Assembly: GCA_964654465.1 (NCBI GenBank)
Contig: CAZZIO010000035.1
Span: 1-64,000 of the forward strand
Direction of reading: 5' to 3'
Length of the DNA stretch: 64,000 nucleotides
Origin: an uncultured Dictyoglomota bacterium
GTDB lineage: Bacteria > Dictyoglomota > Dictyoglomia > Dictyoglomales > Dictyoglomaceae
Part shown: one piece after another, positions 1 to 64,000 of the stretch
How the letters are laid out: every line of letters begins with the position of its first letter
Numbering within the stretch: the stretch's first letter is position 1
Notes under the pieces: model-generated
Told to the model about the DNA's origin: nothing
Seen by the model: the letters and a program-made list of their open reading frames with translations, nothing else
The model's database searches: none
Position numbers and translations under genes: made by a program

Positions 1-17
1 ATGAAGGAAGAGGAGGC

Positions 18-135
18 TACTGGTGATTAGAGCGGAGGGGAAACGCCCGTTCCCATTCCGAACACGGAAGCTAAGCCCTCCAGCGCCGATGGTACTGCCC
101 TGGCAACGGGGTGGGAGAGTAGGTCATCGCCAGAG
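18..135 (+). rRNA. rrf: 5S ribosomal RNA
   Basis: Canonical 5S motifs CCCATTCCGAACACGGAAGCTAAGC, GCCGATGGTACTG and GGGAGAGTAGGTCATCGCCAG; terminal helix CTGGTGA/TCGCCAG. Ends are approximate. Confidence 0.97.
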
Positions 136-151
136 AGCCTCCTCTTTTTTT
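136..151 (+). terminator. Closing stem and U-tract downstream of 5S (AAGAGGAGGCT 8-18 pairs with AGCCTCCTCTT 136-146)
   Basis: 11-bp inverted repeat enclosing the 5S gene, followed by a T run. Confidence 0.6.
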
Positions 152-206
152 GATCAGTGTAAATTATTTCTGTTATTATTTTTAATCAATTTTAAAATTA
201 GGAATC

Positions 207-235
207 TTGACAAAAAATTTTTAAAATGTTAGTAT
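207..235 (+). promoter_or_regulatory. Sigma70/SigA promoter TTGACA-N17-TAGTAT with extended -10 TG
   Basis: TTGACA 207-212, TG 227-228, TAGTAT 230-235; predicted start near 241-242. Confidence 0.75.
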
Positions 236-240
236 TATTT

Positions 241-328
241 CAAAAAGAATTTGTTAAGAACCTTTCCAGGCGAGGGTCCCCTTCCCCCCTCACCCATCAC
301 CCCCTACCTCGCCTGGAAAGTTCTTTTA
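241..328 (+). ncRNA. Candidate sRNA or leader: 14-bp GC-rich stem with a 31-nt C-rich loop
   Basis: CTTTCCAGGCGAGG (262-275) pairs with CCTCGCCTGGAAAG (307-320); loop GTCCCCTTCCCCCCTCACCCATCACCCCCTA; promoter upstream and TTCTTTT downstream. Confidence 0.5.
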
Positions 329-359
329 ATTAATATATGCAAAAAGGGAGGAGTTTAAA

Positions 360-878
360 ATGAAAAAAATGATGAAGAATAATAGATTTTTAAAAATTTT
401 TTTAATGATTATATTATTTGTCCTATTAATTCATACATCTTACTCAATAGCCAATATAGGAGAAAATGAAAAAGCTATAGATTTTTCACTTAAAGATCTA
501 AAGGGGAAAAATTATAGGCTTTCTGATTTTAAAGGGAAAGTTATTTTATTAAATTTTTGGGCTACATGGTGCCCTCCATGTAGATATGAAATGCCGTTAT
601 TAGATAAGCTATACAAGGAACATAAAAATAAAGGATTTGAAATAGTGGCTGTTAGTCTAGACTCCAATCCTAAAAATGTTAATGATTACTTAAAGAATAA
701 TCCAGTTAGTTTTACTATTCTTTCTGACAGAGAAGGAAAAGCAGGATATACATATCAAATTGTAGCTATACCAACATCTTTTTTAATTGATAAAAATTTT
801 ATTATAAGAAAAATTTATTTAGGAATTATCTCAGAAAAGGATATTAAAAAGGAATTGGAAAAATGGCTAAAAAAGTAA
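360..878 (+). CDS. TlpA/ResA-family thiol-disulfide oxidoreductase (membrane-anchored)
   Basis: N-terminal hydrophobic anchor; LNFWATWCPPCRYEMP and AIPTSFLID motifs. Confidence 0.92.
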   Translation: MKKMMKNNRFLKIFLMIILFVLLIHTSYSIANIGENEKAIDFSLKDLKGKNYRLSDFKGKVILLNFWATWCPPCRYEMPLLDKLYKEHKNKGFEIVAVSLDSNPKNVNDYLKNNPVSFTILSDREGKAGYTYQIVAIPTSFLIDKNFIIRKIYLGIISEKDIKKELEKWLKK

Positions 879-1003
879 TTATAAGATTTTTTATATTCTT
901 TCTTATATTCCTTTTTTTGACTATTGGTATTTATATGGGAGAATTTTATGAGATCTATAGAAATAGTATTATTTTGTGTTTATCTTGTATAGGTATTCAA
1001 TAA
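863..1003 (+). CDS. 46-aa membrane CXXC protein (CD1871A-like), not in the ORF track
   Basis: Translates MAKKVIIRFFIFFLIFLFLTIGIYMGEFYEIYRNSIILCLSCIGIQ; one TM helix, C-terminal CLSCIGI; overlaps the end of tlpA. Confidence 0.8.
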   Translation: MAKKVIIRFFIFFLIFLFLTIGIYMGEFYEIYRNSIILCLSCIGIQ

Positions 1004-1551
1004 TTATTAGTAAAAATAATCTTTTTCTCTGAAATAATAATATCAACTTTTTGATCGTAAGGATCTTTTGGAAGTTCATTAATGATTAAATCGTCAAAGG
1101 TTAAACCTATTTTTATACCTCTTTTAATGTTGCTTAAAAAACGATCATAGTAACCTTTACCATAACCTATTCTATAACCTTTAACATCAAATGCAATTCC
1201 AGGTACTACAATAATATCGAACAAGTTATAATCTATTTCATAAATCTCCTTAGGTTGCAGTATACCAAATGGACCTTTTTCTAAATCATTAATTGTCTTA
1301 ATTTCTCCAAATTTTAAGTCTTTACCAAAGATAACGGGGCAAAATACTCTTTTGTTTTCTACAAGAGCATGATAAATTATGAACCTTGTATCTACCTCAT
1401 CTTTTATAGAGACATAAGTGTTAATTATAGATGCTTTTCCCCAAATAACTAAATTCTTCAGCTTATGAAAAATTTCATGAGATTTTACCTCTTTATCTCT
1501 TATATTCCTTCTTTTTTCTAAAAATATCTTCCGCAATTCTTTTTTATCCAT
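997..1551 (-). CDS. 5-formyltetrahydrofolate cyclo-ligase
   Basis: DIIVVPGIAFD..GYRIGYGKGYYDRFL motif. Confidence 0.95.
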   Translation of the reverse strand: MDKKELRKIFLEKRRNIRDKEVKSHEIFHKLKNLVIWGKASIINTYVSIKDEVDTRFIIYHALVENKRVFCPVIFGKDLKFGEIKTINDLEKGPFGILQPKEIYEIDYNLFDIIVVPGIAFDVKGYRIGYGKGYYDRFLSNIKRGIKIGLTFDDLIINELPKDPYDQKVDIIISEKKIIFTNNY

Positions 1552-1600
1552 TTATATAACCTCTTTTCTTTTTTTAGTTTATATATTATAATCCAAAAAA

Positions 1601-1692
1601 GCCTGCAGATCTTTAGGATCGCGGGACAATATCAATAAATATCAATATAAATAGTCAAATCAAAAAAACGGCATCCCTTGTTGGGGAGCCGG
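1601..1692 (+). promoter_or_regulatory. pan-motif-like RNA leader (two hairpins, each with a bulged A)
   Basis: CCTGC-A-GATC..GATC-GCGGG (1602-1625) and CGGC-A-TCCC..GGGA-GCCG (1669-1691); TATAAT at 1587-1592; lies upstream of pantothenate genes. Confidence 0.65.
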
Positions 1693-1707
1693 AAGGGAGG
1701 TATTAAA

Positions 1708-2433
1708 ATGTTTAAAAACATCAAAAAAATCTCATTAGCATCTCTTTTTGTTGCAATTACCCTCTTATTAGGTTTTTCACGTATAGGCTATATATCCCTA
1801 CCAACACCAGCAGGTGCTGCAACAATAATGCATATTCCAGTGATATTAGCAGGCATTGTTATGGGACCATGGTTTGGAGCCTTAGTAGGTAGCATTTTTG
1901 GCATTTCTGCAGTTATGTATTTTTCCCATATTGCTCCTTTCTGGGTGCTTTTTCCTGCAAGACCTTTTATTGGTATTGTTTCAGGTCTTGTTTATAATTT
2001 TCTCTTATCCTTTTTTAGGTCTCAAAAGAAGCTTAAAAACTCTACCGCTTTTATTATCTCTTTTGTAGTTTTCTCTTTCGCATATCTTAGTGGTGTCTAT
2101 ATCATGAGAGAGTGGTTTACAGAAAGCCTTATTAATTACTCTTTAGAATTTAGTTTTTTAATAGCTTTAATCTCTTTTATCATAGCTTTTTTAATTTTAT
2201 TTATAATAAAAGAAAAAGAAGGAGAAATAGTTGCCATTGGAATAGCATCCTTCTTAGGAAGTATGACTAACACTGTGGGAACTCTTGGTCTTGCAGCAAT
2301 TTTTAAAATTTTCCCATTAGGAGTTATTATATCCATAGGAATTCTTCATGGTATTCCAGAAGCAATTATCGCGTCAATAATTTGTCCACCTATAGTTGTA
2401 TTATTAAAAAGATTAATTAAGGAGAGTGCATAG
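1708..2433 (+). CDS. panT: ECF transporter S component, pantothenate type
   Basis: IGYISLP..ATIMHIPVILAG, TNTVGTL and GIPEAII motifs; SD GGGAGG before ATG 1708; adjacent to coaX. Confidence 0.85.
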   Translation: MFKNIKKISLASLFVAITLLLGFSRIGYISLPTPAGAATIMHIPVILAGIVMGPWFGALVGSIFGISAVMYFSHIAPFWVLFPARPFIGIVSGLVYNFLLSFFRSQKKLKNSTAFIISFVVFSFAYLSGVYIMREWFTESLINYSLEFSFLIALISFIIAFLILFIIKEKEGEIVAIGIASFLGSMTNTVGTLGLAAIFKIFPLGVIISIGILHGIPEAIIASIICPPIVVLLKRLIKESA

Positions 2434-2436
2434 GGT

Positions 2437-3204
2437 ATGCTTTTAACTATAGATATCGGCAATTCAAATATAGATATAGCTTATTTTAAAAAAAATAAAA
2501 TTATATCTCATTATGAATTTGAGACTAAGAAATACTCTACAAGCTATGAATATTCACTACTTATTGAATGGACTCTAAAAAGAAATGGGATCTCCGAGGC
2601 TAAAGTAGAAGGTATAGCTATATCTTCTGTAGTTCCATCTCTTACCTCAGTTTTTGTTGATGCCATAAGATATATCTTCAATTATTCTCCTTTTGTTGTA
2701 GAACCAGGAATAAAAACAGGAATCTCCATAGAGACAGAAAACCCCAAAGAGGTAGGTTCAGATCTTATATGTAATGTGGTTGCTATTCAAGAAGAGTATG
2801 GTCCAGTTGGAATAGCTATAGATTTTGGCACAGCAACTACTTTTTCTGCTATAGAGAATAAGAAATTTTTAGGAGTAGCTATAGCACCGGGCGTAGGGAC
2901 GGCATCCTACGCCCTCTTTGAAAAAACCGCTAAACTTCCTCAAGTAGATATTAAAGCTCCAGAATCTTCCTTAGGAAAAAACACTATATCTGCAATTCAA
3001 GCAGGAATAGTTTTTGGGTTTGCAGGACTTGTTGATGGAATTTTAGAAAGACAAATATCAGAAATGAATGGAAATCCTGTTCTTATAAGTACTGGTGGTT
3101 GGGCTAAAAGAATAGTACCTCATTCAAAATACCTTAAATTAGAAAATATTGATCCTTATCTTACTCTTAAAGGACTTTGTTATCTTTATAAAAAAAACCT
3201 GTGA
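2437..3204 (+). CDS. coaX: Type III pantothenate kinase
   Basis: LLTIDIGNSN, EVGSDL, IDFGTATT and TGG motifs. Confidence 0.95.
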   Translation: MLLTIDIGNSNIDIAYFKKNKIISHYEFETKKYSTSYEYSLLIEWTLKRNGISEAKVEGIAISSVVPSLTSVFVDAIRYIFNYSPFVVEPGIKTGISIETENPKEVGSDLICNVVAIQEEYGPVGIAIDFGTATTFSAIENKKFLGVAIAPGVGTASYALFEKTAKLPQVDIKAPESSLGKNTISAIQAGIVFGFAGLVDGILERQISEMNGNPVLISTGGWAKRIVPHSKYLKLENIDPYLTLKGLCYLYKKNL

Positions 3205-3260
3205 TATAATATAAAAAGTTTAAGATTATTTTAAAAACAATTTAGTGGGGTGTATTAAAA

Positions 3261-5033
3261 ATGTTTAAAAAACTTTTTGTCTTTCTTTTAGTTTTATTAA
3301 TCCTTATTGTCCCTATTTTTGCTCAAGCAACAAAAAGGGTAGCAATAATAACATATCTAAAAGGAAATGTTTATGTAAAAAAGGCTGAATCAGAGTTATG
3401 GATACCTGCTAAGTTAAAAATGGAACTTTCTTCAGGAGATAAGATTTGGGTACAACAAAACTCACAAGCTATATTAGAGTTTTCAGATAGATCAACCCTA
3501 AAACTTGCTTCAAATACCCAGCTTGATATTTTAAGATTGGATCGTGATAAAGATACACAAAAAGAAGTATCAATATTTAAATTACTTTTAGGAAAAGTAT
3601 GGGCGACAGTTGAGAAGATATTATCTATAGGAGAAAGAGTAGAGATACACACACCTACAGCTGTTGCAGGTGTAAGAGGTACGGAATGGATTCAGCAAGT
3701 AAGTGAAGATGGAACGACTGTGGTGAAAACTCTTAAAGGAGTAGTTTCTTTTTCTGCTAAAGGTGTAACAGTAGATGTAAAAGAAGGTTTTCAAAGTATT
3801 GTAAAACCTGAAAATCCTCCTGAAAATCCGACACCAATAACAGAAATTGAAAAGTTTGATGAAGAAGAGAAACCAAAAGAAGAAAAGCCCAAAGAAGAGA
3901 TTAAAGAAGAGAAACCTATTACACCTCCTCAAAGGGGATCATCCGAAGGTGTTAGATTAGCGCTTAATAATAATTTAGATTATGGTTTATATAAAAAGAA
4001 TGATTTGATGCTTGCTAAACTTTCCTTTTCTCCAGAACTTTCTTTTGGAATATTAAAACTCGGTCTTGATCTTTCTTTATATACCGATGGAGAAAGTATA
4101 AGTTATATTCAAGGAAAAATAAGGTATGGAGAACTAAATTTACCTTGGCTTGGAATAAAATATGGTGTTATAGATCACTTTACTCTTGGATACGGATTAA
4201 TTGCCAATAGATATTCCACATATGAAATGGAGGGGGTAGTACTTCGATTAGAAGATCCAAAAAGAGGGGGTATTCTTACTCTCTTTCCTTCTCCTTTTAA
4301 TAAATATGAAAATCTAACCTCAACATATGCATTGAGAGCTTTTTATCGACCCATAAATAGATTAGAAATTGGTATAAATGGTATGATGGATATGGATGTT
4401 GATGAAAATAAAAGACAAGCAATAGTTGGAGCAGATTTATCGTACTTTTTGACAAAAAATACTGTTATTTATTCATCTTTTGCACAAAGAATAATACATG
4501 ATGGAGTAACAATTAGTGATCCAAGAGTTCTAAGTGAAAATGGTGTTGCATTAGGTCTTCAAAGCAATTTCAGTCTTTTCAACAGTGTTTTTAGTGTCCA
4601 GCTAATAAACTTTTCTGATAATTTTTATCCTGGTTATTTCAATGCTTATTATGAAAAGAATAAGGTACTTAAAACTCTATCTCCTTTAAAAGAGTCTGTA
4701 AATAGAATATTTGGTTTAACATTAGACTTAGACACTAATATATTAAATATTGCCTTTTTAAATGTAAATTACCAATCTTTTAATGGTATGCGTCCATCTA
4801 TATATAGTAGATTTACTATGTCATTAAATGAAAGATTAAAGATGAACTTACTATACGAGCAAAAAGAGATAAAAACTCCATTTATGCTCTTTAATGAAAA
4901 TACAATTATGACTTTAAATATAACCTATCCATTAGCTCAAAATGTAGATGCTATACTAACTATAAAAAGAACTTTTGATCCTTATGGTAATCCAACAGAT
5001 ATATATTTTGTATCGACAAAGTTAAGACTTTAA
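3261..5033 (+). CDS. Secreted FecR-domain protein with Pro/Glu/Lys linker and probable beta-barrel C-terminal domain
   Basis: Signal peptide; FecR-like motif TPTAVAGVRGT; linker PENPPENPTP..EEKPKEEKPKEE; amphipathic beta-strand-like C-terminal half ending YFVSTKLRL. Confidence 0.75.
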   Translation: MFKKLFVFLLVLLILIVPIFAQATKRVAIITYLKGNVYVKKAESELWIPAKLKMELSSGDKIWVQQNSQAILEFSDRSTLKLASNTQLDILRLDRDKDTQKEVSIFKLLLGKVWATVEKILSIGERVEIHTPTAVAGVRGTEWIQQVSEDGTTVVKTLKGVVSFSAKGVTVDVKEGFQSIVKPENPPENPTPITEIEKFDEEEKPKEEKPKEEIKEEKPITPPQRGSSEGVRLALNNNLDYGLYKKNDLMLAKLSFSPELSFGILKLGLDLSLYTDGESISYIQGKIRYGELNLPWLGIKYGVIDHFTLGYGLIANRYSTYEMEGVVLRLEDPKRGGILTLFPSPFNKYENLTSTYALRAFYRPINRLEIGINGMMDMDVDENKRQAIVGADLSYFLTKNTVIYSSFAQRIIHDGVTISDPRVLSENGVALGLQSNFSLFNSVFSVQLINFSDNFYPGYFNAYYEKNKVLKTLSPLKESVNRIFGLTLDLDTNILNIAFLNVNYQSFNGMRPSIYSRFTMSLNERLKMNLLYEQKEIKTPFMLFNENTIMTLNITYPLAQNVDAILTIKRTFDPYGNPTDIYFVSTKLRL

Positions 5034-5036
5034 AAA

Positions 5037-6860
5037 GTGAATTATATAAATAGGTTTATAAAGAATGGCATAATAATAAGATGTATAATAGTGCTAATAT
5101 CTTTTGTAGTGACTTTATTATTGTTTCAAAGTCAAGTACTTCAAAAACTTGAATTAGGCTCTATTAACTTAAGATTTATATTTAGAGGGGAGAGAGAGTC
5201 AGAAAGTAATATCGTAATAATAGGAATAGACGATAATTCAATACAAGAATTAGGTAATTTTCCTTGGAATAGATCTTTATATGTGGAATTAATAAATAAA
5301 CTAGGGAAAAATCCCAAAATTATAGCCTTTGATATATATTTTGATACAGAAACAACTCCGGTAGATGATAAGAAATTTGAGGAACTTTTAAAAAGGGATA
5401 AAAGGATAATACTTTCTGCTTTTTATATATCAGTGGATGATCCAAGATATGGTTCTCTTAAAAGACTCTTTCTTCCCATTGATAAATTTTTGAAAAACGC
5501 TAAGGTTGGACTCGTTAATCCAGAACATGATTTGGATGGATTTATAAGAAGATTCCAACTAAAAAATTTCGTATTAGAAAAGGAATGGATTTCTTTTCCT
5601 TTTTTAATAGCATTAAAATATCTTTCTCTAACTTCAGACGAATATATTTCTAAAACAAAATTGTTCACAGATAAAAAAAATAACATATATATAAATTACA
5701 GAGGAGGACCCTTTAGTTATCCTGTTTACTCTTTTGTTGATATATTAAAAGGAAATATTGATCCAAATGTTTTTAAAAACAAAATTGTTCTTATAGGTGC
5801 AGTAACTGAGACATTACACGATACTCATTTTACTCCATTTTATGGTTTTATAAGATATGGAGGTTCTATTAGATTAGGAAAAATGCCGGGAGTAGAAGTT
5901 CATGCTAATGCTATAGACACCCTTATTAGCAAAGATTTTATAAAACCTTTTAATGATGGATCCCCATTATATATAATTACACTACTTATGAATTTTATTC
6001 CTTCTATTTTAATAAGAAAATACAAGACAATTTTTATATTTGTAATATCCGTGATATTTTCCTTATTATACCTCACAATAGCCAATTTATTTTTTGTTTA
6101 TTTTAATACGTTACTTCCATATTACATACCAGTATTTGGACTTTTAATTTCTTATTTATTTAACATGTTATATGAAATTATAAAAACAGAACAAGAAAAG
6201 AGAGAAATTAAGACATTATTTCAAAGATTTGTCTCTCCAGAAGTAGTTGAAATGCTTCTTAAAACAGAAAGAGATAAAATTTTCACTACCAAAAGAGAGA
6301 AGATAAGCGTTCTGTTTGCAGATATTAGAAATTTTACTTATTACTCTGATATAAGAGAACCTGAAGAGATAATTAAGATTTTAGATGATTTCTTAAAAAG
6401 CTCTTCAGATATTGTTTTAAAAAACAATGGGACTGTAGATAAATTTATGGGAGATGCAATAATGGCAATTTTTGGAGCTCCTTATCCTTTGGAAAATACT
6501 GCAGAAAAAGCTGTACTTTCTGCCTTAGAAATACAAGAAAAGATCAGGAAATTACAATTAGAATGGAAAAGTCAAGGTTATCCTTCTTTTGAAGTGGGAA
6601 TAGGAATTTCCTCGGGAGAAGCTTTAGTGGGTATTATAGGACCCAAACAGAAGATAGAATATACAGCAATCGGAAATACTGTAAATCTTGCATCTCGATT
6701 AGAAGGTTTAGCTAAAGGAGGAGAGATTCTAATATGTGAACAAACATATAATGAAATAAAAGATAAGTTTATTATTGAAGATCTTGGTTTTTTCAATATT
6801 AAAGGAAAAGAAAAACCTGTTCATGTATTTAGAGTATTAGGGTACAAAAATGAAAATTAA
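5037..6860 (+). CDS. CHASE2-domain class III adenylate cyclase
   Basis: CHASE2 motifs (FPWNR, DLDGFIRR, MPGVEVHAN), TM helices, cyclase motifs FADIRNFT, DKFMGDAIMA, EYTAIGNTVNLASRLE. Confidence 0.92.
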   Translation: MNYINRFIKNGIIIRCIIVLISFVVTLLLFQSQVLQKLELGSINLRFIFRGERESESNIVIIGIDDNSIQELGNFPWNRSLYVELINKLGKNPKIIAFDIYFDTETTPVDDKKFEELLKRDKRIILSAFYISVDDPRYGSLKRLFLPIDKFLKNAKVGLVNPEHDLDGFIRRFQLKNFVLEKEWISFPFLIALKYLSLTSDEYISKTKLFTDKKNNIYINYRGGPFSYPVYSFVDILKGNIDPNVFKNKIVLIGAVTETLHDTHFTPFYGFIRYGGSIRLGKMPGVEVHANAIDTLISKDFIKPFNDGSPLYIITLLMNFIPSILIRKYKTIFIFVISVIFSLLYLTIANLFFVYFNTLLPYYIPVFGLLISYLFNMLYEIIKTEQEKREIKTLFQRFVSPEVVEMLLKTERDKIFTTKREKISVLFADIRNFTYYSDIREPEEIIKILDDFLKSSSDIVLKNNGTVDKFMGDAIMAIFGAPYPLENTAEKAVLSALEIQEKIRKLQLEWKSQGYPSFEVGIGISSGEALVGIIGPKQKIEYTAIGNTVNLASRLEGLAKGGEILICEQTYNEIKDKFIIEDLGFFNIKGKEKPVHVFRVLGYKNEN

Positions 6861-7986
6861 AATAGGTAAAATACTTAAAGAAAATATATCTTTAAAAAAA
6901 GAAATAGAGAGACTCTATTTAATTAGGGAGATTTCCTATAAGATTGTTTCAAATTTGAATCTTTCTGATCTTTTAAAAATAATCATGGAAATAGTAAAAG
7001 AGAGTTTAATGGTTGAGGCTTGTTCGTTACTTCTTCTTGATTCCAAAAAAGAAGAATTATATTTTGAAGTAGCTCTTGGAGAAAAGGGAGATACAATCAA
7101 AAGATATACAGTAAAAGTAGGGGAGGGGATTGCAGGAAAAGTTGCTCAAACAAGGACTCCTATTATTGAAAATAATGTGGAAAGTAGTAATATATTCAAT
7201 CCAAAATTTGATTATTTAACCTCTTTCAAAACCAAATCCATTTTAGGGGTACCAATGTTGTATAAAGATGAACTAATAGGTGTAATAGAAGCTATAAACA
7301 AAAAAAGCGATAAACCTTTTGACTATGAAGATTTAGACTTACTACAAACTATAGCAAATGAAGCTGCTGTAGCAATAAAAAATGCTCTTTTATACAATAA
7401 CTTAAAAAGTCTATTTTTTGATACTATAGAATCTCTTGTAAATGCTATTGATGCAAAAGATCCTTATACTCATGGACATTCAAAAAGGGTCTCTGAATTT
7501 TCATATTTAATTGGTAAAGAATTAAATTTAGATTCTGATTATTTAGAAAAAATTAGACTTGCAGGGTTACTACATGATATAGGAAAAATTGGGGTAGAGG
7601 ATAATATTCTGAGGAAAAAGGATAAACTTTCTGAAGATGAATTAATGGAGATAAAAAAGCATCCAATAATAGGGAAAAATATATTAGCACCCATCGATCT
7701 TTTAGAGGATATTATAAAAGGTATTGAAGAACACCATGAAAGATATGATGGTAAAGGATATCCAAAAGGCTTAAAAGGTGAAGAAATTTCTCTTATTGGA
7801 AGAATTATTTCTGTGGCAGATACTCTTGATGCTTTAATATCTGATAGACCTTATAGAAAAGGTGTAAGTTTAAATTTGGCAATAGATAGAATTAAAGAGG
7901 AAAAAGGAAAGCAATTTGATCCTTCTATAGTTGAGGCTCTTTTATCTCTTTACAGAAGGGGATTACTTAAATGTTCTGGTTTTTAA
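6850..7986 (+). CDS. GAF + HD-GYP cyclic-dinucleotide phosphodiesterase
   Basis: GAF (GEGIAG, LIGVIEAIN); YTHGHSKRV, LLHDIGKIG and HHERYDGKGYP motifs. Confidence 0.92.
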   Translation: MKIKIGKILKENISLKKEIERLYLIREISYKIVSNLNLSDLLKIIMEIVKESLMVEACSLLLLDSKKEELYFEVALGEKGDTIKRYTVKVGEGIAGKVAQTRTPIIENNVESSNIFNPKFDYLTSFKTKSILGVPMLYKDELIGVIEAINKKSDKPFDYEDLDLLQTIANEAAVAIKNALLYNNLKSLFFDTIESLVNAIDAKDPYTHGHSKRVSEFSYLIGKELNLDSDYLEKIRLAGLLHDIGKIGVEDNILRKKDKLSEDELMEIKKHPIIGKNILAPIDLLEDIIKGIEEHHERYDGKGYPKGLKGEEISLIGRIISVADTLDALISDRPYRKGVSLNLAIDRIKEEKGKQFDPSIVEALLSLYRRGLLKCSGF

Positions 7987-8705
7987 GGTTATTTTTAGCA
8001 CATCTTATTGCAGATTTCACTTTACAGACGAACAGAGTATTTAAATATAAAGTCTATAATAAATATGGAGTACTGATACATACAAGTATTTACTTAGTAA
8101 TTACAATTCTACTTTCCATACCTTACTTAACTTCCCCAATGTGTTTCTCTTATATTTTTATTCTATTTTCATTACACACTATAATAGATCTTTCGAAAAT
8201 CAAAAAGATATCCAAAAGTAATGGTATTAGGGAATTTTTGAAAGATCAAATTCAACATTTTATAACTTTAATTTCTGTTTTCTTATTACCTCAAGCAAAG
8301 GAGCCCAAATATCTAAATCTAAGCTCTCCTTTATCCTTTTTAAATCGCTTTTATAATAGTGATTACTATATTCTTTTATCTATTGGTTATTTTTTCGTTG
8401 CTTTTGCAGGAACTATCTTTTATTTTTATGTTATAAAAACCTTTGGGGGGAAAAATATATTTTACAAAGATGGAATATCAATAAAGGAAAAATATATGGA
8501 GGTTATTTTAAGAACTATAATATTCATTACTTACTATATAGGCTCATTTTATGTATCACTTTTTGTTTTTATAATTTTGAGAATTTTAGAGATGATCATT
8601 AATAAGACTTATAGAAACATTATATCTTTTCTATTGATATTAACATATGATTTTACCTTTATATTTTCCATGATTACTTTTCTAAATGCCCTTTTAGGAA
8701 CTTAG
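7971..8705 (+). CDS. DUF3307-like membrane protein
   Basis: LAHLIADFTLQT, H..ID and DQIQH motifs; multiple TM segments. Confidence 0.75.
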   Translation: MFWFLRLFLAHLIADFTLQTNRVFKYKVYNKYGVLIHTSIYLVITILLSIPYLTSPMCFSYIFILFSLHTIIDLSKIKKISKSNGIREFLKDQIQHFITLISVFLLPQAKEPKYLNLSSPLSFLNRFYNSDYYILLSIGYFFVAFAGTIFYFYVIKTFGGKNIFYKDGISIKEKYMEVILRTIIFITYYIGSFYVSLFVFIILRILEMIINKTYRNIISFLLILTYDFTFIFSMITFLNALLGT

Positions 8706-9465
8706 TTAAATCCTCAAGATTTTCAAATACAAAGTCAGGTTTTATCTTCGATCTTTCTAAATCTTTACTTTGAGTTACTCCTGTAAGGAGTAAAAAAGTT
8801 TTTACATTAAGTCTTTTTCCTAAGCAAATATCTGTATCTATTCTATCCCCAACAACCCCTACTTCTTCTGATTTCAGGCCCAACTTTTCTATAGCAATTT
8901 TTCCCATGTATGGTGATGGTTTCCCAATTATAAAAGGTCTTTTTTGAGATGCTGAAGAAACAGCTGCGACCAAAGATCCAGCTCCTGGATCTATACCATT
9001 TTCAGTTGGAAATGTCTTATCGGGATTTGTAGCTAAAAACTTCGCCCCATTTCTTATATGGTAGTTCGCTTTTCTTAATTTTTCAAAAGTAAACTCTCTA
9101 TCTAATCCTACTACCACAGAATCAACCATATCCTTATCTTCGCATAATTCCCAACCAATGTCAGAAATAACTTTCTTCAATGCTTTTTCTCCTATAACGT
9201 AAGCTGTACCTTGATTTTTAATTTTTTTAAGATATATAGCTGTAGCAATTCCAGATGTTAGAATTTCATCAGTATTAGTGAAAATTCCCATTTTTTGTAA
9301 TTTTTCTATATATTCTTCGGGAAGCTTAGTGGAATTGTTAGTTAGAAACATGAATTTCACATTTTTCTCTCTTAAAAATTCTATGAACTCTTTACTGTAG
9401 TGAAGTGGGACATCTCCTCTATAAATAGATCCATCAAGATCAATAAGTAATCCTTTTAATTTCAA
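8674..9465 (-). CDS. HAD-IIA (NagD-like) phosphatase
   Basis: DLDG, LTNNS, IIGKPS and VGDRIDTD motifs; likely TTG start at 9465 after GGGGAGGT. Confidence 0.9.
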   Translation of the reverse strand: MKLKGLLIDLDGSIYRGDVPLHYSKEFIEFLREKNVKFMFLTNNSTKLPEEYIEKLQKMGIFTNTDEILTSGIATAIYLKKIKNQGTAYVIGEKALKKVISDIGWELCEDKDMVDSVVVGLDREFTFEKLRKANYHIRNGAKFLATNPDKTFPTENGIDPGAGSLVAAVSSASQKRPFIIGKPSPYMGKIAIEKLGLKSEEVGVVGDRIDTDICLGKRLNVKTFLLLTGVTQSKDLERSKIKPDFVFENLEDLTKFLKGHLEK

Positions 9466-10177
9466 GTGAAATACCTCCCCATGGATATTTTTTGATTTTA
9501 TTTTCTTCTTCCAATATAATACTTCCATTATCATCTATATCTACTATTTTAACTTCTTTTCCATTTAATCTGTTTACAGCATTACTTCCTATATACGGAA
9601 ACCTACTCTTGTAAAACTGAAATACATAATCCCACTTATCAGGATAATCAGCTATATGCGAAAGAATCTGATTTCTTATCTCTTTTAATATGATTAGTTT
9701 ATCTTCAACCAAAACAAGGTCTTTAAGGGAAGTAGCATCTATATCATATTTTTGAAAATATGACTGTTCTACAAAAAGATTTATTCCGACACCTGCTATT
9801 ATGTATTTTATTTCATTATTTTCATAAATACTTTCCAATAGTATTCCTGCAACCTTCTTTTTATTGAGTTCTAAATCATTAGGCCATTTAAAATTAAGAA
9901 TATCTTTTTCTTTCAAGAATATATCTAAAGCTTTATATACTGCTACAGATATAAGAATACCTAAACAATCTATTTTCTTTTTCAGATAGATAGAAGGATA
10001 AAGGATTATAGAAAACCAAAGGCCACCCTCAGGAGAAATCCATTTTCTTCTTAATCTACCTCTTCCTTCTGTCTGTATATCAGCCAAAATAATTGTGCCA
10101 TGAGGAAAATTCTTTGAAGCATAATCATGAGCAATATCCATAGTAGAGGTTACTTGTTTATAGTAAATAATCACCAT
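9440..10177 (-). CDS. birA: Biotin-protein ligase without an HTH domain (class I)
   Basis: STMD, QTEGRGRLRRKW, KWPND and KVAGIL motifs. Confidence 0.92.
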   Translation of the reverse strand: MVIIYYKQVTSTMDIAHDYASKNFPHGTIILADIQTEGRGRLRRKWISPEGGLWFSIILYPSIYLKKKIDCLGILISVAVYKALDIFLKEKDILNFKWPNDLELNKKKVAGILLESIYENNEIKYIIAGVGINLFVEQSYFQKYDIDATSLKDLVLVEDKLIILKEIRNQILSHIADYPDKWDYVFQFYKSRFPYIGSNAVNRLNGKEVKIVDIDDNGSIILEEENKIKKYPWGGISLEIKRITY

Positions 10178-11760
10178 TACATTGACCTCATAAATAAAGT
10201 AGTAATAATGTTTAGAACTTCGTCTATTGTGGTATATGAATTATCTATAAAATAACCTCCCTGAGGAAGCCTAAGAGGTGCTACATCTCTGTTTATGTCT
10301 AAGTAGTCTCTTTCTCTTATGCTTTCAAGAAGTTTTTCTTTATTTGTATCATTAAGATCTTTTGCTCTTCTTTCACATCTTATATCAATATTAGCATTAA
10401 TAAAAAGCTTTAAGTTTGCGTTTGGAAAAACTATTGTCCCACTATCTCTACCTTCTATAACTAATCCCCGTTTCACCTTTTTAAGAAAATCTCTTTGCCA
10501 GTCTGTTATAATCTCTCTAATTCCTCTAAATCTACCTATTTTAGAAGCTACAAGTCCTACTTCTGTAGTTCTTATCAAATCTGTTAATTCCATTTCTTTA
10601 TAGAAAACTCTAAATTTTTCTCCATCCCACAAAAATTTTATTTGATTTTCTTTTATAATTTTTGCCAATTTACTCTCATCAAAAATATCAAATTTCATAG
10701 CCAAAAGTCCCACACTTCTATATAATGCACCGCTATCTATGTAATCAAAATTAAATTTTCTTGCTAAAGATTTTGCTATTGTAGTTTTACCAGATCCTGC
10801 AGTGCCGTCTATTGTTATGATTTTAATTTCTTTTTCTTCTTCATATATTCTATATTTTATAAATAAAAGGTCTTGAGTTATTTGCTTCTTTAATTCTTCT
10901 AATGAGGGAAATTTTATATCAGGTCTTATGTATTCTTCTAAGACTAATTCAATAATCTCGTTATAAATATTACCAGCAAAATCAAATAAATATGCCTCTA
11001 TACGAAGCTCTTCACCATTAAAAGTAGGTCTTGTTCCTATGTAAATAGCAGAGTGATATATTTTATCTCTTATTTTAGCTTTACCTTTATATATTCCATT
11101 TTTAGGAATAAGTTTAGAAGGATCAGGTTTTACATTTACAGTTGGAAAGCCTATCTTTTCTCCTATATTATCACCTTTTATCACTTTACCTCTTATAAAA
11201 TATTTATAGCCTAACATTTTATTAGCAAAAGAAATGTCTCCTTTCTGAAGGGCTTCTCTTATCATACTACTTGATACAGTTGTATTATCTATATCATGAA
11301 GTGGCTTTACCAATACTTTAAAATTGTAATTTTTACTCAATTCTAATAAGACACTTACATCTCCTGTTCTTCCTTTTCCAAACTTGAAATTATCCCCTAC
11401 AAGTATGCATGAGAATTCCATATTTTTTCTAAGAAATTCAATAAAATCCTTCGGACTAAGATTTCTAAGTTTTGAGTCAAAGGGCAAACAAAACATATAA
11501 TCAATTCCTTTTAAACCTATCATTTCTCTTTTCTCATCCTTTGTTAGTAGAAAGGAGGATAAATTTTTGAAAACTTTGGGATATGTATCTTCAAAAGTTA
11601 TTATTCCAGTATTTGAATCACTAATCAGCGCATAGTTGAACATCTCTTCCAGAATAGAGGAATGCCCTTTGTGTATTCCATCAAATACTCCTATACTTAG
11701 AATTAGTTTTCCCTTTTTTTCTATATTGTTCAGCTTTATTACTTTAATATCTTTTTCCAT
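10177..11760 (-). CDS. ribF-cmk: Fused FAD synthetase/riboflavin kinase and cytidylate kinase (RibF-Cmk)
   Basis: GVFDGIHKGH, GFPTVN and GTRPTF (RibF), then in frame ITIDGTAGSGKTT, DSGALYR and EGRDSGT (Cmk). Confidence 0.92.
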   Translation of the reverse strand: MEKDIKVIKLNNIEKKGKLILSIGVFDGIHKGHSSILEEMFNYALISDSNTGIITFEDTYPKVFKNLSSFLLTKDEKREMIGLKGIDYMFCLPFDSKLRNLSPKDFIEFLRKNMEFSCILVGDNFKFGKGRTGDVSVLLELSKNYNFKVLVKPLHDIDNTTVSSSMIREALQKGDISFANKMLGYKYFIRGKVIKGDNIGEKIGFPTVNVKPDPSKLIPKNGIYKGKAKIRDKIYHSAIYIGTRPTFNGEELRIEAYLFDFAGNIYNEIIELVLEEYIRPDIKFPSLEELKKQITQDLLFIKYRIYEEEKEIKIITIDGTAGSGKTTIAKSLARKFNFDYIDSGALYRSVGLLAMKFDIFDESKLAKIIKENQIKFLWDGEKFRVFYKEMELTDLIRTTEVGLVASKIGRFRGIREIITDWQRDFLKKVKRGLVIEGRDSGTIVFPNANLKLFINANIDIRCERRAKDLNDTNKEKLLESIRERDYLDINRDVAPLRLPQGGYFIDNSYTTIDEVLNIITTLFMRSM

Positions 11761-11765
11761 AATAA

Positions 11766-12653
11766 TTATTCAATTGAAAAGACCTTTTCTGGTTTTAGAA
11801 CATTTCCTTTTATCTTACCTACAGCAATAAAATTATCTTTTGAATTAACCACTGAGACAAAAATTTCCTTATTTTCATAAGTAGGTAAAAGAACATTGTT
11901 TCCATTTAAAATTCTTTTCTCTTCCAGAGCATCAACTTTTATTAGAGGAAAGTTTAATATTTTAACTGGAGAAACTAAATTTTCTTTCCAATGTTTAGAG
12001 AGTTTGTTAAAAGATATACTATCACTTATAGAGATATGACCAATTTCAGTCCTTAATAAAAAAGAGGTTATTGCATAACATCCAAGTTTCTCACCTATAT
12101 CTTTTACAAGGCTTCTTATATAGGTACCAGCTGAAACCTTAAATTCAATTAAAGCAATAGGAAATTTACTTTTCTTATAATCTAATAGTTCAGCCTTAAA
12201 TATTTTTACCTTCCTTTTTGGAAGTTTCAAATTTTTCCCTTCTCTTGCTAGTTCATAAGCCCTTTTACCATTTATATGAAGAGCAGAATAGATTGGGGGT
12301 TCTTGTTCAATTTCTCCTAACAAGCTTTTTAATATTTCTTCTATTTTTTGGGGAGAAATATCTTGATTTTTTATGTTTTGATATTTAAAAGAATAAGCCT
12401 CTCTATCATAAGTATCACTACTTATACCAAAATGAATCTCTACAATATATGTTTTTGTAAAGTTTAAAATGTATTCCTCTAATCTTACATATTTTCCCAA
12501 GCCTATTATTATAAGCCCACATGCTCTGGGATCCAAAGTACCCATATGTCCTACTTTATCTATTTTTGTTATTTCTCTTATTTTTTTTACTACATTGAAG
12601 GAGGTTATACCAGGAGGTTTATTTACTAAAAGAAATCCGTTCATTTTCTTCAA
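11766..12653 (-). CDS. truB: tRNA pseudouridine(55) synthase
   Basis: KVGHMGTLDP and GTYIRSL motifs. Confidence 0.96.
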   Translation of the reverse strand: MKKMNGFLLVNKPPGITSFNVVKKIREITKIDKVGHMGTLDPRACGLIIIGLGKYVRLEEYILNFTKTYIVEIHFGISSDTYDREAYSFKYQNIKNQDISPQKIEEILKSLLGEIEQEPPIYSALHINGKRAYELAREGKNLKLPKRKVKIFKAELLDYKKSKFPIALIEFKVSAGTYIRSLVKDIGEKLGCYAITSFLLRTEIGHISISDSISFNKLSKHWKENLVSPVKILNFPLIKVDALEEKRILNGNNVLLPTYENKEIFVSVVNSKDNFIAVGKIKGNVLKPEKVFSIE

Positions 12654-13614
12654 TAAACTCTTTTAGCTTATTGATAACTAAGTTATAAACATCGGAATTG
12701 TTATTTTTTACTTGAAAACCTGCTGCCTCTTTGTGTCCCCCTCCACCAAAAGATTGTGCAAATTTACTTACATCAATACGATTATCTTTAGATCTTAGGC
12801 TGACTTTTAATGTTTTTTCATTTATTGGATAGAAGAACACTACAACTCTCACATCTTTCAACATCCTAAGATTGTCTATTATTCCCTCTGTGTCTTCTAA
12901 AGTTGCATTATATTTCTCCATATCTTCCATATTGATAAAACTCCAAGCAATATCTTTATCAACATTTATTCTTAGTAATGATATTCCTAATAATTTTAAT
13001 GATGAAAGTTTTCTTTTCTCGTATATCTCCTTTGATATAGAGGAAATATCAACCCCTATCTTAACAAGATTACTTGCTACTTTTAGGCTTTTAGGAGTAG
13101 TGTTACTAAATCTAAAGCTTCCTGTATCAGTTATTAGACCAGTTAAAAGACAAGCAGCCACATTTATTGATATGTTGAATTTTGATTTGGTAAGAATATC
13201 GTAAATAATTTCTGTTACCGATGAAGCTTTTTCGTTTATAATATTTATGTCTCCAAATTTTGAATTTGAAGTATGATGGTCTATATTTATTAGTATTTTA
13301 GTTTTTTCTTTTACGTTTAAATCTTCCTTAACCCTATATATATCACTACAATCAAAGACAATACCTATATTATATGATCTATCCAAATTACTTATTGTGT
13401 TTACATCCCCCTTTAAAAGGAATCTATAAAAAGAGGGGATAGGTGAATTTAGAAAAATATATGGTTTTTTTCCTATTTCTAATAGAAAATAATAAAATCC
13501 TAATATAGATCCAATAGCATCTCCATCAGGATTTATGTGTGTGAATAAAATAAAATCTTGATATTTTTCTATTATATCTATTAATCTTCTAATCTCTTTA
13601 TTGATCTTCTTCAT
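12619..13614 (-). CDS. nrnA: DHH/DHHA1 nanoRNase/pAp phosphatase
   Basis: HINPDGDA, NIDHH, TDTGSF and GGGGHKEAAG motifs; position between rbfA and truB. Confidence 0.9.
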   Translation of the reverse strand: MKKINKEIRRLIDIIEKYQDFILFTHINPDGDAIGSILGFYYFLLEIGKKPYIFLNSPIPSFYRFLLKGDVNTISNLDRSYNIGIVFDCSDIYRVKEDLNVKEKTKILINIDHHTSNSKFGDINIINEKASSVTEIIYDILTKSKFNISINVAACLLTGLITDTGSFRFSNTTPKSLKVASNLVKIGVDISSISKEIYEKRKLSSLKLLGISLLRINVDKDIAWSFINMEDMEKYNATLEDTEGIIDNLRMLKDVRVVVFFYPINEKTLKVSLRSKDNRIDVSKFAQSFGGGGHKEAAGFQVKNNNSDVYNLVINKLKEFIEENERISFSK

Positions 13615-13960
13615 CCTCTAATTTCAATTCTTTCAATTTTCTAAGTATCCTGTCTCCTCTTTCTAAGGATTCGTCAAGCTCAAAAGAAATTTCTGGTATA
13701 AATCTTATTCTAAGATCTTTTCCTAATTCGCTTCTTATGAATCCTTTAGCACTTTCAAGTCCCTTCATAGTTTCTCTTTTTTCTTCTTCACTACCATAAA
13801 CACTCACATATATTCTTGCATATCTAAGATCTTTACTAATTTCTACCTCAGTTATTACAACAAAATTAGATGAGATTCGAGGATCTTTAACCCTTCTTAA
13901 TAATATCTCACTTATTTCTTCTCTAATTAAAGCACTTAATCTTTCTTGTCTTTGTCTCAT
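13598..13960 (-). CDS. rbfA: Ribosome-binding factor A
   Basis: VKDPR, DLRYARIYVS and PEISFELD motifs. Confidence 0.96.
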   Translation of the reverse strand: MRQRQERLSALIREEISEILLRRVKDPRISSNFVVITEVEISKDLRYARIYVSVYGSEEEKRETMKGLESAKGFIRSELGKDLRIRFIPEISFELDESLERGDRILRKLKELKLEDEEDQ

Positions 13961-13981
13961 GTTAACATCACTCCTGGTAAT

Positions 13982-14263
13982 TTACAAAATTTCTATTTCA
14001 TAATCTACTATCTCTGTGTCTTTTTGTTCTTCTAACAACTTTATAACATCTGATAATATTTGATATATATGTTTTGACTCTGTAGATACAATACTTATTC
14101 CTAAGACAAGTTCGTTCCATATTTCTTGAGCGTCTACCTCAGCTATAGAAACATTAAATCTTGTCCTTATTTTGTCTACAATACTTCTTTTTACTCTCCT
14201 TTTTTCCTTAAGGGAGAAACTTTCAGGAATCGATAAAATAACTCTACATACTCCTATTAACAT
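13982..14263 (-). CDS. ylxP: DUF503 (YlxP-like) protein
   Basis: SLKEKRRV..FNVSIAEV motif; position between infB and rbfA. Confidence 0.88.
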   Translation of the reverse strand: MLIGVCRVILSIPESFSLKEKRRVKRSIVDKIRTRFNVSIAEVDAQEIWNELVLGISIVSTESKHIYQILSDVIKLLEEQKDTEIVDYEIEIL

Positions 14264-14266
14264 AAA

Positions 14267-16255
14267 TTACTGAACTTGTTGAACGGTATAGACTTCTAAA
14301 ATATCCCCTGGTTTTATATCTCCAAAGTTCTCTAAACCTACTCCACATTCAAAATTTGTAAGAACCTCTGTGACATCCTCTTTAAACCTCTTTAAAGAGG
14401 CTATCTTTCCATCATATATAACTACACCGTCTCTTATTAGTCTAACCTTTGCATTTCTTTGAATTTTACCTTCTCTAACATATACTCCTGCCACAGTACC
14501 AACCTTGGGAACATTAAATGTAGCTTTCACTTCGCCTCTTCCTATAATTACTTCCTTGATCTGGGGAGCTTTTAACCCTTTGATATAATTTTGTAAATCA
14601 TCTATTATTTCATATATAATTCTGTATGTTTTAGCAATTACTTTTTCTTTCGTAATAGCTTCTTGAGCCCTTGAATCGGGTCTTACGTTAAAACCTATAA
14701 TCATACCTTTGGAGGCAGATGCTAACATGACATCACTTTCTGTTATTCCCCCTACACCTGAATGTATTATTTTAACAGTTATATCTTCTGTTGGAAGTTT
14801 GTCTATAGTTTGTAAAATAGCTTCTAAAGAACCCTGAGTATCAGCTTTTACAATTAATGGTAAAACTTTTTCACCAAGTCCTACCACTTCTATGTTAGAT
14901 TTTTCCTTCTTTTTCTTTCTTTCCTCTAAAATCTCTTTGGCAACTGCCTCATTAGGTACAACTTCAAGAATATCTCCAGCTTGTGGCAACTCTTCAAATC
15001 CTGAAATTTCAACAGGCCAAGAAGGATAGGCCTCCTTTAGAGATCTACCCTTATCATCGACCATTGTTCTAACACGTCCCATAACATCCCCAGCCACAAA
15101 AATATCCCTTAATTTGAGGGTTCCTTCTTGAATTATTACTGTTGCCACAGGTCCTTTACCTTTATCTATTCTTGTTTCAATAATTGTTCCTTTGGCAGGC
15201 TTATCAGGGTCAGCCTTTAATTCTAAGACATCTGCCATAAGTAAAATCATTTCTAATAATTGGTCGATGCCTTGTTTCCTCATAGCAGAGATAGGCACCA
15301 TTATGGTATCTCCACCCCATTCTTCCGGAATAAGGCCATATTCAGACAATTGTTGTTTTACTCTTTCAGGGTTTGCATCAGGTTTATCAATCTTATTTAT
15401 AGCCACAATAATAGGTACATTAGCTGCTTTGGCATGATTGATTGCTTCAACCGTTTGAGGCATAACACCATCATCAGCAGCTACCACAAGTACAGCTATA
15501 TCTGTAACTTGAGCACCTCTTGCCCTTAAAGCTGTAAAGGCCTCATGACCAGGAGTATCTAAAAAAACAATCTTTCTTCCATTATGTTCTACCATCGACG
15601 CTCCAATATGTTGAGTTATCCCACCATATTCTTTTTCTGCCACCTTTGTCTGTCTAATAGCGTCTAAGAGGGTAGTTTTACCATGATCCACGTGTCCCAT
15701 TACTACTACAACAGGTGGTCTTGGTTTTAGTCTTGCTTCTTCCTCAGGTGTTAACTGCACTCTCTTAACTATTGCTTGAGGTTTTACCTCTTCTACTTTA
15801 TATCCATGTTTAATCGCAAGTTTCTTAATAACATCTGGATCTAAAATTTGATTCACATTGGCTAATATTTTCATATTTAAAAGTTCCATTATTAAATCTG
15901 TAGGAGATACGGAGAGAGCATCAGCTACATCTTTTATCCTCATACTTCCTTGTATTATTAATACCTTTTCCTTTTCTTTAACAGTTATTTGCTCGTTTTC
16001 CTCTGTTTTTTGAGATTTTGTCTCTGTTAATTTTTGATCTTCCTTTATTTCTTCTACTTGAATAGCCTCTGAGGCAGTGGGGGGATTTTCTTCTTTACTC
16101 TTTCCTGTAACAAGTTCCTTTATAATCTCTTCTACTTCTTCATCTATTACATTTAACGCTGACTTTGCATTAACTCCTAAATCACTAAGAATCTTTAATA
16201 AGTCTTTACTTTCTATACCCAGTTCTTTACTTAATTCATATATTCTCTTTTTCAT
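14267..16255 (-). CDS. infB: Translation initiation factor IF-2
   Basis: MGHVDHGKTT, DTPGHEAF and NKID motifs. Confidence 0.98.
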   Translation of the reverse strand: MKKRIYELSKELGIESKDLLKILSDLGVNAKSALNVIDEEVEEIIKELVTGKSKEENPPTASEAIQVEEIKEDQKLTETKSQKTEENEQITVKEKEKVLIIQGSMRIKDVADALSVSPTDLIMELLNMKILANVNQILDPDVIKKLAIKHGYKVEEVKPQAIVKRVQLTPEEEARLKPRPPVVVVMGHVDHGKTTLLDAIRQTKVAEKEYGGITQHIGASMVEHNGRKIVFLDTPGHEAFTALRARGAQVTDIAVLVVAADDGVMPQTVEAINHAKAANVPIIVAINKIDKPDANPERVKQQLSEYGLIPEEWGGDTIMVPISAMRKQGIDQLLEMILLMADVLELKADPDKPAKGTIIETRIDKGKGPVATVIIQEGTLKLRDIFVAGDVMGRVRTMVDDKGRSLKEAYPSWPVEISGFEELPQAGDILEVVPNEAVAKEILEERKKKKEKSNIEVVGLGEKVLPLIVKADTQGSLEAILQTIDKLPTEDITVKIIHSGVGGITESDVMLASASKGMIIGFNVRPDSRAQEAITKEKVIAKTYRIIYEIIDDLQNYIKGLKAPQIKEVIIGRGEVKATFNVPKVGTVAGVYVREGKIQRNAKVRLIRDGVVIYDGKIASLKRFKEDVTEVLTNFECGVGLENFGDIKPGDILEVYTVQQVQ

Positions 16256-16542
16256 TACTTTATCTCCCCCCGACGAGAAATTTCGTTTTGTAATTCTTCT
16301 TTAATTTTTTGTAATGTTCCGAAAGAAACCTCACATCTTAAAGCATGTGAAAATGCTCTTTTCTTGAAAGCCAAATCTAAACATTCTATCTTTGGACATA
16401 AATATGCACCTCTACCCGAAGCCTTACCAGTAGGATCAAAACTTATATTATTATCTTCATCTCTAACAATTCTCAAAAGCTCTCTTTTGGGCTTTTTTTC
16501 TCCGCAACCTATACATGTTCTTATAGGCACATGCTTACTCAC
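16255..16542 (-). CDS. ylxR: YlxR/RnpM RNA-binding protein
   Basis: PIRTCIGC and GRGAYLC motifs. Confidence 0.92.
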   Translation of the reverse strand: MSKHVPIRTCIGCGEKKPKRELLRIVRDEDNNISFDPTGKASGRGAYLCPKIECLDLAFKKRAFSHALRCEVSFGTLQKIKEELQNEISRRGEIK

Positions 16543-17623
16543 TTTTTTCTACCACCTTCTCTATTTCCTTATTATCTTTTTCTTTAGAATATTCTTCTGG
16601 AGTCCTTACATCAATCCTCCATGATGTAAGTTTTACAGCTAATCTTACATTTTGACCTTCTTTGCCTATAGCTAAAGAGAATTGATCAGGAGGCACTATA
16701 ACAATAGCTTTATGTTCATCTTCCTTTATTTCTACTGATATGGGTTTAGCAGGACTCAAACTTCTTGCAACAAATTCCGCTGGATCTTTACTCCATAATA
16801 CTATATCAATTTTCTCACCATTAAGCTCGTTTATAATATTTTGTATTCTAACTCCCTTAAACCCAACACAAGCACCAATTGGATCTATTTCAGGATAATG
16901 AGAATAAACAGCAACCTTCGATCTTAAACCTGGTTCTCTTGCTATGCTTACAATTTCTACAGTTCCTTCTTTAATCTCAGGAACTTCCAATTCAAAAAGC
17001 CTTTTTAAAAATCCAGGATGGCTTCGTGATAATATTACTAAGGGATCTTTTGTGGTCTTTCTTACCTCCAAAAGGTAAGCTCTTAATCTTCTTCCTATCC
17101 AATATTCTTCTCCTGGAATCTGTTCTTTTACAGGTAACACTGCCTCAATATCAGGAAATCTTACATAAACATTTCCTCTTTCTATTCTTACCACAGTACC
17201 ATTAACTAATTCTCCCTCTTTAGCTTTATATTTATCATATAAAATTTTTCTTTCGGCTTCTTTCAAACTTTGCATAATAACCTGTTTTGCAACTTGAACA
17301 GCTATACGCCCAAATTCTTGAGGTTCCACTTCTATTTCTATCTCATCTCCTAATTTTGCATCAGGTTTTAAGGCCTTTGCCTCATCAATCGTAATCTCTG
17401 AAATTGGATCTAATACCTTTTCAACCACTCTCTTTACCACATAAATTCTTATTTCTTGTCTATTTACATCTATTTCTACACGCGCACCTTTGCTTGTACC
17501 ATAAGCTTTCTTAAAAGCTGAAAGTAAGGCTTTTCTTAAAGCCTCTATAACTACAGCTTTATCTAACTTTTTCTCTTTAATAATCTGTTCTAAAACAACC
17601 CAGAAATCTTCACCTAATCTCAT
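16535..17623 (-). CDS. nusA: Transcription termination factor NusA
   Basis: FGRIAVQVAKQ, AREPGLRSKVAV and AIGKEGQNVRLA motifs. Confidence 0.97.
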   Translation of the reverse strand: MRLGEDFWVVLEQIIKEKKLDKAVVIEALRKALLSAFKKAYGTSKGARVEIDVNRQEIRIYVVKRVVEKVLDPISEITIDEAKALKPDAKLGDEIEIEVEPQEFGRIAVQVAKQVIMQSLKEAERKILYDKYKAKEGELVNGTVVRIERGNVYVRFPDIEAVLPVKEQIPGEEYWIGRRLRAYLLEVRKTTKDPLVILSRSHPGFLKRLFELEVPEIKEGTVEIVSIAREPGLRSKVAVYSHYPEIDPIGACVGFKGVRIQNIINELNGEKIDIVLWSKDPAEFVARSLSPAKPISVEIKEDEHKAIVIVPPDQFSLAIGKEGQNVRLAVKLTSWRIDVRTPEEYSKEKDNKEIEKVVEKSE

Positions 17624-17638
17624 AAATTATCATCCTCC

Positions 17639-18109
17639 TCAAAATTCTACAATCAACCTTGCTTTTTTTATTTTGGAGAAAGGAATATGAATAAATTTAC
17701 CATCAACTTCTATTATTACATTTTCTTCATCAGTACTTATAATTTTTCCCTCAACCTTCCTTCTCCCTTCAATATTTTCTAAAAGTAAAATATTTACTTT
17801 TTCGCCAACATGTCTATCAAAATCTCGCCTTTTCTTTAATGGTCTATCTAAACCAGGAGATGAAACTTCAAGCACATATGAATGTGGAATTGGATCGTGA
17901 ATATCAAGTTCCTTGCTTATTTTTTCACTTATATAAGCACAGTCCTCTACTGTGACACCTCCTACTTTATCAACAAATACCCTTAGTACCCATCCACGAG
18001 ATTCTCTTTGATATTCTAAGTCTACAAGTTCAAAATAGTATCTCTCGCAGACAGGCTCCACGATACTTCTTAGTTTTTTGATAAACTCCATATGTATTTG
18101 ATCTTTCAC
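17639..18109 (-). CDS. rimP: Ribosome maturation factor RimP
   Basis: YVLEVSSPGLDRPL motif. Confidence 0.96.
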   Translation of the reverse strand: MKDQIHMEFIKKLRSIVEPVCERYYFELVDLEYQRESRGWVLRVFVDKVGGVTVEDCAYISEKISKELDIHDPIPHSYVLEVSSPGLDRPLKKRRDFDRHVGEKVNILLLENIEGRRKVEGKIISTDEENVIIEVDGKFIHIPFSKIKKARLIVEF

Positions 18110-18130
18110 TTTCTTTTACCTTATTAAAAA

Positions 18131-18156
18131 GAAAAAGTGGGAACTCCCACTTTTTC
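18131..18156 (-). promoter_or_regulatory. rimP leader hairpin
   Basis: GAAAAAGTGGG-AGTT-CCCACTTTTTC perfect hairpin just upstream of rimP. Confidence 0.75.
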
Positions 18157-18191
18157 GTCCTTAAACTTTCTCTTCTAACAAACTTTATTTA

Positions 18192-18220
18192 AGTATACAT
18201 TAAATCACTATAAAAAGCAA
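18192..18220 (-). promoter_or_regulatory. Promoter for the rimP operon, TTGCTT-N17-TATACT
   Basis: Minus-strand -35 at 18220-18215 and -10 at 18197-18192. Confidence 0.6.
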
Positions 18221-18247
18221 TAAAATAATTAAAAATTTTAGCTTATT

Positions 18248-18565
18248 TTAACCATCATTACTAAAAATTTCTTTTGGTATTTCATATATTTCTATAACAT
18301 TCAACAAAGCTAAGATCTTTAAGAAAGTGTTTATTTCTAAATTTTTAGTATTTATCCCTCTATCCTCTGCCTGTTTTTTGTATATTTGAAAAAATTCTGA
18401 TAAACTAAGTTTTGGAGCCAATATCTTTTGACAAAGTATTAAAATTTCTCGAGCATTTCCAATAGCAACCACAGGAATATCGTACCTGTTAATATTTTCA
18501 TCTTTTTTCAATATTCTTACTATATATATTGGGAAATTGTAGCTCAATCTTAATACAACTCCCAT
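18248..18565 (-). CDS. Hypothetical protein, 105 aa
   Basis: Only sizeable ORF in the gap; TGgTATACT upstream; no motif recognised. Confidence 0.6.
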   Translation of the reverse strand: MGVVLRLSYNFPIYIVRILKKDENINRYDIPVVAIGNAREILILCQKILAPKLSLSEFFQIYKKQAEDRGINTKNLEINTFLKILALLNVIEIYEIPKEIFSNDG

Positions 18566-18622
18566 TCTTTTAAAGAAATTTTAAACAAAGTATACCATAA
18601 ATAAAAATTTCTTTAAATAGTC

Positions 18623-18651
18623 TTGTAAACCAAATCACTTCGTGATATACT
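18623..18651 (+). promoter_or_regulatory. rpsB promoter TTGTAA-N17-TATACT with extended -10
   Basis: TTGTAA 18623-18628, TG 18643-18644, TATACT 18646-18651. Confidence 0.7.
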
Positions 18652-18671
18652 CCTTTTTGAATGATTTGAGA

Positions 18672-18748
18672 ACTCACCCTTCCAGATTCTCTTGGGGGTG
18701 CTTCTCTTTTAGGAGAAGTTCCAAGAGAAGAAGAAGGAAGGGGAGGAA
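18672..18748 (+). ncRNA. t44 / S2 autoregulatory leader RNA
   Basis: CACCCTTCC..GGAAGGGGAGG outer stem, internal GGTGC and nested hairpins in the rpsB 5' UTR. Confidence 0.8.
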
Positions 18749-18773
18749 AAAACCAAAATATGGAGGTGTTACA

Positions 18774-19517
18774 ATGGCACATGTATTAATGAAACAGCTC
18801 TTAGAAGCAGGAGTTCATTTCGGGCACCAGACAAAAAGATGGTGTCCAAAAATGAAAGAATACATATTTTCTGAGAGAAATGGTATCCACATTATTGATC
18901 TTCAAAAAACACTTGTTAAACTTGAAGAAGCTTATGAGTTTGTGAAGGAACAGGCAAAAGAAGGTAAAACTTTTCTTTTTGTAGGAACAAAAAAGCAAGC
19001 TCAACAGACCATTGAAGAAGAAGCAAAAAGATGTGGAGCGTTTTATGTTACACAAAGATGGCTTGGAGGTATGTTAACTAATTTTACTACTATAAAGGCA
19101 AGAATTGACTATATGATAAAATTAGAAGAGCTGAAGAATAATGGTTATTTTGAAAAGCTACCTAAAAAACAGGCATCAAGATTAAACAGAGAATTAGAAA
19201 AACTTGTAAAAATATTTGATGGCTTGAGAGGTATAGAGAGAGTTCCAGATGTATTGTATATAGTTGACCCCAAAAGAGAAGAAATTGCTGTAAAAGAAGC
19301 AAATAGGTTGGGTATACCTATTGTTGCTATTGTGGATACTAATTGTGATCCTGAATTAATCACTTATCCAATTCCAGGAAATGATGACGCAATAAGATCT
19401 ATAAAACTTATCACTTCAAAAATAGCAGATGCTATTATAGAGGGCAGAGATTTAAGAGAAAAAGAGCTTTCTCTTGAGTTTAAAGAAGAAGATCTTCAAT
19501 CAGAAATTTCAGAATAA
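18774..19517 (+). CDS. rpsB: 30S ribosomal protein S2
   Basis: [11 protein letters not shown] motif; SD GGAGGTG before ATG 18774. Confidence 0.98.
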
Positions 19518-19545
19518 TTAATAAAAAGTAGGAGGTTGAATAAAG

Positions 19546-20142
19546 ATGGAAATAACTATTGAAATGATAAAGGAATTAAGAGAAAGGACAGGAGCAGGAG
19601 TAATGGAGGCTAAGAGAGCCTTGGAGGAAGCTAATGGAGATATGGAAAAAGCAGTTACCATATTGAGGGAAAAGGGTGTTATAAAGGCTGCTAAAAAAGC
19701 TGGAAGAATAGCAAAAGAAGGGATTATAGAGGCATATATACATACGGGAGAAAAACTTGGAGTTTTAGTAGAAGTAAACTGTGAAACAGACTTTGTAGCA
19801 AGAACAGATGAATTTAGAAGGTTAGCAAAAGAAATAGCTCTCCAGATTGCAGGAATGAACCCCCAATATGTAAGTAAAGAAGATGTTCCTCAAGAGGTTA
19901 TTGAAAAAGAAAAAGAAATATATAGAACTCAGCTTAAGAACGAAGGGAAACCTGACCATGTGATTGAAAAAATTATAGAAGGAAAACTTGAAAAGTTTTA
20001 TGAAGAAGTATGTTTATTAGAACAACCTTTTGTAAGAAATCCCGAAATAAAAGTAAAGGATTTAATAACTGAGGCCATATCCAAACTTGGAGAAAATATA
20101 GTGGTGAGAAGGTTTGCGAGGTTTGTTGTGGGAGAAGAGTAA
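19546..20142 (+). CDS. tsf: Elongation factor Ts (short ~198-aa form)
   Basis: LRERTGAG and [11 protein letters not shown] motifs. Confidence 0.97.
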
Positions 20143-20146
20143 GTAT

Positions 20147-20896
20147 ATGGAACCTAAATATAAAAGAATACTTCTAAAAATAAGCGGAGAATCGTTCAGT
20201 GGAACTCAAGGTTTTGGTTTAGATCCTGAGAGTATTAAAAATATTGCTGAAGACATAAAAGAAGTTCATGATTTAGGGGTAGAAATAGGAGTTGTTGTAG
20301 GAGGAGGAAACTTTTTTAGGGGCAGAGAAAGTAGAACTTTAGGAATAGATAGGGTCACTGCTGATTATATGGGAATGTTAGCTACAACAATAAATGCTCT
20401 TGCATTACAGGATGCATTAGAAAAACTTGGAGTTGTAACAAGAGTACAAACAGGAATTGAGATGAGACAAATTGCTGAACCTTTTATAAGAAGAAGAGCC
20501 ATAAGACATTTGGAGAAGGGTAGAGTAGTAATTTTTGCAGCTGGAACTGGAAATCCTTTTTTCTCTACCGACACTGCTGCTGCTTTAAGGGCAGCTGAAA
20601 TTAAAGCAGAAGTTATTCTAAAAGAAACAAAGGTTGATGGAGTTTATAACAAAGATCCATTAAAGTATCCTGATGCTGAAAAATTTGATTCCATAGAACC
20701 GATTGAATTTCTTAAATTAAGATTGCAAGTTTTAGATGCTACAGCAGTTTCTTTATGTATGGATAATAAAATTCCTATAATTGTATTCAACATGTCCGAA
20801 CGAGGGAATCTTAGAAGAGTTATATTAGGAGAAAAAGTAGGAACCTATATAGGAGATGTTGAAATTATATCCGAGAAGGGGGGAGAAGATGGGTAA
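20147..20896 (+). CDS. pyrH: UMP kinase
   Basis: [19 protein letters not shown] and [10 protein letters not shown] motifs. Confidence 0.97.
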
Positions 20897-21446
20897 AGAG
20901 CATTTTAAAGAAATAGAAGAAAAAATGAAAAAGGCAGTAGAGGTTGTAAAAAAAGAATTTCAGGGTATAAGAACAGGTAAACCTTCTGTAGGAATATTTG
21001 ATGAAATAAAGGTTTCATATTATGGGAATCTTATGCCATTAAACCAAGTAGCAAGTCTTAAAGTGGCAGAAGGAAGAATAGTTATTATTCAGCCATGGGA
21101 CAAAAGTATTTTAGGAGAAATAGAAAAGGCTATATTAAAATCTGATCTTGGTTTGACCCCACAAAATGATGGTCAGGCGATAAAAGTTGTATTTCCACCA
21201 CTTACTGAGGAGAGAAGAAAAGAACTTGTCAAAGTGGTACATAAAGAGGCAGAAAATGGACGTGTAGCCATAAGAAATATTAGAAGAGATTATTTGGAAA
21301 TATTTAAAAAAGAAAAACAAGAAGGAAAAATATCAGAAGATGAATTTTATCGTCTACAAGAAGAACTGCAAAAACTAACTAACAAATTTATAGATGAAAT
21401 CGAGAAACTTATAAAATTAAAAGAGAAAGAGATTATGGAAGTTTAA
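20889..21446 (+). CDS. frr: Ribosome recycling factor
   Basis: [15 protein letters not shown] and RVAIRNIRR motifs. Confidence 0.97.
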
Positions 21447-21450
21447 ATCT

Positions 21451-21666
21451 ATGGGTTATTTAGGAAGAAAATACGAAGAAATAGAGAGAGAAATTGGCAA
21501 AGAAAATATAATTTTTGACTTAAACTATTTAGATGCACCATGCGAAGCCTTTGGAGATTTAAGAATAGTTGCTGAAAAAAGAGTAAATGGGAAGTGGTAT
21601 TTCTTATTATCATATGAAAATTACCAAATAAGAAACATCAAAGATGGTAGAGATTCCAAAAGATAA
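21451..21666 (+). CDS. Small hypothetical protein between frr and uppS
   Basis: 71-aa ORF filling the gap in operon orientation and overlapping the uppS start. Confidence 0.7.
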   Translation: MGYLGRKYEEIEREIGKENIIFDLNYLDAPCEAFGDLRIVAEKRVNGKWYFLLSYENYQIRNIKDGRDSKR

Positions 21667-22372
21667 ATTACCAAATCATATAGCTTTTATAATGGATGGA
21701 AATGGAAGATGGGCAAAAGAAAGAAATCTTCCGAGACTGATGGGACATAGAGAAGGTGCTTTGGTTGTTGAAAGAATATCTGAAACTGCCTTTAATTGGG
21801 GGATAAAATATTTAACCTTTTTTGCCTTTTCTACAGAAAACTGGAAAAGGCCAAGAGAAGAAGTAGAAGGTCTAATGAAACTTTTGGATGAAAGTATTGA
21901 TAACTTTAAAGACAAATTAATTAAAAACAATATTAGATTGAAGGTTATAGGAAATATAGAAGCTTTACCAGATTATTTACAAAGAAGAATAAGATATGTA
22001 ATTGAAGAAACTAAAAATGGGAAGGATAGAGTATTAACCATAGCATTAAACTATGGTGGAAGATGGGACATATTAGAGGCAGTAAAAAAGATTTTAAATG
22101 AGGTAAAATCTAAAAAATTCTCATTAGATGACTTAGACGAAAACACCTTTTCATCTTTTCTTTCAACCTATGATATTCCAGATCCAGATCTTTTAATAAG
22201 AACAAGTGGAGAATTTAGAATAAGCAACTTTCTTTTATGGCAATTAGCTTATACAGAGTTATGGTTTACACCAAAATATTGGCCTGATTTTAACGAAGAA
22301 GACTTAAAATTAGCCTGTATTGAGTTTTCTAAAAGAAAACGAAGATTTGGCGGTTTAGATAACAATGCTTAA
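21644..22372 (+). CDS. uppS: Undecaprenyl diphosphate synthase
   Basis: IMDGNGRWA, FSTENW and RTSGEFRISNFLLWQ motifs. Confidence 0.97.
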   Translation: MVEIPKDKLPNHIAFIMDGNGRWAKERNLPRLMGHREGALVVERISETAFNWGIKYLTFFAFSTENWKRPREEVEGLMKLLDESIDNFKDKLIKNNIRLKVIGNIEALPDYLQRRIRYVIEETKNGKDRVLTIALNYGGRWDILEAVKKILNEVKSKKFSLDDLDENTFSSFLSTYDIPDPDLLIRTSGEFRISNFLLWQLAYTELWFTPKYWPDFNEEDLKLACIEFSKRKRRFGGLDNNA

Positions 22373-23147
22373 AAGAATTTTTACTGCCTTATGGGGAATT
22401 CCCTTAATTTTATGGATTGTTCATGTAGGTGATCAACCTTTCTTTATATTTGTGGTATTAGTCGCATGTTTAGGACTTTACGAATTTTATTCTCTTTTAG
22501 AGAAAAATAATTATAAAACTCTTAAAACAGAAGGTATAGTAGCTGGTTTTTTATATTTAACCTTTCTTTATCTCGAAAGTAGATGGGCTCTGAGAATTTT
22601 TTTACCTCTACTTATAGTTTCAATCCTTGTATATGAATTACTGAAAAAAGAACATTCTATAATAGAAATATCACTAACCTTCTTAGGCTTCTTTTATATT
22701 CCTTTTTTATCGGGCTACTTTTTGTTATTGAGAAATCTTCCTCAAGGTGAAGTATTAACTTATTATACCCTTTTTGTTACTTGGGTTAGTGATTCAGCAT
22801 CATATTTTATAGGTAAGTTTTTTGGTAAGCATAAATTAGCACCTTCTATTAGTCCTAACAAAACAATAGAAGGGACTGTTGCAGGTATTATAGGATCAAT
22901 TATAGTATCTCTTGCTTTTGGGGCTGTTTATTATGAAAAATATTTATTACCTATAATTCTTGGAATATCCTTAGGTATAATGGGACAATTAGGAGATCTT
23001 GTAGAATCAATGTTAAAAAGAGAAATAGGGGTAAAGGACTCATCTTCCTTACTTCCAGGTCATGGTGGGATTTTAGACAGATTTGATAGTCTATTTTTTA
23101 TTGTACCTACTACTTATTACATGTTGTTTATTTTACGATTATTATGA
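22365..23147 (+). CDS. cdsA: Phosphatidate cytidylyltransferase
   Basis: ISPNKTIEG and KDSSSLLPGHGGILDRFDS motifs. Confidence 0.96.
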   Translation: MLKRIFTALWGIPLILWIVHVGDQPFFIFVVLVACLGLYEFYSLLEKNNYKTLKTEGIVAGFLYLTFLYLESRWALRIFLPLLIVSILVYELLKKEHSIIEISLTFLGFFYIPFLSGYFLLLRNLPQGEVLTYYTLFVTWVSDSASYFIGKFFGKHKLAPSISPNKTIEGTVAGIIGSIIVSLAFGAVYYEKYLLPIILGISLGIMGQLGDLVESMLKREIGVKDSSSLLPGHGGILDRFDSLFFIVPTTYYMLFILRLL

Positions 23148-24286
23148 GAAACATAGTAATATTAGGTGCTTCTGGATCAATAGGCATACAAACTATAGAC
23201 GTGATAAGAAAACATAAAAACAAGTTTAAACTTTTGGGGTTAGCTGTAAGGGAGAATATATCATTATTACAAGATGTAATAGAAGAATTTAAACCCCCCT
23301 ATATCTCTATTTATAATAAATCAGTAAAATTACCAAATTTAAATTATTCACCTAAAGTTTATTATGGAAGAGAAGGTTTAGAAATTTTAGCCTCTTTAAG
23401 CGAAGCAGAACTGATTGTTATAGCTATTTCGGGGATAGAGGCTATTTACCCTACTCAAAAAGCAATTTTAAATAATAAAAAAATCGCCTTAGCCACAAAA
23501 GAAGTAATCGTTGCTGCAGGAAAATTTATTAAAGAGTGGCTAAAAAATACAAAATCAGAAATAATACCTGTAGATAGTGAACACAGTGCTATATTCCAGC
23601 TTATTAAAAATAGGATCCATATAGAGAATATTATATTAACAGCATCAGGGGGACCTTTCTTTAAAAATGATAAAAAAGATATTGAAAATGCAAAAATAGA
23701 GGATGTATTGAAACATCCCCGATGGAAAATGGGGAAAAAAACTACTGTTGATTCTGCAAATCTGGTTAATAAAGCCTTAGAAATCGTGGAAGCTCATTAT
23801 CTTTTTAATGTACCGTATGAAAATATTAAAGTTGTTATACATCCACAGAGTATCGTTCATGGAATCATTGAATTATTAGATGGTAGTATGATGGCATATC
23901 TTTCACCTCCCGATATGAGGTTTGCAATTCAATATGCTCTTTTTTATCCTGAAGGACCAATTTATAAATGGGAAAAATTAAACCTCCAAAATTTAATACT
24001 TGAATTTTATCCAGTTGATGATGACATGTTCCCTATTATTAAATATCTTTATAATGTGGTAAAAAACGGTGATATATATCCTGCAATTCTTGCTATTTCT
24101 GATGAAATATTTGTTTCATATTTTATAAATGGACAAATAAGATTTTCTCAAATTGTTCCATTAATAATGGAACTTATGGAAAAATGGAAAGGAAAAAGTA
24201 ACATTGACAACATTGATGAATTGTTTAGCCTTATTGAATGGGTTAAAAAAGAATCGGAAAATCTTATTAAAACCTACTCTTCTTAA
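23144..24286 (+). CDS. dxr: 1-deoxy-D-xylulose 5-phosphate reductoisomerase
   Basis: LGASGSIG, PVDSEHSAIFQ and LTASGGPF motifs. Confidence 0.95.
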   Translation: MRNIVILGASGSIGIQTIDVIRKHKNKFKLLGLAVRENISLLQDVIEEFKPPYISIYNKSVKLPNLNYSPKVYYGREGLEILASLSEAELIVIAISGIEAIYPTQKAILNNKKIALATKEVIVAAGKFIKEWLKNTKSEIIPVDSEHSAIFQLIKNRIHIENIILTASGGPFFKNDKKDIENAKIEDVLKHPRWKMGKKTTVDSANLVNKALEIVEAHYLFNVPYENIKVVIHPQSIVHGIIELLDGSMMAYLSPPDMRFAIQYALFYPEGPIYKWEKLNLQNLILEFYPVDDDMFPIIKYLYNVVKNGDIYPAILAISDEIFVSYFINGQIRFSQIVPLIMELMEKWKGKSNIDNIDELFSLIEWVKKESENLIKTYSS

Positions 24287-24408
24287 ATATAGTACCCGTT
24301 TATTAGAATTAGAGTTCATATAATCTATTTTGGAATTCTATATTTGTTGAATTTTTGCTAAAATCAATCTAAAATTTGTATAATACTAATTCTTAGGAGG
24401 AATCATTT

Positions 24409-24513
24409 ATGAGGAAATGGAAAATGATTAAAAAGATAGAAACAAAAGAAGATGGTAGGCTTATGTATTATTACGATTTTGAATTAGAGGGAGAGATTAA
24501 CGATGAGCAGTGA
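24409..24513 (+). CDS. 34-aa peptide upstream of galT, not in the ORF track
   Basis: SD AGGAGG at 24395-24400; MRKWKMIKKIETKEDGRLMYYYDFELEGEINDEQ; overlaps the galT start; TATAAT at 24379-24384. Confidence 0.7.
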   Translation: MRKWKMIKKIETKEDGRLMYYYDFELEGEINDEQ

Positions 24514-25462
24514 ACTTAGATGGCATCCATTTTTAAAAGAATGGGTAATTGTGGCTGGTAAGGTCCAAGAAAGACCTGTTCTTCCAGCAAGAAATGCATG
24601 CCCATTATGCTATGGAGGTGTAGAGATTCCAAAACCTTTTGATATAGCAGTTTTCGAAAATAGATATCCATCCTTAACAAAAGAAACTCCTGATATTATA
24701 CCTTGGGAAGATGATTTGTATAAATTAGAAGAGGGAAGAGGAGTATGTGAAGTTGTTCTTTATACTATGGATCATGATTCCTCCATGTCGAGAATGCCCT
24801 TAGAACAAATAGAAAAGTTAGTTTTAGTTTGGGAAGACAGATACAAGGATTTAGGAAGTCTGGATTTTATAAAATATGTTTTTATATTTGAAAATAGAGG
24901 AGAAATTATAGGTGTAAGTTTACACCACCCGCATGGACAAATATATGCTTTTCCTTATATTCCTCCAATTATAGAAAAAGAGATTATATCAAGCGATGAA
25001 TTTTATAATCAAAAGAATAAATGTCTCTTTTGTTCAATTCTGGAAAGAGAACTTAGTGAGGGAGTAAGAGTTGTATATGAGAACAAACATTTTGTAGCTT
25101 TTATGCCCTTTTATGGAAGATATCCTTTTGAATTACATATATACTCTAAAAGACATGTAGGATCTCTTTCAGAGATGACATATGCTGAAAAAATATATCT
25201 TGCTGAAATAATTCAGAAAATCACAAAAGCCTATGATAATGTATATGGCTTTAACTTTTCCTACATGATGGTTTTTCATCAAAAACCTGTAAAAGGTGAC
25301 TTTCCTAATTATCATTTTCATATAGAATTTTATTCCCTACATAGAGCAAAAGACAAAATAAAATATTTAGCAGGAGTAGAGTCGGGTGCCGGAACTTTTA
25401 TAAACCCTTTATCTCCAGAAGAATCTGCTGAACTTATGAGGGATAGTATAAGGAGGCTTTAA
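24503..25462 (+). CDS. galT: Galactose-1-phosphate uridylyltransferase
   Basis: FENRYP and FENRGEIIGVSLHHPHGQ motifs. Confidence 0.96.
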   Translation: MSSELRWHPFLKEWVIVAGKVQERPVLPARNACPLCYGGVEIPKPFDIAVFENRYPSLTKETPDIIPWEDDLYKLEEGRGVCEVVLYTMDHDSSMSRMPLEQIEKLVLVWEDRYKDLGSLDFIKYVFIFENRGEIIGVSLHHPHGQIYAFPYIPPIIEKEIISSDEFYNQKNKCLFCSILERELSEGVRVVYENKHFVAFMPFYGRYPFELHIYSKRHVGSLSEMTYAEKIYLAEIIQKITKAYDNVYGFNFSYMMVFHQKPVKGDFPNYHFHIEFYSLHRAKDKIKYLAGVESGAGTFINPLSPEESAELMRDSIRRL

Positions 25463-25464
25463 AG

Positions 25465-26610
25465 ATGCTTGATGAAACCATTAAGAGGATTTTTGACGAT
25501 ATAGAAGGATTTAGAATTTTTAGAGCTCCTGGAAGAGTAAATCTCATAGGTGAACATACTGATTATCATTATGGATTTGTGTTACCAGTAAGTATTGATA
25601 GATATTTTTATTTTTGCATTAAGGAAAATAATCTCAATAAATTTAGAATATATTCGGAAAATTTTACAGAACTTTATGAATTTGACTATGACTCTATCAA
25701 ATATGATCCCGAAAAACTTTGGATAAATTATTTAAAAGGAGTTATCAATGAAATTATAAAACTGAAAGGTAAAATACCTTATTTTGACGCATTAATATAT
25801 GGCGATATACCAATGGGATCTGGACTTTCAAGTTCTGCAGCCTATGAAGTTGCTGTAGCTTTTGGAATAAATACTTACTTTAATCTTGGAATAGATAAAA
25901 AAGAGATTGCTAGATTATCTCAAAGAGCTGAAAATAATTTTGTGGGTGCACCATGTGGTATTATGGACCAGTTTATCGCTACTTTTGGTAAAGAAAATAC
26001 AGCCTTGTTTATCGATACATTAACTTTGGATTTTGAGAATGTACCTTTTGATCTAAATAAGAGAAATTTAAAATTAGTGGTGGTTGATACAAAAATTAAG
26101 CATTCTATTGCTGGTGAAGGATACTCTACAAGGAGAAGGGAAGGGGAGGAAGCCTTAAAAATTCTTAGGAAATATCTTCCCATAAATTCACTTAGAGACT
26201 TAAATGATGAAAGTTTTAAAATATCACAAGAAGTCTTGCCTTCACCATTAAAAGAAAGAGTCGCTCATGTTTATAACGAAAATAAAAGGGTTGTTGCTTT
26301 TGTTGATGATCTCAAAAGAAATAATTGGGAAAATCTTCCTAAATATATGTTAGATTCCCATTTAAGTTTAAAGTATCTCTATGAGGTTACTTGTGAAGAA
26401 TTAGATTTTTTAGTAGAAAAAGCCTTAGAATATGGTGCATTTGCATCGAGAATGACAGGTGGCGGTTTTGGAGGATCAACAGTAAATTTAGTTCATCAAG
26501 ACATATTAGATAAATGGTCTGATAACATTTCTAAGAGCTATAGAGAAAAATTTGGTTTTGATCCAGGAATTTTATTACTAAATATCTCAGATGGGGTGCG
26601 GGAGATTTAA
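25465..26610 (+). CDS. galK: Galactokinase
   Basis: APGRVNLIGEHTDY, GSGLSSSAA and RMTGGGFGG motifs. Confidence 0.97.
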   Translation: MLDETIKRIFDDIEGFRIFRAPGRVNLIGEHTDYHYGFVLPVSIDRYFYFCIKENNLNKFRIYSENFTELYEFDYDSIKYDPEKLWINYLKGVINEIIKLKGKIPYFDALIYGDIPMGSGLSSSAAYEVAVAFGINTYFNLGIDKKEIARLSQRAENNFVGAPCGIMDQFIATFGKENTALFIDTLTLDFENVPFDLNKRNLKLVVVDTKIKHSIAGEGYSTRRREGEEALKILRKYLPINSLRDLNDESFKISQEVLPSPLKERVAHVYNENKRVVAFVDDLKRNNWENLPKYMLDSHLSLKYLYEVTCEELDFLVEKALEYGAFASRMTGGGFGGSTVNLVHQDILDKWSDNISKSYREKFGFDPGILLLNISDGVREI

Positions 26611-26625
26611 ATCTCCCGCATTTTT
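26597..26625 (+). terminator. Perfect 24-bp palindrome plus T5 spanning the overlapping galK/cimA stops
   Basis: TGCGGGAGATTT|AAATCTCCCGCA followed by TTTTT. Confidence 0.75.
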
Positions 26626-28181
26626 AGAATTCCATATTCTATACTCTGGACTAATGCTTCCCAGCTTGCTTCGATAATATTAGTTGAAACTCCCACAGTA
26701 CTCCAAGTTTCTCCTTTAAAATTAGAAGAATCAATTAATACTCTTACCTTTGCTGCAGTACCTGCACCTCCATTAAGTACTCTGACTTTGAAATCTGAAA
26801 GATGAATGTTTTTTAACTCTGGGTAGAACTCAATAAGAGCTTTTCTCAATGCTTGATCTAATGCATGTACAGGACCATCCCCATCGGCTGCAACGTGAAC
26901 CACATTATCTCCGATTTTTAATTTTAATGTTGCTTCAGTAATAGTTTCACCTTTATCTCCAATTTTCTCTATAATAACTCTCAATCCTATTAGATCAAAT
27001 AATTTAGTTTCTTGCCCTAAGGCATGTCTTACTAAAAGCTCAAATGAAGCTTCTGCACCTTCAAAATAGTAACCCTCATTTTCAAGATGGGTAATCTGTT
27101 CTAATATCATTTTTGCGAGAGGTGAATCTCTATCAATATCAATATTTAATTCTTTTACTTTTGATACTATCGTACTTGTACCTGAAAGTTCAGATATGAG
27201 AAATCTTCTTTTATTTCCTACTTTTGATGGATCAATATGTTCGTAAGACCTGGGATTTTTTAACACAGCATTTACATGCACTCCACCTTTGTGAGCAAAA
27301 GCACTTCTTCCAACAAAAGGAGCAGTAGGATCAGGAGGAAGATTTGCCACTTCAGAAACCCAATTAGCTAAATCTGTAAGCTGAGCTAATTTATCTTCTG
27401 GAAGTACCTCATATCCCATTTTTAATTGAAGAATTGGAATTATTGTACATAGATTTGAATTTCCACATCTTTCTCCATATCCGTTTATAGTTCCTTGAAC
27501 CTGTGTAGCTCCTTCTCTAACTGCTATTATTGAATTAGCAACTGCAACACCACTATCGTTGTGAGTATGAATACCTAAAGGAACTTTTATTCTCTCTTTT
27601 ACTTTTTTCATAATTTCTTCTACTTCCCATGGTAGTGTACCACCATTTGTATCAGCTAATACAATCCAATCAGCTCCTCCTTCGACTGCAGCATCTAATG
27701 TAGCCAAAGCATATTCCGAATCAGACTTGAAGCCATCAAAGAAATGTTCAGCATCATATATTACTTCTTTATTATGACTTTTTAGATATTTAACTGAATC
27801 ATATATCATTTTAAGATTATTATCTAAAGTAGTTTTCAAAACTTCCATAACATGAAGATCCCAAGTCTTTCCAAAAATTGTAACCACAGGGGTTTCGCTT
27901 TCTAAAAGAGATTTTAAATTAGCATCATCCTCCGGTGTTACCTGGGCTCTTCTTGTACTCCCAAAGGCTGCTATCTTGGCTTTTTTAAGTGGTATTTCCT
28001 TAATTCTTTTGAAGAAATTTAAATCCTTAGGATTAGAACCTGGCCATCCTCCTTCTATGTAATCAAAACCAAATTCATCAAGTTTTTGAGCTATTCTAAT
28101 TTTATCTTCTAAAGAAAAAGAAATTCTTTCACTTTGAGCTCCATCTCTTAAGGTAGTATCATATAAAAAGATTTTTGTCAT
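26607..28181 (-). CDS. cimA: Citramalate synthase
   Basis: YDTTLRDGAQ, EGGWPGSNPKD, DAEHFFDG and AFAHKGGVH motifs of the bacterial CimA subfamily. Confidence 0.9.
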   Translation of the reverse strand: MTKIFLYDTTLRDGAQSERISFSLEDKIRIAQKLDEFGFDYIEGGWPGSNPKDLNFFKRIKEIPLKKAKIAAFGSTRRAQVTPEDDANLKSLLESETPVVTIFGKTWDLHVMEVLKTTLDNNLKMIYDSVKYLKSHNKEVIYDAEHFFDGFKSDSEYALATLDAAVEGGADWIVLADTNGGTLPWEVEEIMKKVKERIKVPLGIHTHNDSGVAVANSIIAVREGATQVQGTINGYGERCGNSNLCTIIPILQLKMGYEVLPEDKLAQLTDLANWVSEVANLPPDPTAPFVGRSAFAHKGGVHVNAVLKNPRSYEHIDPSKVGNKRRFLISELSGTSTIVSKVKELNIDIDRDSPLAKMILEQITHLENEGYYFEGAEASFELLVRHALGQETKLFDLIGLRVIIEKIGDKGETITEATLKLKIGDNVVHVAADGDGPVHALDQALRKALIEFYPELKNIHLSDFKVRVLNGGAGTAAKVRVLIDSSNFKGETWSTVGVSTNIIEASWEALVQSIEYGILKMREI

Positions 28182-28187
28182 GAATTA

Positions 28188-29279
28188 CTAAGCACCTCCT
28201 TCAATTATCTTACAAACCAAATCACCCATTTCTTCTGTACTTACTAATTGCTTTGCGTAGGGATTTCCTGTAAATAAATCTTGTGTAAAGTATCCACTAT
28301 CAATTACTTTATCCACTGCATTTTCTATATCCTTTGCTTCTTTTTCTAAGTCAAAAGAATAACGGAACATCATAGCCACAGAAAGAATTGTTGCCAAAGG
28401 ATTTGCTATATTTTTTCCTGCAATATCTGGAGCTGTACCATGAATAGGCTCATATAAACCTTTTGTCCCTTCCCCTAAACTTGCTGAGGGTAACATTCCT
28501 ATTGAGCCTGTAATTACTGCTGCTTCATCACTTAAAATGTCTCCAAAAGTATTTTCAGTAAGAATTACATCAAACTGTTTAGGATTTCTTACAATCTGCA
28601 TAGCACAATTATCTACGTACATATGCTCTAAATTCACATCCATGTATTCTTTACTTACTTCATCCACAATCTTTCTCCATAACCTTGAACATTCCAATAT
28701 ATTCGCCTTATCTACTGATGTAACTTTTTTATTTCTTTTTTGAGCCATTTTAAAAGCCACATGAGCAATTCTTTTTATTTCAGAAGCTTTATATGTCATA
28801 GTATCTATAGCCATTTCTTCTCCATTTTCAACCCTTATCTCCTTGGGTTTTCCAAAATATAGTCCTCCGGTAAGCTCTCTAACTATTACAAAATCTACTC
28901 CTTTTAAAACCTCTGGTTTTATAGTAGATGAAAATGAAAGTTTTTCAAATACTTTAATTGGCCTAATATTAGCAAAAAGATTAAAGCCACCTCTAAGTTT
29001 TAAAAGAGCTTTTTCAGGACGTTTTTCACCCGGAAGATTGTCCCACTTAGGTCCACCTACAGCTCCAAGTAGTATAGCATCGCTTTCTTCACATAATTTC
29101 CATGTCTCATCAGGCAAAGGATCTCCATATTTATCAATTGCTTCTCCTCCAACAATACCCTCTAACAATTCAATCTTATGCCCATATTTTTTCTCAATAG
29201 TTTTAATAACTTTAATAGCTTGCTTAACTACTTCAGGACCTATGCCATCACCAGGAAGTACTGCTATCTTAAGCTTCAT
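28188..29279 (-). CDS. leuB: 3-isopropylmalate dehydrogenase
   Basis: [10 protein letters not shown] and [12 protein letters not shown] motifs. Confidence 0.97.
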
Positions 29280-29782
29280 TATTTCCCTCCTTTAATTCTT
29301 TCCTTAGCAAAATTAATTAGACCACCTTTTTTAATTATTTCTTGAATAAGGGGAGGGAAGGGGAATGTTTTAAAAGTCTCTCCCGTTGTTATGTTCTTTA
29401 CAATCCCATTATCAAAATCTACTTCTATTTCGTCTCCTTCTTTTATTTTATCAACTGATTCTGGTACCTCCAATATTGGTAAGCCAATATTTATAGCATT
29501 TCTATAAAATATACGAGCAAAGGATTTTGCTATTATACATTGAACTCCAGAAGCTTTAATTGCAATAGGGGCGTGTTCCCTGGAAGAGCCACAGCCAAAA
29601 TTTTCTCCTACTACTAATATATTTTTTTCTTTTACTTTATTTTTAAAGTACAAATCAAGATCTTCCATACAATGTTCAGAAAGTTCCTTAGGATCGGTTG
29701 TATTTAAGTATCTTGCAGGGATAATTACATCGGTATCAATATTGTCTCCATATTTTAATGCAAACCCTCTAAACACCATCAT
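29279..29782 (-). CDS. leuD: 3-isopropylmalate dehydratase small subunit
   Basis: [13 protein letters not shown] and [11 protein letters not shown] motifs. Confidence 0.96.
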
Positions 29783-31056
29783 TACTCTTTCACCTCCACT
29801 TCCCATGGAGCAGCTATTCTTCCAAGAATAGCAGAAGCAGCTGCTACTGCGGGATTAGCCAAATATACTTCACTTTTCGGATGCCCCATTCTACCAACAA
29901 AATTCCTATTAGTTGTTGCTACAGCTCTCTCACCATCTGCCAATACTCCCAAATGTCCTCCTAAACACGGTCCACAACTTGGTGGTGTTATTGAAGCTCC
30001 AGCTTCTAAAAATATTTCTAATAAGCCTTCTCTTAATGCATCCATATATATACGCGGTGTGGCGGGTGTTATTATAAGTCTAACATCAGGATGTACCTTA
30101 TGCCCTTTTAAAATTTTAGCTGCCATCCTTAAGTCTTCAATTCTTCCATTAGTGCATGACCCTATATAGACTTGATCTATATAAATGTCTTTACTTATTG
30201 AAGAAATCGGCTTTACATTACTTGGTAGATGAGGAAAAGCTACAACAGGCTCCCACTTACTTACATCCCATTCATATATTTCTTTATAATTAGCATCAGG
30301 ATCACTTTTATAGAATTTATACCCTCTTTTTGCTCTTCCTTTTACATATTCTAATGTGATTTCATCGGGTTCTATTATTCCGTTTTTTGCTCCTGCTTCA
30401 ATAGCCATATTGCATATAGTAAGCCTATCAGACATAGGAAGGGTTCTAATGATTTCACCTGTAAATTCCATTGCTTTATATCTTGCACCATCAACTCCTA
30501 TATATCCTATTGTTTGTAGTATTAGATCTTTTCCAGTTACCCACTGTGGTAATTTTCCATAATAAACAAATTTTAAACTTTCTGGAACTTTAAACCATAT
30601 TTCTCCAGTTGCCATAGCATAAGCAAAATCGGTACTGCCTACACCTGTTGAAAAGGCTCCTAATGCTCCGTAGGTACATGTATGAGAATCAGCCCCAATA
30701 ATACAATCACCTGGTAATACTAAACCCTCCTCAGGGAGTAAAGCATGTTCAATTCCAACTCTACCGACCTCATAATAATATTTTATATTATGTTTTTTTG
30801 CAAAATCTCTTAACATTTTACTTTGCATAGCTGACTTTATATCTTTATTAGGCGTAGAATGGTCTGGAATTAAAGCAATTCTTTCAGGATCAAATACCTT
30901 TTCTGCCCCAATTTTTTCAAATTCTTTAATTGCAAGTGGACCTGTAATATCATTAGCAAGAATAAAATCAAGTTTTGCAAAAATTAATTCTCCTGGATAT
31001 ACTTCTTTTCTTCCAGAATGATCTGCTAATATTTTTTCTGTTATTGTCATTCCCAT
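29782..31056 (-). CDS. leuC: 3-isopropylmalate dehydratase large subunit
   Basis: [15 protein letters not shown] and CGPCLG motifs. Confidence 0.96.
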
Positions 31057-31095
31057 TTATCTAAAAGCCTCCTTTTTTTTACGAAACTTATTCTG

Positions 31096-32607
31096 TTAAT
31101 CTTTACCCCTAAACATAATCATTTGATTAATAGCCCTTAAATAAGCTTTTGCACTTGCTTCTACGATATCAGTACTTGACGCCCTACCAACATAAAAGTT
31201 TCCGTCTTTATCTGATATCTTTACCACTGCTTCTCCTAAAGCATCAGTACCACCAGTAATAGACTTTAATGAGAAATCTTCAAGATTATGCTGTATTTTT
31301 ACCGCCTTTGATATAGCTTTATAAACAGCATCCACTGGACCATTTCCTATCTCTACAGATTTTATTGTTTCACCATCTTCTGCAATGATTACAGTTGCAG
31401 TTGGTACTATTCCTATTCCGCTGACTACTTGAAGATGTTCTAACTTATAAAATTCAGGTATAAGTCTCATTTGATTAGATACTATTGCCTCAATATCCCT
31501 GTCTGTAATTTCTTTCTTTTTATCAGCCAATTCTTTGAACTTCTTAAAAGCTTCCTCCAATTGATCTGCTGACAAATTATAACCTAATTCTTGCAATCTC
31601 TTTTCAAAAGCATGTTTGCCTGAATGTTTACCAAGGACTATTCTACTTTCAGGTATACCTATCATTTTAGGATCTATAATTTCATAAGTAGTTGGATCTT
31701 GAATTATTCCATGTTGATGGATACCTGATTCATGAGCAAAGGCATTTTCTCCAACTACTGCTTTATTAGGCTGAATAGGAATACCTGTTAGAGTACTTAC
31801 TAATTTGCTTGTTTTATATATTTCTTGAGTATTAATACCTACTTCATAAGGAAGTCTTCTTACTTTTATTGCCATAATAATTTCTTCCATGGCTGCATTT
31901 CCAGCTCTTTCACCCAATCCATTTATTGTACATTCTACTTGTTCTGCTCCATTTATTATTGCAGAGAGAGAATTAGCAGTAGCAAGCCCTAAATCATTAT
32001 GGCAATGTACACTAACTATAACTTTATCTATATTTTTTACATTTTCTTTCAGCCTCTTAATAAGTTCACCAAATTCCCAGGGTAAGGCATAACCAACTGT
32101 ATCAGGTACATTTATGACAGTTGCTCCAGCCTCTATAACAGCCTCAAACACTTTACATAGAAAATTAAAATCACTTCTAACTGCATCTTCTGCTGAAAAC
32201 TCCACATCACTACAATATCTTTTTGCATATTTAACAGCTGAAACAGCTTGTTCAAGAACCTCATCTCTTGTTTTTCTTAGTTTTTTCTCAATATGTATAT
32301 CAGAAGTGGCAATAAAGGTATGAATCCTAGGAGATTCTGCTCCTTTTATAGCTTCCCATGCTCTATCAATATCTAAAGGAATAGCTCTTGCAAGAGCAGC
32401 AATAATAGATCCTCTTACATTATCTGCTATATTCTTTACAGCCTCAAATTCTCCAGGAGATGCAATTGGAAATCCAGCTTCAATGATATCCACATTAAGC
32501 TTAGCAAGTTGTTTTGCTATTTCTAATTTCTCTTCCTTATTTAAGTTAACTCCAGGGGTTTGTTCTCCATCCCTCAAAGTTGTATCAAAGATGTATACCT
32601 TTGACAT
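31096..32607 (-). CDS. leuA: 2-isopropylmalate synthase
   Basis: [17 protein letters not shown] and AHESGIHQ motifs. Confidence 0.96.
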
Positions 32608-32630
32608 AAAAACTCACCACCTTAAATTAA

Positions 32631-33626
32631 TTACTTTTTCTTTAACCAAGGCATCATTTCTCTTAAGATTTTTCCAACCTTTTCTATTAGATGTTCCTCA
32701 TCCTTTTTCAAAAGAGCATTAAAAACTGGTCTTCCTACTTGATTTTCAAGTATCCATTCCTTTGCAAATTGTCCACTTTGTATTTCATACAATATCTTTT
32801 TCATTTCTTTTTTAGTCTCTTCATTAATAATCCTTGGACCTCTTGTTATATCACCATACTTAGCTGTATCTGAGATGGCTTTTCTCATAAAGCTTATACC
32901 ACCTTGGTTTATAAGATCCACAATAAGCTTCATCTCATGTAAACACTCATAATAAGCAACTTCTGGCTGATAACCTGCCTCAACAAGAGTCTCAAATCCA
33001 GCCTTAATTAACGCAGTAACTCCACCACATAATACTACTTGTTCGCCAAAAAGATCTGTTTCTGTTTCTTCTTTAAAGGTGGTCTCTATTACTCCTGCTC
33101 TTGTAGCTCCGATACCTTTGGCATAAGCAAGAGCAATTTCTTTAGCTTTTTGAGAATAATCCTGATATACGGCAAACAATGCAGGTACTCCTTTACCTTC
33201 TACATATAAATCTCTTACAAGTGGTCCAGGCCCTTTAGGAGCTACCATAAATACATCAACAAAGGGTGGGGGAACTATTTGGGAAAAATGTATATTAAAT
33301 CCATGAGCAAATCCTAAAGCTTGATTTGGTTTTAAATATGGCATTACTTGATTATTATAGATATGTGGTTGTTCTGTATCTGGTATTAAAAACATTATTA
33401 TATCGGCTTTTTGTACAGCATTCTCTATTTTTTCTACGTTCATACCTTCCTCTACAGCTCTTTTCCATGATTCACCGTTAGGTCTTACTCCCACTATAAC
33501 GTTGAGTCCACTGTCCTTCAAATTTCTGGCATGGGCACGACCTTGACTACCATAGCCAATAATAACAATAGTTTTACCTTTAATGATATCTAAACTAACA
33601 TCTGAATCATGATAAACCTTTGCCAT
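32631..33626 (-). CDS. ilvC: Ketol-acid reductoisomerase
   Basis: IGYGSQG and [10 protein letters not shown] motifs. Confidence 0.97.
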
Positions 33627-33652
33627 AGTAGAACCTCCTCATATTAAAGTTT

Positions 33653-34135
33653 TCATAATTTTAATCCTCTCTCCATAACAATCTTTCCAGTACGTACCAT
33701 TTCCTTAATTCCGTATGGCTCCAAATTCTTCTTAAAGGCATCTATTTTCTCGCTATCTCCAGTAACTTCAATAATAAGATCCTTATCACTAACATCAACT
33801 ATACTTGCCCTAAATATTTCAACTAAATCTATAATAGCCCTACGAGTTGATGCATCTGATTTAACTCTTATTAAAGCGAGTTCTCTTTCTACAACAGGAA
33901 CACCTGTAAAATCATTAACTTTAATAACTTCTATTAGTTTGTAAGCTTGCTTTGTTATTTGCTCTAATACCTTTTCATCTCCATTTACAACTAATGTAAT
34001 ACGAGAAAGATTAGGAGTTTCTGTGGTATTAACTGCTAAACTCTCTATATTATAACCTCTTCTACTAAAGAGTCCTGCAATTCTTGCTAATACTCCAGGC
34101 TTATTTTCTACAATTAATGATAAGGTATGTTGCAT
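33653..34135 (-). CDS. ilvN: Acetolactate synthase small subunit
   Basis: VENKPGVLARIAGLFSRRGYNIESL motif. Confidence 0.96.
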   Translation of the reverse strand: MQHTLSLIVENKPGVLARIAGLFSRRGYNIESLAVNTTETPNLSRITLVVNGDEKVLEQITKQAYKLIEVIKVNDFTGVPVVERELALIRVKSDASTRRAIIDLVEIFRASIVDVSDKDLIIEVTGDSEKIDAFKKNLEPYGIKEMVRTGKIVMERGLKL

Positions 34136-34151
34136 AAAACATTCGCCTCCT

Positions 34152-35825
34152 TTAGTCAATCATCATTTTATCAATAGAACCACCGGCTGGGATCATAGGA
34201 AAGACATTAGCTTCCCTTTTTACTTTAATATCTACTATTACTGGAGCATCGTTTATATTCAGTGCCCACTCAATAGCATCTTCTAGTTCATCAATTTTAG
34301 TAACTTTTCTCCCATATGCTCCATATGCATCTGCTAATTTTTCAAAATCGGGAGCTACATCTAATAATGTACATGCATATCTCTTGTTATAAAAAAGTTC
34401 TTGCCACTGTCTGACCATGCCAAGACAGCTGTTATTTAAAACAAAGATCTTAACAGGTAGTTTCTCTGCTGAGGCAGTAGCTAATTCCTGAATATTCATC
34501 TGTATACTTCCATCACCTGCTATATCAATAACAATTTTATCTTTATTTGCTATTTTGGCTCCTATTGAGGCTGGAAATCCAAATCCCATCGTTCCTAAGC
34601 CACCAGAAGTAATAAATTGTCTAGGTCTTTTTACTTTATAAAACTGGGCAGCCCACATTTGATTTTGTCCTACTTCTGTGACTACTATAGCTTCTCCTTT
34701 GGTTTTTTCATAGATTTTTTCAATTACATACTGGGGTACTATTTCATCATCATACCATCTATATCTTAAAGGATACTTAGTCTTCCATTCTTTAATCTTT
34801 TCCCACCAGATAGGATTATGTTTTGGCTCTACTATCTCGCACAATTTCTCTAAAGCTCTTTTAGCGTCTGCCACAATAGGTATATCAACAGAAACATTTT
34901 TACCAACTTCAGCTGGATCTATATCTATATGAATTATCTTAGCATGTGGAGCAAAGGTTTCTACTTTTCCTGTAGATCTATCACTAAATCTTACTCCTAT
35001 AGCAATAATAAGATCACTTTCATTTATAGCATAATTTGCATAAGCAGCCCCATGCATCCCTATAAATCCACAACATAACTCATGATCTTCTGGTATAGAG
35101 CCTTTTCCCATTAATGTGGTTACTACAGGAGTATTAATTTTTTCTGCAAATTTAATAAGCTCTGTAGAAGCATCTGAAGATATTACTCCACCACCTGCCA
35201 GTATAATTGGTCTTTCTGACTCTTTTATTAATTGGGCAGCTTTTCTAAGTTGTAATGGATGTGGTTCATAATTAGGACGATATCCAAGAAGTTCTACTTT
35301 GTTAGGTACAGAGTATTCAATTTTTGAAGAAAATACATCTGCTGGAATATCAATTAAAACAGGACCTTTTCTACCTGTTTTTGCTATATAAAAAGCTTCT
35401 TTAATTATTCTTAGTGCCTCACTTGGATCTTTCAATAGATAATTATGTTTAGTAATTGGCATGGTTATACCACGGGTATCTACTTCTTGAAATGAATCTT
35501 TTCCTATAGCAGAAGTTCTTACCTGTCCAGTTATAGCCACGATTGGAGTAGAATCCATATATGCTGTTGCTATACCTGTCACTAAATTGGTAGCTCCTGG
35601 GCCAGAGGTAGCCACACATACACCAACTTTACCTGTTGATCTCGCATAACCATCTGCAGCATGAGCTGCACCTTGCTCATGCCTTACTAATACGTGCTTA
35701 AGGGTAGAATTATATAATGCATCATAAAAACTTATGACAGCACCACCCGGATAACCAAATAATATTTCAATCCCTTCTTCTTCCTGCATATATTTTATTA
35801 TTGCTTCAGCTACTGTCATCTGCAT
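34152..35825 (-). CDS. ilvB: Acetolactate synthase large subunit
   Basis: FGYPGG, RHEQGA and GDGS..N motifs; SD AAGGAGG before ATG 35825. Confidence 0.97.
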   Translation of the reverse strand: MQMTVAEAIIKYMQEEEGIEILFGYPGGAVISFYDALYNSTLKHVLVRHEQGAAHAADGYARSTGKVGVCVATSGPGATNLVTGIATAYMDSTPIVAITGQVRTSAIGKDSFQEVDTRGITMPITKHNYLLKDPSEALRIIKEAFYIAKTGRKGPVLIDIPADVFSSKIEYSVPNKVELLGYRPNYEPHPLQLRKAAQLIKESERPIILAGGGVISSDASTELIKFAEKINTPVVTTLMGKGSIPEDHELCCGFIGMHGAAYANYAINESDLIIAIGVRFSDRSTGKVETFAPHAKIIHIDIDPAEVGKNVSVDIPIVADAKRALEKLCEIVEPKHNPIWWEKIKEWKTKYPLRYRWYDDEIVPQYVIEKIYEKTKGEAIVVTEVGQNQMWAAQFYKVKRPRQFITSGGLGTMGFGFPASIGAKIANKDKIVIDIAGDGSIQMNIQELATASAEKLPVKIFVLNNSCLGMVRQWQELFYNKRYACTLLDVAPDFEKLADAYGAYGRKVTKIDELEDAIEWALNINDAPVIVDIKVKREANVFPMIPAGGSIDKMMID

Positions 35826-35846
35826 GATATTTTTACCTCCTTTCTT

Positions 35847-36090
35847 AAAATAAAAGCTTCTCAACCACAACAAGGATGAGAAGCTCCCACGGTACCACCT
35901 TTATTGCCTTAAGATAATTATACTTAAGGCCTCTCTTCTCTTTAACGCAGAGATACGTGAAATCCTACTAAAAGTTTCAGATTTCAAGCTCCGAGGCGAG
36001 TTCTATAGACCGCAACACCAGGTCACACCAACCCCCTGGCTCTCTGTAAAATATGCAAATCTACATACTGCTCCTCTTCATCGCCTTTGA
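35847..36090 (-). promoter_or_regulatory. T-box riboswitch, Leu (CUC) specifier
   Basis: Minus strand: AGTA box, CAGAGAG, GGTGTGA, GAA-CTC specifier, T-box AAAGGTGGTACCGTG, terminator AGCTTCTCA..TGAGAAGCT-TTTATTTT. Confidence 0.93.
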
Positions 36091-36344
36091 TTTTTTATAT
36101 TTAATCAGGAATATTATCATACAAAATTTTTTTTGTAAAGAGGGTTAGATGAAATTTTTATATGAATTTTCCTATTTTTATTTTTACTTCCGATAATATA
36201 TATTATGTAAAGTTATTTTGAGAAAAAAATTAAGAAAGTGGATTATATATTTAATTAAAATCCCAAAATTTTTGTTATAATATAACAAATTTTAGGGTAT
36301 AATTATTTAATAAGAAAAAATTGTAAATAAAGGGAGTAGAGAGT

Positions 36345-38057
36345 ATGAAAAATAAAAATTGGGTGAGGGAAAAGGGGGATATAAGTTTAATAACAGCTTT
36401 AACTCTTGCAATTTTTGTAACTGCTCTTATTGCTTTACTTTTAAATCTTCCCATTGAACAATCTTACTTTACGCGCAGAAATCAAGCAAGAGATCAGGTT
36501 TTATATGCTACTCAAATAGGAATCAAAAGTATTTTAACTACTGCAAGATATTATTTAAAAGAAGAAATAGGTAAACTTAAAGTCTCCGAAATTACAGAAG
36601 ATAGAATGAGAAATATATTATCTTCATCAAATCCAAATTTTATAAATACAATTCAATTTATATATACAAATACAGCTCAGGTGGATCCTACTACAATATA
36701 TTCCTTAAATAGTTATTCTTTTACTTTATCTGCTTATTCTGCAAGTGTTAGAGGTGGAGTTACAGATTATATAACCTATACATATAATTACACCATTGTA
36801 TGTACAGGTAGGAAGGTAAATTTTTCACCTGCAGTTACTCTTACAGTTACTGTTACCGGAAAAATTGAAGGAGTTTTACGAAGAGAAAATTTTGCAAGAT
36901 TTGCCCTATTTACAGATTTACATCAAATGGCTGATGGCTCAACAGTATGGTTTACAGATAGGACACGATTTTATGGACCAGTTCACACCAATGGGGAATT
37001 TGCCTTTGCTTATACTCCACAATTCTTTGATATAGTGACATCATCTGCAGCAACTGCAATGTTTTACAATAGAGGAAGAACAGTAAGACTTAGTGCAGAT
37101 AGAAATCCTCCAAATGACGTTCCATTCTTTGCACAAGGATTTATAAGAGGTGCTAGTAAAATTGATCTTCCACCTACCACATATACTCAGCTTTATGCAG
37201 CGCTATCTTATTTTCCTGGTGATGTTTTTCCTACTTATTCTCCAACATACTCTATTATTAGAAGCTATTTAGGTTTACCTGTTAATAACAATCCTCCTCC
37301 AGATGGTGTATATACTATTACAATTGCAAATGGTGGTGGTATATATGTAAAAGGAGATGCTAGTATAGAATTCGGCAAAGACTCATCAGGAAGAGCTGTA
37401 TATACTATCGCCCAAGGAAACAATACATATGTTTTTACTATTGATTCTGAAAATAATAAAACTTATGTAAAAATAGGGAATAATACTATTGTGATAAATA
37501 AAGTACCAAATGGAGTTATATATGTGGACGGAAATATAACAAGTATAAAGGGGTTAATTCAAAAAGATCAAAGATTGTCTGTTATTGCAGCGAACACAAT
37601 TACTATCACAAATAATCTTGTTTATGAAGATGATCCAAGAAATAATCCTAATGCAATTAATGTTCTTGGTCTTTTAGCACAAAATGGAAATATATGGATT
37701 GATACCAAAAATCCAGATGGTACTCCTCTTAGGGATCCAAATATTCATGGAGTATTAATGGCCCCAAATGGAGTCGTACAAGTAATGAACTATAATACAA
37801 GATCTCCTGCAGGTGATGTACATTTACTTGGAGGAATTATATCAAAAAGGTACGGAGCATTTGGAACTTTTACTACAGATAGAAATGGTAATCCCGTACC
37901 AAAGACTGGTTATGGTAGAGATTTCTGGTATGATTATAGAATGCGTACTGGGTATGCACCTCCATATTTCCCTACTACTAATAGAACTATTCAGGAAGGT
38001 AATCCTCAAACCCAGAGATGGGTAACTATAGATTCATGGGTGGAGAGCTGGAGATGA
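36345..38057 (+). CDS. Large PilX-like minor pilin / pilus-tip protein (DUF4900-like beta-rich C-terminus)
   Basis: KG|DISLITAL hydrophobic N-terminus; GPVHTNG, IYVDGNI and YDYRM..PPYFP motifs. Confidence 0.75.
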   Translation: MKNKNWVREKGDISLITALTLAIFVTALIALLLNLPIEQSYFTRRNQARDQVLYATQIGIKSILTTARYYLKEEIGKLKVSEITEDRMRNILSSSNPNFINTIQFIYTNTAQVDPTTIYSLNSYSFTLSAYSASVRGGVTDYITYTYNYTIVCTGRKVNFSPAVTLTVTVTGKIEGVLRRENFARFALFTDLHQMADGSTVWFTDRTRFYGPVHTNGEFAFAYTPQFFDIVTSSAATAMFYNRGRTVRLSADRNPPNDVPFFAQGFIRGASKIDLPPTTYTQLYAALSYFPGDVFPTYSPTYSIIRSYLGLPVNNNPPPDGVYTITIANGGGIYVKGDASIEFGKDSSGRAVYTIAQGNNTYVFTIDSENNKTYVKIGNNTIVINKVPNGVIYVDGNITSIKGLIQKDQRLSVIAANTITITNNLVYEDDPRNNPNAINVLGLLAQNGNIWIDTKNPDGTPLRDPNIHGVLMAPNGVVQVMNYNTRSPAGDVHLLGGIISKRYGAFGTFTTDRNGNPVPKTGYGRDFWYDYRMRTGYAPPYFPTTNRTIQEGNPQTQRWVTIDSWVESWR

Positions 38058-38296
38058 AAGATTTAGATAGAATATTGCTAATAATCAGTATAGGCATATT
38101 TATAGTGATTCTCATATTTAGATTGATACCTTCAAAAACCGAAGAATATTCATCTATGGAAATAAAGAGTAAAGTAGAAAGGGATATTAATTTGGAGATT
38201 GAAGAGAAAAATACATATACAAATCCAATCAAAAAGGAGAATGAGAATCATAATAAAAGAGGTCCTTATCCTCCATTTGTGGAGTTTACCGAGTAA
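38054..38296 (+). CDS. Small membrane-anchored hypothetical protein, 80 aa
   Basis: ATGA overlap with the upstream stop; one N-terminal TM helix; C-terminal GPYPPF. Confidence 0.65.
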   Translation: MKDLDRILLIISIGIFIVILIFRLIPSKTEEYSSMEIKSKVERDINLEIEEKNTYTNPIKKENENHNKRGPYPPFVEFTE

Positions 38297-38313
38297 CCTT
38301 AGGGGGTGATGGT

Positions 38314-38874
38314 ATGAAAAATAAAAGAGAAAAAGGACAATCCTTAATTGGAGTGGTAATTTTTGCTATAATTTTGATGGTTCTTGTCTTAGGAGCAACA
38401 GGAGCAACAGTGTTAAGTTTTACCTTAAATAAAAGATTGAAAGATAGAGCTGAAGCTCAAGACATAGCTAAAAACATCATAGAAACAATTAAGGTTTGGT
38501 CTGGGAATAGTCTTGATAACTTTTTATCTTTAAATGAAAATGAAAAGCAGAATGTCCAAGGGGCGATCCCAGCTATTCCAACAATATGTCCAGCTATTCC
38601 AGCTGATCCTTCAGGTGGTGATATGATCTATACACAATTCATGAGCATACCTCAAGTAAATGGATCTCCCAAATATGCTGTACAATTTTTAATTAAGGAT
38701 TACTATCAACCTGGAACTTCCACAGTCATACTAAAGAGAATTACAATTAGGGTATATTACACAAAAAGAGATGGAAAAACTGATACCAGTTTCCACAAGC
38801 CAGGACCTGGAAGTCCACCAAAAAGATATGAAAATCCATTAGCTGAAATTGTAGGAGTTATTTCAAGGCCATGA
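38314..38874 (+). CDS. PilV-like minor pilin
   Basis: KG|QSLIGVVIF prepilin-like site lacking E5; A..IA..IIE helix; KRITIRVYY. Confidence 0.75.
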   Translation: MKNKREKGQSLIGVVIFAIILMVLVLGATGATVLSFTLNKRLKDRAEAQDIAKNIIETIKVWSGNSLDNFLSLNENEKQNVQGAIPAIPTICPAIPADPSGGDMIYTQFMSIPQVNGSPKYAVQFLIKDYYQPGTSTVILKRITIRVYYTKRDGKTDTSFHKPGPGSPPKRYENPLAEIVGVISRP

Positions 38875-39632
38875 AACAAGGAATGTCTTTACCAGAATTA
38901 ATAATATCAATTACCATTCTTTTTATAGTATTAGCTTCTGCTTTTAGTATGTGGTTTGCTATACAAAGGGATCTTATTGTTCAAAGGCTCGATAGAGAAA
39001 TATTTGATCAACTATCTACAGCAAAGTCTCAAATATTAGATTCGGTTCTGAAAAGTATTTTCATATATCCTCCTGATGTGAATATTGTTTTGAGGGATAA
39101 TTCTCGTTTTAATTTGAATATAAATGAAAAAGTATCCTATAATAAACTATTAACTATTTCACCCACATCAGGAGGATATTATTTAAATGCATATTTATCT
39201 GTACCAAGAAATCCTCAAGATGCATTGTTACCAAATTCAAGAATGCTCCTCTATTACAAAAAATTTATAAACTGGGCTCCTCAATATAATACTTTTACTT
39301 TAACTGTTGTAGAAACAGGAGGAACTAGAGTTATTAAACTTGCAAAAATAATTAATTATCCTACAAACATTACCTTTACTACTGGTGAAGGACCTAAGGT
39401 TATAGCTGATTATATAATAAATAATGGATTTACAGTAAATTATTATGTTGTTGATGTAACATCAGCTTACACATATACAACCTATACAAACTCCATAACA
39501 TCGAGAAGTATAAATATACAACAAGTGGAAGTAACTATAAGAGCTCAAAGAAGATATCAAAATATCTACAGAAATAAGGAGATAAAATTTAAAGGTGCAG
39601 TCTTTTTAGAAGAACTTCCTATAGCTTATTAA
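38871..39632 (+). CDS. PilW-like minor pilin
   Basis: QG|MSLPELII class III signal. Confidence 0.78.
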   Translation: MKQGMSLPELIISITILFIVLASAFSMWFAIQRDLIVQRLDREIFDQLSTAKSQILDSVLKSIFIYPPDVNIVLRDNSRFNLNINEKVSYNKLLTISPTSGGYYLNAYLSVPRNPQDALLPNSRMLLYYKKFINWAPQYNTFTLTVVETGGTRVIKLAKIINYPTNITFTTGEGPKVIADYIINNGFTVNYYVVDVTSAYTYTTYTNSITSRSINIQQVEVTIRAQRRYQNIYRNKEIKFKGAVFLEELPIAY

Positions 39633-40159
39633 ATTCTCATTTTTAATTTATAAGAAATATTTCCTTTCCTTAATATTACCTCTCCTTTTTCCACATCTAT
39701 ATTATAAATCTTATATCCATCTATTTGATTTCCTTTCTCTAAAATTGTGCCTTTATCTTCTCCTACTTTTTCAAGAATGACTAATTCTTTTTCTTCTCCT
39801 TTTAAAATACCTTTAAGCTCATATGGAAACTTATCCTCAGAAGATTCTTTCTCCTCTACAAAAAGATTATTAATAGTTTTTATATTTTGACTTGTAGTTG
39901 TATTTTTTTCTTCCTTTACTTTTACAAGAGGAGCGAAAGGATCATCTCTCCCTAATACTAATTTATAGCTTTTTAATGGTTTTATATCAGGTAGTTTTAT
40001 ATTAACATTTTTGTCTGTTTCCAAGGAAGCTTTTTTCACATTTACAATTTCTATATAATCTTCCTTAGATATTATCCTATCTACATTTAACACTAAATAT
40101 GTATTTAAACCCATGGATATTATTAATAATGATCCTAAAAAATATTCTAATTTAGTCAC
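39629..40159 (-). CDS. PilP/GspC-like assembly protein
   Basis: TM anchor, RDDPFAPL, ELKGIL and G..IDGYKI motifs; follows pilO. Confidence 0.65.
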   Translation of the reverse strand: MTKLEYFLGSLLIISMGLNTYLVLNVDRIISKEDYIEIVNVKKASLETDKNVNIKLPDIKPLKSYKLVLGRDDPFAPLVKVKEEKNTTTSQNIKTINNLFVEEKESSEDKFPYELKGILKGEEKELVILEKVGEDKGTILEKGNQIDGYKIYNIDVEKGEVILRKGNISYKLKMRI

Positions 40160-40708
40160 TTATTCCTCTCCTCCTTTAAGAATATATATATCAAAGGATG
40201 TATATAAGATAAGGTTACCATTTTCATTATTTGTTAATTGTATTTGGGTAAAACTTATAGGATAGTTCTGGTTATAAAGATTTCTAAAGAAATCTAAAAA
40301 TTGATTATAGCTTCCTACTAATCTTAATTCTATAGGTAGTTTTTGCATTTTTAGTGGAAAATTTTCTGGTAAATCTTTCACATCTTCCATATCCCCTGGT
40401 TTTATTTCAAAAGATTTTATATTATTTTTCTTTATTACTATACTTAAATCTTTATAAAAGATAGGGATCTCATCCTCTCTTAGAAAAAGAAAATTTCTAT
40501 CAGCAAAAATCAATTTCTTCCTCTCCTCTATTTTATTTAATGTATCCCTAAGAATAGTTAAACTCTCAATAGTATTCTCTAACTCTAATCTCTTATTTCT
40601 ATAAAGGTTCACCAGTTTATTAACCTGACTATATTTAGGCATTATAAAAAGGATTAAGCCTAAGAGAAATATTAATAAAAAAATAAAAATATGAATTTTC
40701 TCTCTCAT
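40160..40708 (-). CDS. pilO: PilO-like assembly protein
   Basis: TM, coiled coil and LPIELRLVGSYNQFLDFF motif. Confidence 0.75.
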   Translation of the reverse strand: MREKIHIFIFLLIFLLGLILFIMPKYSQVNKLVNLYRNKRLELENTIESLTILRDTLNKIEERKKLIFADRNFLFLREDEIPIFYKDLSIVIKKNNIKSFEIKPGDMEDVKDLPENFPLKMQKLPIELRLVGSYNQFLDFFRNLYNQNYPISFTQIQLTNNENGNLILYTSFDIYILKGGEE

Positions 40709-42090
40709 TTTATATAGCCTATCATTCTAAATTTTTGAACAGGTTTATCTCCAACAATCTCTAAAACTGAACTTTCCAATTTTATGTTTTTAACTCTTTC
40801 ATATTGAGATAAAGCAAGCATTAAATCTGCTACTCCTTCGGTATCAAGACTATATCCCTCAATAATAATTTTTCTATCTAAGCCAATCTGAAAATTTGTA
40901 AGCCAACAACTTCTTGGAACAAAATTTTTAAGATCGGAAAGAAACAGAAAAGGTAACGCAACAGATGATCTTTCGTCAAGCCATCCTTCTAAGGTTTGCA
41001 ACAACAAATTGCCATCATCCACTTGTTTTCTTAAATTAAAAATCTGATCATTATATTTTGCTATCTCTTGACTCAAACTTTGTATTCTTCTATTTAAATC
41101 TCTAATTCTAAGATCCAAATAGAAATTCAAGGGAAATAGTAAAGATAAAGATAAAAGCAGAGATAATAAAGAACGGGTAATGAGCTCTCTATCAATATCT
41201 ATTTTCGACCTTATAAAATTGAGATCTGGTACAATCTTCTCTCTATAAAGAATTGAGCCTAAGAGGGGTAAACTTGTCTCTTGTATTAAGCTGGCTTTGA
41301 AAGTTAATGATAAATTTTCCAACAGATTAACTCCTATATTTAAAAACTTATCATCTTCTCCTACAATAACCACAGATTTTTCTTCTATGTCATATAAACC
41401 ACTATTTAAATAGGTGATCATTTCTTCTTTCCAACTTATATAGGCTGGATCTATATCTAAGGAATCTAAGTTTGTAAAATCATTGATACCAACACTTAAA
41501 TTTATAAAGGAAAATAATCTTCTATTATTCAAAAATATGAGATCAGTAGTATCATTTCCAATGAATATAACAGAGGCAATATTTTCCTTTTGTGTGTATA
41601 ATAGATATCTAAAAATTGTTAAAGAGGTTGGCTCAAAACGAATAAGAGATATTTTATTATTTTCAAAAATATCTTTAAAAGAATTTATTATAACCCTTGG
41701 TAAAGTTGCAACAATAAGTTTTACTTTATCTTTATCATCCAATATGGGAGAAAGGGATATAGAATAATTATCTAAACTTATACCTTGAGATTCTTCTAAA
41801 TCATCCAGAATATAGGTTTCAAGCTCCTTAACAGACATCTTTGGATACTCTACGATCCTCATCATTATATCTTTATTCTCAAAAGAAACAACCGCATTAT
41901 TATCTTTAATTTTATTCTTCTTTAAAAATTCATTTAATGTTTTCTTTATCTCTTCTACATCTTTTTTTCTATTCCAGAAATCTCCTTTTGGTATTTCGAA
42001 GGTAAATTTATTTTTTAATTCAACTTTTTTACCTTTAATATTTACTTGCCCTATATTTAACTTTCCATCAATCCAATGAATAGACAACAT
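40705..42090 (-). CDS. Fused PilM-like cytoplasmic domain, TM helix and PilN-like domain
   Basis: N-terminal R..EYPKMS..EL and IFIGNDTTDL; TM about 305-325; coiled coil; VPRSCWLTNF..IEGYSL..VADLM (PilN-like). Confidence 0.7.
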   Translation of the reverse strand: MLSIHWIDGKLNIGQVNIKGKKVELKNKFTFEIPKGDFWNRKKDVEEIKKTLNEFLKKNKIKDNNAVVSFENKDIMMRIVEYPKMSVKELETYILDDLEESQGISLDNYSISLSPILDDKDKVKLIVATLPRVIINSFKDIFENNKISLIRFEPTSLTIFRYLLYTQKENIASVIFIGNDTTDLIFLNNRRLFSFINLSVGINDFTNLDSLDIDPAYISWKEEMITYLNSGLYDIEEKSVVIVGEDDKFLNIGVNLLENLSLTFKASLIQETSLPLLGSILYREKIVPDLNFIRSKIDIDRELITRSLLSLLLSLSLLFPLNFYLDLRIRDLNRRIQSLSQEIAKYNDQIFNLRKQVDDGNLLLQTLEGWLDERSSVALPFLFLSDLKNFVPRSCWLTNFQIGLDRKIIIEGYSLDTEGVADLMLALSQYERVKNIKLESSVLEIVGDKPVQKFRMIGYIK

Positions 42091-42091
42091 A

Positions 42092-42523
42092 TCATTCCTC
42101 TGTCCACTTATTTATAGTAAGAGAATATGGAGCAGAAGTCCCAGTTCTTACTCCTTCTATATTTAAGGCTCTTGTATAAATGTAACTTTCTCCTGTATAT
42201 ACCGATTCAACTTGGGCTGTTGCAGAAATAACAAATGAATTTTCTGTACTATTATAATTATATTCCAATTTTGCAGTCCCCCAAAAGCCTGTAAAGGAAA
42301 AGGTATAAGTATTAGCAAAATAAGCTGATGGATTTACTAGCCATGTTAAACTATAAATAGCTATCTCAGCTACTCCTTCTGCAAGATATAACGCTTGTTT
42401 TTCTCCTATTTGGGCAGAAATACTTTTAATATTCCCCTCCCACATAGATATAACTCCACTTATTACTAAGCTAAGTATAGCAAAAACCAATAAAACTGCA
42501 ACTAAAATTTGTCCTTTTCTCAT
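42092..42523 (-). CDS. Short PilX-like minor pilin
   Basis: KG|QILVAVLL and QALYLAEG motifs. Confidence 0.75.
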   Translation of the reverse strand: MRKGQILVAVLLVFAILSLVISGVISMWEGNIKSISAQIGEKQALYLAEGVAEIAIYSLTWLVNPSAYFANTYTFSFTGFWGTAKLEYNYNSTENSFVISATAQVESVYTGESYIYTRALNIEGVRTGTSAPYSLTINKWTEE

Positions 42524-44151
42524 GGCATTATTGAATTTTTAGAAGCTGGTGTACAATAAGAATAATAATGATAATAGTATATAATTGAGCCAATTTTCCT
42601 TAGTCTTAAGAAATAATAATTTAGTATATTACTACTTTCCCAATTGGCAGGATCTTGAGAATTTCCAAAAATATGTTTTCTTTCTAAAGAATAGTGATAA
42701 TAATAGTAATTAGGAGGTTGAGACAAATATACTCTGTAACCACCCCAGGTTAAAGAATAACTTACTTGATCTACTATATTATTATAATTATCTCTTAATA
42801 CCACATTGCCAGAGTTATTTGGTAAAAGGGATGTGCCCCCTCCAAGACCCGAATTTCGCGTTCTTATGTAAGTATAAGATCCTGGAATATTATAGGACGT
42901 ATTGAGAGTTGAATTACTTCCACCAATTATTGCATATCCATTGGGAGGAATATTCCATGATCCTACCACAACAGTATTAAATCTATTATTATTTATACTC
43001 CAGTTTTGAATATTTATAGTTTGGGTTGTAGGATTATATAATTCAATAAATTCCATATTTCTTTCTCCTCTATTATTACCACTCCTATCAAATGTTGGAG
43101 GATAATACATTACTTCATTAATAATCAATCTCGGAATTAAGCAGTAAACGTACAAGCTTGAAGTATAATAATTTAAACAAAGACTATTTCTCCAATTTGA
43201 CGGATCATTGGAGGGAGCTGATATAGATTTACGAAGAAGAGAATAATAATTATTACCCGATGGATAACCACCCCAAGTATAGGAATAATCTACTTGATCA
43301 ATTACATTTTGCCTATCATCCTCTATAACAACAGATCCATAATTATCAGGCATCTCCCCATTTGCAGAGTAAAGACCTCTTTGCTGTGTTTTCAAATATA
43401 AATAGGAAGATGGAAGATTGTAAAAATTAGTTAAATTTGAATCTTTTCCTCCTATAATAGCATAATTACCAGGTGTTAATAAAAAGCTTCCTGAAGGACT
43501 GTCAAAAATTCTTGTAGTTCTATTAACTCTCCAACCATATAAGTTTACAGTATAAGTTGTTCCATTATACAGAACAATAAATTCCATATCTCTTTCATCT
43601 TGAGAATTTCCATTTTTATCAAGACTTGCAGGATAATACATAATCTCAGTAATGAATATACCTGATAACTGTGGTTGGACTTGAGTTCTTAAAGATACCA
43701 AAGTCATATGTTTTTCATTATTGTCCATGACAAGTGTAATTGATAGAGTTCTTATAGTAGATGTCAATGTGGTGTAGGTACCATTAAAATCATATCCAAT
43801 AAACCTAAGCTCTTTTATTGGACCCGCTTGAATCTCCCCATCAACAGTAAAATAATATTTTCCATTATATAATGTGTAGGAGAAACTTCTTATATCTCCT
43901 GTACAAAGCTGAATGGAAAGTTTACCAAGGGTATCAGTAGCAGAACTTATATCTAACACTTGAGATCCTTGTCTTATCTCTCTTGTTAATCTATCGAGAA
44001 TTATTTGGGCATTTGAGAATATTTCTTGAGATTCTTGTTTTCTACCAAAAAGATCTATGGTTCCTATAAGAACATTGGCAAGAAGAAGAGCAATCATTCC
44101 TAATATTAAAACACCTATAATCACTTCAATTAGGGTTAAGCCATTCCTCAT
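42520..44151 (-). CDS. PilW-like minor pilin with two tandem lamin-tail-like domains
   Basis: NG|LTLIEV; LTREIRQ; duplicated I.I.E.MYYP..D..E.MEFI.LYN.T ... IDQV.Y..WGGY...YSL.RK...P.NW. Confidence 0.8.
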   Translation of the reverse strand: MRNGLTLIEVIIGVLILGMIALLLANVLIGTIDLFGRKQESQEIFSNAQIILDRLTREIRQGSQVLDISSATDTLGKLSIQLCTGDIRSFSYTLYNGKYYFTVDGEIQAGPIKELRFIGYDFNGTYTTLTSTIRTLSITLVMDNNEKHMTLVSLRTQVQPQLSGIFITEIMYYPASLDKNGNSQDERDMEFIVLYNGTTYTVNLYGWRVNRTTRIFDSPSGSFLLTPGNYAIIGGKDSNLTNFYNLPSSYLYLKTQQRGLYSANGEMPDNYGSVVIEDDRQNVIDQVDYSYTWGGYPSGNNYYSLLRKSISAPSNDPSNWRNSLCLNYYTSSLYVYCLIPRLIINEVMYYPPTFDRSGNNRGERNMEFIELYNPTTQTINIQNWSINNNRFNTVVVGSWNIPPNGYAIIGGSNSTLNTSYNIPGSYTYIRTRNSGLGGGTSLLPNNSGNVVLRDNYNNIVDQVSYSLTWGGYRVYLSQPPNYYYYHYSLERKHIFGNSQDPANWESSNILNYYFLRLRKIGSIIYYYHYYSYCTPASKNSIMP

Positions 44152-44153
44152 TA

Positions 44154-44540
44154 TTATCTCCTTCTTGATATTAAACTAACAAGAACTGCTTTACCCTCAA
44201 AATTATCTAATGTATTGTTATTATTTGCATCATTCCAAACTGTAATTGTAAATTGTCTTAGTGAATTTGTAATGTTTGTAATGCTTATTGTATAAAGATA
44301 GCTTGTATATCCAATACTAGCAAAATTTCCAGAAATGGGAAAAGAAGCTGTCCAATTGGCTAAAATAGTTTTTCTATAATCTTCTATAACTCTTTCAGAT
44401 AATTCTAAGCATGTACTTTCAATTTTTTCCATATCATCCTCATTTAAAATATGGTATAACCCAACTCCAAAGGATGCCATAAATATTCCTAAAATAAGTA
44501 TTGATATCAAAACTTCTAAGAAGGTAAAACCTCTTTTCAT
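44154..44540 (-). CDS. PilV-like minor pilin
   Basis: RG|FTFLEVLI signal; LRQFTITVW. Confidence 0.8.
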   Translation of the reverse strand: MKRGFTFLEVLISILILGIFMASFGVGLYHILNEDDMEKIESTCLELSERVIEDYRKTILANWTASFPISGNFASIGYTSYLYTISITNITNSLRQFTITVWNDANNNNTLDNFEGKAVLVSLISRRR

Positions 44541-44971
44541 AAACCTTCCACTTCAATAAAACCTAAGGAATTTATCCTTATAGTAGAAGTATAATTATCA
44601 ATTATTAATGTTAAAATGGCATAAGTTTCTGTATAATCAGCTGTAAAATTGCCATCTCTATCAAAGGAAAATAAAGTAGCAGTTGTATTTACAGAAATAT
44701 TATTAAAAAATCTTGTTACAATCTTTCCCTTATCATCAAGGAAGGTATAGGAAGTATATGCCTGAGGTGAGATTATTAATATCCAGTCAGTTTTATTAAT
44801 TATTGCTCTTTGTCTTATATATCTTATATCCTGAATAAATTGATTTGTAGTATTCTGTAATAATATTTTAGAGTCCGGTTTACTCAATATAGAGTTATAT
44901 GTAATCCATAAAAGGATTCCTAAGATGGATATTACTACTATAACCTCTAAGAATGAAAACCCCTTTTTCAT
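44537..44971 (-). CDS. FimT/FimU (GspH)-like minor pilin
   Basis: KG|FSFLEVIV signal; DIRYIRQRAI, FDRDG and INSLG motifs. Confidence 0.8.
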   Translation of the reverse strand: MKKGFSFLEVIVVISILGILLWITYNSILSKPDSKILLQNTTNQFIQDIRYIRQRAIINKTDWILIISPQAYTSYTFLDDKGKIVTRFFNNISVNTTATLFSFDRDGNFTADYTETYAILTLIIDNYTSTIRINSLGFIEVEGL

Positions 44972-45013
44972 GTTTTTATTTTATCAAATCTTTAAAAGTT
45001 TTTACAAGAAGTT

Positions 45014-45469
45014 TTAAAAACTCACCTTTCCATTTTTATAAAACTTTATAACTCTCTTTGTAAAAAATGTTGAAAGTGATATTTCACCTTCTGGATATAT
45101 ATTTCCATTTTCAAAATAAAAAGTATAAGTCCCTTTTGGGCTATATGCTCTTATACCTGAGGGAATAAGATGAGGAGAAAGATATATTTTTTTTGTTTTT
45201 TCCCCATACATCCAATAAAATTGAATAGAATTTGTCTTAGAAGAGTAATAAAAATCAAAGACTACTTTTTCATTTTTTAAAACTGAAAGCTGTAGAGCAT
45301 AGTTTGCATTTATTACTATCTCATGGGAAATTATAAATGCTTGTACCCCTAACCAAAAAAATATATTAAAAAACATATAAAGAAGAATTAATAAAATACA
45401 TGTAAGAAGAGTATATAATAATGGACTTATAATTTTTTTAAGCTTTAAGATATTAAAAAGTTTCTTCAT
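45014..45469 (-). CDS. Pilin-like membrane protein without a canonical prepilin cleavage site
   Basis: TM, then YALQLSV..VVFDF, FYFENGN and FYKNGKV, reminiscent of the FimT/GspH layout. Confidence 0.55.
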   Translation of the reverse strand: MKKLFNILKLKKIISPLLYTLLTCILLILLYMFFNIFFWLGVQAFIISHEIVINANYALQLSVLKNEKVVFDFYYSSKTNSIQFYWMYGEKTKKIYLSPHLIPSGIRAYSPKGTYTFYFENGNIYPEGEISLSTFFTKRVIKFYKNGKVSF

Positions 45470-45477
45470 TTATTAAC

Positions 45478-45505
45478 AAAAAGCCCCGAAGACAAGCTTC
45501 GGGGC
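45478..45505 (-). terminator. Intrinsic terminator after the major pilin
   Basis: GCCCCGAAG-CTTGT-CTTCGGGGC-TTTTT on the minus strand. Confidence 0.85.
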
Positions 45506-45523
45506 ATAAATATAGTTACAAAA

Positions 45524-45907
45524 CTATGGAGATGTATAAGATAAAGTATAGGATTTTGCTGAACCTTGATAAACTAATATATGAGCATTACTCTCATCCC
45601 AAGTAGCAGGTGCAGATCCTTGAGAAGTATATGTTTGCCCATTATACGGACATACTGGTGTTTCTGAGAAGTAGTTAGGATCTTTTAAGAAATTAACAAA
45701 TGTCTGTGTATCTGTTGGATATGTGTTATTTTTGTTCCTATAATATTCTAAGCTCGTTCTTATTATTGCTATATTTGTTCTCTGAGCATTTCTTTTGGCA
45801 TCTGCTACCGCATCAAAATATCTTGGTAATGCGATAGCTATAAGGATTCCAAGAATAGCTACTACAACTAAAAGCTCTAACAAGGAGAAACCTTTACTAT
45901 TTTTCAA
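45524..45907 (-). CDS. Major type IV pilin (PilA/ComGC-like)
   Basis: KG|FSLLELLVVVAILGILIAIALP; strong SD AAGGAGGTGA before TTG 45907; own promoter and terminator. Confidence 0.88.
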   Translation of the reverse strand: MKNSKGFSLLELLVVVAILGILIAIALPRYFDAVADAKRNAQRTNIAIIRTSLEYYRNKNNTYPTDTQTFVNFLKDPNYFSETPVCPYNGQTYTSQGSAPATWDESNAHILVYQGSAKSYTLSYTSP

Positions 45908-45954
45908 ATAACTCACCTCCTTTCCCAAAATTTAAAAATTATTATCTTTACTAA

Positions 45955-45982
45955 ATTATATCACAAATTTATCATATACCAA
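45955..45982 (-). promoter_or_regulatory. Major pilin promoter TTGGTA-N16-TATAAT with extended -10
   Basis: Minus-strand TGaTATAAT at 45963-45955. Confidence 0.6.
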
Positions 45983-45992
45983 GTATTAATTC

Positions 45993-47195
45993 CTACCTTC
46001 TAAAAAGTCTTACCATATTAAACATTGGGAGATACATTGATATAACAATGAAGAAAACTACAATACCTAAAAACAATGTTAATGCAGGTTCTATTAGAGA
46101 GGTTATTCTTTTTGTTCCAATCTCTATCTCTCTTTGGGAAAATCTACTATATTCTTCTAGCATAGAATCCAATCTTCCACTCCTCTCCCCTACTGCTATC
46201 ATTTGCTTTAAAAGAGGGGTAAATACATTCTCATCAATAAGCTCTGATAAATTTCTTCCCTCCAAAACCCCAGAAAGGATTTTTCTAAGATTCTCTGAGA
46301 AATATAGATTTCCCATTACGTCTTCAAGGATTTCCAAAGATTGGGTTATTAATATTCCACCTGTTATAAGTACATAAAAGGTACTAGTAAATCTATTAAG
46401 TAACACTTTTCGCCACAGATTGCCTATTTTAGGAATATTCAGTTTAAACTCATCCCACCATCTTTTTATCTTTTTAATTTTTAGGGCTTGTTTTATTCCA
46501 ATAATAATCAAAAAAAACAAGATAAAAATAATAAATAGATTTTTCTTAACAAAATCTCCTAATAATATAGTAATCCTTGTGGGAAGAGGAAGAGGTACAT
46601 TAGTTCTCCCATAGATTCTTTGAAAAGTAGGCACTACAAAAGTTAGCATAAATATTACAACCAAGATTGCAGCAACCATAACTATTATAGGGTAAGTAGT
46701 AACTGATTTTATTCTTTCCCTTAATTCATGTTGTTCATCAAAATACCTTGAAAGTCTCTCCAACATAATATCAAGACTTCCTGTAATTTCACCCGTTCTC
46801 ACTAAGCTTATAAATATTTTGGGAAATACATTAGGATATTTAGAAAGAGCCTCTGATAGACTCAATCCAGAATCAACACTTTTTCTTACATCATTAAGTA
46901 TATCTCTAAAATAAGGATTGTTGGTTTGAGATGATAAAGTTGTAAGACATTCTGTAAGAATAATTCCAGATCTTAAAAGAGTTGCAAATTGGGATGTGAA
47001 TAAAACAAGCTCTGGAAGAGTAACTTTCTTTTTATAGGTTAAAGTTTTCCATAATGAGGATTCTTTTTTTAAGGATATTACATATAATTTCCTTAATTTT
47101 AGAATTCTTCTTGCTTCTCTTTCATTGGTTGCTTCAATTATACCTTTATATCTTCTTCCCTCAAGATCTCTTGCCACATATCTATAGGAGGGCAA
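45993..47195 (-). CDS. pilC: Type IV pilus platform protein PilC/GspF
   Basis: Two GspF repeats (GEITGSLD, GERSGRLD); MYLPMF C-terminus. Confidence 0.93.
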   Translation of the reverse strand: MPSYRYVARDLEGRRYKGIIEATNEREARRILKLRKLYVISLKKESSLWKTLTYKKKVTLPELVLFTSQFATLLRSGIILTECLTTLSSQTNNPYFRDILNDVRKSVDSGLSLSEALSKYPNVFPKIFISLVRTGEITGSLDIMLERLSRYFDEQHELRERIKSVTTYPIIVMVAAILVVIFMLTFVVPTFQRIYGRTNVPLPLPTRITILLGDFVKKNLFIIFILFFLIIIGIKQALKIKKIKRWWDEFKLNIPKIGNLWRKVLLNRFTSTFYVLITGGILITQSLEILEDVMGNLYFSENLRKILSGVLEGRNLSELIDENVFTPLLKQMIAVGERSGRLDSMLEEYSRFSQREIEIGTKRITSLIEPALTLFLGIVVFFIVISMYLPMFNMVRLFRR

Positions 47196-47196
47196 A

Positions 47197-48885
47197 TTAA
47201 TCCTCCTCCCAAGCTATTACTCTACGTGCCTCCTCAATAGTAGTTATTCCTGATAATACCTTTTCTCTTGCATTCATATGTAAGGTTTTCATCCCCTCTC
47301 TTAATGCCATATCCCTAATTTCATCAATAGATGCCCTTTTATTTATTAATGTCCTTATGTTCTTAGTTATTTTTAATAACTCAAAAATTCCAGTTCTTCC
47401 TGAATATCCTGTATAATTACAGAATAGACAACCTTTTCCTCGCACAAGTCTTATATTTCTTCCTTCATCTTTTGTTAATCCGAGTTCTTCTATTTCCTCC
47501 GATGAAGGTATATACTCTTCTTTACAAGATAAACATATAGTCCTTACTAATCTTTGGGCTACTATCCCTATAAGTGAAGATGCAATTAAAAAAGGTTCCA
47601 GCCCCATTTGTATCAATCTCGCCACAGCACTTACAGAATCATTTGCATGAAAAGTACTTAACAACAAATGACCCGTTAGAGCAGCTTCAATAGCGGTATT
47701 TAATGTTTCTGAATCCCTAATTTCACCCACCATTATAATATTGGGATCAAGTCTCAAGATATTTCTAAGTCCCATAGCAAAATCTATACCTATCTTTGGT
47801 TGTATCTGAATCTGATTTATTCCTGGAAGTTCGTATTCTACCGGATCTTCTAAGGTTATTATATTTACTGATGGTTTATTTAAAACATTTAAAGCTGAGT
47901 ATAATGTGGTAGTTTTACCGCTTCCTGTAGGTCCTGTGACAAGGATCATTCCAAAAGGTCTTTTTATAAGATGTTCAAATACATTAAGGTCTTCATTTGT
48001 CATGCCCAATCTATCAAGCTCAATAAGTACTTTTGATTTATCCAGTAATCTTATAACTACCATTTCTCCGTGTATAGTACCCACTGAAGCTACTCTTAAA
48101 TCAAAGATTTTATTTTCATATCTATAAGTTGCTCTTCCATCTTGAGGTCTTCTTCTTTCTGCTATATCCATTCCTGATATTACCTTTATTCTTGTTACTA
48201 CAGCATCTTGAATTTCCTTAGGAATACTCATAATATCATAAAGAATTCCATGGATTCTATATCTTACCTTCATCTCTTTCTCTTGGGGATCTAAATGGAT
48301 ATCGCTGGCATTTCTTGTGATTGCTTCATTAATTATAGAAGATACCAATCTAACAATAGGTGCTTCTTCAACGCCTATTGCAGGAGGGGCTTCAACTATT
48401 GTTTCTACCGGCATACTCCTTTGAAAGTCTTGAACAGCAGAAAGGGTACTCTTCTCTAAAGGGAAAAGTTTTGACATAATCTGATTAAACTCTTTATCGG
48501 TAGTAATAAACAATCTTATTGGTGCCTTTACTATTCTTCTTATTTCATTTACTACTACAGGATCAATAGGAGGAACTATAGCAACATGTATTATTCCACT
48601 TTCTCTTTTCATAGGTATAAATTTATATTTTCTTAAAAGATTTTCTGGAAAGGATCCAGCTAATTTTTCATCAATAGGGATTTCAGACAAAGAAATATAG
48701 GGAATTTCACTTTGCCTTTCTAATACTTTTCCAATATCCTCGGGCTTTACATATCCTCTCTCGATCAGTATTTGTCCTAATTTAACCCCAGTTTTCTTCT
48801 GTTCCTCGAGAGCTTTCTCTAATTGCTCCTTTGTTATAAGTCCTAATTCTAAAAGATATTCACCTAAGGGCTTTTTCTCTTTCAT
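47197..48885 (-). CDS. pilB: Type IV pilus assembly ATPase PilB/GspE with MshEN-like N-terminus
   Basis: [53 protein letters not shown]; CxxC zinc motifs. Confidence 0.94.
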
Positions 48886-50327
48886 AATTTATTTAATTCT
48901 TCTTCAAGAAGATTTTTTACTAAATCTAAACTCGCTCTTCCTTTTGTCTCTTTCATCACCTGACCTACTAAAAAGTTCAAGACTTGTTTCTTCCCCTTCT
49001 TCCAGTCAGAAACTGCTTTTTCATTATTTAATATAACCTTTTGAATAACCTCTTGTAAATATGAAGTATCAGATACTGTTTTTAAACCTTCCTCTTCCAC
49101 TATCTTCTCTGGATCTTTACCTGTGGTTAGATATTTTCTTAATACGTCCTTTGCTACAGGACGTGTTATTTCGTTTTTATCTACCATTTGTATTAATTTT
49201 ATAAATTTTTCAGGAAGTATATTTAAATCTTTAAAGGACATATTATTATCATTCAAATAACTTAAGATTTCTACAGATATCCAATTTAAAAGATTTTTGG
49301 GATTAGTATATAACACTAGAGACTTATCAAAAAATTCTGCTAATTCCCTTTCAGAAATAATTATCTCAACTTCATTAGGTAATAAACCTAATGCAAAATA
49401 TTTTCTTCTTAGTTCCTTTGGTAATACTGGAATTTCCTTTTTTATTTTTTCCTTCATCTCCTCTGTCACGATTAAAGGGGGAAGATCAGGTTCAGGAAAA
49501 TATCTATAATCTTCTGCTTCTTCTTTTCCTCTTAAACTCACTGTTTTTTGCTTTTTTTCATCCCAATGCCTTGTCTCTTGTATTACTTGTTCACCATTTT
49601 TCAAAAGTTCAATCTGCCTTTCAATTTCATATTCTAAAGCCTTTTCCAAGGAATAAAAAGAATTTACATTTTTTATCTCAGTTCTTGTTCCTAAAACTCC
49701 TTCCTGAGTTTGTATAGAAATATTAGCATCACATCTTAGAGAACCTTTTTCCATATCTCCGCTACTTATTTCTAAATATCTTAAGATTAATCTTAGTTCC
49801 TGTAAAAATATTCTTGCTTCTTGAGGAGAATTTATATCAGGTTCTGTAACAATCTCAATAAGAGGAATGCCTGCCCTATTAAAATCGACAAGACTGTAAT
49901 CGGCTTCTGATAATCTATCCCCTGTCCCTATATGTAATAATTTTCCAGCATCTTCCTCTAAATGAATTCTCTTTATTCTTATTTTCTTAACTTCCCCATC
50001 CACAAAAATTTCCAAATAACCATTCTTGCATAAAGGTAAATCATATTGAGATATTTGGTATCCTTTGGGTAAATCCGGATAGAAATAATTTTTTCTATCA
50101 AACTTTGAATAATTTGAAATCTCGCAGTTCAAAGCTAAACCAGCCTTTATTGCAAATTCTACCGCTTTTTTATTAAGTACTGGAAGGACTCCTGGAAACC
50201 CCATACATATTGGGCAAACATTAGTATTTGGGGGGACATTTTCATGATCCGTACTACAAGAGCAAAAAAGTTTAGTTTCAGTAGATAGCTGAGCATGTAC
50301 TTCCAATCCTATTACTGGTTTTAGCAT
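48882..50327 (-). CDS. gatB: Asp/Glu-tRNA amidotransferase subunit B
   Basis: [23 protein letters not shown] and [10 protein letters not shown] motifs. Confidence 0.98.
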
Positions 50328-50329
50328 TT

Positions 50330-51778
50330 TTAAGTCCTCCTCTTTTGAGGAAGAGTTGGGTATTTACTTGAAAAATCCATCATTTCTTGATATGCATAAG
50401 CAAACTGAAGAAGTCTATTTTCTGAAAAGAAAGTACTCATGAATTGAATTCCTACAGGTAGATTATTATAGAAACCAGCAGGCATAGAGATAGCAGGAAT
50501 ACCAGCAAGGTTTACTGGTATAGTCATTATATCGGTTAGATACATTTGAAGAGGGTCAGATATCTTCTCTCCTAATTTAAATGGGAGTATAGGACTTGTT
50601 GGTGAAACAATTATATCAACTTTTTTGAATGCTTCCTCAAATTCTTTTCTAATTAAATTCCTTACCTTTGTTGCCTTTAAATAATAGGCATCATAATACC
50701 CAGCACTTAAAGCATAAGTACCCAATATTATTCTTCTTTTAACTTCACTTCCAAAGCCATGACCTCTTGTGTTCTTATACATTGATATAAGATCTTCTGC
50801 CTCTTCTCTATATCCATACTTTACTCCATCATATCTTGCCAAATTGGAACTTGCTTCAGAGGTAGCAATGATATAATAAACTGAAAGGGCATATTCTATA
50901 GAAGGAAGAGATATCTCTATTATTTCAACTCCTAAATCCTTGAATATATCAAAGGATTTGTCAAGAACTCTTAAAACTTCCTCTGAAACCCCTTTCTGCC
51001 AAAGTTCTTCAGGGAATCCTACTTTCCATCCCTTTACGCTCTTACCCAAGTTTTCAAAATAATTTGGAATCTCATAAGGAGAAGACGTAGAATCCATGGG
51101 GTCATATCCAGCAATAACCTGAAGAATTAAAGCCACATCCTCTACTCTTCTACCAAAAGGTCCTATCTGATCTAAGGATGATGCAAAGGCTACAAGTCCA
51201 TATCGTGATACAAGGCCATATGTGGGTTTTAATCCTATAACTCCAGTAAAAGACGCAGGCAACCTTATAGATCCACCCGTATCAGATCCTATCGAAACAG
51301 GTACTTCTCCTGCTGAAACACATGCTGCAGATCCACCACTTGACCCTCCTGGAACTCTCTCAATATCCCAAGGGTTTTTAGTAGGACCAAAAGCAGAATT
51401 TTCTGTAGAGGAACCCATGGCAAATTCATCTAAATTTGTTTTTCCAATTATTATCGCTCCATTATCTTTAAGCCTTCTTATAACAGTAGCATCATATGGA
51501 GGTGTAAAATTTTCAAGAATTTTGGAAGCGCAAGTAGTCCTAATATTTTTTGTAAGTATATTATCCTTTACAGCAATAGGAATTCCATAAAGAGGTAAAT
51601 TTTTAGGTTTTTTCTCAATTTCACTAATTTGTTTTTCTATTTCATTATAAGGCACTATAAGGAAAGCATGAATAAATGGTTCCCATTCTTCTATCTTTTT
51701 TAGATAAAAATCTATTAACTCCCTTACTTTTAGCTCATTTTTACTATATAAATCTTTTAATTCCTTAAGAGTTCTCAT
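50330..51778 (-). CDS. gatA: Asp/Glu-tRNA amidotransferase subunit A
   Basis: [17 protein letters not shown] and SNLARYDG motifs. Confidence 0.98.
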
Positions 51779-51783
51779 ACTAA

Positions 51784-52086
51784 TTATTCTTCCCTTTTTA
51801 AAATTCTAGGAATTTTGAATCCATCTTCCTCCACTTCAGGGGCATTCATAAAAATTTCTTCCTTAGGAATACTCTTTCTAATATCATCCTCTCTCCACAC
51901 ATTGGACAAAGGTAATACATGTGCCATTGGCTCTACATTAGTAGTGTCTAATTCTTGAAGTTTATTAAAATAATCAAGAATACTTTGTAATTGACGAGAA
52001 AATAATTCTTCTTCTTCTAGCGTTAGATATAATCTCGCCAGATGAGCAGTTTTCTTTAGTTGATTTTTAAAATCTTGTTTTTCCAT
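51784..52086 (-). CDS. gatC: Asp/Glu-tRNA amidotransferase subunit C
   Basis: AHLARL, WRED and NAP..GFKIPRI motifs. Confidence 0.94.
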   Translation of the reverse strand: MEKQDFKNQLKKTAHLARLYLTLEEEELFSRQLQSILDYFNKLQELDTTNVEPMAHVLPLSNVWREDDIRKSIPKEEIFMNAPEVEEDGFKIPRILKREE

Positions 52087-52087
52087 A

Positions 52088-53077
52088 TCAATATAAATGG
52101 CAAGCCACAAAATGATTTGGTTTTACTTCTTTTAATTCAGGCTCAACTTTTGAACATACATCCATTACGCTTGGACATCTGGTATGAAACCTACAACCAG
52201 TTGGTGGATTTAAAGGACTTGGTATATCTCCTGTAAGTACTATCTTTTTTCTTTTTTCTTCTAATTCAGGATCTGGTATAGGTATAGCAGAAAGAAGAGC
52301 TTGAGTATAAGGATGCAGTGGAGAAGTATATAAATCATCATTTTCTGAAAGTTCTACAATCTTACCTAAGTACATAACAGCTATCCTATCACATATATGT
52401 CTTATAACAGCTAAATCGTGAGATATAAATAAATAAGTTAATTTAAATTCTTTTTGTAAATCTTGAAGTAAATTTATAATCTGAGATCTTATAGATACAT
52501 CCAATGCAGATGTTGGTTCGTCAGCAACTATAAATTTTGGATTTAATGCAAGGGCTCTTGCTATTCCAATCCTTTGCCTTTGACCCCCAGAAAATTCATG
52601 AGGATAACGGGTTGCATGGTAAGGAGCAAGACCTACAAGTTCTAATAACTCTTGTACCCTCTTCTCTCTCTCTTTTGAAGAAGATACTATTTTATGAACT
52701 TGTAACGGTTCACCTATTATTTCACTTATAGTCATTCTTGGATTTAATGATGAATATGGATCTTGGAATATAATTTGCATATCTTTTCTTATTCTTCTTA
52801 GAGCACTATGGGGAAGTTTTGATATATCTACCCCATCGAAAATAATTTCACCATCTGTAGGATCTAAAAGTCTTATAATAGTTCTCGCTACCGTACTTTT
52901 CCCACAACCTGATTCTCCTACAAGACCTAATGTTTCTCCCCTTCTAATATAAAAGCTTAGTCCATCTACAGCTTTTACATCTCCCACATGTTTTGAAAAA
53001 ACGATGCCACTTTTTATTGGAAAATATTTTTTTAGATTTCTGACTTCTAAAATTACATCATCTGTATAGTTATTCAT
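52088..53077 (-). CDS. oppF: Opp/Dpp-family ABC ATPase, OppF-like
   Basis: [17 protein letters not shown] and C-terminal GCRFHTRC motifs. Confidence 0.92.
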
Positions 53078-54060
53078 ACTTTCACTCCAATTCCCTTAGC
53101 ATAAAAACAGCGAGAATAATGCCCAGGTTCTACCTCAATTAAATCAGGTATTTCTTCTAAACATCTATCAGTTTTATAAGGACACCTTTCAGCATAATAG
53201 CAATAACTTGGAAGGGCAACAAGATCTGGAGGTTGACCTTCTATAGCCTTCAATCTTTCTTTCCTTACATCAAGCCTTGGCACTGATTCAAGAAGTCCAA
53301 TTGTATAAGGATGAGATGGCTTTTTGAAGATAGTACGTACATCAGCAAACTCAACTACTTTCCCAGCATACATAACAAGCACATTTTTACAAGTTTCTGC
53401 TACTATTCCCATATCGTGAGTTATTAATATAAGAGACATTCCTAATTCTTTTTGAAGTTGTTTAATTAATTCTATAATCTGAGCTTGAATTGTAACATCT
53501 AAAGCAGTAGTAGGCTCATCAGCTATAAGGATTTCAGGACTACATGATAGTGCAATTGCTATCATTACTCTTTGTCTCATTCCACCACTAAATTGATGAG
53601 GATATTCATCAATTCTTTTAGATGCCTCCGGTATTCTAACAAGTTCTAACATCTCAATAGCTTTTTTTCTTGCTGAAACCTTATCTAGTTTTTGGTGTAG
53701 AATTATAGCTTCCATTATTTGATCCCCTATTGTAAAAACAGGATTGAGAGAGGTCATTGGATCTTGAAATATCATAGATATTTTGTTCCCGCGCACCTCT
53801 CTCATTTCCTCTTCTTTCTTTTTAAGAAGATCTTCTCCTCTAAATATTATCTCTCCACCAACAATCTTTCCAGGAGGATCTTGTATGAGTCTCATGATAG
53901 AGAGAGCAGTTACACTTTTACCACTTCCTGATTCTCCCACAATTCCTAAACTCTCTCCCTTTTTTAAACCAAAGGATACATCATCTACTGCTTTAACGAT
54001 TCCTTCATCTGTAAAAAAATATGTTCTTAGATTTTTTACCTCTAACAAACAATCTTCCAC
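53074..54060 (-). CDS. oppD: Opp/Dpp-family ABC ATPase, OppD-like
   Basis: [16 protein letters not shown] and HPYT motifs. Confidence 0.92.
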
Positions 54061-54086
54061 AACAATGATTCCTCCGTCAGCTAATT

Positions 54087-54124
54087 AAAATAAAACCCTT
54101 CCCTGAGTATTGGGGAAGAGTTTC
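54087..54124 (-). terminator. Probable intrinsic terminator after tRNA-Leu
   Basis: AAACTCTTCCC..GGGAAGGGTTT-TATTTT on the minus strand. Confidence 0.6.
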
Positions 54125-54135
54125 ATATTCTAATT

Positions 54136-54223
54136 TGGTGCCGAGGCCGGGATTTGAACCCGGACGGGCGTAAGCCCATAGCACCCTCAATGCTACGTGT
54201 CTGCCAAATTCCACCACCTCGGC
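54136..54223 (-). tRNA. tRNA-Leu (anticodon GAG) with encoded CCA
   Basis: GCCGAGG acceptor stem, anticodon arm TAGCA-TTGAGGG-TGCTA, long variable arm, GGTTCAAATCC T-arm, ACCA end. Confidence 0.97.
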
Positions 54224-54237
54224 ATTTCTTGATTTTG

Positions 54238-54266
54238 ATTATATAAATACTATAAACCGATGTCAA
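54238..54266 (-). promoter_or_regulatory. Consensus promoter TTGACA-N17-TATAAT for tRNA-Leu
   Basis: Perfect -35 (54266-54261) and -10 (54243-54238) on the minus strand. Confidence 0.88.
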
Positions 54267-54284
54267 GATTCTAAGATAATTTTG

Positions 54285-55352
54285 TTATTTAGAAGAAGAT
54301 CTTTTTGTAGTCTTTTCTTCTTTTGTCTCTGTTTTCTCACTCTCTTTGGGTTCTCCTGATACTTGAGAAGTTTCAAAACCCCATATCTTTCTTATTTCTC
54401 TTTCTATCTCATCAGCAAGTTCTGGATGCTCTTTAAGATATGTTTTTGCATTCTCCCTACCCTGCCCTAATCTTATATCTTTGTATATATACCATGTACC
54501 ACTTCTTTCAATAACTTTTGCTTCTACTCCAGCATCCAATATACATCCTTCTCTTGATATTCCCTCACCATATATTAATTCAAATTCACCTTCTTTAAAT
54601 GGAGGAGCTACTTTGTTCTTTACAACTTTAACTTTTACTTTTGTCCCTGTAACCTCACTTCCTTCTTTCATTGATTCTGCTTTCCTTACATCAATACGAA
54701 CTGAAGCATAGAATTTTAAAGCTCTTCCTCCAGGTGTAGTTTCGGGATTTCCAAAGAAAACTCCTACTTTTTCTCTTAATTGATTGATAAATATGGCTAC
54801 AGTTTTAGATTTGCTAATAACTCCAGTTAACTTTCTCAAAGCTTGAGACATAAGTCTTGCTTGCAAACCTATAAAGGCATCTCCCATCTCTCCCTCAAGC
54901 TCCGCTCTTGGCACTAAAGCAGCTACTGAATCTATGACAATCACATCTACACTGCCACTTCTTACAAGAATCTCAGCAATTTCTAATGCTTGTTCTCCAG
55001 TATCTGGTTGTGAGATAAGAAGATTTTCTAAATTTACTCCTATTCTTTTTGCATAATTTGGATCAAAAGCATGTTCAGCATCTATAAAAGCAGCAATTCC
55101 GCCTTGTTTTTGAGCAGAAGCAATAATCTGTAAGGCAACTGTTGTCTTACCAGAACCTTCTGGTCCAAAGAGTTCAATAATTCTTCCTCTCGGAACTCCT
55201 CCAACTCCTAAAGCATAATCCAAGGTAAGAATACCAGTCGGTATGACCGGTACCTCATATCTCTCATTACTTCCTAATTTCATTATGGAGCCTTTTCCAA
55301 ATTGTTTCTCAATCTGAAAAATTGCTGATTCTAATGCTTTCTCTTTTTCCAT
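54285..55352 (-). CDS. recA: Recombinase RecA
   Basis: [15 protein letters not shown] and [12 protein letters not shown] motifs. Confidence 0.99.
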
Positions 55353-55411
55353 ACTTTAATACACCTCAAAATTTTTTATATTTCTAAAAGTATTATAACA
55401 AGAGTAATTTT

Positions 55412-56452
55412 TTATAACAAGTTAATTTGAAAATTTTCGTCAATTTCGCGTTTTAGTTCTTTTGATAAAAGACTTATTAGAGCTGATTTAGGGGATTTTC
55501 CACTATACAATACTTCATAAACTTCTTCAGTAATAGGCATATAGATATTATATTTCTGGGAAAGATTATAAACTGATTTTACAGTATAAACTCCTTCTGC
55601 TACCATACCATGAAGTTCAGATAATGCCTCCTGTAAACTTTTCCCTTCTCCTACATATTTTCCTACCCTCCAATTTCTACTTAAAGTACTTGTAGCTGTA
55701 AGTACCAAATCTCCAAGTCCAGAAAGACCGAGTATAGTAAAAGGATTAGCTCCAAATAAAATAGCAAACCTATTAATTTCTGCCAAACCTCTTGTAATAA
55801 GACTTGCTTTTGCATTATATCCAAAATTTAAACCATCCGATATTCCAGCTGCTATTGCAATTACGTTCTTCAGAGCACCTCCTAATTCCACACCTACTAT
55901 ATCATCACTTCTATATACTCTCATAAAATCCATATTAAAAATATTTTGTAGAAATTCTGCAGTTACAATACTTGGAGAAGCAATCACCATAGCTAAGGGT
56001 TTTCTTTCCATCACCTCTTTTGCAAAACTTGGACCCGAAAAAATAGCAACTTGTCCCTGTTCAATATTAAGCTCTTCCATTATTATTTCAGAAGGCCTTT
56101 TAAGAGTTTCTATATCTATACCTTTTCCAGTGTTAACAAAATATGGAATATGGGTAAGATAATATCTATTCGATCTAATAAAATCTCTCAAGCCTTGAAC
56201 AGGAATACTCAAAATTGCTATCAGAGTATCCTTTGTGGCTAATTCTATATCACTTGTAATCTTTAAATTGGGATTTAACTTATACCCTTGAAGATAAAAG
56301 ATATTTTCTTTTTTTTCTTCTATAATTTTCGCCTTTTTGCTATCTCGTACCCAAAGAGTTACATCATAATTCTTTTCCGATAATATATCTGCTAATGTGG
56401 TTCCCCAACTTCCTCCACCAAAAACTGTAATTTTTATCTTTTTATTCTCCAA
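55412..56452 (-). CDS. gpsA: NAD(P)H-dependent glycerol-3-phosphate dehydrogenase
   Basis: [20 protein letters not shown] and GLGDLVLT motifs. Confidence 0.96.
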
Positions 56453-57039
56453 TCTATTTTATGTTCCTCCCCTCTTATAAGCCTCCTAATATTAGGTATA
56501 TGTCTATAAATAATAAAAAGACATACGATTACCACACAAATCATATATTCCATTACTGGTCTTTCTAAAGAATATAAAATAAAAGGATAAATAATAGCAG
56601 AGGTTATAGAAGCTATTGATTTGTATTTTGTTATACTCACAATTATTATGGCAATTATCAGAACAGTCAAAGAGGTTTTAGGGAAAAGATAAAAAAGAAT
56701 ACCAAAAGAAATCCCTACACTTCTTCCTCCTCTAAAATCAGCAAATATAGGAAAAGAATGTCCTATTACTGCAGAGATAACACATAATAAAATAGCTATA
56801 TGATCATTTTTAAGGATAAATGTTGCAAGATATACAGCTAAAACTCCCTTACCCACATCCATTAAGGCTGTAATAATAGCAGGTCCCCATCCAAGCACTC
56901 TAAGAACATTAGTAGCACCTAAATTACCACTTCCATGTTTTCTTACGTCTATACCTTTCCAAAGTTTACCCACAATTAATGCACTAGGTATAGATCCTAA
57001 TAGATAAGAAATCAACATTAATAAGATTTTTGTGATCAT
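56434..57039 (-). CDS. plsY: Glycerol-3-phosphate acyltransferase
   Basis: [17 protein letters not shown] and H..NIRRL motifs. Confidence 0.95.
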
Positions 57040-57044
57040 GGCTT

Positions 57045-58391
57045 TTACTCCCTCTTTCTTACTTCTATTTTTATAGGAGTACCTGTCCAAGAAAAGTAAT
57101 TTCTAATATACTTTTCAAAATATTTTTGAACATTCTTATTCATGATTTCTGGTTCATTTACGAAGAAGACTATTCTTGGAGGAGAAGTTTCAACCTGTGT
57201 GGCATAATAAATTTTCAAGCTTTTACCCTTTTTTGAGAAGGAAACTCTACTTAAAGCTTCTTGAATTGCCATATTAATTTGAGATGTAGGAATTCTCATA
57301 TGACTTAGTCCATACAATTTGTCTACCCAAGGAATAATCTTTTTTACATTATATCCAGTAAGGGCAGATGTAAATATAAAGGGAAAATAATCGAAAGGAG
57401 AAAGTAAACTTGGAACTATTTTTTCAAACTCTCTTCTTTCTTTCAAAGAGGGAAATAAATCTGTTTTATTAAAAACAATTAAACAAGATTTTCCCTTATC
57501 TTCAATATAATGCAAAATTCTTTTCTCTTGATCTCTAATTCCTATCGAAAGGTCAACAACCATTATAGCTACATCCAATCTTTTTATAGTATTTAATGCT
57601 TTTCTTACTGATAATTCTTCGAGCTCTTCTTCAATTCTTGAGGGCCTTCTTAATCCTGGAGTATCAAGAATCATGTATTTCTTTCCATTAAATTCCCATA
57701 TTATATCCACTGTATCTCTGGTAGTTCCAGGAATTTCACTAACAATATTCCTATATTTACCTATCAAGGTATTTACTAAGGATGATTTACCGCTATTTGG
57801 TCTACCTACAAAAGCAAATTTTATTAACTGTTCTTCTTTTCCTACTTCTACATTTGGAATAAGGGATAATATTTTCTCAATAAGCTCAGTAAGATTTTGT
57901 TTATGAATAGCAGAGATAGGGAAAGGTTCACCTAAACCCAACACAGTAAAAGGAGAAAGATAAATTTCAGAATCAATTCTTCCTTCCATTTTATTTACTA
58001 CTAAAATTATCTTTTTTCCAGATTTCCTAAGAATCTCAGCAAATTCAAAATCAAGAGAAGTAAGCTCTGACCTTCCATCTACCACAAATAGTATAAGATC
58101 ACTTATTTCAATCACTTCATATATTTTTTCTTTAACAAGTTCACTTAAATCATCATTTAATCCATATCCTGCTGAATCTATAAGATAAAAAAACTTACCT
58201 TTATATTCGCAAAGGTGCACTAAAGGATCCCTAGTAACTCCAGGCTCATCAGCAACTATAGCTTTTTCCTCTCCTGCAATTCTATTAAAGAGCACAGATT
58301 TTCCTACATTAGGCCTTCCTACAATACTTACTACAGGGATTCCTACTTCTATACCAAATGTATCTCTAAGGGATGATGGGTTTCTAATAAT
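57045..58391 (-). CDS. der: Ribosome biogenesis GTPase Der/EngA (start uncertain, apparently non-canonical)
   Basis: Two G domains; G1 GRPNVGKS lies upstream of the called GTG (58295); no ATG/GTG/TTG in frame back to the stop at 58455-58457. Confidence 0.93.
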   Translation of the reverse strand: MIRNPSSLRDTFGIEVGIPVVSIVGRPNVGKSVLFNRIAGEEKAIVADEPGVTRDPLVHLCEYKGKFFYLIDSAGYGLNDDLSELVKEKIYEVIEISDLILFVVDGRSELTSLDFEFAEILRKSGKKIILVVNKMEGRIDSEIYLSPFTVLGLGEPFPISAIHKQNLTELIEKILSLIPNVEVGKEEQLIKFAFVGRPNSGKSSLVNTLIGKYRNIVSEIPGTTRDTVDIIWEFNGKKYMILDTPGLRRPSRIEEELEELSVRKALNTIKRLDVAIMVVDLSIGIRDQEKRILHYIEDKGKSCLIVFNKTDLFPSLKERREFEKIVPSLLSPFDYFPFIFTSALTGYNVKKIIPWVDKLYGLSHMRIPTSQINMAIQEALSRVSFSKKGKSLKIYYATQVETSPPRIVFFVNEPEIMNKNVQKYFEKYIRNYFSWTGTPIKIEVRKRE

Positions 58392-59200
58392 TTTAAAACC
58401 TCCTCTACAAAAGCATCTGGTGTAGATGTGCCTGTTATAATACCAATTTTTTGTTTATTATCAAACCATTCCATATCAATTTCTTCTAAGTTTTCTATAT
58501 GATAAGTAGGCACACTTTTAACTAAAATATTATACAATCTTCTTGTATTAGCACTATTTCTTCCTCCAAGAACTAACACTAATTCTACCATTTCTGATAA
58601 TATCTTTGCCTTTTCCTGCCTTTTCTCAACTTCAGGACATATGGTATTGAAAATCCTAATTTCCTTCCCTTTAGTTAGTATTAACTTTATAATCTCTTCC
58701 ACCTCTTCCCAACTTTGAGTCGTCTGAATAACTATACCTATTTTAGGAAATGACTCTACCATTATAGCATCATTAATATTTTCAATTACTATGCCTTTTT
58801 CTTCAGCATAACTCATTATACCAATCACTTCTGGATGTTTTTTCTCGCCAACAATTAATACTTTATAACCATTTTTTTTTAAAAATTCAGCTAATTTTTG
58901 TACCTTCTTAACCAAGGGACACGTTGCGTCATAAATTTCATTACCATACTCTTTATATTTTTCTACCTCCTTATATGGCAAACCATGAGCTCTTACAATA
59001 AGCTTTTTTCCCTCTGGAATTGACTTATTATTCCAAATTTTTATTCCTTTTCTTTCTAAATCTTCTATCACTTTTGGATTATGCACTAATGCACCTAATG
59101 TATATACTTCACCTTTTGTTTGTAAAATCTTTTCCGCTAAACTAATAGATTTCTTAACACCTGAACACCATCCATAAGGTGTTACCAAATATACCTTCAT
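58349..59200 (-). CDS. ispH: 4-hydroxy-3-methylbut-2-enyl diphosphate reductase
   Basis: GWCSGV, LVHN, DATCPLV, NTIC and SANT motifs. Confidence 0.95.
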   Translation of the reverse strand: MKVYLVTPYGWCSGVKKSISLAEKILQTKGEVYTLGALVHNPKVIEDLERKGIKIWNNKSIPEGKKLIVRAHGLPYKEVEKYKEYGNEIYDATCPLVKKVQKLAEFLKKNGYKVLIVGEKKHPEVIGIMSYAEEKGIVIENINDAIMVESFPKIGIVIQTTQSWEEVEEIIKLILTKGKEIRIFNTICPEVEKRQEKAKILSEMVELVLVLGGRNSANTRRLYNILVKSVPTYHIENLEEIDMEWFDNKQKIGIITGTSTPDAFVEEVLKLLETHHPLEIHLV

Positions 59201-59832
59201 TTTAAAAGCTCCGTAATACTTTCTTTAATCTTATCATTAAGATCTTTTATCTCTTCTTTAGTAGGTTTATTATTTTTTATAACAAAAATTGGTCCTCCTA
59301 TTTTTATAGTAATATTTCCTCCTAATTGAGGAATTACTTTTCTTCTTCTCCAGATCTTTTCAGTACCCTTAATTCCAATCGGAAGTATGGGAAGACCATG
59401 AGTAATTGCAAGAGTGGAAGCTCCATCCTTTATCTCAAGAAGTCCTTTCTCAGGATGTTCATTTCTTGTTCCCTCAGGAAAAATTACAATTATTTCATTT
59501 CCTTTTATAAGTCTTTTAATCTTTTTCCATGTTTCAAACCTAAAATCTCGTCTATCTACATCTATAGCTCCAAGCCATCTTAGAAAAGGGTTGAAAATCT
59601 TTGATTTAAAAAGCTCTTTTTTAGCAAGATAAAAAAGTCTCTTATCAAAGGCAGCACCTATAACAATAGGATCCAATAAACTGACATGGTTAGCAACCAC
59701 AATGAAAGAACCTTTAGGAATCTTTTCTTTCCCTTCAACTTTATAGCCCCATAAAATTTTTAATAGAAATCTTACAATATAAATAATTATTTTATAGAAA
59801 AAATAGGAAATTTCCTTCTTAATCCTTTTCAT
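59197..59832 (-). CDS. plsC: 1-acyl-glycerol-3-phosphate acyltransferase (PlsC family)
   Basis: NHVSLLD and FPEGTR motifs. Confidence 0.9.
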   Translation of the reverse strand: MKRIKKEISYFFYKIIIYIVRFLLKILWGYKVEGKEKIPKGSFIVVANHVSLLDPIVIGAAFDKRLFYLAKKELFKSKIFNPFLRWLGAIDVDRRDFRFETWKKIKRLIKGNEIIVIFPEGTRNEHPEKGLLEIKDGASTLAITHGLPILPIGIKGTEKIWRRRKVIPQLGGNITIKIGGPIFVIKNNKPTKEEIKDLNDKIKESITELLK

Positions 59833-60493
59833 TTTCTATCCTTGCTTCCATTAAAATTTGATTTATTATTTCCATCACTTTATTCGTAAATTCTTCTTCT
59901 TTCTTTCTATCATGTTCACCCTCATAAACTAATGGTTCTGAGTATATTACTTTTATTTTGCCAGATAAATGAGGAAATTTTTTCTCAGGAGGCCATATAT
60001 TATCAGCTCCAATTATAGCTGTAGGAATAACAGGAGCCTTAGTCTTCGCTGCAAAATAACCAATTCCTCTTTTGATTTTAACATCTCCATTATCTCTTCT
60101 TAAACGCGTGCCTTCTGGAAATATTAATAATACTTCACCTTCTCTTATAGCTTCTAAACCATCCTTTACAGCAGACAAATCAATATTTTCTCTTTTAACT
60201 GGAATTCCTCCCAAATATCTTGCAAATCTACCAAATATGGGATATTCGAATCGTTCTATTTTACCCAAAGCCTTAATAGGTCTTGGCAGGGTCGTAGCTA
60301 TAACCAAAACATCGAGACTACTCCTATGATTAGGAGCAATAATGACAGGCCCTTCTAATGGTATATTTTCAATACCATACACTTTCAAATTATAAAACCA
60401 TTTTAGTAATCTTCTAAGAACAACTGCAATACTTTTATAAACAAATATTTGAAACTTTTCCCTATATCTCCTCTTTTTCATAGGGTACTCCAT
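59819..60493 (-). CDS. plsC: Second PlsC-family acyltransferase
   Basis: NHRSSLD and FPEGTR motifs. Confidence 0.88.
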   Translation of the reverse strand: MEYPMKKRRYREKFQIFVYKSIAVVLRRLLKWFYNLKVYGIENIPLEGPVIIAPNHRSSLDVLVIATTLPRPIKALGKIERFEYPIFGRFARYLGGIPVKRENIDLSAVKDGLEAIREGEVLLIFPEGTRLRRDNGDVKIKRGIGYFAAKTKAPVIPTAIIGADNIWPPEKKFPHLSGKIKVIYSEPLVYEGEHDRKKEEEFTNKVMEIINQILMEARIENEKD

Positions 60494-61388
60494 CTGCCGA
60501 AGGAGGAGTAGATTTTCCTACAGCTCCTGCTAAAACTAACATAGTAAGAATATAAGGTATCATTTGTATAAATTGCGTTGGAATACCTACACCTTCTAGT
60601 CTCATTCTTAGAGCTTCAGCCAGACCGAAAAGTAAACATGCACCTAAGGAACCTATAGGATTCCAATTACCAAATATCATAGCAGCAAGAGCTATAAAAC
60701 CCCTTCCCCCGGTCATATTCTCGACAAAAACCCTCGCATGTTCTAAGGAAAGAAAGGCACCTCCTATACCCCCTAAAATTCCACTTATAAGCACACCTAT
60801 ATATCTGTATTTATAAACATTTACTCCCAATGTATCTGCTGCCTGTGGGTTTTCACCTACTGCCCTTATTCTTAAACCAAAGACTGTTCTATACAGTATA
60901 TATTGGGACAAAAAGACAAGAACAATCATAAGGATGATTAGTGGAGAAAGGTCTCTAAAAATTAACCCTATACCAGGGATTTTAGAAATGACTGGAATAT
61001 CTATATGTACAAAACCCTCAATGTGGGGAGAAGATCCTGCAGCTTTAAATATCAGCCTTGACAAAAAAGTGGTACCTCCAACAGCTAACATGTTTAATGC
61101 TGTACCACTTACTATCTGATTTACTCTAAACTTAATCGATACCACTGCATGAATAAATGCAACAATTGAACCAGCAATTATAGAGAATAATAATCCAATT
61201 AAAGGATTTTTAAAAAAATATGTTCCAACTGCAGCAAAAAATGCTCCAAATAACATAATACCTTCTAAAGCTATATTCACTACTCCACTTCTTTCCGAAA
61301 AAACTCCCCCTAAGGATGCATAAGCAAGTGGAGTTGCCATTCTTATAGCAGAAGTTATGGTTTCCCAGGCAAAAATTGTTTCAAGCAT
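60462..61388 (-). CDS. Nucleoside-type (CUT2) ABC permease
   Basis: SERSGVVNIALEG and GRGFIALAAMIFG motifs. Confidence 0.9.
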   Translation of the reverse strand: MLETIFAWETITSAIRMATPLAYASLGGVFSERSGVVNIALEGIMLFGAFFAAVGTYFFKNPLIGLLFSIIAGSIVAFIHAVVSIKFRVNQIVSGTALNMLAVGGTTFLSRLIFKAAGSSPHIEGFVHIDIPVISKIPGIGLIFRDLSPLIILMIVLVFLSQYILYRTVFGLRIRAVGENPQAADTLGVNVYKYRYIGVLISGILGGIGGAFLSLEHARVFVENMTGGRGFIALAAMIFGNWNPIGSLGACLLFGLAEALRMRLEGVGIPTQFIQMIPYILTMLVLAGAVGKSTPPSADGVPYEKEEI

Positions 61389-62484
61389 ATGTAACTTTCC
61401 TCCTTTTTTTCAGAAAGCGAATGAGTACTTCGTTACTTACCACAATAGTTAATATTATGACTGCTTGTAGGACTGAAATTATTTCTCTTGGTATATGAGT
61501 AAAAACATCCATACCAATAGCCATTCTATTTAATGCACCAAAAAGAAGTGCAGAAAATATTATGCCTACAGGGTGATTTTTCCCAAGTAGAGCAACTGCT
61601 ATTCCAGTAAAACCAAGTCCGTGAGAAAAATTATCAAGATATCTGTATCTATATCCTAAAACATCGTTTATACTAGCAAGTCCAGCTATAGCACCACTTA
61701 TTAACATAGTTACCAATATGACATTTTTCACATTTATACCTGCATTCTCTGATGCATGTATATTAAGCCCCAAAGCTCTTATCTCATAGCCTAATTTAGT
61801 TTTCCATAATAAATAGTAAGTAACTATAACCATTAATGTAGCAATTACCAATGCATAATTTACAGGGTTACTTTCTGGTATATTAATACCTATCTTTTGA
61901 AAAATTGAATACAGCTTAGGTAGAACTGCTGAAGGAGGCAATTTATCAGTTTGTGGTAATGGATATAAAACTCCTTTTTCTCTAAAAGTATTAACAACTA
62001 AATAATTAGTAAGAGCATAACCTATCCAATTCATCATTATGGTATTAATAACTTCATGGACCCCTAATCTTGCCTTTAATATGGCAGGAACAAATGCCCA
62101 AATAGCTCCACCTAAAGCAGAAAAAACAAGAGTAATGGGTAAGTGTAGAAAGGGTGGAAATAACGGAGCTATATAAAGACCTGCCAAAGCAGATACTAAT
62201 CCTCCTACAAGAATTTGCCCTTCTGCACCAATATTAAAAAGACCTCCTTTAAAACCAATAGCTACTGCTAATCCAGCTAATATAAAAGAGGTGGTATTAA
62301 ATAATACATAACCCCATCCATTTGGATTTCCAAGAGAAAAATTTATCACTTCTCTATATGTTTCCCATGGATTATGTCCAAGTAAATAAATAATAATCCC
62401 GCCAAAAAATAATGCTATAAATATTGATATTAAAGGACTTATTATACTGAGAATTAAGTTTTCTATAAATTCCCGATTTTTCAA
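61381..62484 (-). CDS. Nucleoside-type (CUT2) ABC permease
   Basis: GLFNIGAEGQ, EVINTIMMN and GFTGIAVALLG motifs. Confidence 0.9.
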   Translation of the reverse strand: MKNREFIENLILSIISPLISIFIALFFGGIIIYLLGHNPWETYREVINFSLGNPNGWGYVLFNTTSFILAGLAVAIGFKGGLFNIGAEGQILVGGLVSALAGLYIAPLFPPFLHLPITLVFSALGGAIWAFVPAILKARLGVHEVINTIMMNWIGYALTNYLVVNTFREKGVLYPLPQTDKLPPSAVLPKLYSIFQKIGINIPESNPVNYALVIATLMVIVTYYLLWKTKLGYEIRALGLNIHASENAGINVKNVILVTMLISGAIAGLASINDVLGYRYRYLDNFSHGLGFTGIAVALLGKNHPVGIIFSALLFGALNRMAIGMDVFTHIPREIISVLQAVIILTIVVSNEVLIRFLKKRRKVTYA

Positions 62485-64000
62485 ATTAATGCCTCCTTTA
62501 ATTCAGTCTGCCTCTTAACTCCAGTCATGTAATAACCTAATTCTTTTTCATCAACTTCTGATTGACTAAAAGATCCTACTATTTCCCCATTATACATTAC
62601 CAAAATTCTATCACTTAAATTTAAAATTTCATCTAAATCCGCAGAAACAAGAAGCACAGCTTTTCCTTGATTTCTTAGATCTACTAAAAGTTGATGAACA
62701 AATTCTGTAGCTCCTATGTCTAAACCACGAGTTGGTTGAGCTGCGATTAAAAGATCAGGTAAAAAGCTTAATTCCCTTCCTAAAACTATTTTTTGTTGAT
62801 TACCACCTGATAAATTCCTAATAGGTATTTTTATGTTAGGAGTTTTTACTTGATATTTCTCTACAATTTCATTGGCATGTTTATACACTTTTGAATAATC
62901 TATAAATATTCCCTTTGAAAATTTATTAAAATAGTGAAGACCTAAAATACAATTCTCCGCTACAGAGAAATCTAAGATTAATCCTCTTTTATGCCTATCC
63001 TCTGGTATATGACCAAAAAGAAGACGTCTTTGTCTAATCTTTTCCAAAGTTATGTCCTTGTTTTTAAAAAATATTTTTCCTCTTTTTAAAGGTAAAAGCC
63101 CTACTATAGCTTCTACAAGCTCAGATTGTCCATTTCCCTCAACTCCTGCTATACCCAAAATTTCTCCCTCTCTTATATTAAAAGATACACCTTTAACTAC
63201 ATCTAATCCCTTTCTTCCCCTTACCCATATATCCTCAACTCTAAATATTTCGCCTCCTCTTTCTCTCTTAATTTTATCAACTTTTAGAAAAACCTCTCTT
63301 CCTACCATCATTTGAGCGAGTTCAAACTTATTTGTTTCTTTAGTATTTACTGTATTTACTAATTTTCCTCTTCTCATTACACTTACTCTATCAGATATCT
63401 CAAGGACTTCATTCAACTTATGAGAAATAAATATTATGGTTTTCCCTTGAGAAGAAAGCTTTCTAAGAATAGTGAAAAGCTCTTCTACTTCTTGGGGAGC
63501 TAACACAGCTGTAGGTTCATCTAAAATTAATATTTCAGCCTTTCTGTATAAAAGTTTCAAAATTTCTACCCTTTGGGCCTCACCAACAGAAAGATTTTCA
63601 ACCTTTTCATACAAATCTATTTTAAAACCAAGAGAATTAATAATTTCATTTAGAGTCTCTTCAGCTTTTTTTAAATTTAAAGATATACCATTTTTTACTT
63701 CTGATCCCAAAATAATATTTTCAATAACTGTAAAAGGAGGTATCAGCATAAAATGCTGATGCACCATACCTATACCATAATTTATAGCAATTTTAGGAGA
63801 ATGTATATTAACCTTTTTCCCACTTATATAAATTTCACCTTTATCTGGTCTATAAAGACCATATATTATCTTCATTAAGGTAGATTTTCCAGCACCATTT
63901 TCTCCAACAATTGCATGAATTTCTCCCTTATAAATTGTTAAGGATACATTATCGTTTGCAACAACTCCTGGGAAAATCTTAGTGATTCCTTCTAATCTTA
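62481..64000 (-). CDS. Nucleoside-type (CUT2) ABC ATPase, 5' end beyond the window
   Basis: Frame runs to the window edge (IFPGVVANDNV..GENGAGKSTLM); LSGGNQQK in the second domain. Confidence 0.92.
   Translation of the reverse strand, partial: RLEGITKIFPGVVANDNVSLTIYKGEIHAIVGENGAGKSTLMKIIYGLYRPDKGEIYISGKKVNIHSPKIAINYGIGMVHQHFMLIPPFTVIENIILGSEVKNGISLNLKKAEETLNEIINSLGFKIDLYEKVENLSVGEAQRVEILKLLYRKAEILILDEPTAVLAPQEVEELFTILRKLSSQGKTIIFISHKLNEVLEISDRVSVMRRGKLVNTVNTKETNKFELAQMMVGREVFLKVDKIKRERGGEIFRVEDIWVRGRKGLDVVKGVSFNIREGEILGIAGVEGNGQSELVEAIVGLLPLKRGKIFFKNKDITLEKIRQRRLLFGHIPEDRHKRGLILDFSVAENCILGLHYFNKFSKGIFIDYSKVYKHANEIVEKYQVKTPNIKIPIRNLSGGNQQKIVLGRELSFLPDLLIAAQPTRGLDIGATEFVHQLLVDLRNQGKAVLLVSADLDEILNLSDRILVMYNGEIVGSFSQSEVDEKELGYYMTGVKRQTELKEALI

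Follow-up and report, generated by a model that had tools for sequence, protein, structure and literature searches.

The window, a stretch of 64,000 nucleotides of an uncultured Dictyoglomota bacterium, opens with the end of one rRNA (rrn) operon, which is followed by an AT-rich spacer, a long hairpin with a C-rich loop and a small operon headed by a gene for a ResA/TlpA-like protein, here tlpA (Table 1). The Dictyoglomota are deep-branching thermophiles of hot springs, and to our knowledge there is almost no RNA biology on record for them. The spacer between the 5S rRNA gene and the hairpin contains a promoter (TTGACA at 207-212 and TAGTAT at 230-235) that outscores the other 11 promoter-like sites found in positions 1-1700 of the window. 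The tlpA product matches Pfam AhpC-TSA (6.9e-32) and Redoxin (7e-31) and scores 142.7 bits against the NCBIfam ResA subfamily, under the cut-off of 170; the product of the second gene reaches 23.1 bits against the NCBIfam CD1871A CXXC family, again under the cut-off (32), and its conserved C-terminus can be read 3' of tlpA in the 10 loci inspected.

Table 1. Features at the start of the window, given as positions in the window
Feature	Positions	Strand	Remarks
5S rRNA gene	19-135	+	Rfam RF00001, 96.4 bits; one of two in the genome; ends the upstream rrn operon
3' half of 5S processing stem, AGCCTCCTC + T7	136-153	+	Pairs with GAGGAGGCT at 10-18; terminator-like rrn end
Sigma-70-type promoter, TTGACA-17-TAGTAT	207-235	+	10/12, TG before -10
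RNA hairpin	256-325	+	In the 5' leader of the ResA/TlpA-like operon, directly 3' of one rrn operon
Hairpin 5' arm	256-275	+	Outer AAGAAC, bulged C, core TTTCCAGGCGAGG; folds at 37 and 75 C
C-rich loop, GTCCCCTTCCCCCCTCACCCATCACCCCCTA	276-306	+	31 nt, single-stranded, 22 C + 1 G; presumed functional surface
Hairpin 3' arm	307-325	+	CCTCGCCTGGAAA, then GTTCTT
tlpA Shine-Dalgarno (SD) sequence, GGGAGGAG	346-353	+	Before ATG at 360
ResA/TlpA-like exported thiol:disulfide oxidoreductase (WCPPC), thioredoxin fold	360-878	+	172 aa
Membrane ORF, ends LCLSCIGIQ	863-1003	+	46 aa; overlaps tlpA; second operon gene

A preliminary description, made from the sequence alone, had listed the promoter, a 14-bp stem, a 31-nt loop, a following TTCTTTT, the SD sequence of tlpA and a series of G tracts on the minus strand, and all of these were located as described. 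The stem is a perfect G+C-rich helix of 14 bp (262-275 with 307-320) that pairing of 256-261 with 320-325 lengthens to as many as 19 pairs, one C being bulged out; it may also be drawn as 13 + 6 pairs with a single bulged C. Given this outer extension TTCTTTT (321-327) is mostly stem and not a free U-tail. The C tracts of the loop run in the order C4, C6, C3, C5, so that the minus strand reads G5-G3-G6-G4, and they belong to four U-C(A)-C-tract units which form a four-fold quasi-repeat with a period of 6-7 nt. The composition was rightly called atypical, as the genome has 31.7% G+C over 1.9 Mb and only 11 loci in it hold at least 18 C (or G) per 31 nt, the hairpin loop having 22. On the plus strand the minimum free energy (MFE) of folding is -33.3 kcal/mol (z -3.07, equalled by none of 200 shuffles), and the minus strand shows no excess over its shuffles (z +0.41). 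At 75 C the hairpin is the MFE structure in all 11 of the leaders that were collected from the phylum (-7.5 to -13 kcal/mol), with both the loop and the SD sequence of tlpA unpaired in each. Folding therefore agrees with the structured plus-strand RNA with an exposed C-rich loop that had been proposed; as modelled, a stem of 13-19 bp would be closed at the growth temperature and would hold the loop open.

The sample of the phylum consists of 11 Dictyoglomota species in three genera (g1, g2 and g3, the last with five genomes). When positions 140-420 of the window were compared by BLAST with 41 genomes, the hairpin was matched in each of the 10 further genomes that belong to the same family, the match being limited to the hairpin in the g3 genomes, and in none of 30 genomes of other families did a match cover it, these giving short AT-rich matches only. 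A covariance model built from the 11 hairpin sequences finds exactly one plus-strand match in each of the 11 genomes, at 85-99 bits; a weak match of the model in G009 (L033) was discarded, as it proved to be a hairpin of the ordinary kind with a small loop. The hairpin is thus a single copy in the genome of the window (G000), where a search for paralogues found no further copy, and a dispersed repeat or mobile element, which would be expected in several copies per genome, does not describe it in any of the 11. A strict pattern for the loop, searched in one genome per species for ~185,000 species, returned six Dictyoglomota records and one stretch from a Caldilineaceae genome, the latter being a C-rich run that has no stem and no match to the covariance model. 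Furthermore, a metagenome scan with the TlpA protein yielded 80 loci of other phyla (31-51% identity, no Dictyoglomota among them), which served as a negative control and none of which matches the model; one of the 80 has a long-stem hairpin with a C- or G-rich loop, located 3' of the gene.

A cmscan of positions 1-3000 of the window against Rfam 15, with E values up to 10, gave nothing overlapping 200-360, and at gathering thresholds the whole window contains a 5S rRNA and a T-box only. The literature on Dictyoglomus small RNAs and Dictyoglomi RNA motifs, the supplementary files of PMC2864571 lying outside its scope, did not contain the element. One phylum-specific RNA motif was found described in the literature searched, Dictyoglomi-1 (RF01703; PMC2864571); it lies at another locus of this genome (G000:C58:6575-6819, 170 bits over 236 positions) and the hairpin is not matched by RF01703. 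The element, which the preliminary description had called undescribed, belongs to no described RNA family and is present phylum-wide in 11 of 11 Dictyoglomota genomes.

In each of the 10 relatives, from three genera, the 55-nt core of the hairpin has 93-100% identity with that of the window, and the adjoining TlpA protein is 44-84% identical across the same relatives. Since the element evolves more slowly than the neighbouring protein gene, the loop must be read by something specific, and on the evidence of these alignments the loop itself is under strong purifying selection. Its variation across the phylum is confined to the length of the C tracts (+2, -1), one A>C change and, at the first base, G>A or a deletion of the G. 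The indels (+2 nt in G005, -1 nt in G010 and -1 nt in G006) would shift any reading frame and so exclude a coding frame in the hairpin. As for the stem, 96.2% of the cells are paired when 16 stem pairs are tabulated over 11 sequences, against 25-61% when the partners are slid by 1-3 columns, and three pairs show two-sided compensatory change, for example from G-C to A-U in G005 and G010. The conserved loop and covarying stem for which the preliminary description proposed to look in related genomes are both present.

Within the 13 inner pairs all of the one-sided changes are from C-G to U-G or from U-A to U-G on the plus strand, albeit in small numbers that represent about three independent events. 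Such changes leave a wobble pair in a plus-strand RNA, whereas the opposite strand, or a cruciform, would have C·A mismatches at these places, which favours a plus-strand RNA; the difference in folding between the strands and the orientation of promoter and gene agree with this. The element is a real RNA on the plus strand. The compensatory changes alone would also be compatible with an inverted-repeat DNA operator; the one-sided U·G changes are not, and this candidate was rejected. The wobble pattern likewise bears on the G-quadruplex or i-motif that the preliminary description gave as an alternative, here taken to be a quadruplex in the template and an i-motif in the coding strand that would form within a cruciform and act on transcription or replication. 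The pattern itself is there: a canonical arrangement of four tracts of at least three G matches at 278-304 and is one of five in the 1.9-Mb genome, and G tracts of at least three are kept in all 11 genomes. However, every one-sided stem change would put an A·C mismatch into the other cruciform arm, the bases between the G tracts are conserved although a quadruplex has no need of them, and the minus strand folds no better than its shuffles, so that a DNA element is very unlikely.

The hairpin always lies between one of two 5S rRNA genes and the tlpA-like operon. A TlpA orthologue follows it in 11 of 11 genomes and is intact in 10, that of G006 having a frame break after the signal peptide. In G000, G001 and G003 there are two 5S genes each and one hairpin only; in G001 the 5S copy that lacks the hairpin has a T-run and a convergent gene after it. 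Distances to tlpA vary: the hairpin core lies 17-48 nt from the start codon (17-22 nt in g3), and the base of the stem 2-25 nt from the SD sequence, with 2-5 nt in four g3 genomes and ~11 nt in G009. Upstream, a T-run follows the 5S gene at the five g1 and g2 loci for which sequence is available and at none of the five g3 loci, where the hairpin lies 32-83 nt 3' of the 5S gene. A promoter-like site between 5S and hairpin is present in 8 of 11 genomes (seven by scan, G002 by eye), and the scan of this interval, which is only 32-43 nt in these cases, found none in G006, G007 and G010. An own promoter, as the preliminary description proposed for the window, is thus not a general feature of the element. 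With no T-run after the 5S gene in g3 and no promoter-like site in the three genomes just named, transcription from the rrn operon probably runs on through the g3 hairpin and tlpA, and the short spacing, the missing terminator and the lack of a promoter in three of the five genomes mean that the g3 hairpin may be cut from the rrn primary transcript. In E. coli the 3'ETS-leuZ RNA, a regulatory RNA derived from a 3' external transcribed spacer, comes from a tRNA operon and is a sponge for small RNAs; the g3 hairpin would resemble such RNAs in standing close behind 5S with no terminator between, and differs from 3'ETS-leuZ in lying behind an rrn rather than a tRNA operon.

This arrangement also bears on the suggestion that the C-rich loop is a rut-like loading site for Rho, acting as an insulator that attenuates read-through from the rrn operon or from the strong promoter into tlpA. 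Rho is encoded in the genome (601 bits, cut-off 509), 22 C and one G in 31 nt is a very rare composition there, and an insulator would make sense of g3 loci that have no terminator after 5S and, in three of five, no promoter before the hairpin; a second family of C-loop hairpins in g3, described below, has loops that vary in sequence yet remain C-rich. Rut sites, though, are degenerate and usually comprise 60-90 nt of unstructured RNA. The loop is short by that measure, and a Rho site would leave unexplained the exact conservation of the non-C positions, the 16-bp stem directly 3' of the loop and the presence of the element at only one of two rrn operons. Rho loading as the function of the hairpin therefore seems doubtful.

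The preliminary description had envisaged an independent trans-acting small RNA of ~88 nt, transcribed from a promoter of its own, with the hairpin as its intrinsic terminator. In g1 and g2 the promoter is near consensus (10-11 of 12 positions), and in g1 two or three U are left 3' of the hairpin after the outer stem has paired (UUAAUUAAU, UUUAUAAGG), which might allow partial termination. Against this, the U-run of the window is mostly taken up by the stem, no U-tract follows the hairpin in any of the five g3 genomes, a loop of 31 nt is not that of an intrinsic terminator, and a terminator scan of positions 1-1700 found none. Evidence at the RNA level comes from small shares of two RNA-library runs, taken as contigs only, which do not by themselves give ends, strand or level. 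An 831-nt contig from a relative covers positions 128-741 and 820-1003 of the window, stretches that include the end of the 5S gene, the hairpin, tlpA and the small ORF, and a 151-nt contig spans ~185-354. Both extend past the two supposed ends; neither resembles an ~88-nt species, and carry-over of DNA is possible. With a promoter-like site in 8 of 11 genomes, including neither G006, G007 nor G010, an unconserved U-tract and contigs that bridge both ends, a discrete transcript running from promoter to terminator is unlikely.

A second alternative of the preliminary description was a tlpA leader whose loop pairs with its own SD sequence. The leader position holds in 11 of 11 genomes, but the pairing finds no support. 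A pseudoknot between loop and SD that would close the ribosome-binding site (RBS) could be drawn for G008 (CCCCUAC with GUAGGGG) and G002 (CCCCUA with UAGGGG). For the window, however, the duplex predicted between the loop and the tlpA RBS is -5.3 kcal/mol at 70 C, which ranks this site 475th among 1187 RBS windows of the genome; the SD sequences differ by species (GGAGG, GGGGAGG, GGAGAAAGG) whilst the loop is fixed; and in four g3 genomes the 2-5 nt that follow a 16-bp stem would, judging from helix geometry, be too short for the SD sequence to get back to the loop. As the SD sequence is also open at 75 C in all 11 leaders, self-sequestration was rejected as extremely unlikely.

The loop had further been likened to the anti-SD sequence of 16S rRNA, and a comparison of its segment ATCACCCCCT with the tail of a congener's 16S rRNA, GGATCACCTCCTTTCT, does give agreement at 9 of 10 positions, a match that loses much of its weight when 786 of 20000 composition-preserving shuffles equal it. 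The loop sequence AUCACCCCCUA can form Watson-Crick pairs throughout with the G5-type SD sequence UAGGGGGUGAU, where the 16S tail needs a G·U pair. Among strong-SD genes GGGGG occurs in 150 of 681 (about a fifth) and GGAGG in 541, and in 11 of 11 genomes the element lies in, or just 3' of, the rrn 3' trailer. Taken together the match to G5-type SD sequences, the use of GGGGG and the position at the trailer mean that the loop could act as a "super anti-Shine-Dalgarno" decoy whose production would keep pace with that of ribosomes and which competes with the 30S subunit for a subset of mRNAs. If true, it would couple rRNA transcription to the translation of that subset, a kind of global regulator that is undescribed, and we consider it decidedly unlikely.

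A candidate partner for the loop was sought among RBSs of the genome of the window, defined as 1187 windows (-40 to +6) at ORFs of at least 100 aa with an SD-like motif. Both the genome-wide duplex scan and the RBS scan lead to the RBS of a monocistronic gene whose 139-aa product consists of two Clp_N repeats (Pfam 1.9e-30) and which is here termed Clp_N-only. This RBS ranks first of the 1187 at -20.96 kcal/mol at 70 C, the runner-up reaching -16.0; the site, GGTGATGGGTAGAGGGAGGG-N8-ATG, complements CCCCCCTCACCCATCACC of the loop with two bulges. None of 2000 shuffled loops reaches this value on the Clp_N RBS (mean -12.0, sd 2.1), and when every RBS is considered shuffled loops equal it in 2 of 80 trials, which is a modest significance genome-wide. 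Orthologues of the Clp_N-only gene are present in G000, G002, G003, G001 and G005, and all five retain TGATGGGT and a G-rich SD sequence; with the loop of their own species they give z-scores of -4.5, -4.1, -3.5, -3.4 and -2.1. Elsewhere in the 11 genomes the motif TGATGGGTN{0,2}RAGGG is found in the antisense of the hairpin itself and in one further match (G010:C5), which was discarded as it lies inside a coding region; a reversed-pattern control gave two matches. The RBS of full-length ClpC served as a second control and is not complementary in any of nine cases (z -0.07 to +0.97). The 16S tail puts the Clp_N RBS at rank 500, and across RBSs the duplex energies of loop and 16S tail are weakly correlated (r = 0.21). 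In the five genomes that have the gene the loop is thus complementary to the Clp_N RBS in a manner that is conserved and is specific when compared with shuffled loops. In this the preliminary description, which had inferred a trans-acting regulator of translation, has gained a specific and conserved candidate target, whereas the discrete ~88-nt small RNA that was to carry out the regulation has gained no support.

Other results weigh against this target. None of the five g3 genomes has the Clp_N-only gene, although their loop is equally conserved, and in g3 no ungapped complement of at least 16 of 19 nt to the loop was found besides the antisense of the element itself. Nor do 8-mers complementary to the loop accumulate near start codons in general, with 210 matches against 169 +/- 55 for shuffled loops and 19 of 100 shuffles equalling the count. 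As the loop is invariant, no compensatory test of its pairing with the Clp_N site is possible. Two other kinds of partner were tried and set aside. Perfect or near-perfect complements of 12-13 nt occur at the RBSs of a pilin-like gene (at window position 38300), of a binding protein and of FabZ, and 13-nt complements at such other RBSs are conserved in some orthologue pairs, yet these sites do not discriminate since they are equally plain extended SD sequences for the 16S tail. In the genome-wide scan the strongest non-self duplex, predicted at -26.8 kcal/mol, is with a G-rich 3' UTR (G000:C4:20063-20117) that is not conserved, only one of the 10 other genomes having a match and that a weak one.

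It would seem most likely that the open loop is recognised by a partner in trans, the element probably acting by pairing or by being bound through its loop. The reading that we prefer, to which we would give a chance of roughly one in three (about 0.35), is that of a riboregulator embedded in a leader and pairing through its C-rich loop, by analogy with RsaE or 6C. The loop would be the working part and would form G-C-rich duplexes with the G-rich ribosome-binding regions of other mRNAs, the Clp_N-only RBS being the leading candidate among them. It would be carried by an mRNA leader and not by a separately terminated small RNA, and in g3 probably by the rrn 3' trailer. Pairing of this kind in the cell would be expected to repress translation, and the hairpin may either be released or be active within the mRNA.

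There is precedent for such a mode of action in several bacterial groups, the likeness being drawn by analogy. Small RNAs with C-rich loops such as RsaE/RoxS and 6C work by this logic and need no Hfq, and RoxS has a link to redox. RNAIII and the small RNAs with UCCC loops expose C-rich motifs complementary to G-rich SD sequences, and C-rich loops have been discussed as a general signature of small RNAs (both from excerpts of PMC4615179). As in RsaE, RoxS and RNAIII, the C-rich motif of the element is exposed, the neighbourhood is redox-related and the host has no detectable Hfq, a search of the genome, which is 99.97% complete, having found none. Unlike those Firmicutes RNAs, the element is without an Rfam match, has one 31-nt loop in place of several small loops or linkers, has no conserved terminator and is located in an mRNA leader in a different phylum. 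The 6C RNA of Actinobacteria relies on C-rich loops that form G-C pairs with several mRNAs and requires no RNA chaperone for this (PMC6486639), and shares with the element the C-rich hairpin loop; it is, however, a stand-alone small RNA of high-G+C hosts with two C-rich loops, whereas the element has a single loop, sits in a leader in an AT-rich thermophile and has no similarity to 6C in sequence or in Rfam. The "cuckoo" (RSs0680) small RNAs of Alphaproteobacteria have stem-loops with an anti-SD-like loop motif, CCUCCUCCC (a further excerpt of PMC4615179), and are multi-hairpin, multi-copy and Hfq-bound, as opposed to the single copy and single hairpin of the element with its 9/10 match to the 16S tail.

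A cis-acting operator bound by a protein, or by Rho, is nearly as likely as a loop-pairing riboregulator, and accounts no less well for the constant place of the element before tlpA. In its protein form, which is possible though we hold it with some reserve, a C-specific RNA-binding protein, for instance a multimer that reads the four UC(A)C-tract units, would bind the hairpin in the tlpA leader and control the translation or stability of the mRNA for TlpA and the CXXC protein, the second family of C-loop hairpins belonging to the same regulon. Several observations agree with this. The entire 31-nt loop is conserved, which exceeds the needs of one pairing site, and the loop is a four-fold quasi-repeat with a 6-7-nt period. 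The element and tlpA stay together in 11 of 11 genomes, with 2-25 nt between the base of the stem and the SD sequence, the 831-nt contig of the relative joins hairpin and tlpA, and in g3 a second, non-alignable long-stem hairpin with a C-rich loop stands 14-16 nt before a membrane-protein ORF. That the hairpin always lies 17-48 nt from the tlpA start and that the second family also directly precedes an ORF speaks against a trans reading, in as much as a position before ORFs would be no less expected of a cis role than of a trans role. On the other hand the linkage may simply be inherited, and is not independent evidence, since the phylum is small and its members share the local order of genes; the spacing between hairpin and SD sequence varies ~ten-fold, which is odd for an operator that occludes it; no candidate protein was identified; and the specific and conserved complement in the Clp_N UTR is left unexplained.

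If the loop-pairing riboregulator that we favour is correct, chaperone-free regulation by C-rich loops would reach a new phylum and growth at 70-78 C, and the seed of such a regulator could reside in an mRNA leader or in the trailer of an rRNA operon. A concrete target together with two further C-rich candidates suggests that there is a small, unexplored repertoire of regulatory RNAs near thiol and oxidative-stress genes, and with these further candidates in the phylum the display of a C-rich loop on a long stem is a recurring design in Dictyoglomota.

The first of the two is a unit of ~190 nt that comprises a promoter, a C-rich 3' domain which contains CACCTCC and is 100% invariant, and a canonical terminator; it has no match in Rfam, is conserved in five g1 and g2 genomes and shows partial similarity in one g3 genome. 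The second is the long-stem hairpin already mentioned, which has a C-rich loop of 29-33 nt and is found in five of five g3 genomes. The large membrane-protein ORF that follows it at 14-16 nt is without an obvious SD sequence, and the hairpin itself lies directly 3' of a conserved promoter, TTG-N17-AGTATAAT, with one compensatory change in its stem.

The hairpin between 5S and tlpA carries a C-rich loop. Among the 681 ORFs with a strong Shine-Dalgarno sequence (SD) in the whole genome G000, which contains the window, GGAGG is found in 541 and GGGGG in 150, and a common form, UAGGGGGU(GAU), is a perfect complement of the loop but needs G·U to pair with the 16S tail. At the ribosome-binding site of a prepilin-like gene (start, 38314) lies a 13-nt perfect loop complement, which the orthologue in G003 also retains; an extended SD accounts for the match equally well. 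Another potential partner lies at the 3' end of an ORF on contig C4: its G-rich 3' UTR, together with the terminator, is complementary at 15 of 16 positions to the loop's 5' portion and the top of the stem. It was rejected as this complementarity is not conserved in relatives.

In the genus g3 a T-run after 5S is absent from all five genomes (loci L007-L012, 5S-to-hairpin interval), and in G006, G007 and G010 the spacing from 5S to the hairpin is just 32-43 nt with no promoter-like site between them. It therefore seems that in g3 transcription of the rRNA operon continues into the protein-coding operon. In G006 (L010) the frame of the tlpA orthologue downstream of the hairpin is broken past the signal-peptide region in the available assembly; either the gene is a pseudogene or the assembly is wrong at this point. 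The 46-aa membrane ORF behind tlpA has a C-terminus, LCLSCIGIQ, that is kept across the phylum, and matches the CD1871A CXXC family weakly (23 bits, below the cut-off of 32); its product may serve the TlpA-like protein as a redox partner in the membrane.

Features located in the window and in the other contigs and extracted loci (C and L numbers)
Feature	Location	Strand	Remark
Additional conserved RNA candidate	G000 C46:6129-6339 = L131:330-540		also L177-L181
Second C-rich-loop hairpin family	L034:1490-1565 (G010:C3:70276-70330) and L185-L188
G-rich 3' UTR and terminator	G000 C4:20063-20117	-	of 46-aa secreted-peptide ORF
T-box leader	window 35869-36090	-	149.5 bits, above gathering score
13-nt perfect loop complement	window 38300-38312	+	TAGGGGGTGATGG
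46-aa single-pass membrane ORF	window 863-1003	+	overlaps tlpA stop (ATGG overlap)

A second family of hairpins, with a stem of 14-15 bp and a C-rich loop of 29-33 nt, is present in 5/5 g3 genomes, each member being immediately preceded by a conserved TTG-N17-AGTATAAT promoter, and its stem carries one compensatory change (in G006). In G007 and G009 this hairpin stands 14-16 nt upstream of a membrane protein of at least 505 aa without an obvious SD; the adjacent ORF in G010 appears degraded. A superoxide-reductase-like gene also lies near the G010 hairpin.

The RNA candidate on contig C46 combines a promoter-like TTGACA, ~190 nt of sequence and a canonical hairpin-plus-U7 terminator, and a search of Rfam gave no match to it. 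It is kept at ~80% in G003, G001, G004 and G005 and is partly similar in G009; its C-rich 3' domain, which includes CACCTCC, is 100% invariant.

Follow-up and report, generated by a model that had tools for sequence, protein, structure and literature searches.

A conserved RNA hairpin with an unpaired C-rich loop lies near the start of the window, that is, the whole stretch of 64,000 nucleotides analysed here, and it is a real RNA motif confined to Dictyoglomaceae within the collections searched. We assume, with a probability of about 40%, that the hairpin represents a new C-rich regulatory RNA of the anti-Shine-Dalgarno (anti-SD) type, for which a pilin-like gene in the same window is a candidate target. 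That the hairpin RNA does regulate the pilin-like gene seems plausible, if doubtful; it is put no higher than plausible since most of the match between the two comes from likeness to the ribosome docking pair. Whatever its function, the motif, with its covarying 14-bp stem and invariant 31-nt loop, is new to Rfam. The features of the hairpin locus are as follows.

19–135, plus strand: 5S rRNA gene (Rfam RF00001, 96.4 bits), the end of an rRNA operon, which opens the contig.
207–235, plus strand: promoter-like site of the sigma-70 type (TTGACA-17-TAGTAT, the -10 box preceded by TG), the best in 1–1100 (10/12).
256–325, plus strand: hairpin in the minimum free energy (MFE) fold, with the 5' arm at 256–275 (C262 bulged) and the 3' arm at 307–325.
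276–306, plus strand: C-rich loop GTCCCCTTCCCCCCTCACCCATCACCCCCTA, 31 nt with 20 C and 1 G.
294–306, plus strand: 13-mer CCATCACCCCCTA, the 3' end of the hairpin loop.
326–336, plus strand: U-rich tail TTAATTAATAT, 3' of the stem, a weak terminator at best.
360–878, plus strand: gene for a TlpA/ResA-like secreted thiol-disulfide oxidoreductase, with SD GGGAGGAG at 346–353.

In the MFE fold, the stem has 19 pairs and one bulge, and the predicted hairpin persists at 75 °C (-11.0 kcal/mol). Transcription from the promoter-like site is predicted to start at about 242. The U-rich tail follows the stem in the genus of the window and in one other genus of Dictyoglomaceae; in a third genus there is no U-tract after the hairpin, and the SD of the next gene lies about 6–17 nt downstream. 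An intrinsic terminator was considered and rejected: a scan of 1–1100 gave zero terminator-like sites, the loop is 31 nt long, and the U-tract is missing in one genus. The product of the downstream gene matches the Pfam families AhpC-TSA (6.9e-32) and Redoxin (7e-31), and against the NCBIfam ResA subfamily it scores 142.7 bits, under the cut-off of 170.

The hairpin was sought in 40 relatives of the window's genome (G000; 1,911,136 bp in 72 contigs, 31.6% GC, the window being contig C35), namely 10 Dictyoglomaceae and 30 genomes from other families. It appeared in all 10 Dictyoglomaceae relatives, at a single locus in each and with 93–100% identity between diverged flanks, and no convincing match was obtained in the 30 genomes from other families. 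The alignment of 14 distinct sequences, which come from 11 genomes and three metagenome variants, yields a consensus structure with a 14-bp stem and compensatory changes at three pairs. The loop is nearly invariant in these sequences, its variants comprising changes in the initial base or two, a single A>C, a CC insertion, and a C deletion, and CCCATCACCCCCTACCT within it is identical in 14/14. A search by loop pattern matched seven Dictyoglomota contigs and, with no stem, five high-GC genomes, the latter being taken as chance matches. Similarly, a metagenome scan by stem pattern returned 10 low-GC matches, all with the same loop, and the remaining 15 loci turned out to be unrelated high-GC sequences. 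In Rfam scans of the whole window, only the 5S rRNA and a T-box reached the gathering score, and a scan of 1–700 at E ≤ 10 gave weak matches to unrelated families only. A small ORF over the hairpin (by eye in G000: TTG at 251, 35 codons, TAA at 356–358, no SD) was rejected, as an in-frame TAA occurs just before the stem in the relative G008 and all codon positions are invariant.

Six cells of the alignment are U-G stem pairs, compatible with a plus-strand RNA only. This bears on the possibility that the element acts as DNA, with the minus (template) strand folding into a G-quadruplex and the plus strand into an i-motif between inverted-repeat flanks, and so modulates transcription or binds a protein. 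In the loop, CCCCTTCCCCCCTCACCCATCACCCCC fits the (C3+N1-7)4 sequence pattern. Such motifs are rare (five in G000, four in the relative G003), and two of them are conserved, namely the loop and a second C-rich element described below; furthermore, the loop variants consist of C-tract length and one A>C, and the four tracts are always kept. However, the tract linkers and flanks are invariant as well, which a quadruplex does not need, and the stem U-G pairs, fitting for plus-strand RNA, become A-C mismatches on the other strand. In addition, the second conserved motif is found within an obvious RNA gene with a terminator. An action as DNA appears very improbable.

In every genome that carries it, the hairpin is located 3' of the 5S rRNA gene at a distance of 30–130 nt, as would be seen if it were a terminator or processing signal of the preceding rRNA operon. 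Such a signal would also suit the lack of a promoter evident by eye between 5S and hairpin in G006, G007, G010, and one metagenome contig, as well as the presence in the 23S rRNA of G001 and G003 of GGGGTGATGGG, which complements the invariant portion of the loop over 11 nt (about 1638–1648 in G003; L142:7424–7434). This 23S site occurs in both rRNA operons of each of the two genomes, and an 11-nt match of this kind could be about what chance gives. Yet G001 and G003 have two rRNA operons each and one hairpin each. A consensus promoter (by eye, TTGACA/TTGACT-N16-17-TATxAT in G001–G005, G008, and G009) separates the 5S gene from the hairpin in most genomes, and neither a terminator nor an RNase site needs an invariant 31-nt loop. 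We find a role in rRNA termination or processing highly unlikely. The rRNA operon of G000 itself is probably unassembled, since no 16S or 23S rRNA was found in the 72 contigs of its assembly and the window's contig starts at 5S.

The neighbour on the other side offers an alternative that is a good deal more serious. The hairpin lies directly 5' of the tlpA-like orthologue, on the same strand, in 11/11 genomes, and it is quite possible that it is a cis leader of the tlpA-like mRNA (a 5' stabiliser, a means of translational control, a protein site, or a C-rich loading site for Rho), the match to the pilin-like RBS being incidental. The genus without the U-tract, in which the hairpin stands about 6–17 nt before the SD, is in line with this. 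So is an RNA-library contig of a relative that covers 128–741 and 820–1003, extending from the 5S end across the hairpin and on into the tlpA-like gene, with no difference from the window listed between 250 and 321. This contig fits read-through into the gene; the data behind it (one run, a small share, assembled into contigs) give no ends, strand, or level, and DNA carry-over is possible. Against a cis leader, the loop is invariant while the SD and spacer of the gene vary, which is more constraint than a stabiliser or a Rho site needs. The hairpin is far better conserved than the tlpA-like protein, whose identity across genomes is 50.7–83.1%. The tlpA-like region also has no special complementarity to the loop (rank 985/1793 among the initiation regions of G000 and 767/1877 in G003), and pairing in cis between the loop and this gene's SD was accordingly rejected.

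We now turn to the reading of the hairpin as a regulatory RNA of the anti-SD type and to its candidate target, for which the following features are relevant.

36345–39632, plus strand: gene row around the target, with a 570-aa DUF4900 protein, an 80–92-aa ORF, the pilin-like protein, and a 253-aa protein that matches N_methyl weakly.
38300–38312, plus strand: extended GGGGG-type SD region TAGGGGGTGATGG, the exact reverse complement of 294–306.
38314–38874, plus strand: pilin-like gene ('pilV-like'), 186 aa, the stop of which overlaps the start of the next gene.

An earlier note on this DNA claimed a perfect 13-nt complement between the hairpin loop and the RBS of the pilin-like gene, and both sequences and coordinates proved to be as claimed, with T38313 separating TAGGGGGTGATGG from the ATG at 38314–38316. 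The exact 13-mer has one copy per strand in the window, and 294–306 and 38300–38312 are its sole exact copies in the whole of G000. If up to two mismatches are allowed, the window has six matches vs. 0.58 expected, a count reached in 0/100 shuffles. A blastn-short search with the 31-nt loop against G000 ranked the pilin-like site as the best complementary match (E = 0.43), and this site is the best ungapped loop complement genome-wide both in G000 and in G003. A repeat or mobile origin of the match was rejected, as the homology stops at 13 nt in G000 and at 14 nt in G003.

The label 'pilV-like', under which the target gene was introduced, is justified in part. The gene has a pilus neighbourhood (PilN with 33.8 bits; PilO and PilM under their cut-offs) and pilin-like features, but its product shows neither a prepilin methylation motif nor a family model: no Pfam and no NCBIfam family was matched at E ≤ 0.01. 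The nearest ESM Atlas clusters are of the N_methyl / PilV family with a score of 0.97, which serves as a lead only. The N-terminus reads KGQSLIG. The N-terminal consensus of pilins carries a glutamate, E5, and the protein has G at that position.

Most of the 13-nt match can be traced to the likeness of both partners to the ribosome docking pair. The 16S rRNA 3' end of two complete genomes of the same genus is GGATCACCTCCTTTCT. Loop bases AUCACCCCCU equal the 16S tail AUCACCUCCU at 9/10 positions, with a single U>C change; in coordinates, loop bases 296–305 (ATCACCCCCT) are the 16S tail ATCACCTCCT but for that one change. The target AGGGGGTGAT, in turn, pairs with the 16S tail over 10 bp, including one G.U, and the duplex of the 16S tail with the pilin-like RBS (-16.7 kcal/mol) is more stable than the 5th percentile of the 1793 sites (-16.1). 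A long match between loop and RBS is thus partly expected, because the loop resembles the 16S tail and the target is an extended SD. Ten of the 13 matched bases follow from these two circumstances, and only the outer three go further. The earlier note had itself cautioned that the enrichment of SD-like sequences before genes makes chance matches likelier. The same 10 bases also favour a cis leader with an incidental pilin match. The U>C change in its 16S-like part makes the loop a perfect partner for SDs of the GGGGG type, for which the ribosome relies on a G.U wobble. Extended SDs are frequent in this genome: GGAGGTGA is present in 40/1793 initiation regions of G000 and GGGGGTGA in 9/1793, and the longest contiguous complement to the true 16S tail measures 12 nt in G000 as against 13 nt in G003. 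In general, matches between C-rich loops and RBSs call for caution, being largely built in by the SD/anti-SD likeness.

The excess over this background was assessed in the initiation regions delivered by a simple ORF caller (1793 in G000; 1877 in G003, whole chromosome), with orthologues of the two genomes defined by 1580 reciprocal best hits. The longest exact loop complement in these regions is the pilin-like site, with 13 nt in G000 and 14 nt in G003. Among 1000 shuffled loops, 5.1% matched at least 13 nt in at least one of the 1793 G000 regions, 2.4% reached 14 nt in G003, and 0.5% had at least 13 nt at orthologous sites of the two genomes. A 16S-like null of 1984 13-mers, each within one change of the 16S core, gave exact complements for 60/1984 in G000 and for 72 in G003; in 9 cases the two genomes had them at orthologous sites. 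The match thus exists and is nominally rare, with post-hoc figures of about 3–5% for a single genome and about 0.5% for a conserved site; exact-match statistics nominally below 5% argue against a purely incidental match beside a cis leader. Orthologous initiation regions with a complement of at least 9 nt number 16, as compared to 3.7 ± 3.7 for shuffled loops, 1.8% of which reach 16.

Duplex energies are less telling. The pilin-like site ranks 11/1793 in G000, where 10 other initiation regions outscore it, and 6/1877 in G003. A minimum duplex energy equally extreme was found in 7/60 shuffled loops; the top-20 lists of the two species overlap in 8 genes vs. 5.3 ± 1.65 for shuffles, with 6/60 shuffles reaching 8; and the Spearman rank correlation between species is the same for loop and shuffles. 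The summed top-5 energies are the only energy measure to stand above all 60 shuffles. Energy ranks alone therefore weigh little, since shuffled C-rich loops are about equally good, a result that also suits a cis leader, and the energy ranking was rejected as target evidence. The ranking against all RBS regions that had been suggested as a check, run here by duplex energy, thus places the site only 11th of 1793; by exact match, the site comes first. The earlier note also mentioned shorter matches of the loop at two further RBSs.

20877–20884, plus strand: AGGGGGGA, an ordinary SD of the G-run kind, upstream of the frr-like start (20889); rank 42/1793.
16265–16271, minus strand: GGGGGGA, likewise an ordinary SD of the G-run kind, upstream of the infB-like start; rank 256/1793.

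Both are present where they were reported, but they are common G-runs and amount to noise: among the 1793 initiation regions, GGGGGGA occurs in 18, AGGGGGGA in 10, and GGGGG in 167.

The search for pilin-like orthologues succeeded in 8/10 relatives, G006 yielding a C-terminal piece only, and none was found in two incomplete genomes (86% and 72% complete). In G003 the RBS TTAGGGGGTGATGGGG is complementary to the loop at 14/14 positions, and in G001 the RBS TTGGGGGGTGATGG is so at 12/13, the changed base giving a G.U pair. The leaders of these two genes have indels in the spacers on both sides of the match, and their start codons differ. In all five genomes from two other genera, by contrast, the gene has an ordinary SD that lacks GTGATGG, and the loop is unchanged there. 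A family-wide search with the 14-mer at up to one mismatch found the hairpin itself as the only match outside the genus. Co-conservation, which had been proposed as a check, is thus seen within the genus (G001 and G003) but not beyond it (5/5 other-genus genomes lack the match), and its absence outside the genus is again what an incidental match to a cis leader would give. Two further observations concern how specific such an RBS is. In G001, an identical 13-mer RBS also precedes an unrelated gene for a periplasmic binding protein; at that place G003 has a near copy of the 13-mer, and the G000 orthologue has neither. SDs of the GGGGGTGA type are kept from G000 to G003 in 5/9 cases regardless.

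Under the most likely mechanism, the hairpin RNA would arise either from a promoter of its own or as the 5' portion of the mRNA for the tlpA-like gene. The GC-rich stem of 14–20 bp would hold the loop open, and the 16S-like part of the loop would pair with GGGGG-type SDs, the pilin-like gene being among the candidates. Both partners are tied to the ribosome docking pair, one by the 3' part of the loop and the other by its extended SD. On this view, a small RNA would be transcribed, would pair with its target inside the cell, and would repress it. The duplexes predicted at 75 °C are -13.6 kcal/mol for the loop with the RBS vs. -6.8 kcal/mol for the 16S tail with the RBS, and occlusion of the pilin-like RBS is thermodynamically feasible because the loop duplex is the stronger one. 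The proposal that a small RNA represses this gene is partly supported, with points on both sides. It is helped by the conserved plus-strand hairpin, its single-stranded C-rich loop, the promoter-like site upstream (10/12), and a complementarity that spans the whole SD region and is kept in G001 and G003. On the other hand, the complementarity is absent in other genera, its energies are matched by shuffles, and the 13-mer RBS stands before an unrelated gene of G001 too. The switch of pilus tips suggested in the earlier note would be a further, speculative step.

A literature search found no characterised sRNA from Dictyoglomota. If trans-acting, the hairpin RNA would be the first riboregulator described for this phylum, and its mimicry of the 16S tail would tell GGGGG from GGAGG SDs in heat that only long GC-rich duplexes withstand. 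In a bolder version, the RNA would be a family-wide 'ribosome-tail mimic' that outcompetes ribosomes on GGGGG SDs at about 75 °C and controls genes for type IV pilus components (pilin-like, pilA, pilC, pilM) and for an adaptor-like Clp_N-only protein, with a second C-rich sRNA beside it. This seems unlikely to us; if it were true, it would place anti-SD riboregulation in a deep-branching thermophilic phylum.

Several known systems invite comparison. The stem-loops of RoxS/RsaE, FsrA, and CsfG of Firmicutes present unpaired C-rich tracts that pair with G-rich mRNA sequences, and several sRNAs with C-rich regions coexist in B. subtilis (PMC8216469; PMC6158497). Like these RNAs, the hairpin presents unpaired C-rich tracts, and one genome has two C-rich candidates. 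It differs from them in being a single hairpin with a 31-nt loop that bears three or four C-tracts, in belonging to the phylum Dictyoglomota, in having no terminator common to all genomes, and in being a candidate RNA known from sequence. Membership of RsaE/RoxS or another curated sRNA family was rejected, as no Rfam covariance model matched the hairpin.

The CcsR ('cuckoo') RNAs of Alphaproteobacteria (PMC8034643) originate in the 3' UTR of a DUF1127 gene and comprise two hairpins, both with CCUCCUCCC; their loops carry an anti-SD, and they can be cut from a longer mRNA. An anti-SD in the loop is shared with the present hairpin, and excision from an mRNA would suit a hairpin in a 5' leader; it is unlike CcsR in that there is one hairpin, placed 5' of the TlpA-like gene and 3' of 5S. 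It was not assigned to CcsR as defined in PMC8034643: CCUCCUCCC is absent from 241–340, and the hairpin is flanked by 5S rRNA on one side and a Redoxin-family gene on the other. There is also a likeness to the 16S 3' tail itself, with 9/10 equal positions in the loop and a common ability to pair with extended SDs; the differences are the U>C change, which favours GGGGG over GGAGG, the flanks, and the further C-tracts in the loop. A candidate noncoding RNA of the same phylum, the Dictyoglomi-1 motif (RF01703), is described in PMC2864571. The hairpin is distinct from it, RF01703 not being listed in the scans of the window, of 1–700 (E ≤ 10), or of the second C-rich locus.

Within the genus, the pilin-like gene may be regarded as a candidate target of the putative anti-SD-type RNA, and it is neither the sole one nor the best by energy. 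The best duplex predicted genome-wide (-38 kcal/mol; 20 bp with two bulges) is that with the leader of a 139-aa Clp_N-only gene (C40:214474–214890, minus strand). Its conserved G-rich stretch GGTGATGGGTAGAGGGAGGGAA (L035:1475–1925, equal to C40:214474–214924, minus strand) can pair with 20 loop nucleotides. All five genomes in which the Clp_N-only gene occurs keep TGATGGGT with GAGGGG after it (in G005, AAGGGG), at a protein identity of 49–91%; a search of the third genus did not recover the gene.

Pilus genes also appear near the top of the energy list of G000: pilC is in second place, one pilA copy out of two (C47:817–1245) in ninth, and pilM in twelfth. Pilus-cluster genes in the top 12 of 1793 make up 4/29, as compared to a shuffled mean of 1.56, and 4 was reached in 0/88 shuffles, in a test that was picked after the list had been seen; the pilus set as a whole is unshifted (Mann-Whitney p = 0.14). 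The pilC site sits inside the 3' end of the upstream coding region, which may explain its conservation. The pilA site is kept in G001, weaker in G003, and absent from the third genus. Two tandem 142-aa pilin genes (L036:206–1245 on contig C47, minus strand) are alike over the first 45 residues printed; the RBS of one is G-rich and complements the 5' part of the loop (rank 9/1793), and that of the other is plain AAAGGAGGT (rank 1407). A second large pilus/pseudopilus row, on the strand opposite to the pilin-like gene (39629–48885, minus strand), encodes a PilO-like protein, a fusion of PilM and PilN, and several pilin-like proteins, and it also has second pilC-like and pilB-like genes, and a third pilus gene set is present on contig C52. 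These further rows mean that the genome has several minor-pilin sets.

A second C-rich RNA candidate was noticed outside the window, at L209:520–730, corresponding to about 6119–6329 of contig C46 of G000, plus strand. Its promoter-like TTGACA box is followed by an A-rich body and by ACACCTCCCCCTCTCACCCCCTCCCCC, and this run leads into a clear terminator (CCCCCTGAG..CTCAGGGGG, then TTTATTTTTTT). No Rfam family matched this locus. Its C-rich part includes the exact 16S core CACCTCC; G003, G001, and G004 have it in identical form, G005 has it almost unchanged, and G009 keeps some of it. The occurrence of this candidate in the same genomes counts in favour of the hairpin being a regulatory RNA. 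In the window itself, the T-box leader lies at 35869–36090 on the minus strand (149.5 bits), upstream of an acetolactate synthase / ilv row on that strand.
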